DNA of 64,000 nt from Paramoeba atlantica (lineage: Eukaryota; Protista; Discosea): positions 434,001 to 498,000 of the forward strand of contig CDRNVI010000016.1 of assembly GCA_977017575.1 (NCBI GenBank), written 5' to 3'. Below are positions 1 to 64,000 of the stretch, piece after piece (the first letter of the stretch is position 1; the number at the start of each line of letters is the position of its first letter). A program made the position numbers and the translations under genes. The notes under the pieces are model-generated. The model had not been told where the DNA came from. It saw only the letters and a program-made list of their open reading frames with translations, and ran no database searches.

Positions 1-58
1 TGTTCATCTTATTTGACTATTTTCTACTCCTCCACATACAAATCGATCATCTTCTTTT

Positions 59-952
59 ATGCGCGGCGGATTCCAAAGTCGAGGCGGTCCTCCACGGGGG
101 GGAGGCCGTGGGGGTCGAGGCGGTGGAGGTCGAGGCGGGGGTCGGGGCTCGGGCTTCGGAGGTCGTGGAGGCCGTGGGGGTGGACGCGGGGGTGTAGGCT
201 TCAAAGGGGGTGCCCAGACAGTCGTCGTCCCCCACCTTCGTCACCCTGGCATCTTTATTGTCAAAGGCAAACAGGACGTGCTGGCGACGCTGAACTACGT
301 CCCCGGGGTGGCGGTGTATGGGGAGAAACGGGTTGATGTGTCCACCCAAGACCCGGATGGGGAGACAGTGAAGAAGGAGTACCGTATGTGGAATCCGTAC
401 CGTAGTAAACTCGCCGCAGCGATTTACAATGGCGTGGAGCGGGCGTATATCGCGCCAGGCTCGTCGGTGCTATACTTGGGTGCCGCCAGCGGGACGACAG
501 TCTCGCATGTAAGTGATATTGTAGGGACGGAGGGAATGGTCTACGCGGTGGAGTTCTCCCAACGGGTGGGCCGTGATCTAGTGGAGATGTGTAAGAAGCG
601 GCCCAATGTGGTACCTATTATTGAGGACGCACGACACCCCTGGAAGTATCGTATGTTGGTGAATATGGTGGATTGTATCTTCATGGATGTGGCTCAACCG
701 GATCAGGCGCGGATTCTAGCGCTGAATGCGCAGTATTTTCTAAGGAATGAAGGTCATTACGTTATCTCTATTAAGGCGAATTGCATCGACTCAACACTCG
801 CGGCACCGGTAGTATTTGCTAAGGAAGTTGAGTCTCTGAAGAAGGATGGGCTGAAACCAAAAGAGCAAGTCACCCTAGAGCCCTTCGAGAGGGATCACGC
901 TGTAGTTTGTGGTAAATACCGGGTTCTTAAGAAGGATAAAAAGGCTGTGTAA
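59..952 (+). CDS. NOP1: Fibrillarin, rRNA 2'-O-methyltransferase of box C/D snoRNPs
   Basis: N-terminal RGG/GAR domain followed by [45 protein letters not shown] and [13 protein letters not shown] motifs. Confidence 0.98.
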
Positions 953-1263
953 TGAATGTTTCGATTTTGCATAAACTTTTTTCTTCACACTAAATGTTAC
1001 GTACAGGAGCGAGACGTGTTCAAGTTATATTACATACAACGCTTGGTGGTGTTATGTGCTACAACTTCCGAATTCATTAAAAATGTAGAATAAGTGCCAC
1101 AGATGCTGCTATTTTCTTTTTATACTTTTCGTGTACAGTAGATGTTGGAACCGTTATTTGGTGTCAACAGTCACTCCTGAAACTACTGGTATGGTCATCA
1201 ATGCGGCTAATTTATGGAGTTTCACATCTGGTATATCATTTTTTTAAAGAAATTTTTCCTTGA

Positions 1264-2661
1264 ATGTCTATCGATACAATTGTACTTCCTTCACCCAGCG
1301 ACTGGAATCTCTACGCGGTGAATGTGACTGGAGAGGTAGCTACAGCTGCGGTTCCTGTAGATACTCGAACACTTCCCACTGATTCACATGAACCATTTTC
1401 TTCTCCTTCCTGGAATCCACACTATACACGTGATTCTTCCGATGATACAAAGTTTAACCTTTCAAGCGGATTTGCAACGGGGTTAGAGAACGCCATTCGT
1501 AGAAGTAATAGCATCCATGATGTGTCCCCGTTCCTTTCTACGGTACCAACTGTTTCATTGCCTTCTTCGTTGTGCAAAGTGACTTACGCTATACTTTGTG
1601 ATGTTTGGGCATGCGATAAAGCGCGTTATTTTCATTCTGCATTTCGTACCATACGTGCAACTCTCATATTGGGAGTAAATTTTGATGTCGGCTGTGGATC
1701 AAACAATATTGAAAAGGGCGATGAAAAGAGCTCGCAAACCATGGAGTTGAAACTTGCGTGGCTTGAAAATGCAATTATCTACGTTCTAGAGCAAGCACTG
1801 CTGACCAATTACTTGTCTACAGATATCGCAACTAGCGCGCGTCAAATTTGGCAGAGCATGCCGGAGATTTGGCACAAGCATGGCATAACTCCACAGCGTC
1901 CGTACTTAAGACACGGAAACTCAATCACAGAGCTAGAAAAAATACACCAGACTCTTAGTCCTCCTGTCGAGGAGGATAAATATTCACCTAAACGCCTCTA
2001 TCATGCTGTTAAAAGTTTCGATGTCGATCATGGCAATACCTTCGGCTCAGGAGTTGATGCCATTCCAGGGTATATCAAAGTTGTTCCTTTTCCAATGGAC
2101 CTGATTAGGATCGAGGCTTCGGTTAAGGCGGGTACAGAATACGCTACAGTATACGACCTGTTCCATGACGTACAACTGATGCTCACCAACGGCAAAATTT
2201 ACAATGCACCAGATACCCCATACTACTTTCGATCTGCAAAACTAGAGACTTTTCTAAAGAGATACATGGATGATCTCTTTGACGGCCATGTAACTGATGA
2301 GTCGTTTTCTCTTTCTGGGGGGCGCTCGTTGCGTGCCCAGTATCAGACCCACTTAAAACAGAGAATTCTATGCGCCCGATTGCGGCTTGGAAATAAAGAG
2401 CCGCTCTCCGCACTACCAAAGAAAATCACAAAATACGTCGATAAGGTAAAAAACATTCTAGAGCGTGAATGGTATCATTCGGACTCAGATGCAGATAACA
2501 TCCACCTTGATTTCTCATGTATTGAATGCGTCATCCTTGATGAATTGTGTGACATAGAACTCGGGAGCGTTGAACACATGGTGCGTCAAGTACTACGTAT
2601 TACACCACAGGGTCGCATGTACCTCAATACTCATCCCTTTTTCACACAGTCTCAAAAATAG
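1264..2661 (+). CDS. Bromodomain-containing protein (single, divergent bromodomain)
   Basis: PGYIKVVPFPMDLIRIE...YATVYDLFHDVQLMLTNGKIYNAPDTPYY fits the bromodomain pattern PgY..iI..PMDL..I...Y....F..Dv.Lm..Na..YN, with the acetyl-lysine-binding Asn present. Confidence 0.8.
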   Translation: MSIDTIVLPSPSDWNLYAVNVTGEVATAAVPVDTRTLPTDSHEPFSSPSWNPHYTRDSSDDTKFNLSSGFATGLENAIRRSNSIHDVSPFLSTVPTVSLPSSLCKVTYAILCDVWACDKARYFHSAFRTIRATLILGVNFDVGCGSNNIEKGDEKSSQTMELKLAWLENAIIYVLEQALLTNYLSTDIATSARQIWQSMPEIWHKHGITPQRPYLRHGNSITELEKIHQTLSPPVEEDKYSPKRLYHAVKSFDVDHGNTFGSGVDAIPGYIKVVPFPMDLIRIEASVKAGTEYATVYDLFHDVQLMLTNGKIYNAPDTPYYFRSAKLETFLKRYMDDLFDGHVTDESFSLSGGRSLRAQYQTHLKQRILCARLRLGNKEPLSALPKKITKYVDKVKNILEREWYHSDSDADNIHLDFSCIECVILDELCDIELGSVEHMVRQVLRITPQGRMYLNTHPFFTQSQK

Positions 2662-2950
2662 AAGGTAATCTGGGTGATGTAAAGGTTCTGTGATTCATCT
2701 TGGTGACAAAAACCTGAATCTTTGGCTTATTGCGCTTTGAAGCGCTACCATTGTAGTACGTTGTACGTATTTTTGGTAGTTATCTAGTAATGGCACTACA
2801 TTTAGATAGTGCCAAAAACAATATCGGATGTCTATTCTAAACTCGATTCATTTTAACGGGACGTATTATCGTTAAAGAAATAGTGATGATCATTAAGCTT
2901 TGTTGTTATACATGAAATAGTTAGTTTTAGTAGAAGCTGGAACACTTTTA

Positions 2951-3436
2951 ATGACTGTGCAATCCGCCGATCAAGAGCTAATTCAGGTGCAGGTTATCTT
3001 AGCTGCACAGCGGTTTGTCGAAAAGTACTACAAGACCATCGATACGGAAGATGCCGAAAAACGACTTCGTGATATGATCGCGATGTATGCCAATCCAGGA
3101 AGTGTGATAATCTGGAATGGACACACAAGTTTGTCTGCCCCATCGCCCCATGACTTTGTAAAAATGATGTTAGAGGTAATGCCACCGACTAAGCACACAA
3201 TTCAAAACGTGGATGCACTTCCCTTGCCAGGATGCGTTGGTGGAGACGTCTTTATTGCCCACGTGGTTGGGTCCGTTGTCTACGACAAGGATCATTTTCG
3301 CACCTTTTATCACAGTTTTATTATACGAACGTTTGAGGGTAGGACCTATGTCATGGAGGACGATTTCAGGTGGACAGGTGAAAAAGCTGAAAAGAAGAAA
3401 GCCCATATGCATTATGGCTACCCTCCACGACGGTGA
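2951..3436 (+). CDS. NTF2-like export factor (NXT1/p15-like)
   Basis: AQRFVEKYYKTID...MYAN..SVIIWNGH, then V.GSV.YD...F..SF: NTF2 fold with the NXT1-type WNG motif. Confidence 0.75.
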   Translation: MTVQSADQELIQVQVILAAQRFVEKYYKTIDTEDAEKRLRDMIAMYANPGSVIIWNGHTSLSAPSPHDFVKMMLEVMPPTKHTIQNVDALPLPGCVGGDVFIAHVVGSVVYDKDHFRTFYHSFIIRTFEGRTYVMEDDFRWTGEKAEKKKAHMHYGYPPRR

Positions 3437-3722
3437 TGTACCGAGTACGACTAGGAGAACACTATGAGAGTTTGAGGTTTACCGGGGGCAGTCTACTATC
3501 GTATGCTTACCAACTTCATGTCCTAATACTATCATACACACAAGAGTAATTGCACGATTTGGGCGTGCAAAAGTTAAAGCTATATTCACTATTTCTCGGT
3601 CACCGCGTTACAATCAATGGGTAATAAAACAATGTACACAATGTTTCAAGTCCATGAATAACACTACCTTTCACTCCAACACTTAAGGTCTTCTTTTCTA
3701 CACCAAAACCATCCTTTTCTAC

Positions 3723-5024
3723 ATGTCACGAATCTCTGGCTTACACGCCCGCGAGGTGCTTGACTCCCGCGGAAACCCCACCATCGAGGTAGAGCTCACC
3801 ACCTCCATGGGCATCTTCCGCTCCAGCGTCCCCTCCGGGGCCTCCACCGGAATCTACGAAGCCTGTGAGCTCCGCGACCAGGACCCCACCCGGTTCGCCG
3901 GCAAAGGTGTCCGCCACGCCGTACAAAACGTCACCGAGCTCCTCGCCCCCGCCCTCATCGGCAAGGAGGTCACCCAACAGTCGCAGCTCGACGCCCTCAT
4001 GCGCACCCTCGACGGCACCGCGAACAAATCCAAAATCGGCGCCAACGCGATCCTCGGGGTTTCCATGTCCATCTCCCGCGCCGCCGCGGCCCACCAAGGC
4101 CTCCCGCTCTACGAGTACCTCGCGAGACTCGCGGGGAACACCGACCTGCGTCTCCCGGTGCCGTGTTTCAACGTAATCAACGGCGGCCGCCACGCCGGCA
4201 ACCCGCTCCCGTTCCAGGAGTTCATGGTGGCCCCCGCGAGGGCACTCTCCTACCGCGAGGGGCTCCGCATGGGCGCCGAGATCTACCAAACCCTGAAACG
4301 CCTTCTCCACGGCAGGTACGGCCCCGAGGCCGTGAATGTGGGCGACGAGGGGGGGTTCGCCCCCCCGCTCAACGACACCGAGGCGCTGGAGGTGTTGGTG
4401 GAGGCCATCGAGGCCGCGGGGTACGCCGGGAAGTGTGTGATCTGTGTGGACTGCGCGGCCTCGGAGATGTACGACCCCGCGACGGGGCGGTACGATTTGA
4501 ATTTTAAAGGGTCCCCCGCGGAGGCGGTGGGGGCGGGGGTGCTGCAGGAGAAGTACCTGCGGTGGACGCGGGAGTACCCCGTGGGGTCGATTGAGGATCC
4601 GTTCGATCAGGATGACTGGGCGGGGTGGAGTGGGCTGACGAGGGCGATGAGTGGACGCGCGCAGGTGGTGACGGATGACCTGACGGTGACGAATGTGGAG
4701 CGGATTGAGAGGGCGATTGAGGCGAAGGCGGGGAGTGCGCTGCTGCTGAAGATTAACCAAATCGGTTCCATCACGGAGAGCATTCAGGCGTGGCGGTTAT
4801 GTGTGTCAAAAGGGTGGAATGTGATGGTGTCCCATCGGAGTGGGGAGACGGAGGACACATTTATCGCTGACCTCGCCGTGGGACTTGGTACGGGGCAGAT
4901 TAAAACGGGCGCTCCTTGCCGAGGTGAACGGACCGCGAAGCTCAACCAGTTGTTGCGCATTGAAGAGGAGTTGGGCGGCTCCGCGAAGTACGGATGTCCT
5001 TCTTGGAAGGTGGCCAATAATTAA
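3723..5024 (+). CDS. ENO: Enolase
   Basis: [95 protein letters not shown]; [21 protein letters not shown] is the kinetoplastid-type wording. Confidence 0.99.
3760..4800. other. GC-rich island with a C-rich to G-rich skew flip at ~4350
   Basis: Third codon positions are mostly C before ~4340 and mostly G after it; usage returns to mixed after ~4800. Confidence 0.85.
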
Positions 5025-5459
5025 GCATCTCTGTCGATGTGAGGTCATAGATTTGACGCAAATAAAATGAGTAGCTCGGTCTCCATGAATGTTTTATAGA
5101 TATTGGAGCAATCCGCGTAATGATGTTTCGTTTTAACAAGACTAGAACTTCATGCTGGGCTTTTTTAAACGCTATGCGCGTTCTTAACTAGAGATAATTC
5201 TTACGTCTGAAGATCTTTTTAAGTTCTCTTGACACTGGGCATCGCGTGTGGGCATATTTTGCTATTTTTTGGGACTTCTCAGTTCGGAAGACTGAAACCT
5301 ATGTGAATAAAAGAAAGTACACTAACCTTTGCTCTATTGATAACCCGAGAACGTTAGTGAATAGTAGGGGTATGGATTCCCGTTTTAGAAATGTACGTAT
5401 CATGTTTTTCTACCTCTTTCTAAAATTTTATAGCCTATTTTTCTCATAAATTTCCCACA

Positions 5460-6450
5460 TTTCTCCATCCCCATGACTACCTTATTCTCCCCCGGGGAGA
5501 TCGCCTACGTACAGCAAAGCGTGGAACAAAACATGCGCAGCGACGGCCGAAGTCGTACCCAAATCCGCCACGCGGATATCTCCGTCGGGGTCATCTCCCG
5601 CGCCTACGGCAGTTCCCACGTCACCCTGGGCGAGGGCACGGAAGTCCTCGTCGGGGTCTACGGTGAGATTATCCCCAACCCCGAGGGCTCGCTCAGTATC
5701 CACGTCGATTGCACCCCCGCGGTCACCACCTGCTACGCCGCCGGCTCCTCCACCTCCTCCCTCTACCTCGCAAAAGAGGTTTTCACCCACCAACTCAGTT
5801 CCCATCTTAACGCGCTCTACGCCAGTGCCCCGCGAGAGCGCTCGGAGCTGATTCTCATCCCCGGGGGGATCTCTCCGGGTTCCCCAGCCGTCTCTCGGCC
5901 CTCTCCCTGGCCGATTCAGCCCGACCCCTCGAGACTTTCGCTCTTCCAAAGCTTAAGGCTCTCGGCGGACACCGCGTGGGGGCTAAAAATCGATCTCTCC
6001 GTGATGGGAAGCCTTGGGGGGAATGTCCCGCTCGGGGCGACGCTGGCCCTTAAGGCCGCGCTGTGTGACACGAGACTGCCGAGGGTGGAGGGGGCGTTGG
6101 TGGGGGGAGAGGCCCGGTTGGTCCAGGAGGATCGACGGGCGCTGGGCGGGGCGTGGGAGGTCCCGCTGAGTACGCTGGTGCTGTGTACCCCGGCGCACTA
6201 TGTCGTGGACCCGACGTTGCAGGAGGAGTCGGTGCCGGCGACGGGGGTTTTGGTGAGTACGGACCCCCGGGGGGAGATTTGGGGGGTGCAGACGACAGCG
6301 CTGGGGACACGGACGCAGAGTCCCGGACCGTTGCCGGCGCAGGATTTGTTGTGCGTGGTGAGGGAGGCACCGGGGATGCTGCAAGCGGCACATGAGGAGC
6401 TGGAAGCGAGGCTGGGTCGTGGGAAAGGAGGGTCGGAGGGGAGTAGTGAG
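5460..6450. other. GC-rich island with a C-rich to G-rich skew flip at ~6000
   Basis: C-dominated 5460-6000, G-dominated 6010-6450. Confidence 0.85.
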
Positions 6451-6456
6451 GCGTAG
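5473..6456 (+). CDS. Exosome RNase PH-like core subunit, Rrp42/EXOSC7-like
   Basis: FSPGEIAYVQQSVEQNMRSDGRSRTQIR...GSSHVTLGEGTEVLVGVYGEI start, and YVVDPTLQEES near the C-terminus. Confidence 0.85.
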   Translation: MTTLFSPGEIAYVQQSVEQNMRSDGRSRTQIRHADISVGVISRAYGSSHVTLGEGTEVLVGVYGEIIPNPEGSLSIHVDCTPAVTTCYAAGSSTSSLYLAKEVFTHQLSSHLNALYASAPRERSELILIPGGISPGSPAVSRPSPWPIQPDPSRLSLFQSLRLSADTAWGLKIDLSVMGSLGGNVPLGATLALKAALCDTRLPRVEGALVGGEARLVQEDRRALGGAWEVPLSTLVLCTPAHYVVDPTLQEESVPATGVLVSTDPRGEIWGVQTTALGTRTQSPGPLPAQDLLCVVREAPGMLQAAHEELEARLGRGKGGSEGSSEA

Positions 6457-6650
6457 AGCTGCAGTGTGAGGTTTTGCGCAGGATAAATATATACAATAGT
6501 AGTGGACATTTGTTAAGGATTTCCTAGAGATTAAAGAAACTTCATATCATGTACTTCAAATGTTTTAAATTTGCGTTAGTTGCTATTTTATAATTTGTTT
6601 TTTTGCGCCTCTTTTGACATGAGACGGATGACAAGCCTTTTTCTCATTGC

Positions 6651-7823
6651 ATGTGTTTGGCAGGCATATTATTGAACATCAGCGAAGAGATACCGTTACT
6701 GATTTTTCAGAACCGCGACGAATTTGTTGAACGGGCGTGGACTGAAACTGGATCTTATGAGCTTGAGTTGGAAAGCGGTATAGTATGTGCACGTGACGTT
6801 AGCAGGAACGTACGCCAGCTTTGCTTGGAACCGTTTCACGACTCGCAAAATTCGAAGCTAGATGAACCCCTCATCCACATTTCCGAATTATGCTCCAAGA
6901 AAAGGAACACTCAATTAGGGAACAAACTTTCTTCGGGTATCTCGCTTCATAGCAGGGTCGATTTAGTAAACGCGAATCGCACTTGGTTTGGTATTAATCC
7001 AAGTCGCTCTGCTTTTGCCTTTCTTACTAATATTAGAGGGACTGCTAATGGGAACACCACACGAGGGGTCTTAGTTCCGGCGGTTCTTACCGGGAATTTG
7101 CCACTCTTGTATACCGAGGCTGCACGCTTAGTCACATTTTCTGGGTACAACCTGTTTTACGGAGGGCTCACACATCATTCCTTACACGGGTGTAAAGCTT
7201 GTTTGTATTACAAAACTCACGGTGCAATCACCAATTCTTCCAATACGAATACAAAAGCAAACGATGAACTGGTGGACCCGTTAGATCCGGGTATACACGT
7301 CATTGGTAACTCAACTCTTAATGACATGAGTTGGCCACGTGTTGGTTTGTTGCGAAAGAGGATCGAAGAGAGATTAGTTCCTTGTCTACAAAGTCTCAGT
7401 AAAACAACTTTTGAGGAAGAGTGCTTAGTCTCAGCAGATGCAACATGTCGAGATTCTTCCCCGATGGAAATCAAGCACATCATGAATATGGCTGCAGATC
7501 TGTTATGTGAATCATCTGACATGGATTCGAAAGCGTACCTCCAGTATACACGGGATACGGATTCTCTAGAGCAATATCTAAGAAAGGAAATATTCCTTAA
7601 AGGAGTTTTTATCGAAGGAAAGAAATACCAAACTTGTGCTCAAAACGTACTTTGCATTCACCGAAGAAAACTTAATTGTAGTAATGGAGTCACGTCGACA
7701 AACCCTTTGTATCAGTATGAATATTTTTTTGAATCTTGGTACCGAACTACACAAACTAATAGTAATCACGGAACCTGGGTAAGGACTAGATATAAAATAA
7801 ATGTGGATGAACATGTAGAATAG
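6651..7823 (+). CDS. TANGO2/NRDE family protein (Ntn-hydrolase-like)
   Basis: Starts MCL; QNRDEFVER; TWFGIN...FAFLTNIR; TRGVLV; FSGYNLFYG; GIHVIGNSTLNDMSWPRV. Confidence 0.85.
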   Translation: MCLAGILLNISEEIPLLIFQNRDEFVERAWTETGSYELELESGIVCARDVSRNVRQLCLEPFHDSQNSKLDEPLIHISELCSKKRNTQLGNKLSSGISLHSRVDLVNANRTWFGINPSRSAFAFLTNIRGTANGNTTRGVLVPAVLTGNLPLLYTEAARLVTFSGYNLFYGGLTHHSLHGCKACLYYKTHGAITNSSNTNTKANDELVDPLDPGIHVIGNSTLNDMSWPRVGLLRKRIEERLVPCLQSLSKTTFEEECLVSADATCRDSSPMEIKHIMNMAADLLCESSDMDSKAYLQYTRDTDSLEQYLRKEIFLKGVFIEGKKYQTCAQNVLCIHRRKLNCSNGVTSTNPLYQYEYFFESWYRTTQTNSNHGTWVRTRYKINVDEHVE

Positions 7824-8122
7824 GAGTCTCTGAAAGGAACCTAATTTTGTAAGCGTAGAGTCTACTCCGTAGGCCATTAAATTGGCCTTCACGTTGCTGT
7901 GTTAGAGACATCAATGGCGTTCCTTTGTGAAATAATGTTATGGTTCACTATACTGCATAAAGGTGAGATTCCTTTCTTTTTAACGTATCCCGTTTCTCCT
8001 CTTATAGATACATGTGGTCGAAAGGTGACGCAAGACAAGGTCACACCTGTTAGAGGACAAGGCCACACCTGCTACCTCTTTCATACAGTGTAGCTCTCCA
8101 CTGAGCAAGTGTCCATTGAGCA

Positions 8123-8938
8123 ATGTCAGCGGGAACGACTTTGTCGTTCATCGTTGTATTCGGTCCTTCCATTCTGACTATTCCATATTTTTATTGCAAC
8201 CCGCCTTTGTTCATTCTTGCTTTACTTGGGGCTTTTGCGGAATTATGGAATTTACACGTTCTTGCTCTCCTGCAACTCATTTTCGCAAAGTTGTCGTACT
8301 GCAAATATATCGTTCTAGTGCTGTCTAACGCGTTCTGGCTTCTTCTTCATGGGACCCTTTACAGGGCTCTGCAGCACGTTGAAGCCGAGTCAAATAAGCA
8401 TGATCGAACCCTTATAAGTTCTCAGGATTATCCTCTTCCCCTTGGAGTAGCTTTCGGACTGGGCATTGGGTTAATGAAGGCGTTACTCTTGTATTGTGTT
8501 TCACCAGCGTCACTGTTTACGAAAGAGTTGTCTTGCCTTTACCGAGACTACCTCAGTGATCTTTACTCAGCCTCTCTACTCTGTAGCATCAAAATATTTT
8601 TGGAAGCGTGCTGGACATGTGCCCTCTTGGGATGCCTGTTTTTGATTGCCTCGGGAGAGAACACTACGCCCTCCATCGAACGAACAGAAATAAGAAGACC
8701 GTTGAATTTTTCTCTCGAGTATTGGTACTCGTCGAACATATTTTTTGGGTTTATCCTTATCATGTTGATCGTTACTTTTCGCATTATTTTCGTCATCATG
8801 CAATCAAGTAAGGGAGTTCTGGGGAGTACATTTTTGGTGATTATAATAGGAGCAACCGTCTGTATTACTTTTAGTGTTTATTGGCGTTTAAGAAAAATAC
8901 GCCACGTTGCTCCATTAGGACAGGTAGCAAGTCCTTAA
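8123..8938 (+). CDS. Aph-1-like 7-TM protein (gamma-secretase subunit-like)
   Basis: About 7 hydrophobic segments; FIVVFGP and LLGAFAEL resemble Aph-1 FVAFGP and VAGAFFWL; GVAFGLGIG matches the Aph-1 glycine motif. Confidence 0.55.
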   Translation: MSAGTTLSFIVVFGPSILTIPYFYCNPPLFILALLGAFAELWNLHVLALLQLIFAKLSYCKYIVLVLSNAFWLLLHGTLYRALQHVEAESNKHDRTLISSQDYPLPLGVAFGLGIGLMKALLLYCVSPASLFTKELSCLYRDYLSDLYSASLLCSIKIFLEACWTCALLGCLFLIASGENTTPSIERTEIRRPLNFSLEYWYSSNIFFGFILIMLIVTFRIIFVIMQSSKGVLGSTFLVIIIGATVCITFSVYWRLRKIRHVAPLGQVASP

Positions 8939-9115
8939 GAAATAGTGTTAAGAAATAGTGCGGTGTATTTTAGGTCCCGAACTAGCTTTTCTTTAGGCCA
9001 ATCATTATTTGTACGCGCTGAAAAAACTTCTAAACTTGATTATAACAACATCGAAAGGAATACCCTGCAGCGTCTATACACTGTACACATAGTACATCGT
9101 CACAATTAGAAACTC

Positions 9116-9898
9116 ATGGATTCGACTTATGATTTTCTTCTGCCAGCGGACCCCGACGCCCCTGAAGTGCCATGGGCGTGGTCAGAATGGACTACATGCC
9201 GTGCGAATCTATACTCTACGCAAGTTGAGCGTCAGCTCGAGGGTATAGAAATGGTTACCCGTTGGGAGCTACGAGCAGGCGACGCCACTCGCCTGATTGA
9301 TCTTACCGCAGCGTTAGTTCGCGTTGGAGTGTTGCATGAGGAATTAGCGGAGTCTCTTCGAATGCGCGTAAAGTACAAAGATTCCTCGGTTCCAGATTCG
9401 CTTTCTCATGTTATTTGCGATGCACGAGGTCACGTCCATGTGCTCTGTTTGGCCTACTCAATGGCATTGGTTCGTCTCGTAAATGCAATAACGGATCATT
9501 TTCCTGTAACGCTGAACAAGGAGGGACGTAGTAGTGTGCGACAAAGGGCGCAAGCGCGTGGGTTGCCACCGGAGCTAGTTACTCTTCGTCACTGTGCGAC
9601 ACATACCGAACTACCAGCTCTCCAAGAACTATTGTGCTGCAAAAAGGTAGCAATGGATTATTTGTGGAAGATATATTGGAAGCCGCAATATGATTTGCTA
9701 CAAAAAGCCCGCAGGAAATATGAGTCTAGCAAAAGTTCGAAAAAGCGAAATTCGCAAAAGGACGCAAAGGAATATACTGGCGATGAAGATAAAAGTGGAC
9801 TGACGCACAGCAACGCGACAAAAGATCGGGAAAAAACTGTAAGCAGGGGAAGAGAAGAGGAGTGCAGTGATCCGCCTTCCCCTCCTGATTTTGAATAA
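9116..9898 (+). CDS. LAS1: Las1 HEPN endoribonuclease (ITS2 pre-rRNA cleavage)
   Basis: VPWAWSEW, LAYSMALVRLVNAITD, GLPPELVTLRHCATHTELP (HEPN RH..TH motif), DYLWKIYW. Confidence 0.9.
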   Translation: MDSTYDFLLPADPDAPEVPWAWSEWTTCRANLYSTQVERQLEGIEMVTRWELRAGDATRLIDLTAALVRVGVLHEELAESLRMRVKYKDSSVPDSLSHVICDARGHVHVLCLAYSMALVRLVNAITDHFPVTLNKEGRSSVRQRAQARGLPPELVTLRHCATHTELPALQELLCCKKVAMDYLWKIYWKPQYDLLQKARRKYESSKSSKKRNSQKDAKEYTGDEDKSGLTHSNATKDREKTVSRGREEECSDPPSPPDFE

Positions 9899-10305
9899 GT
9901 TGCGCTTCTCAGACTACTGGCTCGCGGTACCTTGTTTTCTTGCAAGAATGATTTTTTCGGTCCCTCCATCTTACCTCAAGTGTAGGTTTGTTTCGAGAGA
10001 CTTTTCCCGCATCCTACCGGGGATGTCCCCGACAATTTGCCGGGGAACTCCCATCTAATTAGCTTTGTTTTTTGGGGATGTTTTTTGACTGGGTCACCAA
10101 GCGCTGATTTTACCAGAGCCGGACGACGCTGTGTTAGGAGGGTCAATAAAAATTAATTTCTACCGTTAAAAGAAACAAAAATAGCTTTCCTTTCCTTATG
10201 CTAAGGTTCCTTAGAGTTTTTGTTCTTAATAGAATTATTCGTACTCAGAAAAATAAATGATTTTCTTATACTGATTACCAACGAGGCCATCGTTGCAAAA
10301 GCTCC

Positions 10306-11253
10306 ATGACCAGTACTTACTCTCTGGCGAAATTTCTGACATCTGCTAGAAAACATAAAACAGAGGTTGGCTGGCATAAAATCATTGAATCGCTCCGTGA
10401 GCTTGAAAGGACGGCTCATATGCGGGGCTGTTTTGATCTTGCATTACGCACCAAAGGGACAAGCTCCGATTCTCCAGTAGGTAAAGTACAACAATTAAAA
10501 GTATGGCTTAGTACCCTGCCGTGGGAGATTGAAAATGGACTGAATCGATATCCCGAAACCGGTATGGGTGGAAATAAGCTTCAGGAATCTACTCTATTTC
10601 TACCACATGCAGACTCTACCACTTCTTTTTGCGCACAACTTGATTATTGTTCCAATCAGCCTCACGGCATGCTTTTTTACCACGACAAGCCGTCAACCTA
10701 TCAAGCTCCACATGTTTATTGGATATCCAAAGTTGAGTTTGATCTCGACCTAGCTATGTACAGCGCATCAGGAGAAATTCTAGGGTCATTTCCTCAAGGA
10801 TTGAGGCGTGGTGACACAGAACGAGTACTTCAATGTCCACAGGGAACTCAGTACGTCCTGGAAACGCAGAAAGGGGTGCTCCCCGCTCAGCATAGTGCAA
10901 TTCTTTGTTCCGCGGGGGATAAAAGTTTCAGCGGTCACAGGAGAGTTCGATACACCCCCCCTTTGTTAATCGAAAATAAAGTGGTTAAAAAAAGTAGTTC
11001 ATTAATTGAGTACGATTTTGACAACCTAAGTTCGAACATGGCGTGCGAAATAGCTCTACGACGATCAATTGACGCAGAAGTCATACGCCCTCTGAACGGT
11101 TTTCTTACAAATCGGGATGCTCTTGTCTCCTTTTCGCCACGATTAAGACCTCGATGGTTAATTTATCGAACAACCGACCCTTCGCGCACGCAATTTACAG
11201 TTTCTATTCAGCTTCTCCGAAAGTTAAATCTTACATGTCCTACATTCCTTTAG
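10306..11253 (+). CDS. DUF192-domain protein with N- and C-terminal extensions
   Basis: HGMLFY...YWISKVEFDLDLAMYSASGEI...QYVLETQKG matches the DUF192 pattern GMLF..fWM....pLDi.f....g.i...yVLE..aG. Confidence 0.7.
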   Translation: MTSTYSLAKFLTSARKHKTEVGWHKIIESLRELERTAHMRGCFDLALRTKGTSSDSPVGKVQQLKVWLSTLPWEIENGLNRYPETGMGGNKLQESTLFLPHADSTTSFCAQLDYCSNQPHGMLFYHDKPSTYQAPHVYWISKVEFDLDLAMYSASGEILGSFPQGLRRGDTERVLQCPQGTQYVLETQKGVLPAQHSAILCSAGDKSFSGHRRVRYTPPLLIENKVVKKSSSLIEYDFDNLSSNMACEIALRRSIDAEVIRPLNGFLTNRDALVSFSPRLRPRWLIYRTTDPSRTQFTVSIQLLRKLNLTCPTFL

Positions 11254-11526
11254 CGTAACATTCTTTCAAAAAAGCAATGGAGAGTGCTTCTTTATCACTG
11301 CGCAGTTCATAGAAATAGTTGCTTCGTTAAACGCGGTAGTTGTTTTCAACATACAGGTTGCTTTCAACGTGTACAAGGCACTGCCGCTGCGCGCCTCATG
11401 TTGAAAACTAACCGCATGTTTAACGAAGTGACTGATGATTTCATATTTTAAAGCTGGAAGATAGAGCTGTATTACCGACTTGCGCATATAACGCAAGTAT
11501 ATAAACTTTATGAGGGGCAGCGGGTC

Positions 11527-11570
11527 GCGAGTTTTCACGAGGTTTCGCGAGGTTTCACCGAGGTTTCGCG
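11527..11570. repeat. Short tandem array of the GAGGTTTC core (10-11 bp period)
   Basis: cgcgagttttc acgaggtttc gcgaggtttc accgaggtttc gcg. Confidence 0.85.
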
Positions 11571-11666
11571 TCCACAATAATTTTGTAAGGGTGATTACCG
11601 GAAAATATTGATTATCTATGCCTCATTTTAGCGAAGTGCTCTTTTGATTTATGTACACACATACTG

Positions 11667-11740
11667 TCCCCCCCCCTAGTTCTCAGTCACTTTCTGGCAC
11701 TTCTATTTTTTCGTCGACCCCCCCTAGTTATCTGTCACCT
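11667..11740. repeat. Imperfect direct repeat C(7-9)TAGTT.TC.GTCAC, two copies about 50 bp apart
   Basis: ccccccccctagttctcagtcac at ~11667 and ccccccctagttatctgtcac at ~11717. Confidence 0.7.
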
Positions 11741-11823
11741 TTTAAAAATAGTAATTTTTAAACCCAGATTGAAAGGGGCGAGGGAGATACAAGTAATTTT
11801 TTTTTCGATTTTTTTAGTAAAAT

Positions 11824-11896
11824 GTCGATGTCGGGAATCGAACCGCGGACGTTCAGCGTCAAAATGGAACCACTTTACCAACTGGACTACTCAAAA
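11824..11896 (-). pseudogene. tRNA-derived element or tRNA pseudogene with intact Pol III A and B boxes
   Basis: Minus strand: A box TAGTCCAGTTGG (11889-11878), B box GGTTCGATTCC (11844-11834), 3' CATCGAC-A, then TTTT and an A-rich tail. Acceptor, anticodon and T stems do not pair properly. Confidence 0.6.
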
Positions 11897-12501
11897 GACG
11901 CTCCTTAGTCAACCAGTTTGTCGTATCGCAGACCTTTGCACACGCACTTTTTTTTACTAAAAATGTTCTAAAATTTGGGAAATACGGTTGTTTTAGATGA
12001 TTTTTGGAGTATTGAAGAGTTCATCCAATGACCTACTGCTATGTTTTGGAATTTTGAAAAAACTCGATCTTATACTTCTTTGACGATCTTTTTCAGTTTT
12101 TGGAATTAACCTTAGTAAGCGAGTTAGATACTCCGTATCTCCCTCAATTAAAGTTAAATAGTATAGAGCGAAACAATTGTAAGCCAAAGAACTCTTTTTT
12201 CACGTCTTCTGACCCTTTTGAAAAATAAAAGATGCGCTGCAGATTGTATTGGTTCTCATGTATGGATCGTTGTGCGTGAATCCTCAGTATGAGTATGCCA
12301 CATACATTAACAGATCTCTTAAAATTTTCAATGAAGAGAACCAATGCCTGTGTAGTCGTGATTGTGGCGTTGTTGAACCGATTTTTGAAAGACGTTAAAA
12401 TGAATTTATCCAGCACTGAGTATTGCTGTATTTATATTTTATTTTATTTGCTGAGTTGTTGGACGACAAACACTTGAGCATGGCTTTGAGGGATTTTGGC
12501 T

Positions 12502-12615
12502 GAGTTTCGCGAGGTTTCACCGAGGTTTCAACCTCGTAAAACCTCATTTTCAGGAGGTTTCACTGAGGTTTTACGAGGTTTCGCGAGGTTTCAGAGAGGT
12601 TTCGCGAGGTTTCAC
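12502..12615. repeat. Tandem array of GAGGTTT(C/T), about 8 direct copies plus 2 inverted (AACCTC) copies
   Basis: Cores at ~12511, 12522, 12554, 12565, 12575, 12585, 12596, 12606; inverted aacctc at ~12530 and ~12540. Confidence 0.9.
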
Positions 12616-12638
12616 CCGCAGCCCATCATATTTATATA

Positions 12639-13350
12639 CAGGGGTGGGCACGAAAATGTGGGGGAGGTCAAAATTTCTATAACTTGACCAATTTTGGAAA
12701 GTAGCACCGCATTCAAGAGCTCTTGCAGAGTTACGTGTCATGTGATAGTGCGTTTCCCGCATTTTTTAATTTTTTAAAATAATACAAAAAATCTTATACA
12801 AAAAAGTGCAAAAATCTGCAGTTAGGTCACTTTTTCGCTTTTTCCGTCCTGCTTTTTTTTGGATAGGTCAGAAAAGAGCATTTTCAAATGATAGAAAGGT
12901 ACAGAAACGTGACATGGGCTGTTACAGTTATTGTGGACAAATAAAAGCCTCTCATAATATCTTCCAGGTAAAGAAATATGGTTCAAGCAGGTTGTCATGA
13001 GAAAATCGGAGGGAATTACATGTTGCACTACATTCAGACATTGAATTATGAAAGGGAGAACAACATGGCGTGTTCTTAAGTGCTTTACAGAGCATGTCTA
13101 GGTGAATTATGACTGTACTTGACAAAAATGAGGATCCCTGCGGAGATTATTCACTTTTTTTTGAGTTTTTTGAAGTTGCAATCGTCACTTTTACCCCCTT
13201 TGGCATAGAGACCTACCCCCCTGGATACGGGAAACGCATTATCACATGACACGGAACTCTGCAAGAGCTCTCGAATGCGGTGCTATTTTCCAAAATTGGC
13301 CAAGTCACACGAATTTTGACCCCCCCCCCACATTTTCGTGCCCACCCCTG
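12639..13350. mobile_element. Non-autonomous Tc1/mariner element (MITE), 712 bp, ~120-bp TIRs, TA target-site duplication
   Basis: TA|CAGGGGTGGGCACGAAAATGTGGGGG ... CCCCCACATTTTCGTGCCCACCCCTG|TA; the imperfect inverted match continues across 12639-12759 and 13228-13350. Confidence 0.92.
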
Positions 13351-13715
13351 TATGCGTATGACGCAGTCAGTAATACAGATTATTCAAAACCAGTCTCGGA
13401 GTCTTCATTCCATTGTTTGCTGTTACACCTTTGCCATACATATTACTATGTATATTATTACTATATGTATATTACTATAAGTATAGTAGTCGATTGATTA
13501 GCGGTATTTGAGCGACATACTACGAATTTTTTTTAAACCATTTGTTCATCATCGACCTCTCCAGATGTACTACATTTTTTTCTTTAAACTGCTAAACATT
13601 CAGCAGTTACTGTGTTTCGAAGTAGGTGAATTCAATAATTTTCGCCAGAGATTTATATACTACGACATAACAGTCAGAAGGAAGAACTCTCTCTTATAGA
13701 ACTTGGGAATTTTCT

Positions 13716-14285
13716 ATGCTTTTCCCTACTACTGTGCTTCAGCGGAAAGCCATTGTCCGTAGCAAGACGCGACTCAATGGGGCACCGGGTCCTCTTCGCA
13801 TAAAGTTATTTTCCGATCGTCGGGTACCAGCGGTGCAACGTTTTTCTGACATTATTGTGGCAAGGCGACATACGCCATACAATCCTGGTCGACGTGTCAT
13901 TCACTACATGGGAAAACATGTTCCTCATCCTCAAAAATCTCTTTGGTCTCCTGATAGTCCGATTCCACAGGATCGTCATTTATTTAAAATGACAACTTTG
14001 GACATTGATGCCTTCAAGTATTACTATGGCGTAGCACGAGCTGATCTAGATCCCAAGGTTTGGGAGATTTTATCTCATGCTGGTCTGTTACCTCCCCCAT
14101 ATGAAAAGATTAATTACATGCTTCCTATGCCCATTTTTGATAAATCATCACTGTATCGCTACTATTTAAGAAAAAGACCCAGCGTAGAAGAGCTTGAGAG
14201 GCGAGACTATTTGGATTATAGCAACGGAATGGTTCGAACACCAGAGGAGCGAGCTGCTCGAATGCCGCAGGAGCCTTGGCTATAA
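13716..14285 (+). CDS. Mitochondrial ribosomal protein bS16m (kinetoplastid-type, extended)
   Basis: LRIKL...FSDIIVARRH...GRRVIHYMGKHVP and LDIDAFKYYYGVARADLDPKVWEILSHAGLL align by eye with S16 IRL...Y.IVva..r..dG..iE.lG.Y.P and ld.e...yW...GA.....V..Ll..aGl. Confidence 0.65.
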   Translation: MLFPTTVLQRKAIVRSKTRLNGAPGPLRIKLFSDRRVPAVQRFSDIIVARRHTPYNPGRRVIHYMGKHVPHPQKSLWSPDSPIPQDRHLFKMTTLDIDAFKYYYGVARADLDPKVWEILSHAGLLPPPYEKINYMLPMPIFDKSSLYRYYLRKRPSVEELERRDYLDYSNGMVRTPEERAARMPQEPWL

Positions 14286-14630
14286 GACAAGACGAAACAC
14301 GTACCTTAAAATGGGGCATAGTGAATAATGGCCCGAACGATATTTTATTCACGTTTCTGTCATTAAGTTTTGGCACATTGTTCTTTACTTGGTGCGTAGA
14401 GAATGTAATGCAGAGCAGTCTGCATCCGGGACGTACTGTGCACTCTAAAGTTTCCAAACATATATTTATGTTGCGTATATTTTTTTATGGATTTCTTTTA
14501 CGGATTTTACGTTTTTTTACTATGATGTTCACTTTTTTATAAATTGTGTGTGCAATTTAAGTAGTGTGCGTCCATTTTTTTAAAATTTTGATCCTATCGA
14601 TCGTATTCCAAGGGGCGATCTTGATTTCTC

Positions 14631-15752
14631 ATGCATAGCACGAAAAAACGAAGTAGTGCAAAGAAAGATACAAATGAGTCCTCGAAATTAGCGAAAAAAG
14701 TTCGTGGCAAGGGCATCAAAGGCTCCGTAACGCAGAAAGTTGTTACGGACGAAGCCACCCAGGTGAACCCACTTTGTGTCGGATGCGAAGCCGTAATAGG
14801 AGAGTCAGTGTCGTGTCGTTGTACATGTTGCGAACAGGTTTTTCATAGAGAGTGTGTTCTCTATTTGGGAAACAACAGGATGAAACCACGGATTCGAATA
14901 AAATGTCCTTATTGTCTTTTTCAAGAACGAGTCATTAGCAACCATGATTTGGATTCAACACTCTTGGGAGAAGCTAAAACATTCAACAAACAGGGGTATG
15001 TCGTTCCTACTTGCTTGGGCTTCTTATCCAGAGAGGCGAAGGATTTACAAGTTCTCATTATGAACGAGTTTGATCGTCTCTCTGAGGCATTTGCCTACCA
15101 AACTCGAGTACTTGATCCAACCGAAGGATTTTCGAACTTTAGGCAAAGGGGCTCGGGGCGCTTTGAGATTATTCCGCATTGGCTTCAGAATTATGTTGAT
15201 GAAAAACTTTCGCCACTTCCGTGGCTACCGCTTGTAAGAGCTATATTAGGTCCCGATTTCGTGTCACATGGGATGGGTGTTTTTATCAGTATGCCCGGTG
15301 CAGAAGCACAAAAGTATCACACGGACGGACCTTGCTTGGACTACACGCGGGATCTACCGTGCCATGCACTGAACGTGTTCGTAGCTTTGGACGACGTAGG
15401 CCCGAAAAACGGTACTGAAATTATTCCAGAATCTCACCGAAAGTATATGACGGAAAGCAGTGATCGACCTCTTTTTTCTAAGAAGCCTTTGAAAAAAAAG
15501 AAATCGTCTTCGACCCCAATACAGAATAGGGAAACCTTTCCTAGGAGACCAACTAAAGATTCAGTGGTACCTGTCGTCACCAGTGGTGACATTTACCTGT
15601 TTGATTATCGAGTGCGACATCGCGGAGTCAGAAATGCGACAGGAATGTCACGACCATGTGTGTATTTCACGTACACCGTGCCTTGGTATCACGACGTATA
15701 TAACTTTAGCAAGAGGAGGTACAGAAGTGCTTTAATTCCAGTAGCGGAATAG
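14631..15752 (+). CDS. PHD finger fused to a PhyH-family 2OG/Fe(II) dioxygenase
   Basis: C4HC3: CVGC...CTCC-EQVF-H-RE-C...CPYC. Dioxygenase: FNKQGYVV, PGAEAQKYHTDG (HxD), ALNVFVALDDV..KNGTEIIPESHR, GDIYLFDYRVRHRGVRN...RPCVYFTY. Confidence 0.85.
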   Translation: MHSTKKRSSAKKDTNESSKLAKKVRGKGIKGSVTQKVVTDEATQVNPLCVGCEAVIGESVSCRCTCCEQVFHRECVLYLGNNRMKPRIRIKCPYCLFQERVISNHDLDSTLLGEAKTFNKQGYVVPTCLGFLSREAKDLQVLIMNEFDRLSEAFAYQTRVLDPTEGFSNFRQRGSGRFEIIPHWLQNYVDEKLSPLPWLPLVRAILGPDFVSHGMGVFISMPGAEAQKYHTDGPCLDYTRDLPCHALNVFVALDDVGPKNGTEIIPESHRKYMTESSDRPLFSKKPLKKKKSSSTPIQNRETFPRRPTKDSVVPVVTSGDIYLFDYRVRHRGVRNATGMSRPCVYFTYTVPWYHDVYNFSKRRYRSALIPVAE

Positions 15753-16284
15753 CAATCGTTCAACTTGTATAAAATAGATCCTTATACAGTCTTCATGAAA
15801 CATGCCTGTGACTTACTGCTCGAATGTGTTTATGATCGTTCGCCTAACGGGGTTTGATCGGTTTTAGGGGTTGCATTGGGTTTGATTTTATGAATAAATT
15901 CATAAACTAAAGTTGCGTACCTTCCTACCAAATTTTTAAACTGAATCAGATGTACAGTTCGCCGAGTATAGAAAGATACGTACGGCATGATATTTTTGGT
16001 TGTGTTCTAAATTGAACTTTGAAGTGGTTAAAAGTAAGAGTACAAGTGATGGGTATATTCTTTAAATGACATAGTGTTAGTACTTCCATTCTATTTGATA
16101 TTTGCATTTGATTTTGGTGATGTGATTTTTGGTCTACGAAGCCAATTTTCATACCAATTTATTTCACGGAAATATCTGACGTACAGAACTGAAACACCTG
16201 GTGTACTGTCATGCTCTGTAAATTTGAAGCGGTTGCATTAATTTCCAATTGTCTAGTATCACTTTCCTATAGTCTACCTGTATC

Positions 16285-18684
16285 ATGCAAGTTATTAAGC
16301 ACGATGGGACGTCTGCCCCACTTGATGCGACGAAGCTTAAGACACGGGTTACTCACGTTCTGGGTTCAGACATCGATAGGAATTATGTGGATCCCGATGT
16401 TGTCGTCGATGCTACAGTAAAAGGGGCGCACAACAATATGACTACCGCGAAGCTCGACGAATTACTTTGCCAAACGGCGGCGTACCTGTCCACAAAACAT
16501 CCAGATTACGGATTGCTTGCCGGTCGGCTGGCTGTCACAAGCTTAAGGAAGCGTACCCCATCTTCTTTTTCTCAGGCAGTTGAGTTGCTCAAAAATTATA
16601 TCAATCCTAAAAACAACGCGGCAAATCCGTTAGTTTCTAATGAATTGTACGAAATTGTTAAGTCTAATGCTCAACGCCTGAATGACGCAATCAGGCAGGA
16701 AAGAGACCTCACCTACGAATACTTCGGCTTCAAAACACTCGAACGGTCTTACCTAATACGGACAGAAAACAAAGATGGATCATCTCAGGTGGTGGAAAGG
16801 CCGCAATACATGTTGATGAGAGTTGCAATCGGTATCCACGGACCCGATTTAAAGCGCGCATTACAAACCTATGAGTACCTCTCGCTCGGACTCTTCACGC
16901 ATGCTACCCCAACTCTGTACAACGCTGGAACGCCCCGTCCTCAAATGAGCTCCTGTTTCCTCATTGCTCTCAAAGAGGATTCCATCGAAGGAATTTATGA
17001 CACGCTGAAGACTTGTGCCCTTATTAGCAAGAATTCCGGAGGCATCGGACTGCACGTTCATGCGTGTCGTAGCGCAGGGTCCTATATTCGTGGTACAAAT
17101 GGAGAATCGAATGGGCTTGTGCCAATGCTGCGCGTGTTCAACGATACAGCACGTTACGTTGACCAAGGTGGGGGAAAGCGCAAAGGATCATTTGCGATCT
17201 ACTTGGAGCCGTGGCATGCAGATATAATTGAATTCCTTCAGCTTAAGAAAAACACTGGAAAAGAAGAAATTCGAGCCCGCGACCTATTTTATGGTCTGTG
17301 GATGCCAGACCTTTTTATGAAGCGCGTGCAGACAAAAGGCAAGTGGTCGTTGTTTGATCCGAAACGTGCTCCAGGCCTAAGTGATACTTGGGGAAAAGAT
17401 TTTGAGAAGCTCTACGAGCGCTATGAATCCGAAGGGAAGGCACAGAAAGTGATCGAGGCGCAGGAACTATGGTTCGCAATTATTGAATCTCAGATAGAAA
17501 CCGGAACACCGTATATTATGTACAAGGATAGTTGCAATGCGAAAACGAACCAACAAAACTTGGGAACCATCAAATGCAGTAATTTATGTACCGAGATCGT
17601 TGAGTACACAGCTCCCGATGAAGTAGCTGTTTGTAATCTGGCTTCCCTTGCTTTGCCAAAGTTTGTGAATCCTGATCGAAAAAGTTTTGACTTCGACAAG
17701 CTTCGACAAATCGTGCGCACGGCAACAAGAAATCTAAATCTTGTAATTGACAAAAACTTTTATCCTGTTCCAGAAGCCGAGCGCAGCAACATGAGGCACC
17801 GACCCATCGGACTCGGCGTGCAGGGACTTGCCGACGTATTCCTTATGATGCACCTTCCCTTCACATGTCCTGAAGCGCAAACCTTGAATGAGGACATATT
17901 CGAAACTATATATTTCGCTGCTTTGGAGGAAAGCTGTACCGTCGCCGAGGAGTCTGGGCCTTATCAGACATATGAAGGATCGCCGGTTAGCAAAGGCATC
18001 CTGCAATTTGATATGTGGGGAAGAAAACCCAAAAGTGGGCGATGGGATTGGGAAGGCTTGCGCAAGAGCATTGCGATCACAGGAATCCGGAACTCTCTAC
18101 TTGTGGCTCCGATGCCAACGGCTTCTACTTCTCAAATTCTTGGCAACAATGAATGCTTTGAGCCATATACCAGTAACATGTACCTTCGCAGAGTGCTCAG
18201 CGGAGAGTTTCCTGTGATCAACAAGCATCTTGTCCGAGACCTTGTTTCTGAAGGGCTTTGGAATGAGGAAACTCGGAATCAGCTTATGGCGGACAATGGT
18301 AGTGTACAAAAGATCTCTGGACTCACCTCTGCCCTCAAAGACATTCATCGTACAGTGTGGGAAATAAAGCAAAAAGATATTATAGACATGGCTGCTGCAC
18401 GAGCTGCATATATTGATCAGTCTCAAAGCCTCAATCTGTTTCTTGAGTCTCCAACAAGTGGAATGCTTACTTCAATGCACTTTTATGCCTGGAAAATGGG
18501 TCTGAAAACTGGAATATATTACCTGCGCTCTCGTCCTGCAGTCGACGCAATTAAATTTACAGTGGACTCCACGTCACTGAAGACCTCTGGGACGAAACGA
18601 CCGATGCAAGATAATGCTGCAGATTCAACTAAGGCAGCGAAAAGCTCCCCAGTTGAGGAAGAATGCATCGCCTGCGGTTCATAG
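16285..18684 (+). CDS. RNR1: Ribonucleoside-diphosphate reductase large subunit (class Ia) with ATP cone
   Basis: ATP cone (MQVIKHDG...), [67 protein letters not shown]-terminal CIACGS. Confidence 0.99.
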
Positions 18685-19162
18685 CATCAAAAAATCAAGC
18701 TACGCTATCGCAATTCGTTGTTTCATATTTTGCGCTACTATAGTACAATAGAGAAAATATATGCAAATGATAAGACTAGTATTTGTTCTCCTCGTATCCC
18801 TCCACGTATACGTAGAATGATAGGTAAAGTTATATTTTTTTTGCAGACAGGCAGACCGGCAAAAATAGAGTTTAACGATATAAATACTAAAGAGGCGTTC
18901 TGATAGGTTTTATACTAGTCAATTTATAGTGTAGAATAATGCACCGTACACAATGATTTCGTCGCAGATATGTTTCTAAACGATGTTTCTTCAATGCTTA
19001 AACATTCCAAATAGTTTGTGCGAACAATTATGAAGTGAATACTGTTCAGAACGGTGCCTATTTTTCAGAAAATTTCTCCAAAAATTCTGCATGTGAGCAT
19101 GACAACCGCTAAATGTTTGGAATTTGTAGAGTTCATTAAATTCTATTTGTAATTATTTCTGC

Positions 19163-19795
19163 ATGTCTTGCCACTTCTTTGCGTCTGATATTCAACGATT
19201 TTTCATTCTCCCTAGGAGAAAAATCAAGTGTACGTTTTTAACACATACGACTAGGGATACTTCATCCTCTGGTTTGCAGGAAGGGCCACCTGATGATTCT
19301 GAATCATATTCTACAACGGACGAACGTGTCTCCCTCAAGCATGCGACTGATCACGACAACAACGATACGAAGGGATCGAGAATGACCAATTACGCGAATA
19401 GAATACGATTTGCAAAGAATTATGAGAAATACAAACGTTTAGATGCGGAAACTCCTTTTGGGAAGTTGCGTCGTTCACTCCCAGCTGTGAGCAGAACTCT
19501 GCAGTTTTCTGGAAGTCCTTTTTCTGACGAAGAATATGCGACACGTTGCTGGGGATGGTACAGAAACGATGTCGTCAGCCTACTGGGGCCTCAAGATAAG
19601 AGGGATATTTGGACATGTGTAAGATGTCTTCAAGAGAATCCTATTTGCACTACCTCTTGTGACTACTGTCATCTGGAGCGATCGATGAAATCGTTGTACA
19701 CACATTATTGGGAGTGTAAAATATGTGGAGCTTGTTTTAAGCATCTACTAACCCGGTGTTCCCGTTGCAATTCTTATGTTATATCGAAGTGTTAA
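19163..19795 (+). CDS. Protein with two RanBP2-type zinc fingers; possible mitochondrial presequence
   Basis: WTCVRCLQENPICTTSCDYC is an exact W-x-C-x2-C-x3-N-x6-C-x2-C; WECKICGACFKHLLTRCSRC has the same spacing with N replaced by F. Confidence 0.7.
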   Translation: MSCHFFASDIQRFFILPRRKIKCTFLTHTTRDTSSSGLQEGPPDDSESYSTTDERVSLKHATDHDNNDTKGSRMTNYANRIRFAKNYEKYKRLDAETPFGKLRRSLPAVSRTLQFSGSPFSDEEYATRCWGWYRNDVVSLLGPQDKRDIWTCVRCLQENPICTTSCDYCHLERSMKSLYTHYWECKICGACFKHLLTRCSRCNSYVISKC

Positions 19796-20341
19796 ACTTG
19801 CTTAGAAAACGGTACGGCTATAAAGTTTTTATTTAGCCGGATTCTCGATATTAATACAGCGCATGTAGTACTGTTGCAAATTGTACATCAAGTTGTTGAT
19901 AAATTCAATATGCATATTTATCATTTCATCTTTATTTCATTTTATAGTATTTTTGCCCTATGTTATTTTGCTTTATTTGTTTGCTTGCGCTTTATCTTTC
20001 TTTATCTCGTTTGTTTTTTTCTCAAAGTGCTATCGTGATGAGCTATCATGTACCTTGTTACTTGCTCTGTAAATGTCAACAATTCTGACCGTCATAATCG
20101 TCTAATGACTCATTCGACTACTTCATCATTTCTAGAATGTGCTATTTGTGACTCTTTTATTTATGACTCGTTCAATGTAGACGTGTCTATGATACTTTAA
20201 AATTGGTGAAGAAAGAAAACGTTTTATACGAAAAGTTCTGTGTTTAATAAATCTCCCCTATAGCTTAAACGGAGGACTACGTTGCATGAACTAATTTTTT
20301 AAGGAAACTACTTTCCATGAATGTATAGTTCTTGAGCGAAT

Positions 20342-21067
20342 GTGACACACAGTTGTACATCAATGCGCTCTATATTTTGGAGACGCCAGAAAAAAAGGAA
20401 AAGTTTCTTTCGTTCCAAAGCATTCCGAAAATCCTTTAAAAAGAATATAGTGATGTTCCGCTGCTATCATTCACAATCTTTAAAAAACGTGATTCAGCAT
20501 AAGATTCGCCCTATTCGTAAAGCTAATGAACACGTTTCCATGCGGAAAAGCAGACAAGTAACTAATGAAACAAGATTATCTGCGAATAGTATATCGTTAA
20601 AGGAAACTCCTTTTCGACTTCTTGTTACTGATAGGCAAGTAGGCGCATCGAGGAAAAGTACCTCGTACAACGAAAAGGAGTCTGCTGGTACACATTTCTT
20701 CATTAAAGTCAAAAGTAAAGGACGTGTTGAAAATTACTCCCGCGTAGCGATGAGTTATTTAGAACTAGAAGCGCAGCAAGTCGTGTGTTGGATAGAGACT
20801 TCGTATTACCAGAAAACTAAGAATTCTCACGTAGTTCGCATAGAAGGTGAGTCACCTTCGGACGCTTGTATGACAATAGCAACAGCGCAGCGCATTAAAC
20901 GCTTTCTAAATATATTATCCCCTGAGCAGCTGAAGAACGATATTGAGGAATCACCTAGGATATTGGCCGCAACAGCGCATCCATCGATTGTCACTGTTGG
21001 TCAACATAATGTATTCGATATATCGCTCCCTGGTCTTCTTAGAATAGAGCTGTACCGAATACCATGA
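20342..21067 (+). CDS. Alba/Rpp25-like nucleic-acid-binding protein (ATG probably at 20363 or 20453)
   Basis: IKVKSKGRVENYSRVAMSYL...VVRIEGE...MTIATAQRIKR resembles Alba irV.skg.i.nY...A...l...v.l.a.G.ai...v..Ae.lKr. Confidence 0.5.
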   Translation: MTHSCTSMRSIFWRRQKKRKSFFRSKAFRKSFKKNIVMFRCYHSQSLKNVIQHKIRPIRKANEHVSMRKSRQVTNETRLSANSISLKETPFRLLVTDRQVGASRKSTSYNEKESAGTHFFIKVKSKGRVENYSRVAMSYLELEAQQVVCWIETSYYQKTKNSHVVRIEGESPSDACMTIATAQRIKRFLNILSPEQLKNDIEESPRILAATAHPSIVTVGQHNVFDISLPGLLRIELYRIP

Positions 21068-21678
21068 GGAATTTCAGATGAAAGTCGAACGAGTCCTTTC
21101 TAAACACTAAATTATGACGTACTTTATTTCCCTTTACTGGTGAAGCTAAATGACTTTACGTATTAAAGGTTTCTTTGTCGGAGAAAGGCCTTCTTTGGTT
21201 ATGTGTGGCACTACTTTAGGAACGGCCTTTTCGTGTAGAGAATCTGTCATACATACACAGCTCAGAGTGCGAACGAGAAGCTGGAGGCCTCATCGCTAAA
21301 TCTACTGACTGTAGAAGTGTCCGTTTGTCTTTTGTATTCTTTCAACTATACTTGAAACGCACATTGAGCAAACAAGAAATACACACTGTTGAGATGCGCC
21401 CCTTATTGTTCTTATGTACACGTTAATCTTCCGGGGAAGCCAGCACTCGAAGATTTTATGTCGTGTTTTCAGACCACCTGCTTGACCGCGCCTTAACCAA
21501 AAAATGAGAAAGGGATAGTGCTCACTATTATTTTTTATATTCACAATGTTCGACCCTAGCTGTCATATTCTGCGGTGGAGGTATTTAATTTTTCCCTATT
21601 TCAACTACTTCTACCGGCTTAATTTTTCAACCCAATCACCATTGACGCCCTCCTTTTTCTACGTCCATTTTCGACAAC

Positions 21679-22386
21679 ATGAATACCCCTCAACCTGGAA
21701 TAAAGTCCGAGGGCGTTCACGTGCTGATGTCGCGCAAGGACGCCACCACCCCCTGGGGTCTTACCCTCTTCGAGGACTCCTGGACGGTCAACGCCATGCG
21801 GCCAGCGGGCATCGCCGAGCGCAGCGGCCTGCGGGAGGGGGACCAAATCCTGCAGGTCAACGGCATCTCCGTGTACTCCCCGGTCGCGCGCAGCATTATG
21901 GGTGCGCAGGCTGTGGTGCACCTGGACGTACAACGACCGGTCGTCACCCAGAGTGCGGTCGCACAACGCGAAGCCCCGAGTGCGGGGGACCGGGAAAAGG
22001 AGAAAGCAGAGACGTGTCGGGGGGAAGGTGAAACCCACGCGAGCAAGCTACCCCCCGCCGGGGTCATGGTTCGCGAGCGTCAGCTTTTTGAGGAGAAGAT
22101 TCTAGCGGAACGTACCGGGATATTGCGTGAGGAGATGGGGCGGAGAGGCAAAATTAACCACGAGTTTGCTGTGTGTCCTGAAGTGCACCATGAGATTCTT
22201 CTCCATAGAGCAAGGAAACAGCATGAGCATTGCAAGGCACGAGAACTACAACAACAAGAGTGTGAACGCGAGAAGATGCGAAAAATTGTGCGTATTGCAT
22301 TTGGTTCACTATCTCCTTATCCAACGTTTGCCCATTTTCTTGCCCAACAGAAATGTCCTGGTGTAGCTGGAACGTCAACCAAATAA
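21679..22386 (+). CDS. PDZ-domain protein with a C-terminal charged/coiled region
   Basis: RKDATTPWGLTL...VNAMRPAGIAERSGLREGDQILQVNGISV is a canonical PDZ. Confidence 0.8.
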   Translation: MNTPQPGIKSEGVHVLMSRKDATTPWGLTLFEDSWTVNAMRPAGIAERSGLREGDQILQVNGISVYSPVARSIMGAQAVVHLDVQRPVVTQSAVAQREAPSAGDREKEKAETCRGEGETHASKLPPAGVMVRERQLFEEKILAERTGILREEMGRRGKINHEFAVCPEVHHEILLHRARKQHEHCKARELQQQECEREKMRKIVRIAFGSLSPYPTFAHFLAQQKCPGVAGTSTK

Positions 22387-22439
22387 TAACGTTAAGAAAT
22401 GCTTGTCTCGGTGTCCCTTTGTTCATAGAGACGTTCGTG

Positions 22440-22502
22440 GTACAAGTAGTATAAGGCTCCTGCTACAAGTAGTACAAGGTTCGTAGTACAAGTTCGTAGT
22501 GC
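22440..22502. repeat. Degenerate short tandem repeat (TACAAGT/TCGTAG units)
   Basis: gtacaagtagtataagg...ctacaagtagtacaaggttcgtagtacaagttcgtagtg. Confidence 0.55.
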
Positions 22503-22664
22503 TGATATGAATGTATTACGTGGATGTGGCGGTACAGTATTTCTGTGACGTAGAGTATTGCCTAAGTAGTGGAGTTTTCAAGAGCCTTTTTTATTTGGGG
22601 TAGAGAAAGAGAATACATAGAAAAATAGGCAAATAAACAATTAGACTCTTTTATTCATGCGTAG

Positions 22665-24836
22665 ATGAAGGTCATTTATCCAGGTGCGCATCATTCGGAT
22701 TCAAATTTGTCCTTGTGGACTGAATCTCAAGTTCTTCTGTCGCAAAGCGTGCTGAATTGGTTGACGCCGACGTTGGGCATCACTGCTTTAGATTGTTGTA
22801 AGCCAGAATTTTCTGAGTTTAGTAGAGATACGAATGATGATACACATATTGATGTGTCGCAAGCAGAGACATCATCTTCCTGTTTTTTGGGTAGTAGTAG
22901 GTCAACAAGCTTCTTGCTGTCACGCAAAAAATATCACCTGGACGCAGTATTATCCAAAAGTTGTGGAATAATTCACTCACGAACTCCTTTTTGTCTTGTG
23001 AACTGGTGTGTTAGTCCGTGCTGTCTTTTCGATAAAGGCTTTCCGATAGTTCTCATTAATATGCTAAAACCAAATGGTATGGCATTGTGTGCACTTGAAT
23101 TCGATAAAGAATTTCAATTAACCACTCTTTGGAACCTTAACTCGAACGATGACGTCAATTTCGGAGCAACGCGTCATTCATTCCGTACAACTTTTGCTCG
23201 CCAGACCTGTTTCACGGGGTCCTGGGAAATGCAACATGGAAGTTCACAAAGGAAATGTTGGAGTATTTATTTGCTTACAACAACTTGGAATCAAATACAG
23301 ACTTACTTAGTTAATCAACATCCTGAAGTTGGTGTATTGTCTTTTACCTTGCAGTATCATCGATGCTTTGAACTCTGGTTAACGTCTCCGCCCACGACTC
23401 TTTTCGAAACCATAGAAAATACAACCGAGCTTTCAAAAATCTGTCTGATAGGATGCACTGATGGTTCGTTATGGCAATATGTTCTTCCTATTAAGCGTAA
23501 AGAAAGGCCTCGAATTAAAAGAATTTTGTTACCCGACCCATCATTTCACCTCCCATTAAACAAAGATGAAATTTGTTATTCAAAATATGTTACTGCTGAG
23601 CTTGATATACAGGAAATATGGATGAGCGATTTCAATCCTCCTCGAAGCCTTCCGTTGTTTACTTATTGTGTCCGTCACTATGACCAGCAACGCCTGAAAG
23701 TTGTGAGTTGGACAGTAGTTGTATATTCCAGTGTTCTCGTCTGGACAAAAGATACAAAGAAACGTTTAACGCCCCGACGAAGTGTATCGAATGACTACAA
23801 ACAAGCAAGAAAGTGTGTGGCACAACCACTTTGCAAAACTTTCGCTGCCGAATGCGTCCGTGCAGCTGGTCTCACAGACTTCGGCCATTCTGTGACTATT
23901 ATGACGGCCACCCGTATATTACGGTTTGAGCCGCCTCGCAAGCAGTGTTGTGCAACTCAAAGTACGTTGCGATCTACAGAATACGTTCTAGTGAATCCAA
24001 CTCTTCTCCACGAAGGAAATATGTATCCTAAGAAAGGACTTCCAACATTGTCGGGTCTGGAGGAAAACAAAAATATTTATGAATTCTACGAAAATTCTCA
24101 TTCACTATCCGGAGAATTGGGTACGGCAAATAGCACAGAGCCCTCTGCTACGAATGATCATGATGGGTCAATTAATTTGAAATCGACGTGGATTTCATCC
24201 TCATTTCCGCATTCCATTTCGGTTTCCCCGACATTCAGCCGCGTCGCGCTTTACTTTTATGCATCAAAAACAAATGCAGACAAGGTATTTAGTTCTGATC
24301 ATTTATGGACGGCAGAAGCCAATGCCGCAACTTCTAGTTCCTTCACTTCATCCCTATCGCAGCAGTGGAGGCACTGTGAAGCTGCTGACATGAAACTTGC
24401 ATCAACAGTAATATATTATTTGCATTCAGATTTGCATTTACGCGTAGATAGGAAGTATATGTGCGACCTAGTTCAGTCATTTTCATCTACGCCGTGGCTC
24501 AGGGAAGATCTTGTAAGATGGGCCTACGGCGTTGGTATAACTCTAGAAAGTCTAGGATTGCGCACAGCACATGAGCAGCCGTGCATTTCACAAGCGCAGT
24601 GCTGCATATTTTGCGGTTCTATCGCGAAACCAATATTCGAAGATGCCTCCTTGCGTTACCTATTCAGGTGCGAAAGGTTTCATGATTTTGCGGTGTGTGC
24701 TTTTACAGGGAAATTGCTTAGCCCCAGTCATGAAACCATCTATTGTGAGTTTTGCAGGACAAGTGTACAGATAAGCCAATGTGTTGGATTCTTGGCAAGT
24801 ATTTGCATTCGGTGCCAACGTCCTCGACTATGTTAG
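22665..24836 (+). CDS. Large beta-rich protein with a C-terminal Cys/His zinc cluster; possibly TFIIIC tau60/GTF3C4-like
   Basis: C-terminal CIFC...CERFHDFAVCAFTGKLL...CEFC...CIRC resembles the zf-TFIIIC pattern; WD-like GCTDGSLWQY segment. Confidence 0.45.
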   Translation: MKVIYPGAHHSDSNLSLWTESQVLLSQSVLNWLTPTLGITALDCCKPEFSEFSRDTNDDTHIDVSQAETSSSCFLGSSRSTSFLLSRKKYHLDAVLSKSCGIIHSRTPFCLVNWCVSPCCLFDKGFPIVLINMLKPNGMALCALEFDKEFQLTTLWNLNSNDDVNFGATRHSFRTTFARQTCFTGSWEMQHGSSQRKCWSIYLLTTTWNQIQTYLVNQHPEVGVLSFTLQYHRCFELWLTSPPTTLFETIENTTELSKICLIGCTDGSLWQYVLPIKRKERPRIKRILLPDPSFHLPLNKDEICYSKYVTAELDIQEIWMSDFNPPRSLPLFTYCVRHYDQQRLKVVSWTVVVYSSVLVWTKDTKKRLTPRRSVSNDYKQARKCVAQPLCKTFAAECVRAAGLTDFGHSVTIMTATRILRFEPPRKQCCATQSTLRSTEYVLVNPTLLHEGNMYPKKGLPTLSGLEENKNIYEFYENSHSLSGELGTANSTEPSATNDHDGSINLKSTWISSSFPHSISVSPTFSRVALYFYASKTNADKVFSSDHLWTAEANAATSSSFTSSLSQQWRHCEAADMKLASTVIYYLHSDLHLRVDRKYMCDLVQSFSSTPWLREDLVRWAYGVGITLESLGLRTAHEQPCISQAQCCIFCGSIAKPIFEDASLRYLFRCERFHDFAVCAFTGKLLSPSHETIYCEFCRTSVQISQCVGFLASICIRCQRPRLC

Positions 24837-25702
24837 TTCGATTACCTATTTTACATTTCTAATGCTCCCAGAATGCTTTCATTGCTCGTCTTAACCTCGA
24901 ATATGCTAAAAAAGCGCTTTTTCTCCGTTTTTGTTTCCATCGCTGTCCTTTCCACAGCAGTGATCCCCAGTCACAGCGATCCCCAAATGATGCCCCTGTG
25001 TTCCTTAACAACCTATGTTCCTTTAAGGCGCTTAGGCGTTGATTTGGTGCAATTTAACACACTACGCTTATGACTTCCTCTTTTTTGCGGCCCAAAAGAA
25101 GAGGCAAGCCTATGAATGGAGACTTTTCTTTTCTGACCTCTCGGAGGGGGTGGTGAGGGAATCTTTACGTGAAATGGGTGGATTCTTGTTCGCTTTTTAC
25201 CCGTAAAAGTTGATGGAAGGGGAAGAGGGGAAGATTAAATCAGTAGAAGGTCGCATTTTTATATTATTTTTATAACATGCTTCTTTTCTTCTTCGGGCTC
25301 GTGCTAGACCGCTTAACTATGATGTTATGAGAGACGAAATTGAACAATAGCACTTTGTTAGTAAAGTAGCACTTTGTTTTTCGGTGTTTGTATGAGAAAA
25401 GACATTAAAGAACCGTATTTTTTGAACCTTCGGCTCAATAGGCCCCTATTAGGGGGTCTCTGCGAAAAAGAAGGGGCAAAGCTCCGCGCTACGAAAATGA
25501 GATCTATCAAATGTGCATATCTAATGTACCAAAAATGAGCTAAAACGGACAAGAAATCACATTTTTCTAGGGGGTCCTAGAACTTATGGGGGTTCTACGG
25601 TCGTCACTGTATTATTATCCATTTTACGTATGATAGATGAAACCCCTATTTTGCATTCGCTAATGTCCTAAAAACATCACAATCATTCATCACAAATCAT
25701 TC

Positions 25703-27559
25703 ATGATGAGTCTGAGATATAGTAAAGTGTTAACGCTATTAGCTTTCCACTTATTGAGCCAGCAATGCGCTACTACATTATCGAAATCTTCTGAAGTATT
25801 CAAAAAAGAGCGTCTGGACCAGCAAAGCTTTGGAGGGTTACGTCGCAGTTCACCCTCTGGACCAAATACCTTATTACATTGGGCGTACAATTTTCCGCTC
25901 CAAATGACTAAGTCATTTCAATTGTGGGATCCGGCTGAGAACGTGTACTGGGATCCGGATGAATCGGAATGGTGGTATCCATTGAGGCAATGTTTCTACT
26001 ACGTAGTATCTTTGTTTCCAGATCTAATACTTCACATTGTTTCTTCCGTAACGGAGTCCGAAACGGAGGTAAGCGACCCTCATTGCGAAGGTGATCCTGC
26101 ATACAATCAAGGAAATTCGTCTACGCTCAACGCACACACTTTCCACACATGTGACAAGACGAATGCGCAAACCAGAAATGGTCTTGCGTGTACGCACAAA
26201 TTGGAAAAGAAGCGAATCCGTCCTCTAAATCGCGCTGACTATTTGGGTGGAAATTTATCCTCCGACGTACCAAGTTCTAATCTACTTCCGGAACAACTTG
26301 CTTCCTTACAGGACTTCACTGTACCGAAAGAATTCATTACATTTACGCCGATGCAGAAACGTCTACTTCGATCCAGGACACAAACTGAGTTTGAAGTAGA
26401 GTCGAAGTCATCATTCTTACCCTCGCGGATATTTTGGTACAAAAGATGGAATATCTGTCGCCTCCGCCCCATGATTATGAAGATTAAGGTGGGCGGGTAT
26501 GTGGGTGGAACGGCAGAGAATTTGACTATAGTGCGCGACGAGTCAAACTTTCAAACACGGCCCGGGAGTGGAATATATATTAACAATCCTTTTCATGACG
26601 ACGGCAACGAGAAAGGGATGCAAATTTGGTTGCAGAACAGCAACCTACCGGCTTCCAAGGCAACCCAAGATTGGCCCTTACGACTAGTGATAGGCGGGAT
26701 TCGACTTTATATTCACAATGCTTTGAAGGTAGCCTTCCAGCAGGACACAGGATGTGATGCACTGGAATTACCTGACCTCTCCAATCGTATTTTCTTCGAC
26801 ATAAGCGGTTCGATATTATTAGACGATCGTGAAATCGAATTGCGGGAGCATACATCACTACGCCAGTCACTTCAAGTGTTCTTTGAAGCGGCAGAGCAGC
26901 GTACTGGTTTGTATCACAAGCTATACGATCAACTGTGCGTCGCCTTAATGGACTCGGATAAGAAGCTGGGGGGATATTATTCTCACGCAGCCCCCATTCT
27001 TAACATAATAGACTCACTAGAGCGGACGAATCAAGCTGAACTAGCACTTCTGGAGTCTCTTATTTGCACTGTACATCTAACTACAGAAGATTTCGCCATT
27101 ATGCCCTACCCAGAGGATGAAGAAACGCAATCAACGCACGCGGACGCCCACTCCAATCGGTACTATACGGTTTTCTGTCCGTGTGATTCTTCTCATTCAC
27201 GTGCCGTGTTCGGAAACGAGTGCATCATAATGGCCGCCATTGATAATGTTCCTCGCATTATTTTTGTGGAGACAGGAGAAACAATGGATTCTACGGCTGC
27301 TTCGCCTTTGCGTTTACCCATTAAAGGAGATTTGTTGCGGGTTTCGTACTACACCCGCGCACCTTGCACTGAGACGACCCATAAGTTGTCTTTTCACAAT
27401 TCAGCGAAGTCAGGGGACCCAGGGAAACCGATCCACAAGCTGCGTCCTGTCCCCAACAAGGGAGACTTATTGCAGTGTGTCTGCAGCGTACACGAACAAT
27501 CTTACTATTCCGAGTTACAGCGTCTGCTTGGTACAAGGTATTGTCCTGTTGCGGTATAG
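25703..27559 (+). CDS. Hypothetical protein, 618 aa, no family recognised
   Basis: Long ORF on the cluster strand with ordinary composition; the true start may lie downstream. Confidence 0.7.
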   Translation: MMSLRYSKVLTLLAFHLLSQQCATTLSKSSEVFKKERLDQQSFGGLRRSSPSGPNTLLHWAYNFPLQMTKSFQLWDPAENVYWDPDESEWWYPLRQCFYYVVSLFPDLILHIVSSVTESETEVSDPHCEGDPAYNQGNSSTLNAHTFHTCDKTNAQTRNGLACTHKLEKKRIRPLNRADYLGGNLSSDVPSSNLLPEQLASLQDFTVPKEFITFTPMQKRLLRSRTQTEFEVESKSSFLPSRIFWYKRWNICRLRPMIMKIKVGGYVGGTAENLTIVRDESNFQTRPGSGIYINNPFHDDGNEKGMQIWLQNSNLPASKATQDWPLRLVIGGIRLYIHNALKVAFQQDTGCDALELPDLSNRIFFDISGSILLDDREIELREHTSLRQSLQVFFEAAEQRTGLYHKLYDQLCVALMDSDKKLGGYYSHAAPILNIIDSLERTNQAELALLESLICTVHLTTEDFAIMPYPEDEETQSTHADAHSNRYYTVFCPCDSSHSRAVFGNECIIMAAIDNVPRIIFVETGETMDSTAASPLRLPIKGDLLRVSYYTRAPCTETTHKLSFHNSAKSGDPGKPIHKLRPVPNKGDLLQCVCSVHEQSYYSELQRLLGTRYCPVAV

Positions 27560-27751
27560 CTGTACGGAAGTCTTAGTGCATAGTTGATGGCACTACAGCC
27601 TTTGTACCGGAGGAAGACGCAAGCTACGGTAAGTTTATTTTCCCTGTGTGACAGTATTTCCTGTTATAGATTTCCCGAAGGCAATGAAAAAGTAACGTTT
27701 GAAAGGTTACTCCGCTTCATTATATTGGTTCTTCGTACCAATGGGAGATTA

Positions 27752-29506
27752 CAGAGGGGGGTCAGTTCGATCTGGGAGGGGTCTAAAAATTTTAATACTT
27801 GGCCATTTTTCGAAAATAATAGCGCATTCGGGGGAGGAAGACCTTTTCGTCCTCCCTTTCAGAGGGAGGAAGACCTTTTCGTTTGAAAGGGCGTATTTTT
27901 TTTTGAATTTTAAGGGTGAAAATGTAGTAATCAGGCTTTCAAATGTATGTATTTTGTATTTTTTGTTCCGTTTCTTAACGCGCAAACTCTTTGTGTTGAG
28001 ATCTATAAACTGCTACAAAAATTAGCTCAAGCAAGCGAAGCATTGAGATTTTGGAGGGGGTGCCTTATTTCGGTCAGGGGTTTATATCGTTTCCCGTATA
28101 ATTAGCAGTATATTAGCAGTATGGTAAGAGGGCCAAAAACGTCAATTGCATATCTTTTAATAAATTTCACTTTTTTGGCATAAAATTGAGCAGACGAACC
28201 TAGTACACAGTGCCCCCCATCCTTCTCTATAACAATCCTCATTCTGTTTGGCACACTTTTTAATATGCGTTCAACGAAACCAACTTCACTAAGCAGCCCA
28301 CTGTACGAAGCTGTGATGGATTCTTTCAATAAATCACGGTTCAATGGATTTTTCCTGCACTTTATGACATCCACCATTGACCATAAATTTTCGATAGGAG
28401 TCATGTCTGGAGATTTGGGTGGACAATCCAGCATTCTGACCCTGTTATCCTTGAAATGAGTACGTGCTTTGTTGTGTACAGTTGAGTTGTCCATTACAGC
28501 AGCAGCTAGACGATGGCGGTTAACAAATGAAAGAATTCCCCCCCCCTCTTTGTCAAAGCCTTCTTAAAATCTTCCCCCTTCACAGATGAATCTCCATCGA
28601 TGTGGATGAACCACCCATACCTAAGACTAACCCCCATCCATACCATAATACCCTTTCCCCCACCCAACGATCCATTCCAGGGGTCGCAGAATATTTCTCG
28701 ACGTCGCCTTCGCGGCCAGTGAAAGTTTGACTCCCGCGGCAACTGCACCGAAAAAGCTTCTGATCACACCAAATGATGTGCGAGAGTTCTTGTTCGGTCC
28801 AAGTTACCATCTCTTGGGCGAAGTATAAACGTTTAAGTTTATGCCTCTCCGTTAGATAGGGCTTCTTACTGAACCTTTGAACTCCAACACCGTGTTTCCT
28901 AAGTAAACGCCAAAATTGAGAGTTTGTTTGGAACACTGGATCCCAGCCTTGTGAAGATCACTCAGGATGAAATTCCAGGATGGACATGGGCTATTCCTGC
29001 TAAGATGCACATAAACTTGTAGAGCTGTTTCCAGCAAATTCGACAGTGCTTTCTTGCACATAAAATTTTCGAGCTGCTTCAGAAAATGACCCTGTTTTCT
29101 CGAAATCTTCAACTAACAGCATTCTGTGTGTCAGTTTTGTTTTTTTTAGGGGTGAGAAATGGGTCCCAGAGAATTTCCCTCAAGAAGAACGCGGATGAAC
29201 CCTTTTTCCCAATTCCCAGATTCAGGCGGCGGTACACGTCGAGGTACCGTCGCGGTATTAGGGGGTAGGCTTCCGGTGGGCCTAGGGGGGTGCACACCAA
29301 TTCCTATTCTCTTTTGAAGAACACAATAATCCAAGAATAATTATTTTTTTGACAATACGCGTTTTAATTAAGAATGCGGGAAACGATGTACATCTGTATA
29401 TTCCACCAGAGAGCTATACGAGAGCTCTCGAATGCGCTATTATTTTCTAAAATTGGCCAAGCTATACGAATTTTAGACCCCCCAGATGTAGCTCATCGCC
29501 CCCTTT
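27752..29506 (-). mobile_element. Decayed Tc1-like DNA transposon (~1.75 kb) with degenerate TIRs
   Basis: Left end TA|CAGAGGGGGG; inverted cores at 27770-27830 and 29429-29487 (atctggg..ggtctaaaa...cttggcca.tttt.gaaaataatagcgcattcg); transposase fragments lie between them. Confidence 0.8.
28102..29112 (-). pseudogene. Tc1-family DDE transposase, frameshifted into 4 ORF pieces
   Basis: DLHKAGIQCSKQT (HTH); KKPYLTERHKLKRLYFAQ; IIWCDQKLF (D1); GGGKGIMVWMGVS; MDNSTVH (D2); PPKSPDMTPIENLW (E); VPNRMRIVIEKDGGH. Confidence 0.92.
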
Positions 29507-29815
29507 ATCTCCCGGTCGGACGAATTGTAATCTTCGTAGGTGTCCTGGAAATATTTCAAATAACGCTTTATGTAACTTAAAACGCACATAAATATTTTCA
29601 TACGGAGACTAGGAAACCCCCAAGAACTGAGGTTACGCGCATTCTGCGTTCACTTAACCGTACTTCTGCGGTATGTGTTGTTATACCGTATTAATGATAT
29701 TTACGGTAAGGATGCGACGAAATATGATGAGCAACAAAAGGGACATAAAGTCACATGTACGTAGTGTGTAGCCCCTGTGTAGTCGTATTTTACGTTATTT
29801 CAGATTTTCGATACA

Positions 29816-30313
29816 ATGTCACGCCTATGGGACCCATTGCAGGAGTTCGACGAGCTTCGACGACTTTTTAGCAACAACTTATGGAGTTTTCCTGGATTAA
29901 AGGGTAGCCCAACAAGCGGAATTCCTGGTTTCTACATGGCCTCGACCAGCACGAATTGGGCACCACAGGTAGACCTTATTGAGTCCTCCGAGCGTTTTTC
30001 ACTCTCCGCCGACTTACCCGGCGTGCGTAAAACCGACATGCAGATCAATGCTTCAGAAAATCAAATTTGTGTGAGCGGGAAGCGACAATGGAGCGCGATA
30101 CAAACTGAGGATGAAAAGGATAAAAGTGAGGCAAACTATTTATGCCGGGAAAGAAGACCTGGTGAGTTTCAACGCTGTTTCATCTTGCCCAGTAAGATCA
30201 AAGAAAATGAAGTGGAGGCTCGCCTGCTTGATGGGGTTTTGGAAGTAGTTATGGAGAAACAAGTATCTGGAGATTCCTGGAGCTCCGGAATGTCTCCTGT
30301 CAAATTACAGTAA
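29816..30313 (+). CDS. Small heat-shock protein (HSP20/alpha-crystallin)
   Basis: WDPLQEF, PQVDLIES...ADLPGVRKTD, ERRPGEFQRCFILP, ARLLDGVLEV. Confidence 0.93.
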   Translation: MSRLWDPLQEFDELRRLFSNNLWSFPGLKGSPTSGIPGFYMASTSTNWAPQVDLIESSERFSLSADLPGVRKTDMQINASENQICVSGKRQWSAIQTEDEKDKSEANYLCRERRPGEFQRCFILPSKIKENEVEARLLDGVLEVVMEKQVSGDSWSSGMSPVKLQ

Positions 30314-30777
30314 AATTGCTCATTTGTCCGTTTTTGATGCATGCCACAAGGATTTTTTCGAGTTTGCTTTCTTCTTCCGAAGTTTTCCGAGAAGCGGGAT
30401 TTTTTTCTCCATCATGCACCGCATAGTTATTTGCGGTCGAGATTAACTCAAAAAGGCGGTATGCGGTACATACACGTATGGAGGTGCCAAACTTTGTCGA
30501 TTTGTCCAGCATTATTCTACAATTTACATTTCAGAAAATGTTTTTGAATACTTGAGTTATTGCTATGTGTCAATCTTCCGTTAAAAATGACGAAGAATCG
30601 GTTTCGTGAGAGATTATTAAGTCCACCATGTACATACAATGTGGTACCATCATGCTGCAAATGCGTTCCTCAAAGTACTTGATTATTCTTTACGCCCTAT
30701 TGAAAGTCAAAGATTGTTGCTGTATTAAATTGATCATATTGTTATTGTTTTTACTTTAAAAAACGTTTTTTTAGAAT

Positions 30778-31260
30778 ATGTTGATGCGACCTTCATGTCT
30801 TAAATTGCATCGACACACAGTCGCATCTATACCGGCCTATCATAAAATGTCTCGAATACCCGGCAAGTGGCATCCACGTGAAGGACCCCCGGGGGACACC
30901 CTCGCTCGACGGATTTATTTTTATCACAGAGTGTTAATGGCTCGCATCGGAAACCTTACTGCTGTAGTAAAAACACCACGAAGTAGATACTTGTTTCGCA
31001 AAATGCAAGCACGTCTCTTCAAGTTCACATCCTTAACTCTTGCTCTTTTCTGTGTCTTCACTTTTGGGTGTCTCTGGATGATTGTTGCGTACAACGCATT
31101 CGCGGCCGGTCCCCCTACTGCTATTCTGCAGAAGAAAACTCGGGAGCATCGCGTTTCCAAACAAATTATGACAATGGTCAGAGAACGCGAGGCCGACCTT
31201 GCACAGAAACAGCACGAAACAGAAGCCCGACAAATTATTGAACAAAGGACAAATCTTTGA
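30778..31260 (+). CDS. Hypothetical membrane protein, probably mitochondrial
   Basis: Basic presequence-like N-terminus (MLMRPSCLKLHRH), one hydrophobic segment (FTSLTLALFCVFTFGCLWMIVAY), charged tail. Confidence 0.6.
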   Translation: MLMRPSCLKLHRHTVASIPAYHKMSRIPGKWHPREGPPGDTLARRIYFYHRVLMARIGNLTAVVKTPRSRYLFRKMQARLFKFTSLTLALFCVFTFGCLWMIVAYNAFAAGPPTAILQKKTREHRVSKQIMTMVREREADLAQKQHETEARQIIEQRTNL

Positions 31261-31513
31261 TAATATTCCTTTTGGTATTACAGTCCCTTTAAAAAAACAT
31301 TATAATATCAGTACAGTAGTTTCAAGGCTTTTTTCCGTATGTATTTGTGCATTAGAAGGGGTAAAATTGCGTTATATTTTGTATTTTTGGTATTTTAAAT
31401 TTTTGTAGCGTATCAAATAGAAAAATGTCTACGTCGCTAGACGCAAACAGTATAAAAACTACTGGCACCTTTTGCTCTCCCAAAAAATCGACTAATTTGT
31501 TGAAAGGTAGAAA

Positions 31514-32815
31514 TTGATTTTCTGGATCATGTTGAAAAACGAGCGATCCTGTGACTTTGATGAGCTCAAAAAATCTATTAGCTGTCTAAACTGCCGTTTG
31601 AATGAAGTGGGGGGAGCTGTTTCGAGTTATACAATCTACTTATCTGACACTGATGTCGGAGATGTTTCCTGTACAGCAAGTACAAAAGAAATAAGAGAAT
31701 CAAATAAAGAATCCCCAACAAGTTTGATAGGAATAGAAAGGAAAGGATCTCTCATAGAATATTTTTCTCAAGAGTTTCCATCCTTCCAACATTACAAGTG
31801 CGTACAGCGCCCATTTGGTATCGAAATAGACGGCAATGGAAAACCGCCTGCGGTACGTCTCGCAGTGTGCTTTCTCAAGGGTCGATACCGCAAGCATGAT
31901 AGGTCCCTACCACAATCTCCTTGGTTTCTTCCTACCGGTGAACGCGTGGGGAAATTGTCCGTTCAAGAACATCTAATGAAGGAAATCATTTCCTTGTTTT
32001 ATAGACACCCCTCACATTATCAAAGTATGATTTCCTCTTCAGACTTACCATCGACCATAGTTGAAGAATCGCTAGCTTGCGAAACTGTGTATGAGCCACG
32101 GCGTTGTCAAACTGAAATATCGTCCTTAAAGTCGGTCGATACTTTCAATTTGAGCGACGCATCAAAGTTTTCTTCGTCTGGTCGAGAAGATGTTGACGTT
32201 CGAATGTTGGGCAACGGGCGACCGTTTCTCCTTCAAATGTTTGGAGTTACATCCATACCGACAAAGAGCTATTTACGAAATGTAGCACTCCGAATAGGGC
32301 CCGAGGTTGAAGCCATAAATCTAGAAATGGCACATCCTTCCGTGTGTAATGAACTTTTGGCTGGTGAAAAAGAAAAGAAAAAGTCCTATCGAGCCGTCGT
32401 ATATTTCAAAGACCTACTCAGAAGCGTCGGTATAGAAGAAAATGAACTAGCCGACGTGAAGGCCGAACTTCCTTGTTGGCACGAGGAACAAGCAACGGTT
32501 CCAGAATTTGCGTGTAGAATTCTTCCTGAGAAGGTCAAACTCATGAATCGTATGCGCAATATTGAGGTAAAACAAAGTACGCCCGTTAGGGTTTTGCATC
32601 GGCGTGCACCATTAGTCCGGAGCAAGATTATACACTGCCTACACCTACGTATTTTAAATCCGTGCTTCGGCTTGCTAGACCTGACGACCTCTCCGGGCAC
32701 ATACGTAAAAGAATTTGTTACCGGAGATCATGGTCGCACAATGCCTTCTCTTGGCGATCTTATGGGCACTGCGTGCGACATCGTGCAGCTTGATGTTACC
32801 GAAGTTCATATGTAG
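31514..32815 (+). CDS. PUS10: tRNA pseudouridine synthase Pus10 (first ATG at 31529)
   Basis: GRYRKHDRSLPQSPW, FSSSGREDVDVRMLGNGRPF (catalytic D), QSTPVRVLHRR, GTYVKEFVTGDHGRTMPSL. Confidence 0.95.
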   Translation: MIFWIMLKNERSCDFDELKKSISCLNCRLNEVGGAVSSYTIYLSDTDVGDVSCTASTKEIRESNKESPTSLIGIERKGSLIEYFSQEFPSFQHYKCVQRPFGIEIDGNGKPPAVRLAVCFLKGRYRKHDRSLPQSPWFLPTGERVGKLSVQEHLMKEIISLFYRHPSHYQSMISSSDLPSTIVEESLACETVYEPRRCQTEISSLKSVDTFNLSDASKFSSSGREDVDVRMLGNGRPFLLQMFGVTSIPTKSYLRNVALRIGPEVEAINLEMAHPSVCNELLAGEKEKKKSYRAVVYFKDLLRSVGIEENELADVKAELPCWHEEQATVPEFACRILPEKVKLMNRMRNIEVKQSTPVRVLHRRAPLVRSKIIHCLHLRILNPCFGLLDLTTSPGTYVKEFVTGDHGRTMPSLGDLMGTACDIVQLDVTEVHM

Positions 32816-33101
32816 AAATTATTTACTACATACAATAATTTACTGCATACAATTTTTCCAACACTGTTTAATATACTTTTAATGTACTGTTTAATATAAA
32901 AATTGATATAACAGTATTTGTCTTGGTTAGTCAGCCAGTGCGTTTCATAGCGTTTTATGGTCAAGAATTTGTAAATTTATTATCCGGGACGGCGATCATA
33001 CGAAGTTGTGCTTTGTTTTCGACCTACTACCAGTATATCACTTATGCTCGCAAACTGGTTTTGAAGCCCCTTCACTATTCTCCTATTCCAGGGAACGATA
33101 C

Positions 33102-35048
33102 ATGCATATGAAATTCAAGTTCTTTGTGCTTTGTATTTTTGCGTCACTGCGCGACTTCCCATTAGTTTCTGCGAATGTGAAAGAATTAGGCGCTACTCAC
33201 GTGACTGAGACGCTGTCTGGTTCTTCATTGAACAATCAAACGGAAGCACGTGTATCAAAACCTTGCGCTTCAGTAGCAAGTGAGGATTTGGAGCGAGTTA
33301 AAAACTTTTTGAAACTCTTTTCCGTAGACTCTGAGGCACCTTCAGGCAATTCCTCGCTTCAGTTAAATTCCACTTTGTGGTTTGCTGTTCCGGACATGAA
33401 TTCATATTCCGTATGTACGCTCCCCACAGAGACGTCGGTGTTTGCTCCTATTTATGTAAGCGAACGTGAAGGTGTGACTGAGAATGCAATACCGGTTGGG
33501 GGATGCGCTGTGCAAGGGCTAGTCAATGCTAGCCGTGTACGTTCCCTCTTTCTTAACGCCACCGTGCTTCGTTTCGGCGATTCCGGGATGCTGCTCCAAG
33601 AATTTTTCCGGGAGCGTAATTTCACGACCCCAAAGTTGAAAGTTGGCAATCGTGGTCTTTTCCCGGCATGTAAAGGTACGGATTACCGGATACACGCAAA
33701 GAATATTCATTTGGACGAACTTCCTGAATACTTGTGGTCTCTTGAAATACACGGCGTACATATTACCGGAAAAATTACGCTCACACAACCAATGCCTTAT
33801 CTTAGAGAAATAGATTTGCGTCTGAATAATCTATCGATTCTGCCCTCTCTAGGGCGTTGGCGTCCTTCAGTGAAGGGTTTACTGCACCTCGGCGGGAATT
33901 CATGGGGACCCGAAACTTGTTTTTCAAGCATCACTGATTCCTATGGAAAGAAAGTTGATATTCATGTAATCGGAGTACCATTGTGTTCTCAAAGGCTTCC
34001 GCGATGCTTTAATGAGGCAATGAACAACTTTTTGTCCAAACTTGCAATAGTACCATGCAAAGGCGAACCTGACAAAGACGAACCATTGAGCACGAAGCAG
34101 CTCACGAATTTCTGTCTATGTGATACGATTGTTGGTTCAGAATCACTTATCTACGCCTCAAGCATCACTTGTTCCAGATTATCCTCAGCCCTTTATCCAA
34201 CCCAAATCATGGCCCTGGACCCCACCGTAACCGTAGTAGGTTCTTGTTCTAAAGTAGACAATGATAAAGGAACTGCTGTCATTGGACGTCTCCGCCTTGC
34301 TGGGGATGAACGTGCGCGTGCTTCACTCATATCCTCTTTGGAGAGCGATGCTATAACTTTCCCTGTGAATAATACGCTGGGAAACTGCGTCTTGGGCGGT
34401 CCCTTAAAGTTCGAACTTCTCCCTTACGGAATTCAAAGCATATGGACTGTTGGCATTCAAGTCACAGAGCCCATTGTGGTGACGTCACTAGCTGCATCGA
34501 TCTCTCGCATTGACTTCATTCGTTGTACTTTTTACGGAAAAAAGGAAGCAGGGCAGAGCATAGCTGAGTCTAATAAAAGTTGCATAATTATACCAAGCAG
34601 TGCACCCGATCTGAGAGATTTGCATAGAATCGAGTCCATAAGCGACGCACATTCGACACATCCACAGCTGATTATCAACTTTTTCGCTCCTGAATTCCGA
34701 GAGGGATATCAAGAGAAAGGCACTCACAACGTAGAAACAAAAGTCACTGGGTGCTCCTGGTATCCTCCGGAAGCTACCAAACAAGTTGGTGGAAAATCTC
34801 CCAGAGTTCAAATTACGGGACTTCCTGATTGCGCCATTTTCACGAGAATTCCTGCAACCGGCCGAGAAAAAGTTCTTGAATACGAGGCTAAACAACATGC
34901 AACCAGTCATAATCGACGACGAAAGTGGATTATTATTTCTTGCATATTAATAGGTCTTTTAGTAGCGGGGATTGCGATCGCCATGTACTATCGAAGACGG
35001 CGGAGATCTCCAACATTTTGGGTCACTGTGCCTCAGTCGTATATGTAA
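33102..35048 (+). CDS. Type I single-pass surface protein with a signal peptide and a short LRR segment
   Basis: MHMKFKFFVLCIFASL signal-like start (ATG 33102/33108); LREIDLRLNNLSILPSL LRR; Cys-rich ectodomain; TM WIIISCILIGLLVAGIAIAMYY followed by RRRRR and a short tail. Confidence 0.65.
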   Translation: MHMKFKFFVLCIFASLRDFPLVSANVKELGATHVTETLSGSSLNNQTEARVSKPCASVASEDLERVKNFLKLFSVDSEAPSGNSSLQLNSTLWFAVPDMNSYSVCTLPTETSVFAPIYVSEREGVTENAIPVGGCAVQGLVNASRVRSLFLNATVLRFGDSGMLLQEFFRERNFTTPKLKVGNRGLFPACKGTDYRIHAKNIHLDELPEYLWSLEIHGVHITGKITLTQPMPYLREIDLRLNNLSILPSLGRWRPSVKGLLHLGGNSWGPETCFSSITDSYGKKVDIHVIGVPLCSQRLPRCFNEAMNNFLSKLAIVPCKGEPDKDEPLSTKQLTNFCLCDTIVGSESLIYASSITCSRLSSALYPTQIMALDPTVTVVGSCSKVDNDKGTAVIGRLRLAGDERARASLISSLESDAITFPVNNTLGNCVLGGPLKFELLPYGIQSIWTVGIQVTEPIVVTSLAASISRIDFIRCTFYGKKEAGQSIAESNKSCIIIPSSAPDLRDLHRIESISDAHSTHPQLIINFFAPEFREGYQEKGTHNVETKVTGCSWYPPEATKQVGGKSPRVQITGLPDCAIFTRIPATGREKVLEYEAKQHATSHNRRRKWIIISCILIGLLVAGIAIAMYYRRRRRSPTFWVTVPQSYM

Positions 35049-35419
35049 TACAAAAAAGTTCTCCACTCCATACGGGTAGGTGTTGCTGGGAAAAGGTTGG
35101 AATTATGGAATGAGTTGGGCGAGCACAATGCGCGTGCGTGAAATCACAATGGTACGTACGTAGCACGCCGTACAAAGGCACGTACTTAGTAGTAGTACAC
35201 GTCTTTAGTTTTGCTTTTTAGGGGCCGATAATATTTGCGAATAATCGTTTGTTCTACGTCTCTGGTTCTTGATAATAATTATTTTAGATTGACTGCACGA
35301 TTACCCATTGAGTTTTTAATAAAATAGACCTACTATTGTACAGCGCGTACTTAGTCTCCGCCTTTTCTTCGAATTTTCTTGTGCAGCCACTATTTCATAT
35401 TCTTGCAATTTAAACAACA

Positions 35420-36385
35420 ATGCTCACACGAAGCTGTTGCCAATTCATGAAAGTCTGTGTCCTGGGAGCCGCTGGAGGGATCGGCCAACCGTTGTCACTG
35501 CTCTTGAAACAGAACCCTGCAGTCACTCAACTAGCGCTTTATGATGTGCTTCACGCCGAGGGTGTAGCCACAGATCTCAGTCATATTTGTACCCCTGCAC
35601 ATGTTTCGGGATTCCCTAGAGAGAAACTGGATGTGGCTCTGCGGGAGTCTCAACTAGTGCTCATCCCTGCAGGAGTCCCGCGAAGGCCTGGCATGTCACG
35701 TGATGATTTGTTCGCACTAAATGCCGCCATTGTAAAAAGTTTGGTACAAAATATCGCAATACACTGTCCACAGGCTCACATCCTCATGATATCAAACCCT
35801 ATTAACGCCACGGTGCCGCTTGCCGCAGACGTGTTAAAGCGGGCAAGAGTCTTTGTCCCGTCTCGACTTTACGGCATCACCACCCTGGATGTCGTGCGTG
35901 CGAACACATTTGTGCGAGAGGCGATCCCGAGTGAGGATTCCCCCGAGGTCACGGTGGTTGGGGGTCATAGTGGAAAGACGATTATCCCACTGCTCCACCC
36001 GTTCGTCGAGAATCTGTCGGCTCAACAAATTACACAGCTCACGGCTCGGATTCAGTTCGGCGGAGATGAGGTTGTGAAGGCAAAGAACGGGCAGGGCTCC
36101 GCGACCCTTTCGATGGCATTTGCGGCCTCCAGGTTTTCGAATTCTCTCATTGCAGCCCTGCAGGGGGCAGAGGGCAGGAGTGAATGCGCGTTTGTGGAAA
36201 ACCCCGAGTACGGTCCCCGAGTTCCTTTTTTCAGTAGCCGAGTACATTTTTGCCGGGACGGGATTTCGCGCATTGATCCAGTGGGTAAAACATCTGATTT
36301 TGAAAAGAGCCTTTTAGAGACATGTATTCCGGAATTAGAAAAAAATATTCAAATGGGTGTTGACTTTGCAACACAAGGTAAGTAA
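35420..36385 (+). CDS. MDH: NAD-dependent malate dehydrogenase, mitochondrial type
   Basis: [76 protein letters not shown]; short presequence, no PTS1. Confidence 0.96.
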
Positions 36386-36619
36386 GACATACCTATTTTT
36401 ATGCTTCTCTTTTTGATATTCACTTTTTTGCCCGTCTTCTGGGTCGTTTACTTGAAAGTTACAATGATGTTGAAGCTTGCCAAACATTGTCGCACTCGCT
36501 GATTATCTAAATTTTCCTTTAGACTCTAAAATGTGTGTTTTACTGATACCGGACACAGATTCAAAGTTTGAACCAAGGTTTTAGACGCAAGGTAATCTGT
36601 ATAAATAGATAAGTACTAA

Positions 36620-36695
36620 TCTACATACATGTATAGTTTCTACATACATGTATAGTATCTACATACATGTATAGTATCTACATACATGTATAGTT
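36620..36695. repeat. 19-bp tandem repeat x4, TCTACATACATGTATAGT(A/T)
   Basis: Four consecutive near-identical units, each containing the palindrome TACATGTA. Confidence 0.95.
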
Positions 36696-36919
36696 TGTAT
36701 ACTTTGATCATTGTTTTCTTTTTGTGTGTTGCACCTTCACAAGGAGTTATCATAGATCGTTGTACATACGTTCCGTCCGTGAGCAGAACGGGTTCTCGAT
36801 TCGTAGAAGAAGAGGAACGATCTCAATTTGTAGACGAAATACAGGAAAAGTCTTCAAAATTGAACAGAATCTCTTAGTATTAGTTAATCGTACCTTGAAG
36901 GCGGATTTACCAATATTAC

Positions 36920-38134
36920 TTGTTTTACCACATGAACATGTTGCGAGGTCCTTGCTGTATTAATTTCTGTTGTTCTGCCACATCCACCTTTTCCCGCTAT
37001 CAGAATATTCAGGTCAGAAATTTAGCATGTGGAACACAAAGATGCTATACAACACAACCACAAGCGAAACCGTATCCCAATAAATCATTCGACCAATTAG
37101 CTCATCGGGGTCGCCATACGTTTCAGAAACCCCATTCAAAAACGACAGGACAAAATGCACATTACAAACCAGCGCATCCAAAGCGACCCGATCCGAACCC
37201 ATCTCCATCCATACCTAAATTTGCTCGTGTTCCAGTAATGCACCGACCACCAGTCTCGAGCCCCGTGCAATGTGACCAAAATCGAGGTCTACAAGGATCC
37301 GATAGAGCTTACATTCCTGGAGATTCTCTGGAAGAGGAGGAGGAGGACGAAGAGGACCTGATGGGCCCACCTTCGTTTATTCTACCGGAGGGCACGTGCG
37401 ATTTATGTCGCAAGACATTTCCCTCTGATATGGCCTTACTCCATCATGTAAACACGGAGCACCTAAATGTCTACTGCGAATACACCGAAAGTCCTGATGA
37501 ATGGGTGTTTCCGAAAGGTACCTTGTTTCAGTGTCGACATTGCACTAAAACGTTACAGCATAGCGCAGCCCTTATTCAACATTGTACAGAGAAACACCCC
37601 TCACATCCACCTCCGACCCGTAAAAGTGATTTGCTGATCATCGAGGGTAAAAAATGTGATTTATGTGGAAAGCACTTCATATCAGAGGCGATATTGGCGG
37701 CTCATAAGCGATCGGAACACTCCGCATTCCATGCAGAAAAGCCGTTTCGCTGTGAGGAATGCGTTCCTGTGGGTAGAGACTTTGCCGATCCAATCGTTCT
37801 TTTGACTCATGTACTAAATGTGCACGGGGAAGAGCGCGGATCTCTTGTTGGTCAAGCTGCGAAGACCGGCGAGTTCGACTGTTTTTTCTGTGACAAGACC
37901 ACAACCTCGCTTTCGGCACTGGCTGGTCATATCACGGCTCGACATCCGAAATTGGGAGTAGGAACGAACTCCGTATCTTTCAAAAAATGCTTCGGTGACG
38001 AAGGATTCGAAATCATACTGTGTAGAAACCAAGGGTGTCGTTGCAAATTCGTAAAAAGGGAACATGAACAGCTGCATCAAACAAGGTGCCCTGCGGTTGT
38101 GGCGCGAAAAGCGAAGCTTCACTATGTAAGATAA
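36920..38134 (+). CDS. Multi-C2H2 zinc-finger protein (5-6 fingers), possible mitochondrial presequence
   Basis: CDLC..F......HVNTEH; CRHC......HCTEKH; CDLC..F......HKRSEH; CEEC......HVLNVH; CFFC......HITARH; terminal C-x4-C...H-x3-C. Confidence 0.8.
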   Translation: MFYHMNMLRGPCCINFCCSATSTFSRYQNIQVRNLACGTQRCYTTQPQAKPYPNKSFDQLAHRGRHTFQKPHSKTTGQNAHYKPAHPKRPDPNPSPSIPKFARVPVMHRPPVSSPVQCDQNRGLQGSDRAYIPGDSLEEEEEDEEDLMGPPSFILPEGTCDLCRKTFPSDMALLHHVNTEHLNVYCEYTESPDEWVFPKGTLFQCRHCTKTLQHSAALIQHCTEKHPSHPPPTRKSDLLIIEGKKCDLCGKHFISEAILAAHKRSEHSAFHAEKPFRCEECVPVGRDFADPIVLLTHVLNVHGEERGSLVGQAAKTGEFDCFFCDKTTTSLSALAGHITARHPKLGVGTNSVSFKKCFGDEGFEIILCRNQGCRCKFVKREHEQLHQTRCPAVVARKAKLHYVR

Positions 38135-38341
38135 ATAGTTTCAAAGTTATTTTCCCCTTATTATGAAGGTATTTATGACACTCTGTTCGCATTCTAGGTC
38201 AAAACTCCCGTAGGATTACGCAGGTCATGTATAGGTTATTGTAACATTGTTGATAATTTATGAGATCCGATAATGAGAGAATGCAGCACCCAGATGTATT
38301 CTTTAAGAAGTAATTTTTCGTAACGTACTTTCACCACCTTG

Positions 38342-41300
38342 ATGGAACTTGTGTACAGCGAATTCTTTCCTTCTAGCGCTGTTCAACAAGTAGTCGTAGG
38401 CAAATTCTTGTGTCATGACGTATCCAATGTTCTGCTACTCTTCTGCGACCGGATTGAAATCTACGTTATTGGAGACTTTAACGGCGAGAAACCCAAGTTC
38501 GTGCTTTCCGAGCATTTTTCCGAAAAATTGACAGGTGTTGTCACTCTACATCACCCGACCGGCCTTGATGCAATTGCCCTTTGCATGGACCACTGTCGCG
38601 TGTGTATTTGTGCGTACAATACTACATATGCTGCGCAATCATGGGTGTCACGCACTCCGCGCGATATTGAGGAAACTGACAGCGATGTTGAAACGGGCGC
38701 TGAGGAGAACTTCTTTGCATTAGAAAATAATTTTCGAGTCATAGCAGTGTTTGTCCTTAAGTGCGAAGAGATTAACAAGATCCACTGTAAAATGCTCGTC
38801 GATGAAACTTCAACGTTCGTTCTTGTAATGTTAAATAAGCAGTGGTTGTACATCATACCCATCCAATGTTTTCGAATTGATGGGACGAATCTGCAAAATG
38901 AATCGGAAAAGCAAGCAGCCTGTACATCAATTCTTCCAGGATTTTTTTTCAACCCGGAGGAAAATCAATTCCTTGCTCTGAAGGATGACTTATCGTTCGG
39001 CAAAAGCGACGCAGCTGCTTATACTCGAAAACTTCAGCCTATAGGTTGTACAACTATTGATCTAGCTTCACTTTCGCCGCCCTTGTTAAATATACGGGAC
39101 ATATGTCTGCTTCAGGGGTACGGTGATGCGACTTTTCTTATACTACATGAACCCGAACAGTCATGGGTAGGACGTCTGAAGCTCAAAAGTGCACAAAGAG
39201 GTAATGTTGAGAGCAAAACTCTGAGCTGCATAGCTACCTTGCTGTGCTATGATTGTCGAACCCACGTTTTATCAGTTGCTTGGCGAATCTCTTCCCTACC
39301 CTACAATTCTCAATACCTTTTTCCTGTATTAGGGTCCACATCATATCCCATGGGCAGTGCCTTGTGTGTCGCACCAAATTGTATCATGCACCTTACGATT
39401 CAAGGCTGCAGTTATGCCATTTGCACGAATTCTTACGGCGTAGACGAATTTAAGGGTCGAGAAACAGATTTATACGTTGACACCGCACCTACTGGAACGA
39501 ATTTACATAAAACGAAGAACGCGCTTCTAGCGAACTGCTCATTGGTTATGTTATCTCACGACAGAGGAATATTGGCTACTGCTACTGGTGAGTTACACGT
39601 TCTGGACCTTAGATGGAAAGATGGCATTGTATGCGAAATAGTGTATTCAGAGGAAATAGGAGTGCTTGACGTTTCTTCGGGTAGAGTGTTTTCCTATTCC
39701 ACGCACGGAATATCCTCTGAAGTAAAAGGAATGCGTTTGCCAAAGCCATCATCAATGGTTTATCTACCGGGAATGAAGACTGCAGTTCATGCTTCTCTTA
39801 CAGGGAACACCTCGATACTGGACTTGAGTTTGGTTACTAACGTACCGATTTCAGAATTAACACGTAGTATTTTTCAAGCCACGTTATGTGAATCCCTGAG
39901 TCCAATTTCTTCTTTTGATGTCTTATCTACAGCTGAAGCGGATTTTCTGCGCAACAAACAGGTCAATAAGACGGTTTCCAGAGAATGTTTAGAAAGAGGC
40001 AGCATGAACTACAATCAATGTCTGCGAAGCACTTCCATTGTCGTTACAGGAGGTGAGCAACCCAGAGGGGTTATCGGACTTCTTACGAAAAGCGTCCATA
40101 CTGAACACTGTACTTCCTTTACAACGCCATCCATCGAAAATGCTATTCGTTATGTTGGAGAAGTCCTATTGCAGTATGACGAGCTTGCTTGTCTGAAGGA
40201 AACAAACAATTTAAGGAACAATTTCATGAAGAACTCTATGAATGGCAGTATGCGACACCCAACAGCCGTTCTTGTATCAGATGATACGAAAACTAGTACC
40301 TTGCTAATCTCTCAGGAGGATATTATAGACATAAGCAATGACGTTGCTTTCAGTAAAGAACCAACATTGTTGGCGTATTGCATTAACACGGAAACCGTGT
40401 ACGGAACTCTACAAATTACGAAAAGTCAAGTAAGAGTACACGCCCTTGACTGCACTGCAAGTCCAATATCAACGTGGGACATCTCTAACGTGGTTACGAG
40501 TCCTGTTGATCAACTGGACATCATGAAAGGGTTTTGTTTGCTCACTGAGAAGCGGAAACATAGTCTCGTCTCTTCCAATCGCACTGATTCGCTAGTGACT
40601 ATATTATTGTACACATCAGAAAACGGTTTGGTGGTCTTAGATTTGCTGCCTGACTTGCGAATCGAATTCACTACGAGTATTTCACATTGTCCAGTACCGC
40701 ATACGTGCATTGCCCAATGCGGCCCGAAAATATTGATTGGGGTCGAGCCAAGGACTTTTAAATGTTATGTGTGGTGGATCGATGTTAGCAGTGGGGAACT
40801 TTATTTTGCACCTGCGTGTTTTAGATTGCCTGGTAGACAGGATTATGCAAGGGAAGCTCAGAGTTTCTCGGATGAAATGCTTGAGGTAAGTGCCACAGAT
40901 TCCATCTTATGTATCCGTCTTCTCTTCTTAAATAGACTTCTCGTGTACCAACTCACGTGTGATGTCGCTGGAATTCCCATCTTTTGTCACGCAATAGATA
41001 CTACGACGAACCTGACTTGGAAAACAGATAGCGTAGTGTCGAATCGTCTTTTGTACCCTTTATTCGATTATTCTGTCTCTCAGAACGTGCGAGAAAAATC
41101 ATTTTGTGGAATTTTTGTAAGCGGTATGCAACCCATGTGGCTTGTACAAGATCCCTTTACGGGTAGGTGTTTCGCTCATCCTCAATCTGTTCCTAATGCG
41201 TCACATGAAATTACCACAATGACCTACTTGAGGAACTGCGTTTGTCACGAAAACAATGCTGAAGTTCCAGGTCATCAGTCGGACTATTTTTGCACTTCAA

Positions 41301-42799
41301 TGGGTAAAGCGTTGTGTATATGTAGAATATCGAAAGATGTTGATCTAGGAGGTCATTTGCCACTTCGCAAAAGAGAAACTCATGACGCAACACCTATACA
41401 AATCGTCACCGACGTCTCCAAATCATTTATTTATGTTTTAGAATCTTGCAGGTCCGTTTCCAACGAAAGACAAAATGATCCGTCATGTGATGATAAAAAA
41501 GTAGATTTCGAAGAAAGTTCAAACAGTGAGTGCAAGCTTGAAAGTCCAACACTTCCCTCTATATCTCACAGAGTGTCTACATATAGGTTTCCTAGTCTTG
41601 CTTTTTGCGATGCCTTCGCACTTGAAGAAAGAGAAATTTGTCTTGGTATGAAAATGTGGAAATATTCAGCAAAGGACTCAGCGAGTTTTCTTGTGCTAGG
41701 AACGGCTCAACCGCATGACGAAGAAACTCCTTGTCGCGGAGGCATATATTTATTGGGCTCACAGAGGAATAAAACTACCACTCGAAATCACTCACAGCTA
41801 CAAGGGAGGCATTGGCTTGCTCGTTTCAGTGATAAAGGCGAGAAACTGGATACTTCGACAGTATTTACAGAAAAAGAAAGTGCTTGTTCATTGAGGCCAG
41901 TGCAATTCCACGCTATGAAAGGTCCTGTGACAGCCGTTACTACATGTAAAGAACGGCTCGTTGTGACGTGTGGGGCCAAAATAATGTTTTACCTGTACGA
42001 TAAGACCGTAAATCGTTTAATTAACGTGGGATTTCACAACGCACACACATACGTGGCGTCCTTGGCTTCCTTTAAAGAATATTTCGCTGTGGCTGATCTG
42101 CACCACTCCCTGGCAATTTGCAAGTACGATGCTCTGCAACGCACAAGTCACATTCTTGCAAGGGATATCAGCGGTAAAGATCTCACGTCATGTGAATTTC
42201 TTTACGACGGGGTGCACCAGAAACTATTGGTAGCCGCATCCGATGTTAATGGGACTCTCGGCATATATGGGTACGACCCGGTGGCTAGAAAATCCAGAAA
42301 CCTTTTGCGTCTCCAAAATAACTTTCGTGTTCCGGGCTTTGTAACGAGATTACAACGCATAAACCTTCCCCATGAAAGTGTTTCTGTGAAGCACGCTAAA
42401 ACAAACGATTTACTGCATGGAGTTTCAAGCAACCAATCCTCCATTTTTTGTCCTTCCCGATCGTGTGCTCTTCTGTACAGTACATCTACTGGCGCTTTAG
42501 GTATTGTATGGCCACTCGAGAACAGCAAAGAGCGTCGTTCACTGCTCTGGTTAAATGCTATTCTTAAGGAATACATATCGAACCCATATGCGGGTAATCA
42601 AAGCATTAAACCTAATCATAGTGATCGTAGACACTCTAGCACACGCTGTATACTCAATTGCAATGAGATTTCAGCTGCGTTCATCGATAAGGTAGACTTG
42701 ATCACACAGCAGCGACTCTCACATAAAATAGGTATAGATCTGAGTGCACTGGTTAACGTTTTGCGAAGAATCCGTCAAGCATTTCATATATTTACGTGA
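38342..42799 (+). CDS. CPSF1: Cleavage and polyadenylation specificity factor subunit 1 (CPSF160)
   Basis: LHEPEQSWVGRL, WRISSLPYNS..L.PV, GIFVSGMQPMW, KGPVTAVT, YFAVADLHHSL, ILARD, STGALG; triple beta-propeller size. Confidence 0.88.
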   Translation: MELVYSEFFPSSAVQQVVVGKFLCHDVSNVLLLFCDRIEIYVIGDFNGEKPKFVLSEHFSEKLTGVVTLHHPTGLDAIALCMDHCRVCICAYNTTYAAQSWVSRTPRDIEETDSDVETGAEENFFALENNFRVIAVFVLKCEEINKIHCKMLVDETSTFVLVMLNKQWLYIIPIQCFRIDGTNLQNESEKQAACTSILPGFFFNPEENQFLALKDDLSFGKSDAAAYTRKLQPIGCTTIDLASLSPPLLNIRDICLLQGYGDATFLILHEPEQSWVGRLKLKSAQRGNVESKTLSCIATLLCYDCRTHVLSVAWRISSLPYNSQYLFPVLGSTSYPMGSALCVAPNCIMHLTIQGCSYAICTNSYGVDEFKGRETDLYVDTAPTGTNLHKTKNALLANCSLVMLSHDRGILATATGELHVLDLRWKDGIVCEIVYSEEIGVLDVSSGRVFSYSTHGISSEVKGMRLPKPSSMVYLPGMKTAVHASLTGNTSILDLSLVTNVPISELTRSIFQATLCESLSPISSFDVLSTAEADFLRNKQVNKTVSRECLERGSMNYNQCLRSTSIVVTGGEQPRGVIGLLTKSVHTEHCTSFTTPSIENAIRYVGEVLLQYDELACLKETNNLRNNFMKNSMNGSMRHPTAVLVSDDTKTSTLLISQEDIIDISNDVAFSKEPTLLAYCINTETVYGTLQITKSQVRVHALDCTASPISTWDISNVVTSPVDQLDIMKGFCLLTEKRKHSLVSSNRTDSLVTILLYTSENGLVVLDLLPDLRIEFTTSISHCPVPHTCIAQCGPKILIGVEPRTFKCYVWWIDVSSGELYFAPACFRLPGRQDYAREAQSFSDEMLEVSATDSILCIRLLFLNRLLVYQLTCDVAGIPIFCHAIDTTTNLTWKTDSVVSNRLLYPLFDYSVSQNVREKSFCGIFVSGMQPMWLVQDPFTGRCFAHPQSVPNASHEITTMTYLRNCVCHENNAEVPGHQSDYFCTSMGKALCICRISKDVDLGGHLPLRKRETHDATPIQIVTDVSKSFIYVLESCRSVSNERQNDPSCDDKKVDFEESSNSECKLESPTLPSISHRVSTYRFPSLAFCDAFALEEREICLGMKMWKYSAKDSASFLVLGTAQPHDEETPCRGGIYLLGSQRNKTTTRNHSQLQGRHWLARFSDKGEKLDTSTVFTEKESACSLRPVQFHAMKGPVTAVTTCKERLVVTCGAKIMFYLYDKTVNRLINVGFHNAHTYVASLASFKEYFAVADLHHSLAICKYDALQRTSHILARDISGKDLTSCEFLYDGVHQKLLVAASDVNGTLGIYGYDPVARKSRNLLRLQNNFRVPGFVTRLQRINLPHESVSVKHAKTNDLLHGVSSNQSSIFCPSRSCALLYSTSTGALGIVWPLENSKERRSLLWLNAILKEYISNPYAGNQSIKPNHSDRRHSSTRCILNCNEISAAFIDKVDLITQQRLSHKIGIDLSALVNVLRRIRQAFHIFT

Positions 42800-42988
42800 A
42801 GTACCACTTTGTCACAATTTCTTGGTCTCTAATTTTGAATCAAACCTATCGAATTCAATATTTAATGCGTTTTTCAGTGCTTTCGTTGTAAGTTGCCTCG
42901 TTGGATTGAAGAGTGGCCGACATAGCTTTTTTTTGACCGTTTGTATTTTTAAGTTATGTTGAAGCGTAAATAGAACTCGGAGACTAGT

Positions 42989-44653
42989 ATGGCGTCGTTG
43001 TTCCCGTACGACAGCGATGATGATTTCCCTTATCAAGCGGACGATGCGAAATCCTTATTATCGCCGGACGTCTCATTAACTTCTTGCACCTCGTATCCAC
43101 AGATGTATGCGAAGGGTGCGGTTGTGAATCTCACGCCGACACCTTGTGATGATTTAGTTAGTAGTCTTCCTTTCAGACAGGATTTGGTGCAGAATTCTGT
43201 GCAACTTGGTACAAAGAAAGTTCTTTCCGATAAGAAAGCTTCATTGCACTCCAAAACGAAACTTCAACAAAATTTTGCGAATGCCCCGCTTTCGACACCG
43301 AGGCTTTCCGTTTCAAAACTAGACACTTCCTTGCCCGAATTTCCCATTCGGATAGATCCTCTCAGAGCAGACGAAAAGCCCCGAATCGCAGACATTGAAC
43401 CCGTTAGGGATGCGCTGCCTCCTTTTTCCACTCAACCGACATCATTTTCCCCTCCCATGCCCAGTCGCACCATTTTTCATTTTCCCCATCACGCACCGAG
43501 TAGCAGAAAACCTTCTTGGTTCAGCAACAACACGACACGCCATTTCAATCAAACCGTTTCCTCTCGCTACCCCGCGCTTCCCCAGCACGAAATGTACGCC
43601 TTTCGAAACACCCATCTCGGAGGCGTCACGGTGTTACGGTGGGTTCCTTCCGTCCGCTCCCCCCGGTACTTCCTATCCGCGGGGATGGATGGGCTGGTAC
43701 GGCTGTGGGACTGTGAGTTCGAAGCTCACGCGCTCGGGCCCGTGGTGTCCTATCAAGGACATCAGAGAGGGATACGCGACGTGTGTACTTTGAGCACCGA
43801 AAAATTTATTAGCGCAAGTTTTGATGGGTATATCAGAGAGTGGGATGTGGAAAGTGGGACATCCTGTAGGGCGTATTCATTTTCTAGTCAAAATTCAGCA
43901 TCCCCGTCTTTATGTGATGGAGGTTTTCCCTCCTGTTTAGAAGTTCCGCGGCTTTCATATGGTAACAGTACAGCTACAAACTCAAACTATGTAGAGAGAA
44001 ACGCTGGAGTAAACAATTGGGCGCCATTTGAGTCAAGTTCAACATCAAACCCGGGTGTCAGTGATTCCGTCTTTTTTAGTGGTCACTCCAAGGGAGCAAT
44101 ATGCCAGTGGGATCGTAGATCTCATCGAGCAGTGTCTGTGTGGAAATATCACGGGGAATCTATTAATGATCTACTTTATTCCGCTCATAATAATATCATG
44201 ATCAGCTGTAGTGACGATAAGACACTCCGTTGTCTTGACGGGAGAATGCCAAAGCAATACAAGTGCGTCGCTGCATCACACATGAATGTGATTATGAACT
44301 TGAGTAGAGTTTCTGAGGGCTCTATGAAAACAATATTTCTGGCACATTCAATGGACAATCAAATACTCACGTATTCGTGTACAGGTCAGACCTTGCGACT
44401 TGAAGACTCGAAATCTTTCTCTGGTCATATCGTAGTAGGATACCGAATTGCTGCGCATTGTAGCCCAGATGCGAAATATATTTCATCCGGCGATAGCACA
44501 GGAAATTTTTGGTTATGGGAGGCGAAGTCACACCGTGTTGTGCGAAAATTTATGGCCCATGGTGGGTGCGTTTTATGCACACATTTGTGGCATCCTTCTT
44601 TACCTTACCTTGTCACGGGCGCTTGGGATGGTGGTATTAAAATTTGGTATTAA
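42989..44653 (+). CDS. WD40 protein, Prp17/CDC40-like (WDR25 not excluded)
   Basis: HLGGVTVLRWVP..FLSAGMDGLVRLWD, YQGHQRGIRDV, FISASFDGYIREWDVESG, FSGHIVVGY..CSPD..ISSGDSTG..LWE, WHP..VTGAWDGGIKIW. Confidence 0.8.
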   Translation: MASLFPYDSDDDFPYQADDAKSLLSPDVSLTSCTSYPQMYAKGAVVNLTPTPCDDLVSSLPFRQDLVQNSVQLGTKKVLSDKKASLHSKTKLQQNFANAPLSTPRLSVSKLDTSLPEFPIRIDPLRADEKPRIADIEPVRDALPPFSTQPTSFSPPMPSRTIFHFPHHAPSSRKPSWFSNNTTRHFNQTVSSRYPALPQHEMYAFRNTHLGGVTVLRWVPSVRSPRYFLSAGMDGLVRLWDCEFEAHALGPVVSYQGHQRGIRDVCTLSTEKFISASFDGYIREWDVESGTSCRAYSFSSQNSASPSLCDGGFPSCLEVPRLSYGNSTATNSNYVERNAGVNNWAPFESSSTSNPGVSDSVFFSGHSKGAICQWDRRSHRAVSVWKYHGESINDLLYSAHNNIMISCSDDKTLRCLDGRMPKQYKCVAASHMNVIMNLSRVSEGSMKTIFLAHSMDNQILTYSCTGQTLRLEDSKSFSGHIVVGYRIAAHCSPDAKYISSGDSTGNFWLWEAKSHRVVRKFMAHGGCVLCTHLWHPSLPYLVTGAWDGGIKIWY

Positions 44654-44851
44654 AATTTGGGGTGAAAATTATCGTGCAATACATTCTATTATTGATTCTA
44701 TACATTTTCGTTCATTCTGGTGTATTCGAATTAGGTATTCGATTTAAATAGTATGCTTACAACGACGTTAATCGTAGAAAACCCCGAATTTATGCTGTAA
44801 ATCTGCCAATAGAATACATGTTTCGCAAGTTTAGGTGATTTCATTACATAG

Positions 44852-45430
44852 ATGTTTGCGACTTTTTACTTTTCGGAAGGGCATCGCCGCTGGCTCTCGT
44901 TCGCTGTTTATTTCTGGATATGCATTGTGGTCATACCGTTAGGTACTGTGGGATTTGTCTTGATTCCTATTATGAGAGATCCTTGTCCAGATCTTCCTGA
45001 AAGTGCTTTTATTTACTGCTCTAAAGATGCCTGTCTATCAGCCATTTGGGTCATAATTGCGTGTGCGTGCTACATGGTCAGGGCTGTGATTTTGATCATC
45101 GTTATATCACTGTTGCTTACGTCGCTGATAAAAATGGCGAATCTTTGTCATTTCGTTACAAAGAAATTCGTTCTTTTGCTGCACCTTTTTGTGTCCGTGA
45201 GCAGTATTATTGGCCTTGCAACTTACGTATTTACTTGTTCGTGTGGTTCCTCATGTGAACCATACTTGCTTCCGCGAAATGAACTAATCATTTCTATTCT
45301 TATACTTGCTTCATTCGATATTATTTTCTCGGCATTGTTGACGTTCATTTCCTCGAGTTTATTGAAAGATTCCGTCCTGTGTCGAAGCGAAGCAAGAAAA
45401 AGAAGGTCCCCTAAGATTACTACCGTATAA
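44852..45430 (+). CDS. Small 4-TM membrane protein; its stop codon lies inside the adjacent MITE end
   Basis: Four hydrophobic segments with Cys-rich loops; ends ACT ACC GTA TAA, overlapping TA|CCGTATAAACCCC. Confidence 0.65.
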   Translation: MFATFYFSEGHRRWLSFAVYFWICIVVIPLGTVGFVLIPIMRDPCPDLPESAFIYCSKDACLSAIWVIIACACYMVRAVILIIVISLLLTSLIKMANLCHFVTKKFVLLLHLFVSVSSIIGLATYVFTCSCGSSCEPYLLPRNELIISILILASFDIIFSALLTFISSSLLKDSVLCRSEARKRRSPKITTV

Positions 45431-46127
45431 ACCCCCCCCCGAGTAGTAGGACCCCGGCCAGTAATAGCCCCCCACCACCAGTAATACCCCCCAGTAACAA
45501 AGATTTGGCTCGGGAGGGTGGTTGGAGGGGGGAGGGGGTGTTGGGGAGGGTGGTGGTGGACGGGCGGGATGAGGGTGGCTGCTCAGGGGCGAATCGCGCA
45601 GTTGTGCGGTTGGCTGGGCGGAAAATCAACGCACTCACAAGCAAAAAAGGTCTTTGTTAAGCATAACCCCCAGTAACATGAATTTGACCATTTTGGTTCA
45701 AAATAGATTCTGTTGCTGGGGGGCATACGGTAATAATATTTGTAATTTCTCTATCGTAGGCCAAAAATATTCTGGGAGATACTACACCCCCGCCAAAAAG
45801 TATTGTAATTTGTTACCGTATACCCCCCCAGTAACCGAATGGGTTTTGGGTCGAAATGGCCAAATCTCTCTTACTGGGGGGGGGTATGCTTTTTTGGTCA
45901 GGTTCCTCTTTTCTCCCAACTTTTTTGACTATTTTTTCTATTTTTCTGAAAACGTGTTAAAACGCTTCTTTGGGTTACCCCCAAGGTCCCCAACATGCAG
46001 TCACTCACCCCCTACCCCCTATACGCCTCCTATTGGGCTCCCAAGCAAAATCTCTCTTACTGGGGGTCAGCCTAAAAAGGGTCAAATTGCTCTTACTGGG
46101 GGGTATCTTACTGGGGGGGGTATACGG
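45423..46127. mobile_element. TA-flanked TACCGTA-type MITE (705 bp) containing a nested 312-bp unit (45816-46127)
   Basis: Outer left TA|CCGTATAAACCCCCCCCC; inner left TA|CCGTATAC7AGTAA (45816); right TTACTG8TATACGG|TA (46127); several CCCCAGTAA subterminal repeats on the left and TTACTGGGG repeats on the right. Confidence 0.85.
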
Positions 46128-46442
46128 TAGTATGAAGTCTATGGAAACATAGCATGGCTCACACAGCACAAAGGCAGTACAATTGGAAGTACAATTTGGA
46201 ATTGGTAGTATTGACCACGAATTTTTGGTCGATACTAATGTAGAGGAAGAAGGAGGCGCAAGATTAAAAGCGGAAGGCTGGGCTTTCTTCCTTTTGCACA
46301 GGAAAGATTTAGGAGTCTAAGGAGTTGGGTTCAGGGTCAATGGTAGGCAGTATTGGAAGTAACTGGGAAGTATTGGAAAAGGGCAGTTAAAAAACTTGTT
46401 AATTGTTTTGAACATCTATGTAATATTCGTGCTACACTGTGA

Positions 46443-47048
46443 ATGCTGCAGGTATATAGGAAACTGTTGAAAAAGTCTGGAAAGCCCACTGAGCTTCCAG
46501 AATACAAGTACGTGTACGCGCCTTGGGAAGGCGATGGCCCATCACAGGAGCAAATTGAGCGAGCGCGGCGTAAATTTCAAACAGCAGCATCTTGGAAGCC
46601 ACCCTACAAACCAATGACAGTCCCACATGTCCCAGATAATATGTACACCTTTGGCAAGGAGGGCATGACTGTCCCGATTGCTATCTTTAAAGGGCAGGAA
46701 GACCCCGTCATTGGACCCGAGTGGACTTATCCTGGAATCTATGATATAAAAAAGTACGCAGCTGCGACCACAACAGAACAGCTTATCATGAAGGATCGAG
46801 AACTGAGATCGCAGGGAGAGTCTCTTCCCTACTGGCAAAGACGCTCGTTGCGCGTTCGAACGAATAACATTAACTTCATGGCGGGCGTTAAAATTCGTAG
46901 GGTAAGGTACGGCGCGTGGAGACCATTCCAACGTGTAAAAGGAAAAAAGACTAAATCTAGAGCCGAAACAGCCGCCCAAAAAAAGGCTGAGGCAGCGGCC
47001 GCTGCAGAAAAACAAAAACTTGAAGCGAAAGACACAACGAAGAAATGA
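46443..47048 (+). CDS. Mitochondrial ribosomal protein mL54-like
   Basis: VPIAIFKGQEDPVIGPEWTYPGIY matches the mL54 motif .i.i.K.g.DP.l.p..eYP.wl; Lys/Ala-rich tail. Confidence 0.6.
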   Translation: MLQVYRKLLKKSGKPTELPEYKYVYAPWEGDGPSQEQIERARRKFQTAASWKPPYKPMTVPHVPDNMYTFGKEGMTVPIAIFKGQEDPVIGPEWTYPGIYDIKKYAAATTTEQLIMKDRELRSQGESLPYWQRRSLRVRTNNINFMAGVKIRRVRYGAWRPFQRVKGKKTKSRAETAAQKKAEAAAAAEKQKLEAKDTTKK

Positions 47049-47181
47049 TAGTAAGTTGAATCAGATGGGAAACTCGAATGTAATATTGTTTGTTAGAAGA
47101 ACAAGAACGAACAGAGTTGTTTGTTGGTAAGAAACTCCCTCCACGAAGTATATTACCATTATTTTATATTCGCATTTGATT

Positions 47182-47829
47182 ATGCTACGCGTTCTTTTGG
47201 ACTACCCGTCCTATCGTAGGAAGGTTCAGCAAGGTGTAGTAGGGCTATCTGGTAGTGACCAGCTACGCAAACCACATAAGGTTGGTAAAGGGCTACTTTC
47301 TTCAGAAACTAAGTTGCAGCAACTTGTCCGGAACAGCAATCCGAACCATTCAACGAATAGCAATCCGGACCATTCTTGGAGAGCGGAAAATGATGTTTGC
47401 TTGTGGTCTGGTGTAGTTTGCGATCCCTACAATGTAGTTGTGAAACTTTCATGGGACTTCTATGGGTTGTCTGGTACTCTTGATTTTAATTATTTCCCCG
47501 AAACCATTAAACTGGTGTATCTGGATGGAAACAATTTTGTCGGTAATGTAGATCTTCAATTTCTTCCTGGAGTTTTGGAGCATTTGGAATTTTCACATAA
47601 TCGATTCACCGGCACTCCTGAGCTACGGTACCTTCCAGAGAACTTGATACACTTGCATTTTGCAGGGAATTGTTTTAAGGGGTACATAGATCTGAGCTGA
47701 TTGCCAAGAACGCTTGTCTCGCTTATGATTTATAACAATCCTGAGCTCAAGGGAGAGCTTGTGCTATCTAAACTTCCAGTTAGCTTAGTTTACAAGAAAT
47801 GGCATGGCACCGAAATCACGTGCATATAG
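47182..47829 (+). pseudogene. DLxxLP-type leucine-rich-repeat gene interrupted by an in-frame TGA at 47698-47700
   Basis: LWSGVVC...LSGTLDFNYFPETIKLVYLDGNNFVGNVDLQFLP...NRFTGTPELRYLP...NCFKGYIDLS*LPRTLVSLMIYNNPELKGELVLSKLP; the repeat continues in frame past the stop to TAG at 47829. Confidence 0.75.
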
Positions 47830-48478
47830 GATAGGATGTAAGAACGACAGTGTTTATTTACTTTTGAAGTAAAAATTATATTATAAAAATTATGTTATAA
47901 AAATTATATTATTGGTCTAATCTCCCATTTTTTTCCCAAATGTTTTTTGAAGTTTTGAAGGGCACTCCAAATACTAAAATTAGTTACTTGGATTTCATCT
48001 GCCCATCTTCTGAGGCTGAAATATGGACCATTCGTGCTTTCCATTTCCCATTTCGCTCGTTCATGTATTGTCCATACAGTATCGATACTCCACCGAACTC
48101 TATAAGTGTGTCACACCTTTTGCCAACCTGGTGTGGCACAATTTGAGCCCTAGAATTTGAGTCCTTGTTTTCTATAAATGTCCCCGAATGTCTCGGTGTA
48201 AATAAGTCAAAGTCTTCTCTTTCGTCAATACCAATCTAGTAGGATTGTAAAATCACTGAACTCGAAAAAACGTTGAAGTATTTTTTTTTTGAAACAAATT
48301 TGGGAGATTCCACCAAACATTTTCGTAAGTCAAAAGACTTGGTCAAAAGTACTTTACTATGGGGAAATACATTATGGGATTATGATTTTTTGTTTCACTG
48401 GATTCGACTAAATCATTCGCTGTTTCATCCCTGATAAACAACCATCGTGAACTGTCAGGAAAAAGTTTCCATACGTTT

Positions 48479-49567
48479 TTGTTGGTTCGACGTTCTTTAT
48501 CAGATGCAGTTATTTTCTACAGTAGGATGCAGTCTACAATTTACATTATTGTTGATTCTTTTCAGTTCAAGATGAGGACTAGTGCCCATGTTTCAAATCG
48601 GCTACGCTCTGCATACTACGTGAACGCCATTTCGTATTGGAGAATCCGGAGCTGGAAAACCTTTTTGACAAGACAGGATAGTGTAGCCCCGATGCGCACC
48701 ACAGCACTGAAGTACCGCCCTTATTCAACGCAGACTCTTGTGCCAACCGATGAATCTGTGAACGTATCCCGAGCCTCCGGCAAAAGTCCTACAGCTCTTG
48801 TTAGTGCGTCGTGTACGCCAAATCCTATCAGTCGTATGTTTCGAGGTCCTCAGTACCTTCTTCCTGGACAAATATTAAGTGTACAATCACACACGGATGC
48901 AAATAAGTTTCCATTGGTGAAACGTTTATACGAAGCCGGGGAAAATATGCTACGTGATGTATACGTGACTGATAATTGCCTCACAATTAGCCTCGACTCC
49001 ACGGGAGACATTAACGTGGAAGAGGTATGGAATCGCTTTGCACCTCTTTTTTGCGAGATCATTGCGGAATTTGTGTTTGTCTCTTTAGAAAAAACACCCC
49101 ATTTATCCAATGAAACTGATCGGGACAGAAGCTACGATTCAACTTTGTACACAGGGCGCATTGTAAATCTCTTCAGTGGAGAGGCGTACGATGATGCAGC
49201 CATCTCTACTGTACCGGAATTTAGTTCAGGAGATGACGATACGGAACCCAAGGCGACGGATTCAGATGCTGTACTAGCCATAAAAGAACTTCTTGCTACA
49301 CGTGTTAAGCCAATGTTACAGGCGGACGGTGGCAACTTGAAGTTTGTCGGTATGGATAGTGACGGAATCGTGTACATCCTTCTTCAAGGCGCATGTGTGT
49401 CATGTCCAAGTAGCTCTATTACGCTGAAGAATGGGATCGAAAGAATGCTAATGCACTGGGTTCCTGAAGTTCTCGAGGTACAAGAAGTAGATGAAAACTA
49501 TGCACGCGAATGGAATCAACAAGAACAGAAAGGCGCAGGATCTAAATCTAGTGAATCACCGAAGTGA
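48479..49567 (+). CDS. NFU1: NFU1-like mitochondrial Fe-S cluster carrier (likely ATG 48572)
   Basis: TPNP N-domain; IKELLATRVKPMLQADGGNLKF...LQGACVSCPSSSITLKNGIERML (CxxC). Confidence 0.93.
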   Translation: MLVRRSLSDAVIFYSRMQSTIYIIVDSFQFKMRTSAHVSNRLRSAYYVNAISYWRIRSWKTFLTRQDSVAPMRTTALKYRPYSTQTLVPTDESVNVSRASGKSPTALVSASCTPNPISRMFRGPQYLLPGQILSVQSHTDANKFPLVKRLYEAGENMLRDVYVTDNCLTISLDSTGDINVEEVWNRFAPLFCEIIAEFVFVSLEKTPHLSNETDRDRSYDSTLYTGRIVNLFSGEAYDDAAISTVPEFSSGDDDTEPKATDSDAVLAIKELLATRVKPMLQADGGNLKFVGMDSDGIVYILLQGACVSCPSSSITLKNGIERMLMHWVPEVLEVQEVDENYAREWNQQEQKGAGSKSSESPK

Positions 49568-49733
49568 GAATACATCTTTTTCCTTGTCAATTATGCTACA
49601 CTATTAAAACTATTCATTTCCTCATATTGATATGAATTCCTTATCTTGATATTGAAAGCAAAAGCATTAATCATAATTTTTTATAGGTCGATTGCATCAT
49701 CTGCTTTAAAACAATATAAGATTTGTCATAAAA

Positions 49734-50207
49734 ATGCGAAGCAAACCTTCCCGTTCCACTGCGAGACCGACACATTCCTCCTCGACTCCTCATCGAGGCG
49801 GGTTGTTTGGGAGCGCTCAACGGTCCCACTCTACGAATGCAAAAAGTGGAGCACCCGGTGCAGCAACGAGGACACAACCTGCTCCTCATTCGTCCGGACT
49901 TATGGGGACACTAGCGGCAAGTGCCACGGGGGCAATCGCTGGTAGTGCATTGAGTCGGGCAATGTTTGGCAACTCGCAACCAGTGGAAGAATACGCAACT
50001 GGTGATAACAGTGCGGTACAAGGGAACGATACTTTTAATCCTACTGATTCTTCTGGACAACATTTGAAAGCACATCCGTGTGCTCCTGAAATGAATAATT
50101 TTATTCAATGTATGGAATCGAATCATGAAGGAAGTGATTTTGTAAGTTGTCGTTGGCCATGGGAGACCTTCGAGCAATGTCACAGAAAATTTCCGCAACG
50201 ATTCTAA
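49734..50207 (+). CDS. CHCH-domain protein, MIX17/CHCHD2-like
   Basis: GLMGTLAASATGAIAGSAL central motif and twin CX9C (CAPEMNNFIQC ... CRWPWETFEQC). Confidence 0.85.
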   Translation: MRSKPSRSTARPTHSSSTPHRGGLFGSAQRSHSTNAKSGAPGAATRTQPAPHSSGLMGTLAASATGAIAGSALSRAMFGNSQPVEEYATGDNSAVQGNDTFNPTDSSGQHLKAHPCAPEMNNFIQCMESNHEGSDFVSCRWPWETFEQCHRKFPQRF

Positions 50208-50740
50208 AGTTTAGCATTGTTATAATCCTACCCGTTCTCTATATTTTATTGCTCCTTTTTTTGAAATCCCTTTTGTTTCGAACATTGGATATGTTCGTCC
50301 TTCTTTATACCCCGTAGATTGACAAATCAGCAAAGTGTCCTGAGTACTGCTTGTAATATGATGTTACTCCTGGCGCAACGATATAATGTCGTAACCAGAG
50401 ATGGTTAGAAATATTGTGAAACCGTTCCAATTGTTCCCCAACTATTTTACTGCTCTGCACATCCACGTATGTAAGCACATGTACGGGTAACAAATGTATG
50501 TATTTCTCAGTAGAAAAACGTATTATCAGACTGCAACTATTATCAGAACTGTTTATCCTACGCTGTCACTTTTTTTTGGTTGGACGAATTTTTTGCAACT
50601 CTAGAGCGTGTCATAAATTCTTTCATATTGTTGATCCATTGCCATTTCTTTTATGTACTTTGTGCACTTATTATACTTTTTCTATTATTAGCATTATTAT
50701 TATTTAGTAAAGGTTTTTCTATTATACACGTTACCCGCAT

Positions 50741-53470
50741 ATGAAGAAAGCTAAAATATTTGCCCGCAAGGTGGTTACGGTAAAAAATCGTTTCCCTGAG
50801 CCAAAGAGTCATGATAGAGCTATGGCTGGATCCCCAAAACTTCGGAGTGATGTGCATTGCGGGATTATCGGATGCAGCGAATGCGTTTTATTTGAGCTGC
50901 CCGACGAAAGTGGCACGTTGCGTGCCGACAAGCCAATAGTAATTCCAACTGATTTTGTGCTAAGGAAATTTCACGACATTTTATCCCAATCCAGTGTTCA
51001 AAACGTTGTTCTTCTAGCTACCGTCGCAAAGGAGCTTCAATCTCAACATAGAACTGTGTACATGGCAATGACATCCAATAAAGCACCATGGTGGTATTAT
51101 TTTCCGAACGATTTTCACCTCGGGACGTACGTTGCAAAGCACGAAACCGGACAAAGCGCAGATTCCGATGAAGGAGGAGATTTTACAATTGCTTGTGTGA
51201 ATAAAGCCGTAGAGTGGTACCGTAGTCACACATCACTTCACGTCATTCAGTTAATTACATACGATGATGTATTGCAGTTTGTTCAACATACCATCGGGAA
51301 AAGTGATATGTGGGGTGATCGCGTAACCGAAACCTTCGAAGAACTCCTGAACTCAGATCACGCTAAGTCAAACGCTGAAAATGAGCCTTCATCCAAACCA
51401 AGTTGTACAGAACATCTTTCCGAAAAGGAAATGAAGTCCCTAATCTCTTCCGGGAAGGCATTCAGTGCAACACTTGACTCGACTGCTGCATTTTTCGCAT
51501 CATGCATGTGTCGGTGCCAGGATACGACGCTATCGCGTGTACAGATCTCAGGGGCACATGCTATCAACCGGGCACTTCACGGAGACACTGTGTGTATTGA
51601 AATTTTGGAAAAGAACGACACAGATCCCGATGCAAGAGAGAATCTCACTGGGCGTGTGAGAGGCATCCTACAAAAAGGACGAAGAACCATTTGTGGTGTC
51701 ATTGATGTTGAAAATCCGGGCTTGTTCTTACCCCGAAACTCCAAATTTCCAAAGATCAAACTTTTGGCACGAAGCCCTGAGCGATGGAGTAATTACTGGC
51801 TTCTACTTTCCGTTGAGGAGTGGAAATGCGATGCTACTTACCCCTCTGGTCACGTAGTAGAAAACTTGGGCCCTCGCGGCGATAAAGATGTTGAAGCGAA
51901 GGTAATCCTATTCGAGCATAATATTCCCCACTACGATTTCAGTCAATCAGTTCTCGCCTGTTTACCAACCGGCGAGTGGATTGCAGCTTCGACAGGTCGT
52001 CGAGATATGCGGCACATTGCGATATGTAGTGTTGATCCCGAAGGATGCAAGGATATTGACGATGCACTGCACTGCGTCACTTTAGAAAATGGTAATTTTG
52101 AAGTAGGTGTTCATATTGCTGACGTATCCCATTTTGTCAAGGAGGGCACTGAGTTAGATCTTGAAGCTCGTCGAAGAGGCACTAGTGTATATTTGGTAGA
52201 CCGACGAATTGATATGCTTCCGAAACTCTTTACTGAGAATTTGTGTTCGCTAGTAAGTGGTGAAGATCGCTATACATTTTCCGCTCTTTTTGAAGTTGAT
52301 TCAAATTGCAATTTGGTGCGCACTGCGTATTGTAAAGGTATAGTCTGTAGTCGGGCCAGTTTATCTTATGAAGTCGCTCAAGGCATTATCGATAACGATA
52401 AGAGTACGTCTGAATTGGCTGCTCCATTACGAAATCTCTTGCACTTGAGCAATTGTTTGAAGGCGAAAAGGAAGGAAGCAGGAGCAGTGTTCCTGCATTC
52501 TCTTGAGTTCAAATTTAAACTGGATGATCATCATCTGAATCCAACAGACATGATACAGTATGAATCGTACGATACGAATTCAATGATAGAAGAATGGATG
52601 TTATTTGCCAATCAAGCAGTAGCACAAGAGATTTTTAACGCCTCGCCCCAATGGGCACTGCTGCGAAGGCACACGCCGCCCAACCCCTCACTACTAGAGC
52701 CACTGAATCAAGCTTTAAAACAACGGGGACTGCAGCTTGACGCCCGATCATCGGGAGCGCTAAACGCTTCGCTGGAAAAATGCGTACAAGTTGATGATGC
52801 ACAATTTCAAAATATAGTACGCGCAATGGCAACCAGGTGTATGCAAAGAGCTACGTACATTAGCAGTGGGGACTTCAAGGCTGATGAATATTCACACTTT
52901 GGGTTGGCCTTACCCATATACACTCATTTCACGAGCCCCATACGCCGATATGCCGATCTTCTAGTGCATCGACAGTTAGAAGCGGCAATTGGACACTCCT
53001 CCCCATCGCTGCAACATAGCACCGAAGGCTACATGACTGAAACAGCTACCATACTAAACATCAGACATGAGAATGCGCAAAGTGCTGGACGTGACAGTCA
53101 GTCCATACACACCCAATATTACGTTTACCAAAATATGGATACCGGACTTTGCACTAAGCAACAGGAACCTCTTGCGGCGCAAAATGTTCGTGGGTATATC
53201 ACGCGCAAGAGGCAAGATGGAGTTTTCATGGTATTGCTGCCTCGCCTTGGATTAGAAGGTCCCATACAGGATGTGGAGTGCACAAGCACTACAGATACGG
53301 GGAAGACGAAAGATTTAGATCTACTCTCCGCGGTTCAAATCGACGTTGTGAAAGTAGGAAATACCAAAAAAGAGAGCCGCATACAGAATATCAGTGGTCG
53401 GTTTACATTTCGTAAGCACGATCCCTTGGACGCTTTCCTGACAGAGCCCGAACATAAACTTTCATCTTAA
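50741..53470 (+). CDS. RRP44: Exosome catalytic subunit Rrp44/Dis3 (PIN + RNB)
   Basis: CG..GC N-terminus, INRALHGDTV, VDPEGCKDIDDALH, GVHIADV, IEEWMLFAN, HFGLALPIYTHFTSPIRRYADLLVHRQL. Confidence 0.96.
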   Translation: MKKAKIFARKVVTVKNRFPEPKSHDRAMAGSPKLRSDVHCGIIGCSECVLFELPDESGTLRADKPIVIPTDFVLRKFHDILSQSSVQNVVLLATVAKELQSQHRTVYMAMTSNKAPWWYYFPNDFHLGTYVAKHETGQSADSDEGGDFTIACVNKAVEWYRSHTSLHVIQLITYDDVLQFVQHTIGKSDMWGDRVTETFEELLNSDHAKSNAENEPSSKPSCTEHLSEKEMKSLISSGKAFSATLDSTAAFFASCMCRCQDTTLSRVQISGAHAINRALHGDTVCIEILEKNDTDPDARENLTGRVRGILQKGRRTICGVIDVENPGLFLPRNSKFPKIKLLARSPERWSNYWLLLSVEEWKCDATYPSGHVVENLGPRGDKDVEAKVILFEHNIPHYDFSQSVLACLPTGEWIAASTGRRDMRHIAICSVDPEGCKDIDDALHCVTLENGNFEVGVHIADVSHFVKEGTELDLEARRRGTSVYLVDRRIDMLPKLFTENLCSLVSGEDRYTFSALFEVDSNCNLVRTAYCKGIVCSRASLSYEVAQGIIDNDKSTSELAAPLRNLLHLSNCLKAKRKEAGAVFLHSLEFKFKLDDHHLNPTDMIQYESYDTNSMIEEWMLFANQAVAQEIFNASPQWALLRRHTPPNPSLLEPLNQALKQRGLQLDARSSGALNASLEKCVQVDDAQFQNIVRAMATRCMQRATYISSGDFKADEYSHFGLALPIYTHFTSPIRRYADLLVHRQLEAAIGHSSPSLQHSTEGYMTETATILNIRHENAQSAGRDSQSIHTQYYVYQNMDTGLCTKQQEPLAAQNVRGYITRKRQDGVFMVLLPRLGLEGPIQDVECTSTTDTGKTKDLDLLSAVQIDVVKVGNTKKESRIQNISGRFTFRKHDPLDAFLTEPEHKLSS

Positions 53471-53739
53471 ACTACGCAGAGCAACAAAGCTAGGCGGCTT
53501 ATACTGATTCATTAGGCGCCTTGTTCATTTCGTTCATCTCACTTACTGCATTTCATAATTGGCATCCTTACCTTAACTATGCTTGAAAAGAGAAATCAAG
53601 GACGATACATCATAAATGAATTTCCTTTAAATTGACACATGCGCGTATTTTGCAGTCTTTAATCCCCGAAACCAAAATCTAAATTATTCAATTTCTTATC
53701 ATCAGAGTTCAAAACGAATTATTGATTCACATTTTACCT

Positions 53740-54720
53740 CCTTTCCCCTTTTCCTCATTTTCCTCCCCAACCCATCCATGCAATCCTACGCTCCGCCCGA
53801 TCCCTCCGGCGCACCCCTCTCCAACCCTTCCTACTACGACTTAATGTACCAACGCGGTTCCGCGCCCCATCCCCTCCTTCCCCAACCTATCCCCCCACCC
53901 CATCACCCCCCACCTTCTTCTATCCCTCCCCTTCCACCCTCCCCCTATCCCTCCTATTCCCCCCAGCCCCCACCCCCCCCCGCCCCCTACCCCCCTGCCC
54001 CCTACCCCGACCCCTCTGCCCTGAACCCCTGGTCCCCGAGCCCCACCCCCCCTTCCCTCCCCGACACCAGCACCAGCACCAGCGACACCACCGCCTACTA
54101 CGCCGGGTTCCACGACGGCACCCTGCGCCTCAGCCCCTTCGCCCCCGGCAGCCTGGCCTCCTGGATCGCCCCCCTCGCGGCCAACCTGCTGCTGTTCCTC
54201 GGCCCCGTGCTCTACATGCGCGCGCGCATGGCCCAGGCCGCGGCGAAGCCCGGGGCGCCCTCCTCCCCGAGCGCGCTGATGGAGATGTTCAACCCGCTGA
54301 AGTCCCGCGACTTCCGGGTCGACGTGAAGGGGACCACGTTCGCGGAGGTGATTGGGATCGAGGAGGCGAAGCGGGAGGTGCGGCAGTACGTGGATTTTCT
54401 GCGGCACCCGGAGAAGTACACGAAACTCGGGGGACGACTCCCGAAGGGGTGTCTGCTGACGGGGCGCCCGGGGACGGGGAAGACGTTGCTGGCGAAGGCC
54501 GTCGCGGGGGAGGCGGGGGTTCCGTTTTTTTGTTGCAGTGGGGCGGATTTTATTGAGGTCTTTGGGGGGAGTGGACCGAAACGGGTGCGAGAGCTGTTTG
54601 CTGCGGCGCGGGCTGCCGGAAAGTGTGTTGTTTTTATTGATGAAATTGATGCGATCGGGAGTAGAAGTAGTGGCAGGGGGATGGGCGGGGTGTCCTCGGA
54701 GGAGAATCGGACGATCAACC
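53740..54720. other. GC-rich island with a C-rich to G-rich skew flip at ~54310
   Basis: Extreme C runs 53740-54290, G-dominated 54330-54720, ordinary composition afterwards. Confidence 0.85.
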
Positions 54721-55862
54721 AACTGCTCTCTGAATTGGACGGCATGCAGAGTTCGGAGAATATTATCGTTCTCGCGGCTACAAACTTCCCTGAAGCAATA
54801 GATAAGGCATTAATGCGCGAGGGACGCTTTGATCGCAAAGTTAATATACCAATGCCCGATGAGGCCGCTCGTGCGGACCTTTTTGAATTCTACATGAATC
54901 GAGTTACTACTGGTGATCCGAACAGTAAAATAAAGGTGGCATCTAATGCGGAAGGATCTGTCCAGAATGATCGGAATTTAAGCGAAAAGAAAGTTGATAT
55001 TGCACAGGAAGTGTCCTCGAATCTTATAGTACCAGGTGTCAGCAACAAGTTAATGTCGTCGTGCTTAGCGGATCGCACGCCCGGCGTATCGCCAGCTCAA
55101 ATTTCAACTATCGTAAATGAAGCGGCCCTTAGCGCCGCAGTGTCAGAGCAGAAGTATGTTTCTTTGAAATATTTTCAAGAAGCCATTGACGATGTTCTGA
55201 TTGGGAAGAAGCATAGGCAACGAATGGGAGATGCAGCACTCCGCCGTACTGCATTTCATGAAAGTGGTCATTGCCTTACCGCATGGCTCAGTCCATTGCA
55301 AAAAGATGTCATCAAACTGAGCATAATTCCCCGTGGAAAGGCGGGAGGCTACACGCAGCAAGTACAGGACGAAGCTTTGAATCCGCACACGAATGATTTT
55401 CTCTTTTCTAATCTTTGCGTACTGGCAGGTGGTAGAGTTGCTGAACAACTAATTTTTGGAGATGTGAGTACTGGAGCCATGGACGATTTACAACGCGCAA
55501 CGAAACTTGCTATGGATAAGTTGCTTTTGTATGGGATGAGTGAGGCACCACGAGAATTACGCGAAGGTAAATTAGATGAAACGAAAAATCCGATTAGTAA
55601 CAAATCGGGAACGATGCTTTCTTTTCAGTACGATAGTACGAAGAGCGAGGGACGCGGTTGGATGCCATTTAGCGAAAGTCATCACGCAAAGGTCGAAACT
55701 GAGGCGAAATGTATGGTAGATAGAGCGTTTGCTTATACTGAAAATTTGTTAAAACAAAATTTGAGTTTACTAACTGAACTTGCTGAGCGGCTGCTGAAAG
55801 ACAAAGAGCTTGATAGGGACGCAATAATTGTTGTGCTAGGTAAACGCGACACTGTCAGCTAG
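53778..55862 (+). CDS. FtsH/paraplegin-family ATP-dependent zinc metalloprotease with a Pro-rich N-terminus
   Basis: Walker A GRPGTGKT, Walker B FIDEIDAIG, SRH ATNFPEAIDKALMREGRFDRK, HExxH (FHESGH), LAGGRVAEQL, GAMDDLQRAT. Confidence 0.96.
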   Translation: MQSYAPPDPSGAPLSNPSYYDLMYQRGSAPHPLLPQPIPPPHHPPPSSIPPLPPSPYPSYSPQPPPPPAPYPPAPYPDPSALNPWSPSPTPPSLPDTSTSTSDTTAYYAGFHDGTLRLSPFAPGSLASWIAPLAANLLLFLGPVLYMRARMAQAAAKPGAPSSPSALMEMFNPLKSRDFRVDVKGTTFAEVIGIEEAKREVRQYVDFLRHPEKYTKLGGRLPKGCLLTGRPGTGKTLLAKAVAGEAGVPFFCCSGADFIEVFGGSGPKRVRELFAAARAAGKCVVFIDEIDAIGSRSSGRGMGGVSSEENRTINQLLSELDGMQSSENIIVLAATNFPEAIDKALMREGRFDRKVNIPMPDEAARADLFEFYMNRVTTGDPNSKIKVASNAEGSVQNDRNLSEKKVDIAQEVSSNLIVPGVSNKLMSSCLADRTPGVSPAQISTIVNEAALSAAVSEQKYVSLKYFQEAIDDVLIGKKHRQRMGDAALRRTAFHESGHCLTAWLSPLQKDVIKLSIIPRGKAGGYTQQVQDEALNPHTNDFLFSNLCVLAGGRVAEQLIFGDVSTGAMDDLQRATKLAMDKLLLYGMSEAPRELREGKLDETKNPISNKSGTMLSFQYDSTKSEGRGWMPFSESHHAKVETEAKCMVDRAFAYTENLLKQNLSLLTELAERLLKDKELDRDAIIVVLGKRDTVS

Positions 55863-56010
55863 GAGCAAGTACGTTCGTTGGTGCAAACATGTTCGCGTGT
55901 ATGGTATCATGAAGTGTACGGAAGTGGATGTCGCATTCTGTGAATGGATTGTACACATACGGAATGCAAGGGTATAGTGCATGTATAGTGTTTATAGTTA
56001 AATTTAAATA

Positions 56011-56044
56011 CACATGTACATGTACGTACATGTACATGTACGTA
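56011..56044. repeat. ACATGT/ACGT palindromic microsatellite-like repeat
   Basis: cacatgtacatgtacgtacatgtacatgtacgtac. Confidence 0.7.
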
Positions 56045-56398
56045 CTACTGTATGTATGGTAGCAGAAAGTTTTACCTTCGTGAAACGTCCTACTGTTGTA
56101 GATAAGGATTTTCCTCATCAAAAATCTGAAAAATGGGTAATAGTTCAAAGAAAATGACGACACTGGAAGATACAGAAGTACATGTTTTTCGAAGTTCTTG
56201 GAGCTTGACAGTCAAGAAGCGATACCTGCGCATATAAACGTTTACATAAATAAATGTATAAATACACATGTTTAAATATACGTGTACATGAGTGTATCGT
56301 CTGTGAATCGACATCTATGTCAAGTATCTAACTAGATATGCTCATATGATGTTTCAAACCAACACTTTGTTGAACTGCAGCCCTCAATGTGAGTCTGT

Positions 56399-59300
56399 GT
56401 GTATGTCTTCGTATGTATGTCAATGACCGCCACACTCAATCGAACGCTTGGCTCGAAACCTGGGTCAAAGATGCCAAGCTATTTTAATCTTTTTCGGAGA
56501 ACAGGAGCGCTTCGCATATCAGGAACGGGGGCGCATTTCTATTATCGCCTTAGTAACACTAATGATTTGAAGACGACACCGCATTCTTTGGAATTAATAC
56601 ATGCCCTCCATGATTTTCAAGTAGAAGGATCAATAGTCCTGTTGTATTCCATAGGTTACTTGTTGCTCGACAAGCCTGGAGCAATGACACTTTCAAACTT
56701 GTGGAAACAACTAAATACGTGTTCCCATGTATTGCCCATTCTCAAACAGGGAGGGCTGCTCCCAGAATCTTCGTCTTCCGGTTCAAATGGTCTGAGAATA
56801 ACGTACAGTGACTGCTTGAAAACGCACGGAAATACAGTTGAATGTTTGTACAACCTGCTGGTTTCGCATCCTCGAATCTATAAGATAACTTTGCCTTGGC
56901 TCCACCACAAATCGACACACGATTCCCAGCCGGGTAGACCTACTCAAACTTTACGGAGACATCAAGATGTCGAAATACTGGAAAATGTAGAGCAGAACAA
57001 ACCAAACATTAGAAAGAGCGCACGTCCGTTGTCGGCTGTGCCATTAGAGTCTTCATCAAAGCGAGATGTTTCCTCTCTGGAAAACCTGACCACTAGAAAC
57101 AGCATGTCGTCGGATAGCCCTAGATCATTGTCTTTAACTCCTGTTATCCGTAATCATGGAGATGCACTAGTAGAGTTTTCTACAGATGTGTCAGTTCTCC
57201 GATGCATTTTTCGGGCGTTTAGCAAGTCTGCTCTTCTCGTCAATCAATGCCTTGATAGCAATTCATCTTCGCTTTCAATGAGCCTTTGTACTTGCGACGT
57301 TAGAAACCTGAGTAGCTGTCTGGACAAACCAACACATTCCTATATGGCTTTACGCGGACATAGTTCTCTAGCAACATTCGCCATTCGTAATCTGTATAAC
57401 TTTTTCGTCTTCAAGTGTGAATCGAATACGTCGCATAATTGTTGGACATCGTATCCTGATAACAATGTCATGTGTACGCATATGTGGCCAATTGGGAACC
57501 TTCCTGGGATTCGCTTTCGCTCCAAACACTATCTGCTGAACTGGCCTCCGGATCAATTTAGCGACAGTACATCAATCTCAAGTCCTGCACTGTCTTTTGA
57601 GAAGCTACGCAGAGCAATCACAGTAAAAAGCAATAATCCAAAGACCCACACAAACATAGATCCTTTGGATGTTCCATGGCTATGGCTACTCAGTCCCTTG
57701 GAGAACTCTCATCCATGGCAATCACGATTTCTTATATTAGACGTAATAAAACGCATGTTGTTGGGAGTTGCCGAGGAATCAACTGCTTTGATTCTTTCCC
57801 AGGCGATAGGTACTGCAATGTGTTTAGGGCTGTCGTCAAAAGCTCGTTTACTCTTCAATAAATGTAACATAGATTTGCAAGACTTGTGTCTGAAATTTGG
57901 GAGCTTTTACGAAATTTCTTTATTGCAGTATACAAAATGCGTGAAACGGTACGGCAGGTTGATTGGATTACTGCTAGAATCTGAAGATAAAAATCGTGAT
58001 CACGAGCCGATTGAAAAGAGATTGGTACGGCGCTGCAAGTCCCTATTTTCTGCTGACGCCGAACTCGAATCAACTTCCAAAATTGAAGTGATCCACAATC
58101 TTGATCAGGAGGATGGAACAGGGACAGTGCCCTTGTACCTAAGTTTTAGACAGTATTCTAATGAATTGCTTCAATGGCTGCAAAGTCTTATACCTACCGA
58201 GTGGACCTCACATTCTAATCTTTCATATAAACTAAAGTCAGCCAATATAGGATTTTCCATACATAAAAGAAAGCACTTTATCTACGCCATGATACACTTC
58301 TCTACTCATTTTGATCTTTCAATCGGGTACGCAAGGACGGATGGACGATACAATGAAGGACGCGTTTCCTTTGAATTTTATGTTAGGAGGAAACTCAAGG
58401 ATTGGTCTATATTTCGACCTTCCACCACGAAAATGCAACGTTGTTGTTTAGTTGACTCCATATTTTGGTTTAGAGAAAAATCCAAATTAGTAACAAGTGA
58501 AACGCTGCAATATTTACTCGCCTTGCACCTGTCTCTAATTTTTCCGAATTGTTGCTTAATCCCCTTCAATATTGCTTTAAGCAATCTTCCGGAATCGCTG
58601 AAAACGGTTATGTCTCATCTAGCTGTATGTCCTGAAACTTTGATTCGATCTTATCCTAAATTCTTTGAAATTTATTATACTAAGAAATCAGCATTGGAGG
58701 TCAGAAGTCGGCTAGCTGTGTATAAAACGAACCCTGACGAAACTTCAGATTCCCGAATTTGTTGTATTGAATGTTGTCCTAAGGAAGTCTCTGCAGTCCA
58801 CGGATTTTGTCTTACTGATGCATATCTGTTTGAAAAATATGATCTGTTTTCACACCCCGTATCCTTTTTGATGCGCGAAGAATCTAACAAGATATCTAGT
58901 GTCTCTACGTGGAAAATTGCGAGGGATAAATTTCGGCACCAATACATCCAATTTCCAGCAAAAGACACAGGGCATCAATATTACTCAAGCGAAGAAAATC
59001 TTGGGAAAATAGAGACTAAAACAGACACAGACAGTTCGCAAATTAATGACGAAAGTAAGTCGACAAACTTTGTAAGGAAGCGCGAAATGTTTTTGTGTAA
59101 TCCTATAGCGCAGAGGGTTGTTTTGGTGGGGACAATTTGCGATGTTATTCAAAATATGACCTTGTCAAGTACAACTGCTCGAGAATGCAAGCAAACGTTC
59201 ACAAACAATAGTGTTTCCATACCAGATTCAGATATACAAGAACATTACTTGGTTAAGGGGATGTTTAAGAATCTTGTTCCCGCCAAAGACATTGTATTAG

Positions 59301-61024
59301 CTCTTTCTAACCGCGAACAATTAATTTTGACGAAGCTTGTCGCGCAATGGAGTGACATGGAGGAGGATCTTTTAGAGTTATCCACAGTATGTGCACAAGA
59401 TACAATAGCTGCACCTTTGTATAAAGAATCCAAAGTTACAAACAACCTCGAAATGGATCATCTATCAGAATCGGCCAACGAAGGAACTGTATGCTTTTTC
59501 TGTTCGAAGTATCCCAATATTTTTTATTCTGACTCTCGGCGCAAATTGATAGGGTTGCATTCCAATTTTGTTTATAAACCAGGAATAACTTTCGCAGCGA
59601 ATTCTGATGTAAATGATCTTCAACTCGCCACATCTTTGGATAAAAAGAAACGAGAAAAGCAGAATTCTCCAACTTTCAACACTTCACATCTATCACAGAC
59701 ATCGTTTTTGTCCTCTATCTACCGTCATTGGAACAGACCCCAATTTGAAAGTCTTTTGACCACTATGCTCGCCCATTGGCCTTCTAGAGAATTGGCCCGC
59801 ACCAAAATCTTTAAGGATCGTAGGGCACTAAGTCAAAGGCAGGTAAGTGAACTTTATCACGCAGAAATTGCTTCAGATCAACATATTATCGAACGTAGAC
59901 ATCTCGCCTTGTGTCAATCGAATATGGAAAATCGCGGTTTACATTATCCTGAGCAGATTGCTAGACGTGTGGAAGCGGAAATTCCTATCAAAGGCGAAAT
60001 ACGATGGTCCGCGCTTTGGCGTAGATTGGATTCAGAAACTCGGTTATCGATTCCTCGTAGAATAACCAATTTTTTAACGTGTTTCCCAGAGCTCATACAG
60101 TACCGCGTGTTACAGGGAAGTCTCCTGCTTTCCCGTCCATCATATAATTTCGGTGATGATACGGACGAAAAGGCGGTCGCACTTACCAGGAAGCATTCTT
60201 ATTCCAATAAGCTACCTATAGGGCATGATTATATAAATTACAAGTTATGTCCCAATGTTACTCGAAACGGCTTTTCTAAATTACTTCTGTTTTGTATTTT
60301 GCCTCTTCAAAAAATTTCATTGCAGCGACTTTTACAAAGTTGTCCGGCAAGCCTGAATTTAAACCCCAAACAATTTGAGAGAGACACTGACAAAATCGAA
60401 ATCACGTATTCTGAACGGTGCCCAACGCACATTCGCAGGACGGTTGCTAATGATATAGAAGGCCTTCAAAATTTCTGCGCATCAGATAATTCTAGCTTTG
60501 CAAAAAATGTTTCAAGCCTCACAAGGCGAGATGTACTAATTCTTCGCCAAATAGTTGATACCTTAGTACACAGAAAGGGTATGAATAAATTTCTATCCGG
60601 AAGAGAGGTGCTGGGAATTATTCACTCGCATTTTTCACAACCAGACCTCCTGAGCCACATTATATTACTCGCTCGCAAAATCTCTTCCGTTCTGCATGTC
60701 AACGAGGTTGTTAAAACAATTTATCCCAATCATGAGGACTCACAATTGGAGCATAACCTAGATTTGACTACAATCAAATTTGCCGATAGATACGTAGCTA
60801 GAAAATACATCGCAAGGAATTGGGAAATTGCTTGTTTAGCCCATTCCTCCGCACTTAATATGAAGAATTCGGGAGGTAAATTAGAACTATCACATTTTTA
60901 CGACAAAATTCTCGATGCTAATATGAGAAAGAAGATGCAACGGGATGATGTCCAATGGATTTTAGAGCACTGTCCTTACATGCATATGAAGGCGACAACA
61001 ATAGAGGTCAATGAATTTATCTGA
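56399..61024 (+). CDS. Large hypothetical protein (~1530 aa), no family recognised (first ATG 56417)
   Basis: Uninterrupted 4.6-kb ORF on the cluster strand. Confidence 0.8.
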   Translation: MYVFVCMSMTATLNRTLGSKPGSKMPSYFNLFRRTGALRISGTGAHFYYRLSNTNDLKTTPHSLELIHALHDFQVEGSIVLLYSIGYLLLDKPGAMTLSNLWKQLNTCSHVLPILKQGGLLPESSSSGSNGLRITYSDCLKTHGNTVECLYNLLVSHPRIYKITLPWLHHKSTHDSQPGRPTQTLRRHQDVEILENVEQNKPNIRKSARPLSAVPLESSSKRDVSSLENLTTRNSMSSDSPRSLSLTPVIRNHGDALVEFSTDVSVLRCIFRAFSKSALLVNQCLDSNSSSLSMSLCTCDVRNLSSCLDKPTHSYMALRGHSSLATFAIRNLYNFFVFKCESNTSHNCWTSYPDNNVMCTHMWPIGNLPGIRFRSKHYLLNWPPDQFSDSTSISSPALSFEKLRRAITVKSNNPKTHTNIDPLDVPWLWLLSPLENSHPWQSRFLILDVIKRMLLGVAEESTALILSQAIGTAMCLGLSSKARLLFNKCNIDLQDLCLKFGSFYEISLLQYTKCVKRYGRLIGLLLESEDKNRDHEPIEKRLVRRCKSLFSADAELESTSKIEVIHNLDQEDGTGTVPLYLSFRQYSNELLQWLQSLIPTEWTSHSNLSYKLKSANIGFSIHKRKHFIYAMIHFSTHFDLSIGYARTDGRYNEGRVSFEFYVRRKLKDWSIFRPSTTKMQRCCLVDSIFWFREKSKLVTSETLQYLLALHLSLIFPNCCLIPFNIALSNLPESLKTVMSHLAVCPETLIRSYPKFFEIYYTKKSALEVRSRLAVYKTNPDETSDSRICCIECCPKEVSAVHGFCLTDAYLFEKYDLFSHPVSFLMREESNKISSVSTWKIARDKFRHQYIQFPAKDTGHQYYSSEENLGKIETKTDTDSSQINDESKSTNFVRKREMFLCNPIAQRVVLVGTICDVIQNMTLSSTTARECKQTFTNNSVSIPDSDIQEHYLVKGMFKNLVPAKDIVLALSNREQLILTKLVAQWSDMEEDLLELSTVCAQDTIAAPLYKESKVTNNLEMDHLSESANEGTVCFFCSKYPNIFYSDSRRKLIGLHSNFVYKPGITFAANSDVNDLQLATSLDKKKREKQNSPTFNTSHLSQTSFLSSIYRHWNRPQFESLLTTMLAHWPSRELARTKIFKDRRALSQRQVSELYHAEIASDQHIIERRHLALCQSNMENRGLHYPEQIARRVEAEIPIKGEIRWSALWRRLDSETRLSIPRRITNFLTCFPELIQYRVLQGSLLLSRPSYNFGDDTDEKAVALTRKHSYSNKLPIGHDYINYKLCPNVTRNGFSKLLLFCILPLQKISLQRLLQSCPASLNLNPKQFERDTDKIEITYSERCPTHIRRTVANDIEGLQNFCASDNSSFAKNVSSLTRRDVLILRQIVDTLVHRKGMNKFLSGREVLGIIHSHFSQPDLLSHIILLARKISSVLHVNEVVKTIYPNHEDSQLEHNLDLTTIKFADRYVARKYIARNWEIACLAHSSALNMKNSGGKLELSHFYDKILDANMRKKMQRDDVQWILEHCPYMHMKATTIEVNEFI

Positions 61025-61436
61025 AAAGTTATGATCCAAGAAAATACCTTCCATTTCAAGTTATCGGGGCTAGCGAATGCGGGGAGAGAAACGTTTGTAC
61101 ATCAGATGTATTAAGCACATGTACATACACTTATCGTTTAATTTTAAATTTCATAAATTTTATGACAGATGCTAGAGCTTTTTCCATGGAATGATCTGAT
61201 GATCACTTTCATGAAGAGCAAACGTATGCATTGTTCGACGGGGCAGTTAAGATTGCATTTGTAACATTACAACATTAATAAATTTATATTACTAAATTTA
61301 TATTATTACTTATACTGGCTATATTATTCTCAAGTAGAAAAGATAAAATAACTGAAAAGATAATAACTGAAACTTGCTTCCAGTTCTGCCTTTAATAACA
61401 TATTACGTACCAGTAACGTATTACATACCACCTTAT

Positions 61437-63008
61437 ATGGGCATTACTCACACCACAAAAGAGAATAGGCGGCAAAGTCGGCTTCGAAAGCTTCCTCGAT
61501 TAGAACGCCTTGCAAAAATGGCGCAGCTGAAGAAAAAGCAGCGCAGAATTTTGAATTCTGACGAGAATCATGCTCTTCTTATGAATAGCGAGCAAGGCCA
61601 GCTACTACGTTTGCACGAAAACATCCGGCAGAAACGCGCAACTAACCGTTCGGAGAGCATAGATGCAGTTCTAGGAATTATAGAAACTGAATTCCATAAA
61701 TACTGTCGCAGTTCAAAGGTATCGCGTGTAATACAAAGTTGCATTAAATACGCGACAAAAAGTCAACTTCTTCGCATCTACAATCTCTTACTACATCCGA
61801 ATTCTGTGAAACCTGGCGAAGGTCTCGAGATGCGAAGTGAAGATGCTTTTTTGCCTACTTCCCTATCTGATTCGATATTCTCATCACTCACTCAGGACAC
61901 CTGCGCAGTACATGTTTTTGGGGCACTTGTTCGTCACTCCACACATGCCTTGTACTTATCACTATACAAATGCTTTCTTCCTCGTATACATCTTCTTGCA
62001 CGTTCGACTGCCGGAGCGGGCTTGCTTGACATTTTATATCGAAGCACATATTGTTCCGCAGAAAAAAGGAATTATTTGATTTGCGGGATCATTTTAGGAT
62101 CTGAAACTGCTCTGAGCGATAAGCTCTGGAACAAGCCCATGTCCAAAGGTAAAATAATAGATGACATGACTGGCATGCAATTAACTAATACGAAACACGG
62201 AGTCCCGAAGGACAAGGAGATTCTTTTCTTTAGCCAGAAAATGACTAGAGAACAATTCGAATCTCTAATGCATTGTTGTGATTCCTCTCTTTCGAAAGCA
62301 AAGTCGGAAAATAAAATTGTGTACGAAATATGTTACATTGCGCTAGAGCTTGCTGAACAGTTCCAAGAGCAACAGTGGCGGAAAGAGCTGCTACTTGCGC
62401 TACGGCCTAGGCTTCTCGAATGCGCTAGTATATCTAGGACTGCTTCAATACTATCATCAAACTATTTTTGTGAATGTTCGCCGAAGGAACGCCGTGCGTT
62501 TCTACAAAATATATGCCCACACGTCGTAGAATTCGTCAGTTCATTTCATGGTGCTCCATTTATTTCTTCTCTTATTGCACAGCAAAAGGATCATCAAGTA
62601 GCGCTAAAAAACATTTTAAAGCCGATAACCGATAACATGGACCGACTTATTTCGGACGATAGCTTATTTCGTCACTTCGGAAAATTTCTTTTAAATATTC
62701 TGCGGCAAATATTCAAGGCAAATATTTTGTTTGACACCTGGCGACAATATCCCCTTGGATCAGGGGATCCAGAGGTTATTAGTCGATATTCATACGCTGC
62801 GAGTATTGTGCTTCCAAGTTTTCTCACCACACTTAAAAAACAAAGTGCGGAATCTTTTGTGAATGCGGGGAACATGCGTCAGATTCTAGAATTTCTAAAA
62901 AAGAAATTGACTCTCAACGATAAGATGCAATTTTCCACTGAACTTTACCATATTTTATTCGAGCTTAGCGAATGGCTGAAAGCCTTAGACAGCAAGTTAG
63001 TTGCTTAG
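61437..63008 (+). CDS. Puf6/PUM3-like nucleolar Pumilio-repeat protein
   Basis: Basic N-terminus; SKVSRVIQSCIKYAT resembles Puf6 HD.SRVIQ..lKyg; helical repeats such as SFHGAPFI. Confidence 0.65.
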   Translation: MGITHTTKENRRQSRLRKLPRLERLAKMAQLKKKQRRILNSDENHALLMNSEQGQLLRLHENIRQKRATNRSESIDAVLGIIETEFHKYCRSSKVSRVIQSCIKYATKSQLLRIYNLLLHPNSVKPGEGLEMRSEDAFLPTSLSDSIFSSLTQDTCAVHVFGALVRHSTHALYLSLYKCFLPRIHLLARSTAGAGLLDILYRSTYCSAEKRNYLICGIILGSETALSDKLWNKPMSKGKIIDDMTGMQLTNTKHGVPKDKEILFFSQKMTREQFESLMHCCDSSLSKAKSENKIVYEICYIALELAEQFQEQQWRKELLLALRPRLLECASISRTASILSSNYFCECSPKERRAFLQNICPHVVEFVSSFHGAPFISSLIAQQKDHQVALKNILKPITDNMDRLISDDSLFRHFGKFLLNILRQIFKANILFDTWRQYPLGSGDPEVISRYSYAASIVLPSFLTTLKKQSAESFVNAGNMRQILEFLKKKLTLNDKMQFSTELYHILFELSEWLKALDSKLVA

Positions 63009-63484
63009 CATACTCTACAATTCCTTTTTTTCCACGATTTAAGCTACACTGATATGCGATTTACATCTCACAAAGTAACTCGTATGTCTCATTATATCGA
63101 TCTACTCATTCAAATGGTTTAATCATACTTTTAACAAACACAATATATAGGCGTGCAATCTCTTATAGGGGTTATACTTGTAAGGGTATCTTCGCCTACC
63201 ATACCCATACTTTGAACGAGTTTATCCCTCATTGACATTTGAAATTAACATTCAAGGAAAGGACTTTCCAACCATCATTCATTTTGATTTTGAAATGCTA
63301 TTTATGTTTTTGAGCTTACCACTATCATTCATACGTGTAATGTATCGTGGTATGTGTAATGAACATAAATGCTAAGATACATGAATCTCGTCCCGCTTCA
63401 GTGTACTGTCAAAATTACGATCAAGCAAATGATGGGGTTTTATAACAAAAATATACATGTATAACAGAGGAACAACGAAACACC

Positions 63485-64000
63485 ATGTCTTTCAGCTTTG
63501 AGGAGAGTTTTCTCCCGGAAACGAAGTCGGATTCCGAAATTCGAAAACGATCACTAGAAGGTAATGTTCAGTCGAAGGAGAATTCCTCGGGAACATTCGA
63601 ACATTCGAGCGAGGTATCTTGTAACAAGACGACCATAATTTCAGGGGTAGATAATGTTTTGTCTTTTGTATGCCATAGCCTCCGTGAACTAATTACCAAT
63701 CCAACAAGGGAATGCTGTAACGGCGTTAGGCAGCGGAGTTCACATAATTTACAATCTTCGCATCAAGGCACCCAGAGTTGTTTTCCTTTCCTTTGTTCTC
63801 ATTCTGATGAAGTCGCCACTGATGTAAATAATCCGAAAAAAAAGAGAAGGGTTACTGCACATGCACTTGAAAAGGCAAGTTGTGGTAGTCAGACAACCAC
63901 AACCCATCGAGGTAACGCAACTAACTCGAATCAAGCCAGTGATAGGGAAAATTTTTGCCGAGTTTTGCATAAACTGCGGACCGTTATTTTTACACGTACT
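63485..64000 (+). CDS. Hypothetical protein, 5' part only (runs off the window; absent from the ORF track)
   Basis: ACC-ATG at 63485, then 172 open codons (MSFSFEESFLPETKSD...NPKKKRR...) to position 64000; PKKKRR is NLS-like. Confidence 0.6.
   Translation, partial: MSFSFEESFLPETKSDSEIRKRSLEGNVQSKENSSGTFEHSSEVSCNKTTIISGVDNVLSFVCHSLRELITNPTRECCNGVRQRSSHNLQSSHQGTQSCFPFLCSHSDEVATDVNNPKKKRRVTAHALEKASCGSQTTTTHRGNATNSNQASDRENFCRVLHKLRTVIFTRT

What the first reader, a model, noticed from the sequence alone, without database searches (positions are those of the whole stretch)
14631..15752. PHD finger fused to a PhyH-type dioxygenase: candidate non-JmjC, non-TET chromatin oxygenase
Seen: Lys-rich NLS-like N-terminus, a complete C4HC3 PHD finger, then a PhyH-fold enzyme with the HxD...H iron triad and the distal Arg intact, plus a KKPLKKKK insert. 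Established: PHD fingers read histone H3 tails; known chromatin 2OG oxygenases are JmjC, AlkB or TET/JBP, whereas PhyH enzymes act mainly on small metabolites. Kinetoplastids have divergent histone tails and oxidative base J chemistry. Inference: a reader-coupled hydroxylase or demethylase of a type I do not recognise as characterised.
Basis: partly seen in the sequence, partly recalled or inferred. Interest (0 to 1): 0.72.

Follow-up and report, generated by a model that had tools for sequence, protein, structure and literature searches.

The report
PHD-like finger fused to PhyH oxygenase
This kinetoplastid gene joins a histone-reader-type zinc finger to an intact iron/2-oxoglutarate oxygenase of a family otherwise known for small-molecule chemistry; the fusion is conserved in trypanosomes and Leishmania and its trypanosome copy is enriched in nuclei, so it is a credible but untested candidate for a new kind of chromatin-modifying enzyme.

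Summary
Window 14631-15752 (+) is a 373-aa ORF with a Lys-rich disordered N-terminus, a C4HC3 finger (residues 49-95), a significant PhyH domain (Pfam E 1.5e-12) with the H230-x-D232...H330 triad and R341, and a Lys-rich disordered insert.

The window's finger is below Pfam's PHD cut-off. A profile of the kinetoplastid fingers nevertheless hits PHD fingers first in the PDB and matches bona fide PHD fingers of related PhyH proteins (hhalign 95%).

The gene is not unique to this genome:
- The finger-PhyH architecture, with all eight zinc ligands and the catalytic residues invariant, occurs in Trypanosoma, Leishmania, Leptomonas and Papus.
- The T. brucei orthologue is inferred to be Tb927.3.3440, annotated only as 'PhyH, putative'. 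It meets the nuclear-enrichment criteria of a published nuclear proteome and is absent from a systematic chromatin-factor survey.
- Relatives in other protists carry PHD, Chromo, MBT, MBD or HMG domains.
- The closest solved enzyme is KanJ, an oxidative deaminase.

Verdict: the candidate chromatin oxygenase reading is strengthened by domain association and nuclear enrichment. Substrate and histone binding are untested. I rate it a new variant of a known kind, interest about 0.6.

The parts
14631..15752 (+). Complete ORF, 373 aa plus stop: finger-PhyH oxygenase gene
   Evidence: ORF list. First ATG after an in-frame stop. A 99% identical protein P0001 lies on an ENA contig with the same neighbours. 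Covered by a contig of run X2, which also holds a spliced-leader-tagged contig and so contains mRNA.
14631..14750 (+). Lys/Arg-rich disordered N-terminal extension (residues 1-40), with NLS-like K[KR]x[KR] at residue 22
   Evidence: 12 K/R in 40 residues. pLDDT 36-40. Similar basic extensions occur in Papus P0003 and in P0151, whereas trypanosomatids carry a basic C-terminal tail instead.
14775..14915 (+). C4HC3 zinc finger, divergent PHD type (C49, C52, C64, C67, H72, C75, C92, C95)
   Evidence: All 8 ligands are invariant in 20 kinetoplastid orthologues. The profile hits PHD fingers first in the PDB: ALFIN-LIKE 3 at 5.7e-5, then SHPRH, DPF3, KDM5B, Pygo, MLL, BPTF. hhalign gives 95%, E 3.5e-8, against Pfam-passing PHD fingers of related PhyH proteins. 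Modelled with pLDDT 77-92 as a two-strand sheet plus helices.
14949..15737 (+). PhyH-fold (KanJ-like) Fe(II)/2-oxoglutarate oxygenase domain, residues 107-369
   Evidence: Pfam PF05721 E 1.5e-12. Foldseek puts KanJ first at E 1.4e-12. VIA gives Z 19.3 to KanJ over residues 106-372. The orthologue profile against the PDB gives KanJ at E 5e-18, with the next hit at 3e-7.
15318..15326 (+). H230-T-D232, the proximal His and Asp of the iron triad
   Evidence: Invariant in 90 relatives. Aligned to the KanJ HxD.
15618..15620 (+). H330, distal iron-binding His (DYRxxHRG motif)
   Evidence: Invariant in 90 relatives.
15651..15653 (+). R341, predicted 2-oxoglutarate C5-carboxylate-binding Arg, 11 residues after H330
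   Evidence: Invariant in 90 relatives. The spacing matches the PhyH family (my own knowledge of human PHYH H264/R275).
15456..15560 (+). Lys-rich disordered insert (residues 276-310) containing KKPLKKKK (15480-15503)
   Evidence: 11 K/R in 35 residues. pLDDT about 50. Absent from trypanosomatid orthologues; unrelated inserts sit at the same loop in P0004 and P0062.
15753..15840 (+). Probable 3' UTR: the X2 RNA-run contig ends at 15840, 88 nt after the stop
   Evidence: Contig record 2 of X2 covers the stretch up to 15840. X2 has nothing over 15841-16255. Its next contig starts at 16256 behind a spliced-leader tail.

Best explanation
The gene encodes a catalytically competent Fe(II)/2-oxoglutarate oxygenase of the KanJ-like branch of the PhyH family. 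It is imported into the nucleus through Lys-rich NLS-like segments. A divergent PHD-type zinc finger, placed directly N-terminal to the catalytic domain, targets it to chromatin or another nuclear protein partner.

Shown: the domain architecture, intact metal and co-substrate residues, conservation across Kinetoplastea, PHD homology of the finger, nuclear enrichment of the inferred T. brucei orthologue, and repeated fusion of this PhyH subfamily to chromatin-reader and DNA-binding domains in other protists.

Inferred: the finger docks on a histone tail or a similar Lys-rich segment, and the enzyme oxidises a C-H bond next to a nitrogen in a side chain. That could be hydroxylation of (methyl)lysine, N-demethylation through a hydroxymethyl intermediate, or KanJ-like oxidative deamination. 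This is the same reader-plus-eraser logic as PHD-JmjC demethylases, built on a different catalytic scaffold.
For: - PhyH domain above the Pfam cut-off, with H230/D232/H330/R341 invariant in 90 relatives.
- KanJ is by far the closest solved enzyme: profile E 5e-18 against 3e-7 for the next; Foldseek E 1.4e-12; VIA Z 19.3. KanJ carries out C2' oxidative deamination of an amine-bearing carbon (PMC13707489).
- Finger ligands are invariant in 20 orthologues. The finger profile hits PHD fingers first in the PDB and aligns to Pfam-passing PHD fingers of sister proteins at 95%.
- Of 21 finger-bearing representatives, 12 match Pfam PHD at E<=0.01, and 8 of 10 scanned singly pass its curated cut-off, including a double PHD and a PHD plus HMG box. 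Further relatives carry Chromo (2), MBT (2), MBD (1) and HMG.
- Named bearers of PHD-PhyH are Thecamonas trahens and Telonema subtile.
- Tb927.3.3440 is one of only two T. brucei PhyH proteins (PMC5855954). It was detected with 11 peptides, nuclear enrichment score 1.446, p 0.036, and so meets the authors' nuclear criteria of NES >= 0.7 and p <= 0.05 (PMC5519215 S1 Table).
- No PTS1 or PTS2 in any orthologue. K[KR]x[KR] motifs sit at the N-terminus here and at the C-terminus in 11 of 12 trypanosomatid orthologues.
- The gene is covered by a contig of a run that contains spliced-leader-tagged mRNA. Between strains the coding region differs at 0.5% of sites against 1.7-2.8% in the flanking intergenic DNA.
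Against: - No biochemical or binding data exist for any member that I could find.
- The window's finger is sub-threshold for every Pfam zinc-finger model. It lacks the Trp before ligand 7, and the WxH aromatic is present only in the Leishmania/Leptomonas copies. Methyl-lysine or H3 reading therefore cannot be assumed.
- All characterised close structural relatives act on small molecules.
- Some relatives are fused or adjacent to GNAT acetyltransferases or methyltransferases, and some may be bacterial. That fits small-molecule chemistry equally well.
- Several invariant arginines (R173, R177, R327) could point to an acidic or phosphate-bearing substrate rather than a basic histone tail.
- Nuclear enrichment is moderate, comes from one fractionation study of the T. 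brucei orthologue, and the orthologue assignment is inferred.
- Tb927.3.3440 was not found in the stored (possibly truncated) TrypTag supplements.
Confidence: 0.5

Rival explanations
1. Nucleic-acid oxygenase. The enzyme is brought to chromatin by the finger but oxidises a DNA or RNA base or sugar rather than a protein side chain, as a PhyH-fold counterpart to JBP/TET or AlkB.
For: Relatives are fused to DNA-binding HMG boxes and to a methyl-CpG-binding domain. Invariant arginines R173, R177 and R327 lie near the core motifs. Kinetoplastids already use 2OG oxygenases on DNA (base J; my own knowledge). An unchecked scan note (s1-381833) suggests 5mC in this genome.
Against: There is no similarity to TET/JBP or AlkB. 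Methyl-lysine-type readers (PHD, Chromo, MBT) outnumber DNA binders among the fusions. To my knowledge no PhyH-family enzyme is known to act on nucleic acids.
Confidence: 0.15
2. Small-molecule enzyme with an accessory finger. The PhyH domain hydroxylates or deaminates a metabolite (amino acid, polyamine, amino sugar or lipid), and the finger serves only for folding, oligomerisation or regulation. Under this reading the nuclear enrichment would be incidental.
For: Every solved close relative is a small-molecule tailoring enzyme: KanJ, DhiD, FtmOx1, AndA, EctD, leucine hydroxylase. A relative has a GNAT neighbour and another is a GNAT fusion. Tb927.3.3440 appears among the genes of a Leishmania lateral-gene-transfer study (PMC4711719), which hints at a bacterial metabolic origin.
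Against: The finger has been conserved with eight invariant ligands since the kinetoplastid ancestor. The subfamily has been fused repeatedly to five kinds of chromatin or DNA modules in distant eukaryotes. NLS-like motifs are kept although their position moved. The T. brucei orthologue is enriched in nuclei. There are no peroxisomal signals.
Confidence: 0.22
3. RING-type E3 ligase finger. The Cys-rich module recruits an E2, and the protein couples ubiquitylation to oxygenase activity.
For: Weak single-sequence hits to the Arkadia RING (E 0.022) and to zf-RING_2 (E 0.018).
Against: The ligand order is C4HC3, not C3HC4 or C3H2C3. The residue aligned to the RING fourth ligand is Gln69. The C4-x4-H spacing does not fit the RING-CH form (x7; my own knowledge). 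With the orthologue profile, the nine best PDB hits (E < 1e-3) are all PHD fingers, and Arkadia drops to E 0.012 with no significant stretch.
Confidence: 0.03
4. Catalytically dead scaffold, like the other T. brucei PhyH-domain protein MRB7260.
For: There is a precedent in the same organisms: MRB7260 lacks most iron and 2OG-binding residues and works as an RNA-editing complex subunit (PMC5855954).
Against: Here the full HxD...H triad, the 2OG Arg and about ten further core residues are invariant across 90 relatives.
Confidence: 0.03

Closest known systems
KanJ, kanamycin B dioxygenase (Streptomyces kanamyceticus; PDB 6s0r, 7cl2)
   Same: It is the closest solved relative by sequence profile (E 5e-18) and among the top by fold (Foldseek E 1.4e-12, VIA Z 19.3). 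It shares the Q-x2-H-x-D-x-P, NG-TE-x-PGSH, D-x-R-x2-HRG-x2-N and RP motifs. It is an Fe(II)/2OG enzyme that oxidises a carbon bearing an amine.
   Different: KanJ is a stand-alone bacterial antibiotic-tailoring enzyme with no zinc finger or NLS. Identity is only about 21%. KanJ's substrate-contact residues were not compared here.
PHD-JmjC histone demethylases (PHF8/KDM7B, PHF2, KDM5 family)
   Same: They share the modular logic of a PHD finger placed beside an Fe(II)/2OG oxygenase domain. The PHD fingers of PHF8, PHF2 and KDM5B appear among the profile hits of the finger.
   Different: The catalytic domain here is PhyH, not JmjC. The finger lacks the aromatic-cage signature. No demethylase activity has been shown.
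Human PHYH and PHYHD1 (phytanoyl-CoA 2-hydroxylase family founders)
   Same: Same Pfam family PF05721, with the same triad and His-to-Arg spacing (my own knowledge).
   Different: PHYH is peroxisomal (PTS2) and acts on an acyl-CoA. This protein has no PTS1 or PTS2, and PHYH does not appear among its significant PDB sequence hits.
JBP1/JBP2, kinetoplastid thymidine hydroxylases of base J synthesis
   Same: They are nuclear 2OG oxygenases of the same organisms acting on chromatin, joined to a targeting module (my own knowledge).
   Different: They belong to the TET/JBP family, not PhyH, and no sequence or fold match was seen.
T. brucei MRB7260 (RESC subunit with a degenerate PhyH domain)
   Same: It is the only other PhyH-domain protein in T. 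brucei (PMC5855954).
   Different: It is mitochondrial, lacks the catalytic residues and has no finger.

Membership tests
PhyH family (Pfam PF05721) of Fe(II)/2OG oxygenases | Sequence match above the curated Pfam cut-off | tested here: met
   48.7 bits against a cut-off of 22, E 1.5e-12, residues 144-343.
PhyH family (Pfam PF05721) of Fe(II)/2OG oxygenases | HxD...H iron triad and a 2OG-binding Arg about 11 residues after the distal His | tested here: met
   H230, D232, H330 and R341 are present and invariant in 90 relatives.
PhyH family (Pfam PF05721) of Fe(II)/2OG oxygenases | Double-stranded beta-helix fold superposable on solved PhyH-family enzymes | tested here: met
The second model has pLDDT 81.8 and pTM 0.80.
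PhyH family (Pfam PF05721) of Fe(II)/2OG oxygenases | 2OG-dependent oxygenase activity | not testable with these tools
   Needs a recombinant enzyme assay.
PHD finger (Pfam PF00628) | C4HC3 ligand order with C-x2-C-x(8-21)-C-x(2-4)-C-x(4-5)-H-x2-C-x(12-46)-C-x2-C spacing | tested here: met
   Spacing x2, x11, x2, x4, x2, x16, x2. The ligands are invariant in orthologues.
PHD finger (Pfam PF00628) | Sequence match above the curated Pfam cut-off | tested here: not met
   The window protein gives no PF00628 hit. Its best hits are zf-HC5HC2H_2 at 16.3-16.6 bits (cut-off 27) and PHD_NSD at 14.9 bits (cut-off 23.9).
PHD finger (Pfam PF00628) | Profile-level homology to established PHD fingers | tested here: met
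   The orthologue profile against the PDB gives nine hits at E < 1e-3, all PHD fingers. hhalign gives 95%, E 3.5e-8, against Pfam-passing PHD fingers of related PhyH proteins, with all 8 ligands aligned.
PHD finger (Pfam PF00628) | Conserved aromatic residue (usually Trp) two residues before the 7th ligand, or an aromatic cage for methyl-lysine | tested here: not met
   Ile90 occupies that position, and trypanosomatid copies have Ser/Thr/Asn and similar residues. The W of the WxH motif occurs only in Leishmania/Leptomonas copies.
PHD finger (Pfam PF00628) | Binding of histone H3 tail or other chromatin ligand | not testable with these tools
   Needs peptide arrays, ITC or NMR.
RING finger (C3HC4 / C3H2C3 / RING-CH) | His as the 4th ligand (or, in RING-CH, Cys-x7-His spacing) | tested here: not met
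   The 4th ligand is Cys67, the residue aligned to the Arkadia 4th ligand is Gln69, and the C4-to-H5 spacing is 4.
JmjC, TET/JBP and AlkB chromatin or nucleic-acid oxygenases | Sequence or fold match to those families | tested here: not met
   None appears among the Pfam hits at E <= 10, the PDB sequence hits or the top 50 fold matches.

The most novel reading that the evidence does not exclude
The KanJ-like PhyH subfamily is a third, independently recruited class of reader-coupled chromatin oxygenases, beside JmjC and TET/JBP/AlkB. It would be spread over several eukaryotic supergroups (Kinetoplastea, apusomonads, Telonemia, marine plankton). It would oxidise histone lysine or methyl-lysine side chains by demethylation, hydroxylation or oxidative deamination, under the guidance of PHD, Chromo or MBT modules. 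Under this reading Tb927.3.3440 would be an overlooked histone-modification eraser in trypanosomes.
Probability: 0.3. Interest if true: 0.85.

Novelty: new variant of a known kind. Interest (0 to 1): 0.6.

Why it matters
Known enzymes that oxidatively erase or edit chromatin marks belong to the JmjC, TET/JBP and AlkB families. Here an intact oxygenase from a different branch, PhyH (KanJ-like), is joined to histone-reader or DNA-binding modules in distant protists, and its trypanosome copy is enriched in nuclei. That suggests an unexplored type of chromatin chemistry.

Kinetoplastids control polycistronic transcription largely through chromatin, and their histone tails are divergent. The T. brucei, T. 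cruzi and Leishmania orthologues are genetically tractable. The protein was also absent from a systematic survey of 65 T. brucei chromatin factors. The hypothesis can therefore be tested directly with existing tagging, knockout and histone mass-spectrometry pipelines.

If the substrate turns out to be a metabolite, the result would still correct database names. Several orthologues are mislabelled 'ADP-ribosylation factor-like protein 3A'.

Tried and rejected
- RING and C1 readings of the finger were rejected on ligand order and spacing and on profile hits.
- A peroxisomal PhyH role was rejected: no orthologue has PTS1 or PTS2.
- A pseudoenzyme was rejected: the catalytic residues are invariant.
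- The word-index protein search found only 2 hits for the window protein and would have suggested an orphan. The exhaustive HMMER search showed 1550 relatives.
- Literature searches for PHD+PhyH, PhyH+chromatin and phytanoyl+PHD+chromo found no description of this architecture.
- Iyer et al. 2010 (PMC2938197) mentions PhyH only in bacterial secondary-metabolite contexts.
- Two Aravind-group reviews could not be checked and may already list the architecture. The 2008 parasitic-protist chromatin survey is not held under its PubMed id. No PMC id was available for the 2011 chromatin methylation review.
- Tb927.3.3440 was not found in the Staneva et al. text or supplements, nor in the stored TrypTag supplements, which may be truncated.
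- NCBIfam gave nothing. The ESM Atlas gave only generic PhyH clusters.
- The primary KanJ structure paper is not held, so KanJ substrate-contact residues were not compared.
- The finger could not be searched structurally on its own, because both structure-prediction jobs went to the full-length protein and model coordinates are not exposed to scripts.
- Gene neighbours are uninformative, as expected in a polycistronic unit: Las1-like, a PDZ protein, RNR large subunit and ORFs with no Pfam match.
Full report
**1. Observation**

The window holds a 373-aa ORF at 14631-15752 (+), exactly as reported. Its ATG is the first after an in-frame stop two codons upstream.
- Residues 1-40 carry 12 Lys/Arg and are modelled as disordered.
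- Residues 49-95 form C-x2-C-x11-C-x2-C-x4-H-x2-C-x16-C-x2-C, a C4HC3 pattern.
- Pfam finds PhyH (PF05721) at 48.7 bits against a cut-off of 22, E 1.5e-12.
- The triad H230-x-D232...H330 and R341, eleven residues after the distal His, are present.
- KKPLKKKK sits at residues 284-291, in a low-confidence loop (276-310) that trypanosomatid orthologues lack.

On its own the finger reaches only sub-threshold scores for PHD-like, RING and C1 models.

**2. Organism, expression and constraint**

All large ORFs nearby are on one strand.

Public run X2 holds a contig that begins at window 16256, behind 24 unmatched letters ending ...CAGTTTCTGTACCTTGTT. This is a kinetoplastid-type spliced-leader tail, 29 nt upstream of the ribonucleotide reductase (RNR) ATG. 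X2 therefore contains trans-spliced mRNA.
- Another X2 contig covers the gene and stops at 15840, 88 nt after the stop codon.
- X2 has nothing over the intergenic stretch 15841-16255.
- That contig also spans the upstream ORF, so it does not define the gene's own 5' end.

Two further runs carry a variant with 30 differences in 2301 nt. Six fall in the 1122-nt coding region (0.5%). The two flanking intergenic stretches differ at 1.7% and 2.8%. This fits purifying selection, although 5 of the 6 coding changes are non-synonymous, at non-conserved positions.

The neighbouring RNR large subunit is closest, among named organisms, to Perkinsela (73%). In the PhyH tree the window protein is sister to Papus ankaliazontas. 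The genome therefore probably lies near Prokinetoplastina. In a second unnamed ENA genome the orthologue P0151 also sits immediately upstream of RNR.

**3. A conserved family, not an orphan**

The word-index search found only the 99% identical ENA copy and one metagenomic relative. The exhaustive HMMER search found 1550 relatives at E <= 1e-3 and 468 at E <= 1e-10.

Orthologues with the same finger-PhyH layout exist in T. theileri, T. melophagium, T. cruzi, T. rangeli, T. equiperdum, T. congolense, T. vivax, Leishmania spp., Leptomonas spp. and Papus. In a 20-sequence alignment all eight zinc ligands and the catalytic residues are invariant, while the fingers are only 19-36% identical to the window's.

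Database names are 'phytanoyl-CoA dioxygenase (PhyH), putative', 'hypothetical protein' or, wrongly, 'ADP-ribosylation factor-like protein 3A'.

McAdams et al. state that T. brucei has two PhyH-domain proteins, MRB7260 and Tb927.3.3440 (PMC5855954). MRB7260 is a degenerate RNA-editing subunit, and the T. congolense orthologue lies on chromosome 3. I therefore infer that Tb927.3.3440 is the T. brucei orthologue.

**4. What the finger is**

A profile of the 19 kinetoplastid fingers searched against PDB sequences gives nine hits below E 1e-3, all PHD fingers: ALFIN-LIKE 3 and 1, SHPRH, an Arabidopsis PHD protein, DPF3 and DPF2. These are followed by KDM5B, ZMYND11, Pygopus, MLL, BPTF, PHF8, PHF2 and TAF3. 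The Arkadia RING falls to E 0.012 with no significant stretch.

Profile-profile comparison with nine PHD fingers taken from related PhyH proteins, eight of them above Pfam's PHD cut-off, gives 95% probability and E 3.5e-8, with all eight ligands in register.

The second AlphaFold model (90-sequence alignment, pLDDT 81.8, pTM 0.80, five concordant models) builds the finger at pLDDT 77-92. It has a two-stranded sheet around ligands 3-5 and helices after H72/C75 and C92/C95, which is compatible with a PHD cross-brace. I could not inspect the coordinates or search the finger alone.

The finger is atypical. It has no Trp two residues before ligand 7. The Trp of the common W-x-H motif occurs only in the Leishmania/Leptomonas copies. 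It is thus a divergent PHD-type finger whose ligand cannot be read from sequence.

**5. What the catalytic domain is**

Foldseek and VIA-align place residues 106-372 on PhyH-family enzymes: KanJ at E 1.4e-12 and Z 19.3, then AndA, DhiD, AsqJ, PrhA, FtmOx1 and SnoN. By sequence profile KanJ stands far above the rest, at E 5e-18 against 3e-7 for the next hit. It shares the extended motifs around the triad.

KanJ oxidatively deaminates the C2' amine of kanamycin B (PMC13707489). Nothing resembles JmjC, TET/JBP or AlkB.

Across 90 relatives R173, R177, H230, D232, N248, F250, G261, T262, D325, R327, H330, N335, R341 and N358 are invariant. The enzyme is therefore very probably active.

**6. Evidence for a nuclear or chromatin role**

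(a) Domain association. I scanned about 150 representatives of the subfamily.
- 21 carry a C4HC3 motif upstream of PhyH.
- 12 of those 21 match Pfam PHD at E <= 0.01.
- 8 of 10 scanned singly pass the curated cut-off, one with two PHDs and one with an HMG box.
- Other relatives carry Chromo (2), MBT (2), MBD (1), HMG and one more PHD.
- Named examples are Thecamonas trahens XP_013754847 (UniProt: 'Zinc finger PHD-type domain-containing protein') and Telonema subtile. One PHD-PhyH cluster has 190 members, including a Tara Oceans marine sequence.
- On a quick ML tree the kinetoplastid proteins fall in a supported clade (SH-aLRT 98) with a few other finger-bearing and fingerless proteins. Fingers are scattered through the other clades. 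The association is recurrent or ancient; the tree cannot tell which.

(b) Localisation. In the T. brucei nuclear proteome (Goos et al. 2017, S1 Table) Tb927.3.3440 was detected with 11 peptides, a nuclear enrichment score of 1.446 and p 0.036. The authors' criteria for a nuclear protein were NES >= 0.7 and p <= 0.05.

(c) Targeting motifs. No orthologue has PTS1 or PTS2. K[KR]x[KR] cores occur at residues 22 and 288 here and near the C-terminus in 11 of 12 trypanosomatid orthologues, three of them as KRxR, the motif Goos et al. found enriched in nuclear proteins.

**7. Mechanism proposed**

Most likely (about 0.5) this is a nuclear, finger-targeted, active 2OG oxygenase acting on a chromatin-associated macromolecule. 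The specific version with a histone (methyl)lysine substrate I put at about 0.3. It rests on analogy with PHD/Chromo/MBT-JmjC enzymes and on KanJ's amine-adjacent C-H oxidation.

Rivals:
- A metabolite enzyme with an accessory finger (0.22). It is supported by the small-molecule substrates of all solved relatives and by GNAT or methyltransferase neighbours and fusions.
- A nucleic-acid oxygenase (0.15). It is supported by the HMG and MBD fusions and the invariant arginines.
- A RING E3 finger (0.03).
- A dead scaffold (0.03).

**8. Novelty**

I found no paper describing a PHD-PhyH architecture or any study of Tb927.3.3440 beyond a mention and a gene list. It is absent from the 65-factor T. brucei chromatin survey and its supplements. 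Two Aravind-group reviews that might list the architecture could not be read.

The family and its domains are already present in public databases, so the gene itself is not new. What is new is three things: recognising a conserved divergent PHD finger in the kinetoplastid proteins, the KanJ-like affinity, and the convergence of the chromatin-domain fusions with nuclear enrichment. I class this as a new variant of a known kind (a reader-coupled 2OG oxygenase on a different scaffold), interest about 0.6.

Noticed in passing
window 16232-16284: A contig of run X2 starts at 16256 behind 24 unmatched letters ending ...CAGTTTCTGTACCTTGTT. This marks a spliced-leader acceptor 29 nt upstream of the RNR large-subunit ATG (16285) and gives the 3' end of this organism's spliced leader.
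   Followed up: partly
window 13716-14285: The 189-aa ORF just upstream has no Pfam match. It is called as a gene on the ENA contig and is co-assembled with the finger-PhyH gene in one X2 contig.
   Followed up: no
P0009, P0159, P0160, P0163-P0165 (Trypanosoma orthologues): Several orthologues are named 'ADP-ribosylation factor-like protein 3A' in NCBI/UniProt although they are finger-PhyH proteins. This is probably a name carried over from the adjacent ARL3A gene (adjacency from my own memory). Likewise, the two Perkinsela RNR large subunits are labelled 'origin recognition complex subunit 1 / cell division cycle 6'.
   Followed up: no
window 15292: The window has T (Met221) where all three runs that cover the site and the ENA protein P0001 have C (Thr221). 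This is a polymorphism or an assembly difference at a non-conserved residue.
   Followed up: no
L003 6001-9710 (ENA ERZ25071330 contig, 1.42 Mb): A second unnamed kinetoplastid-like genome with very short intergenic spacers keeps the same gene order, finger-PhyH then RNR large subunit.
   Followed up: partly
L002 431-2469; P0189: A fingerless relative (P0002) lies downstream of a GNAT acetyltransferase gene on a metagenome contig, and P0189 is a GNAT-PhyH fusion. An ESM Atlas cluster from Chlorophyta joins PhyH to Methyltransf_16, which I recall as a protein-lysine methyltransferase family.
   Followed up: no
A2 alignment (59 long relatives, 500-1150 aa): A large clade of long proteins shares a conserved N-terminal region with no Pfam match, about 500 residues upstream of the PhyH domain. 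Its taxa were not identified.
   Followed up: no
window 9116-9898 and 21679-22386: A Las1-like protein (E 1.5e-28) and a PDZ-domain protein lie in the same polycistronic unit.
   Followed up: no
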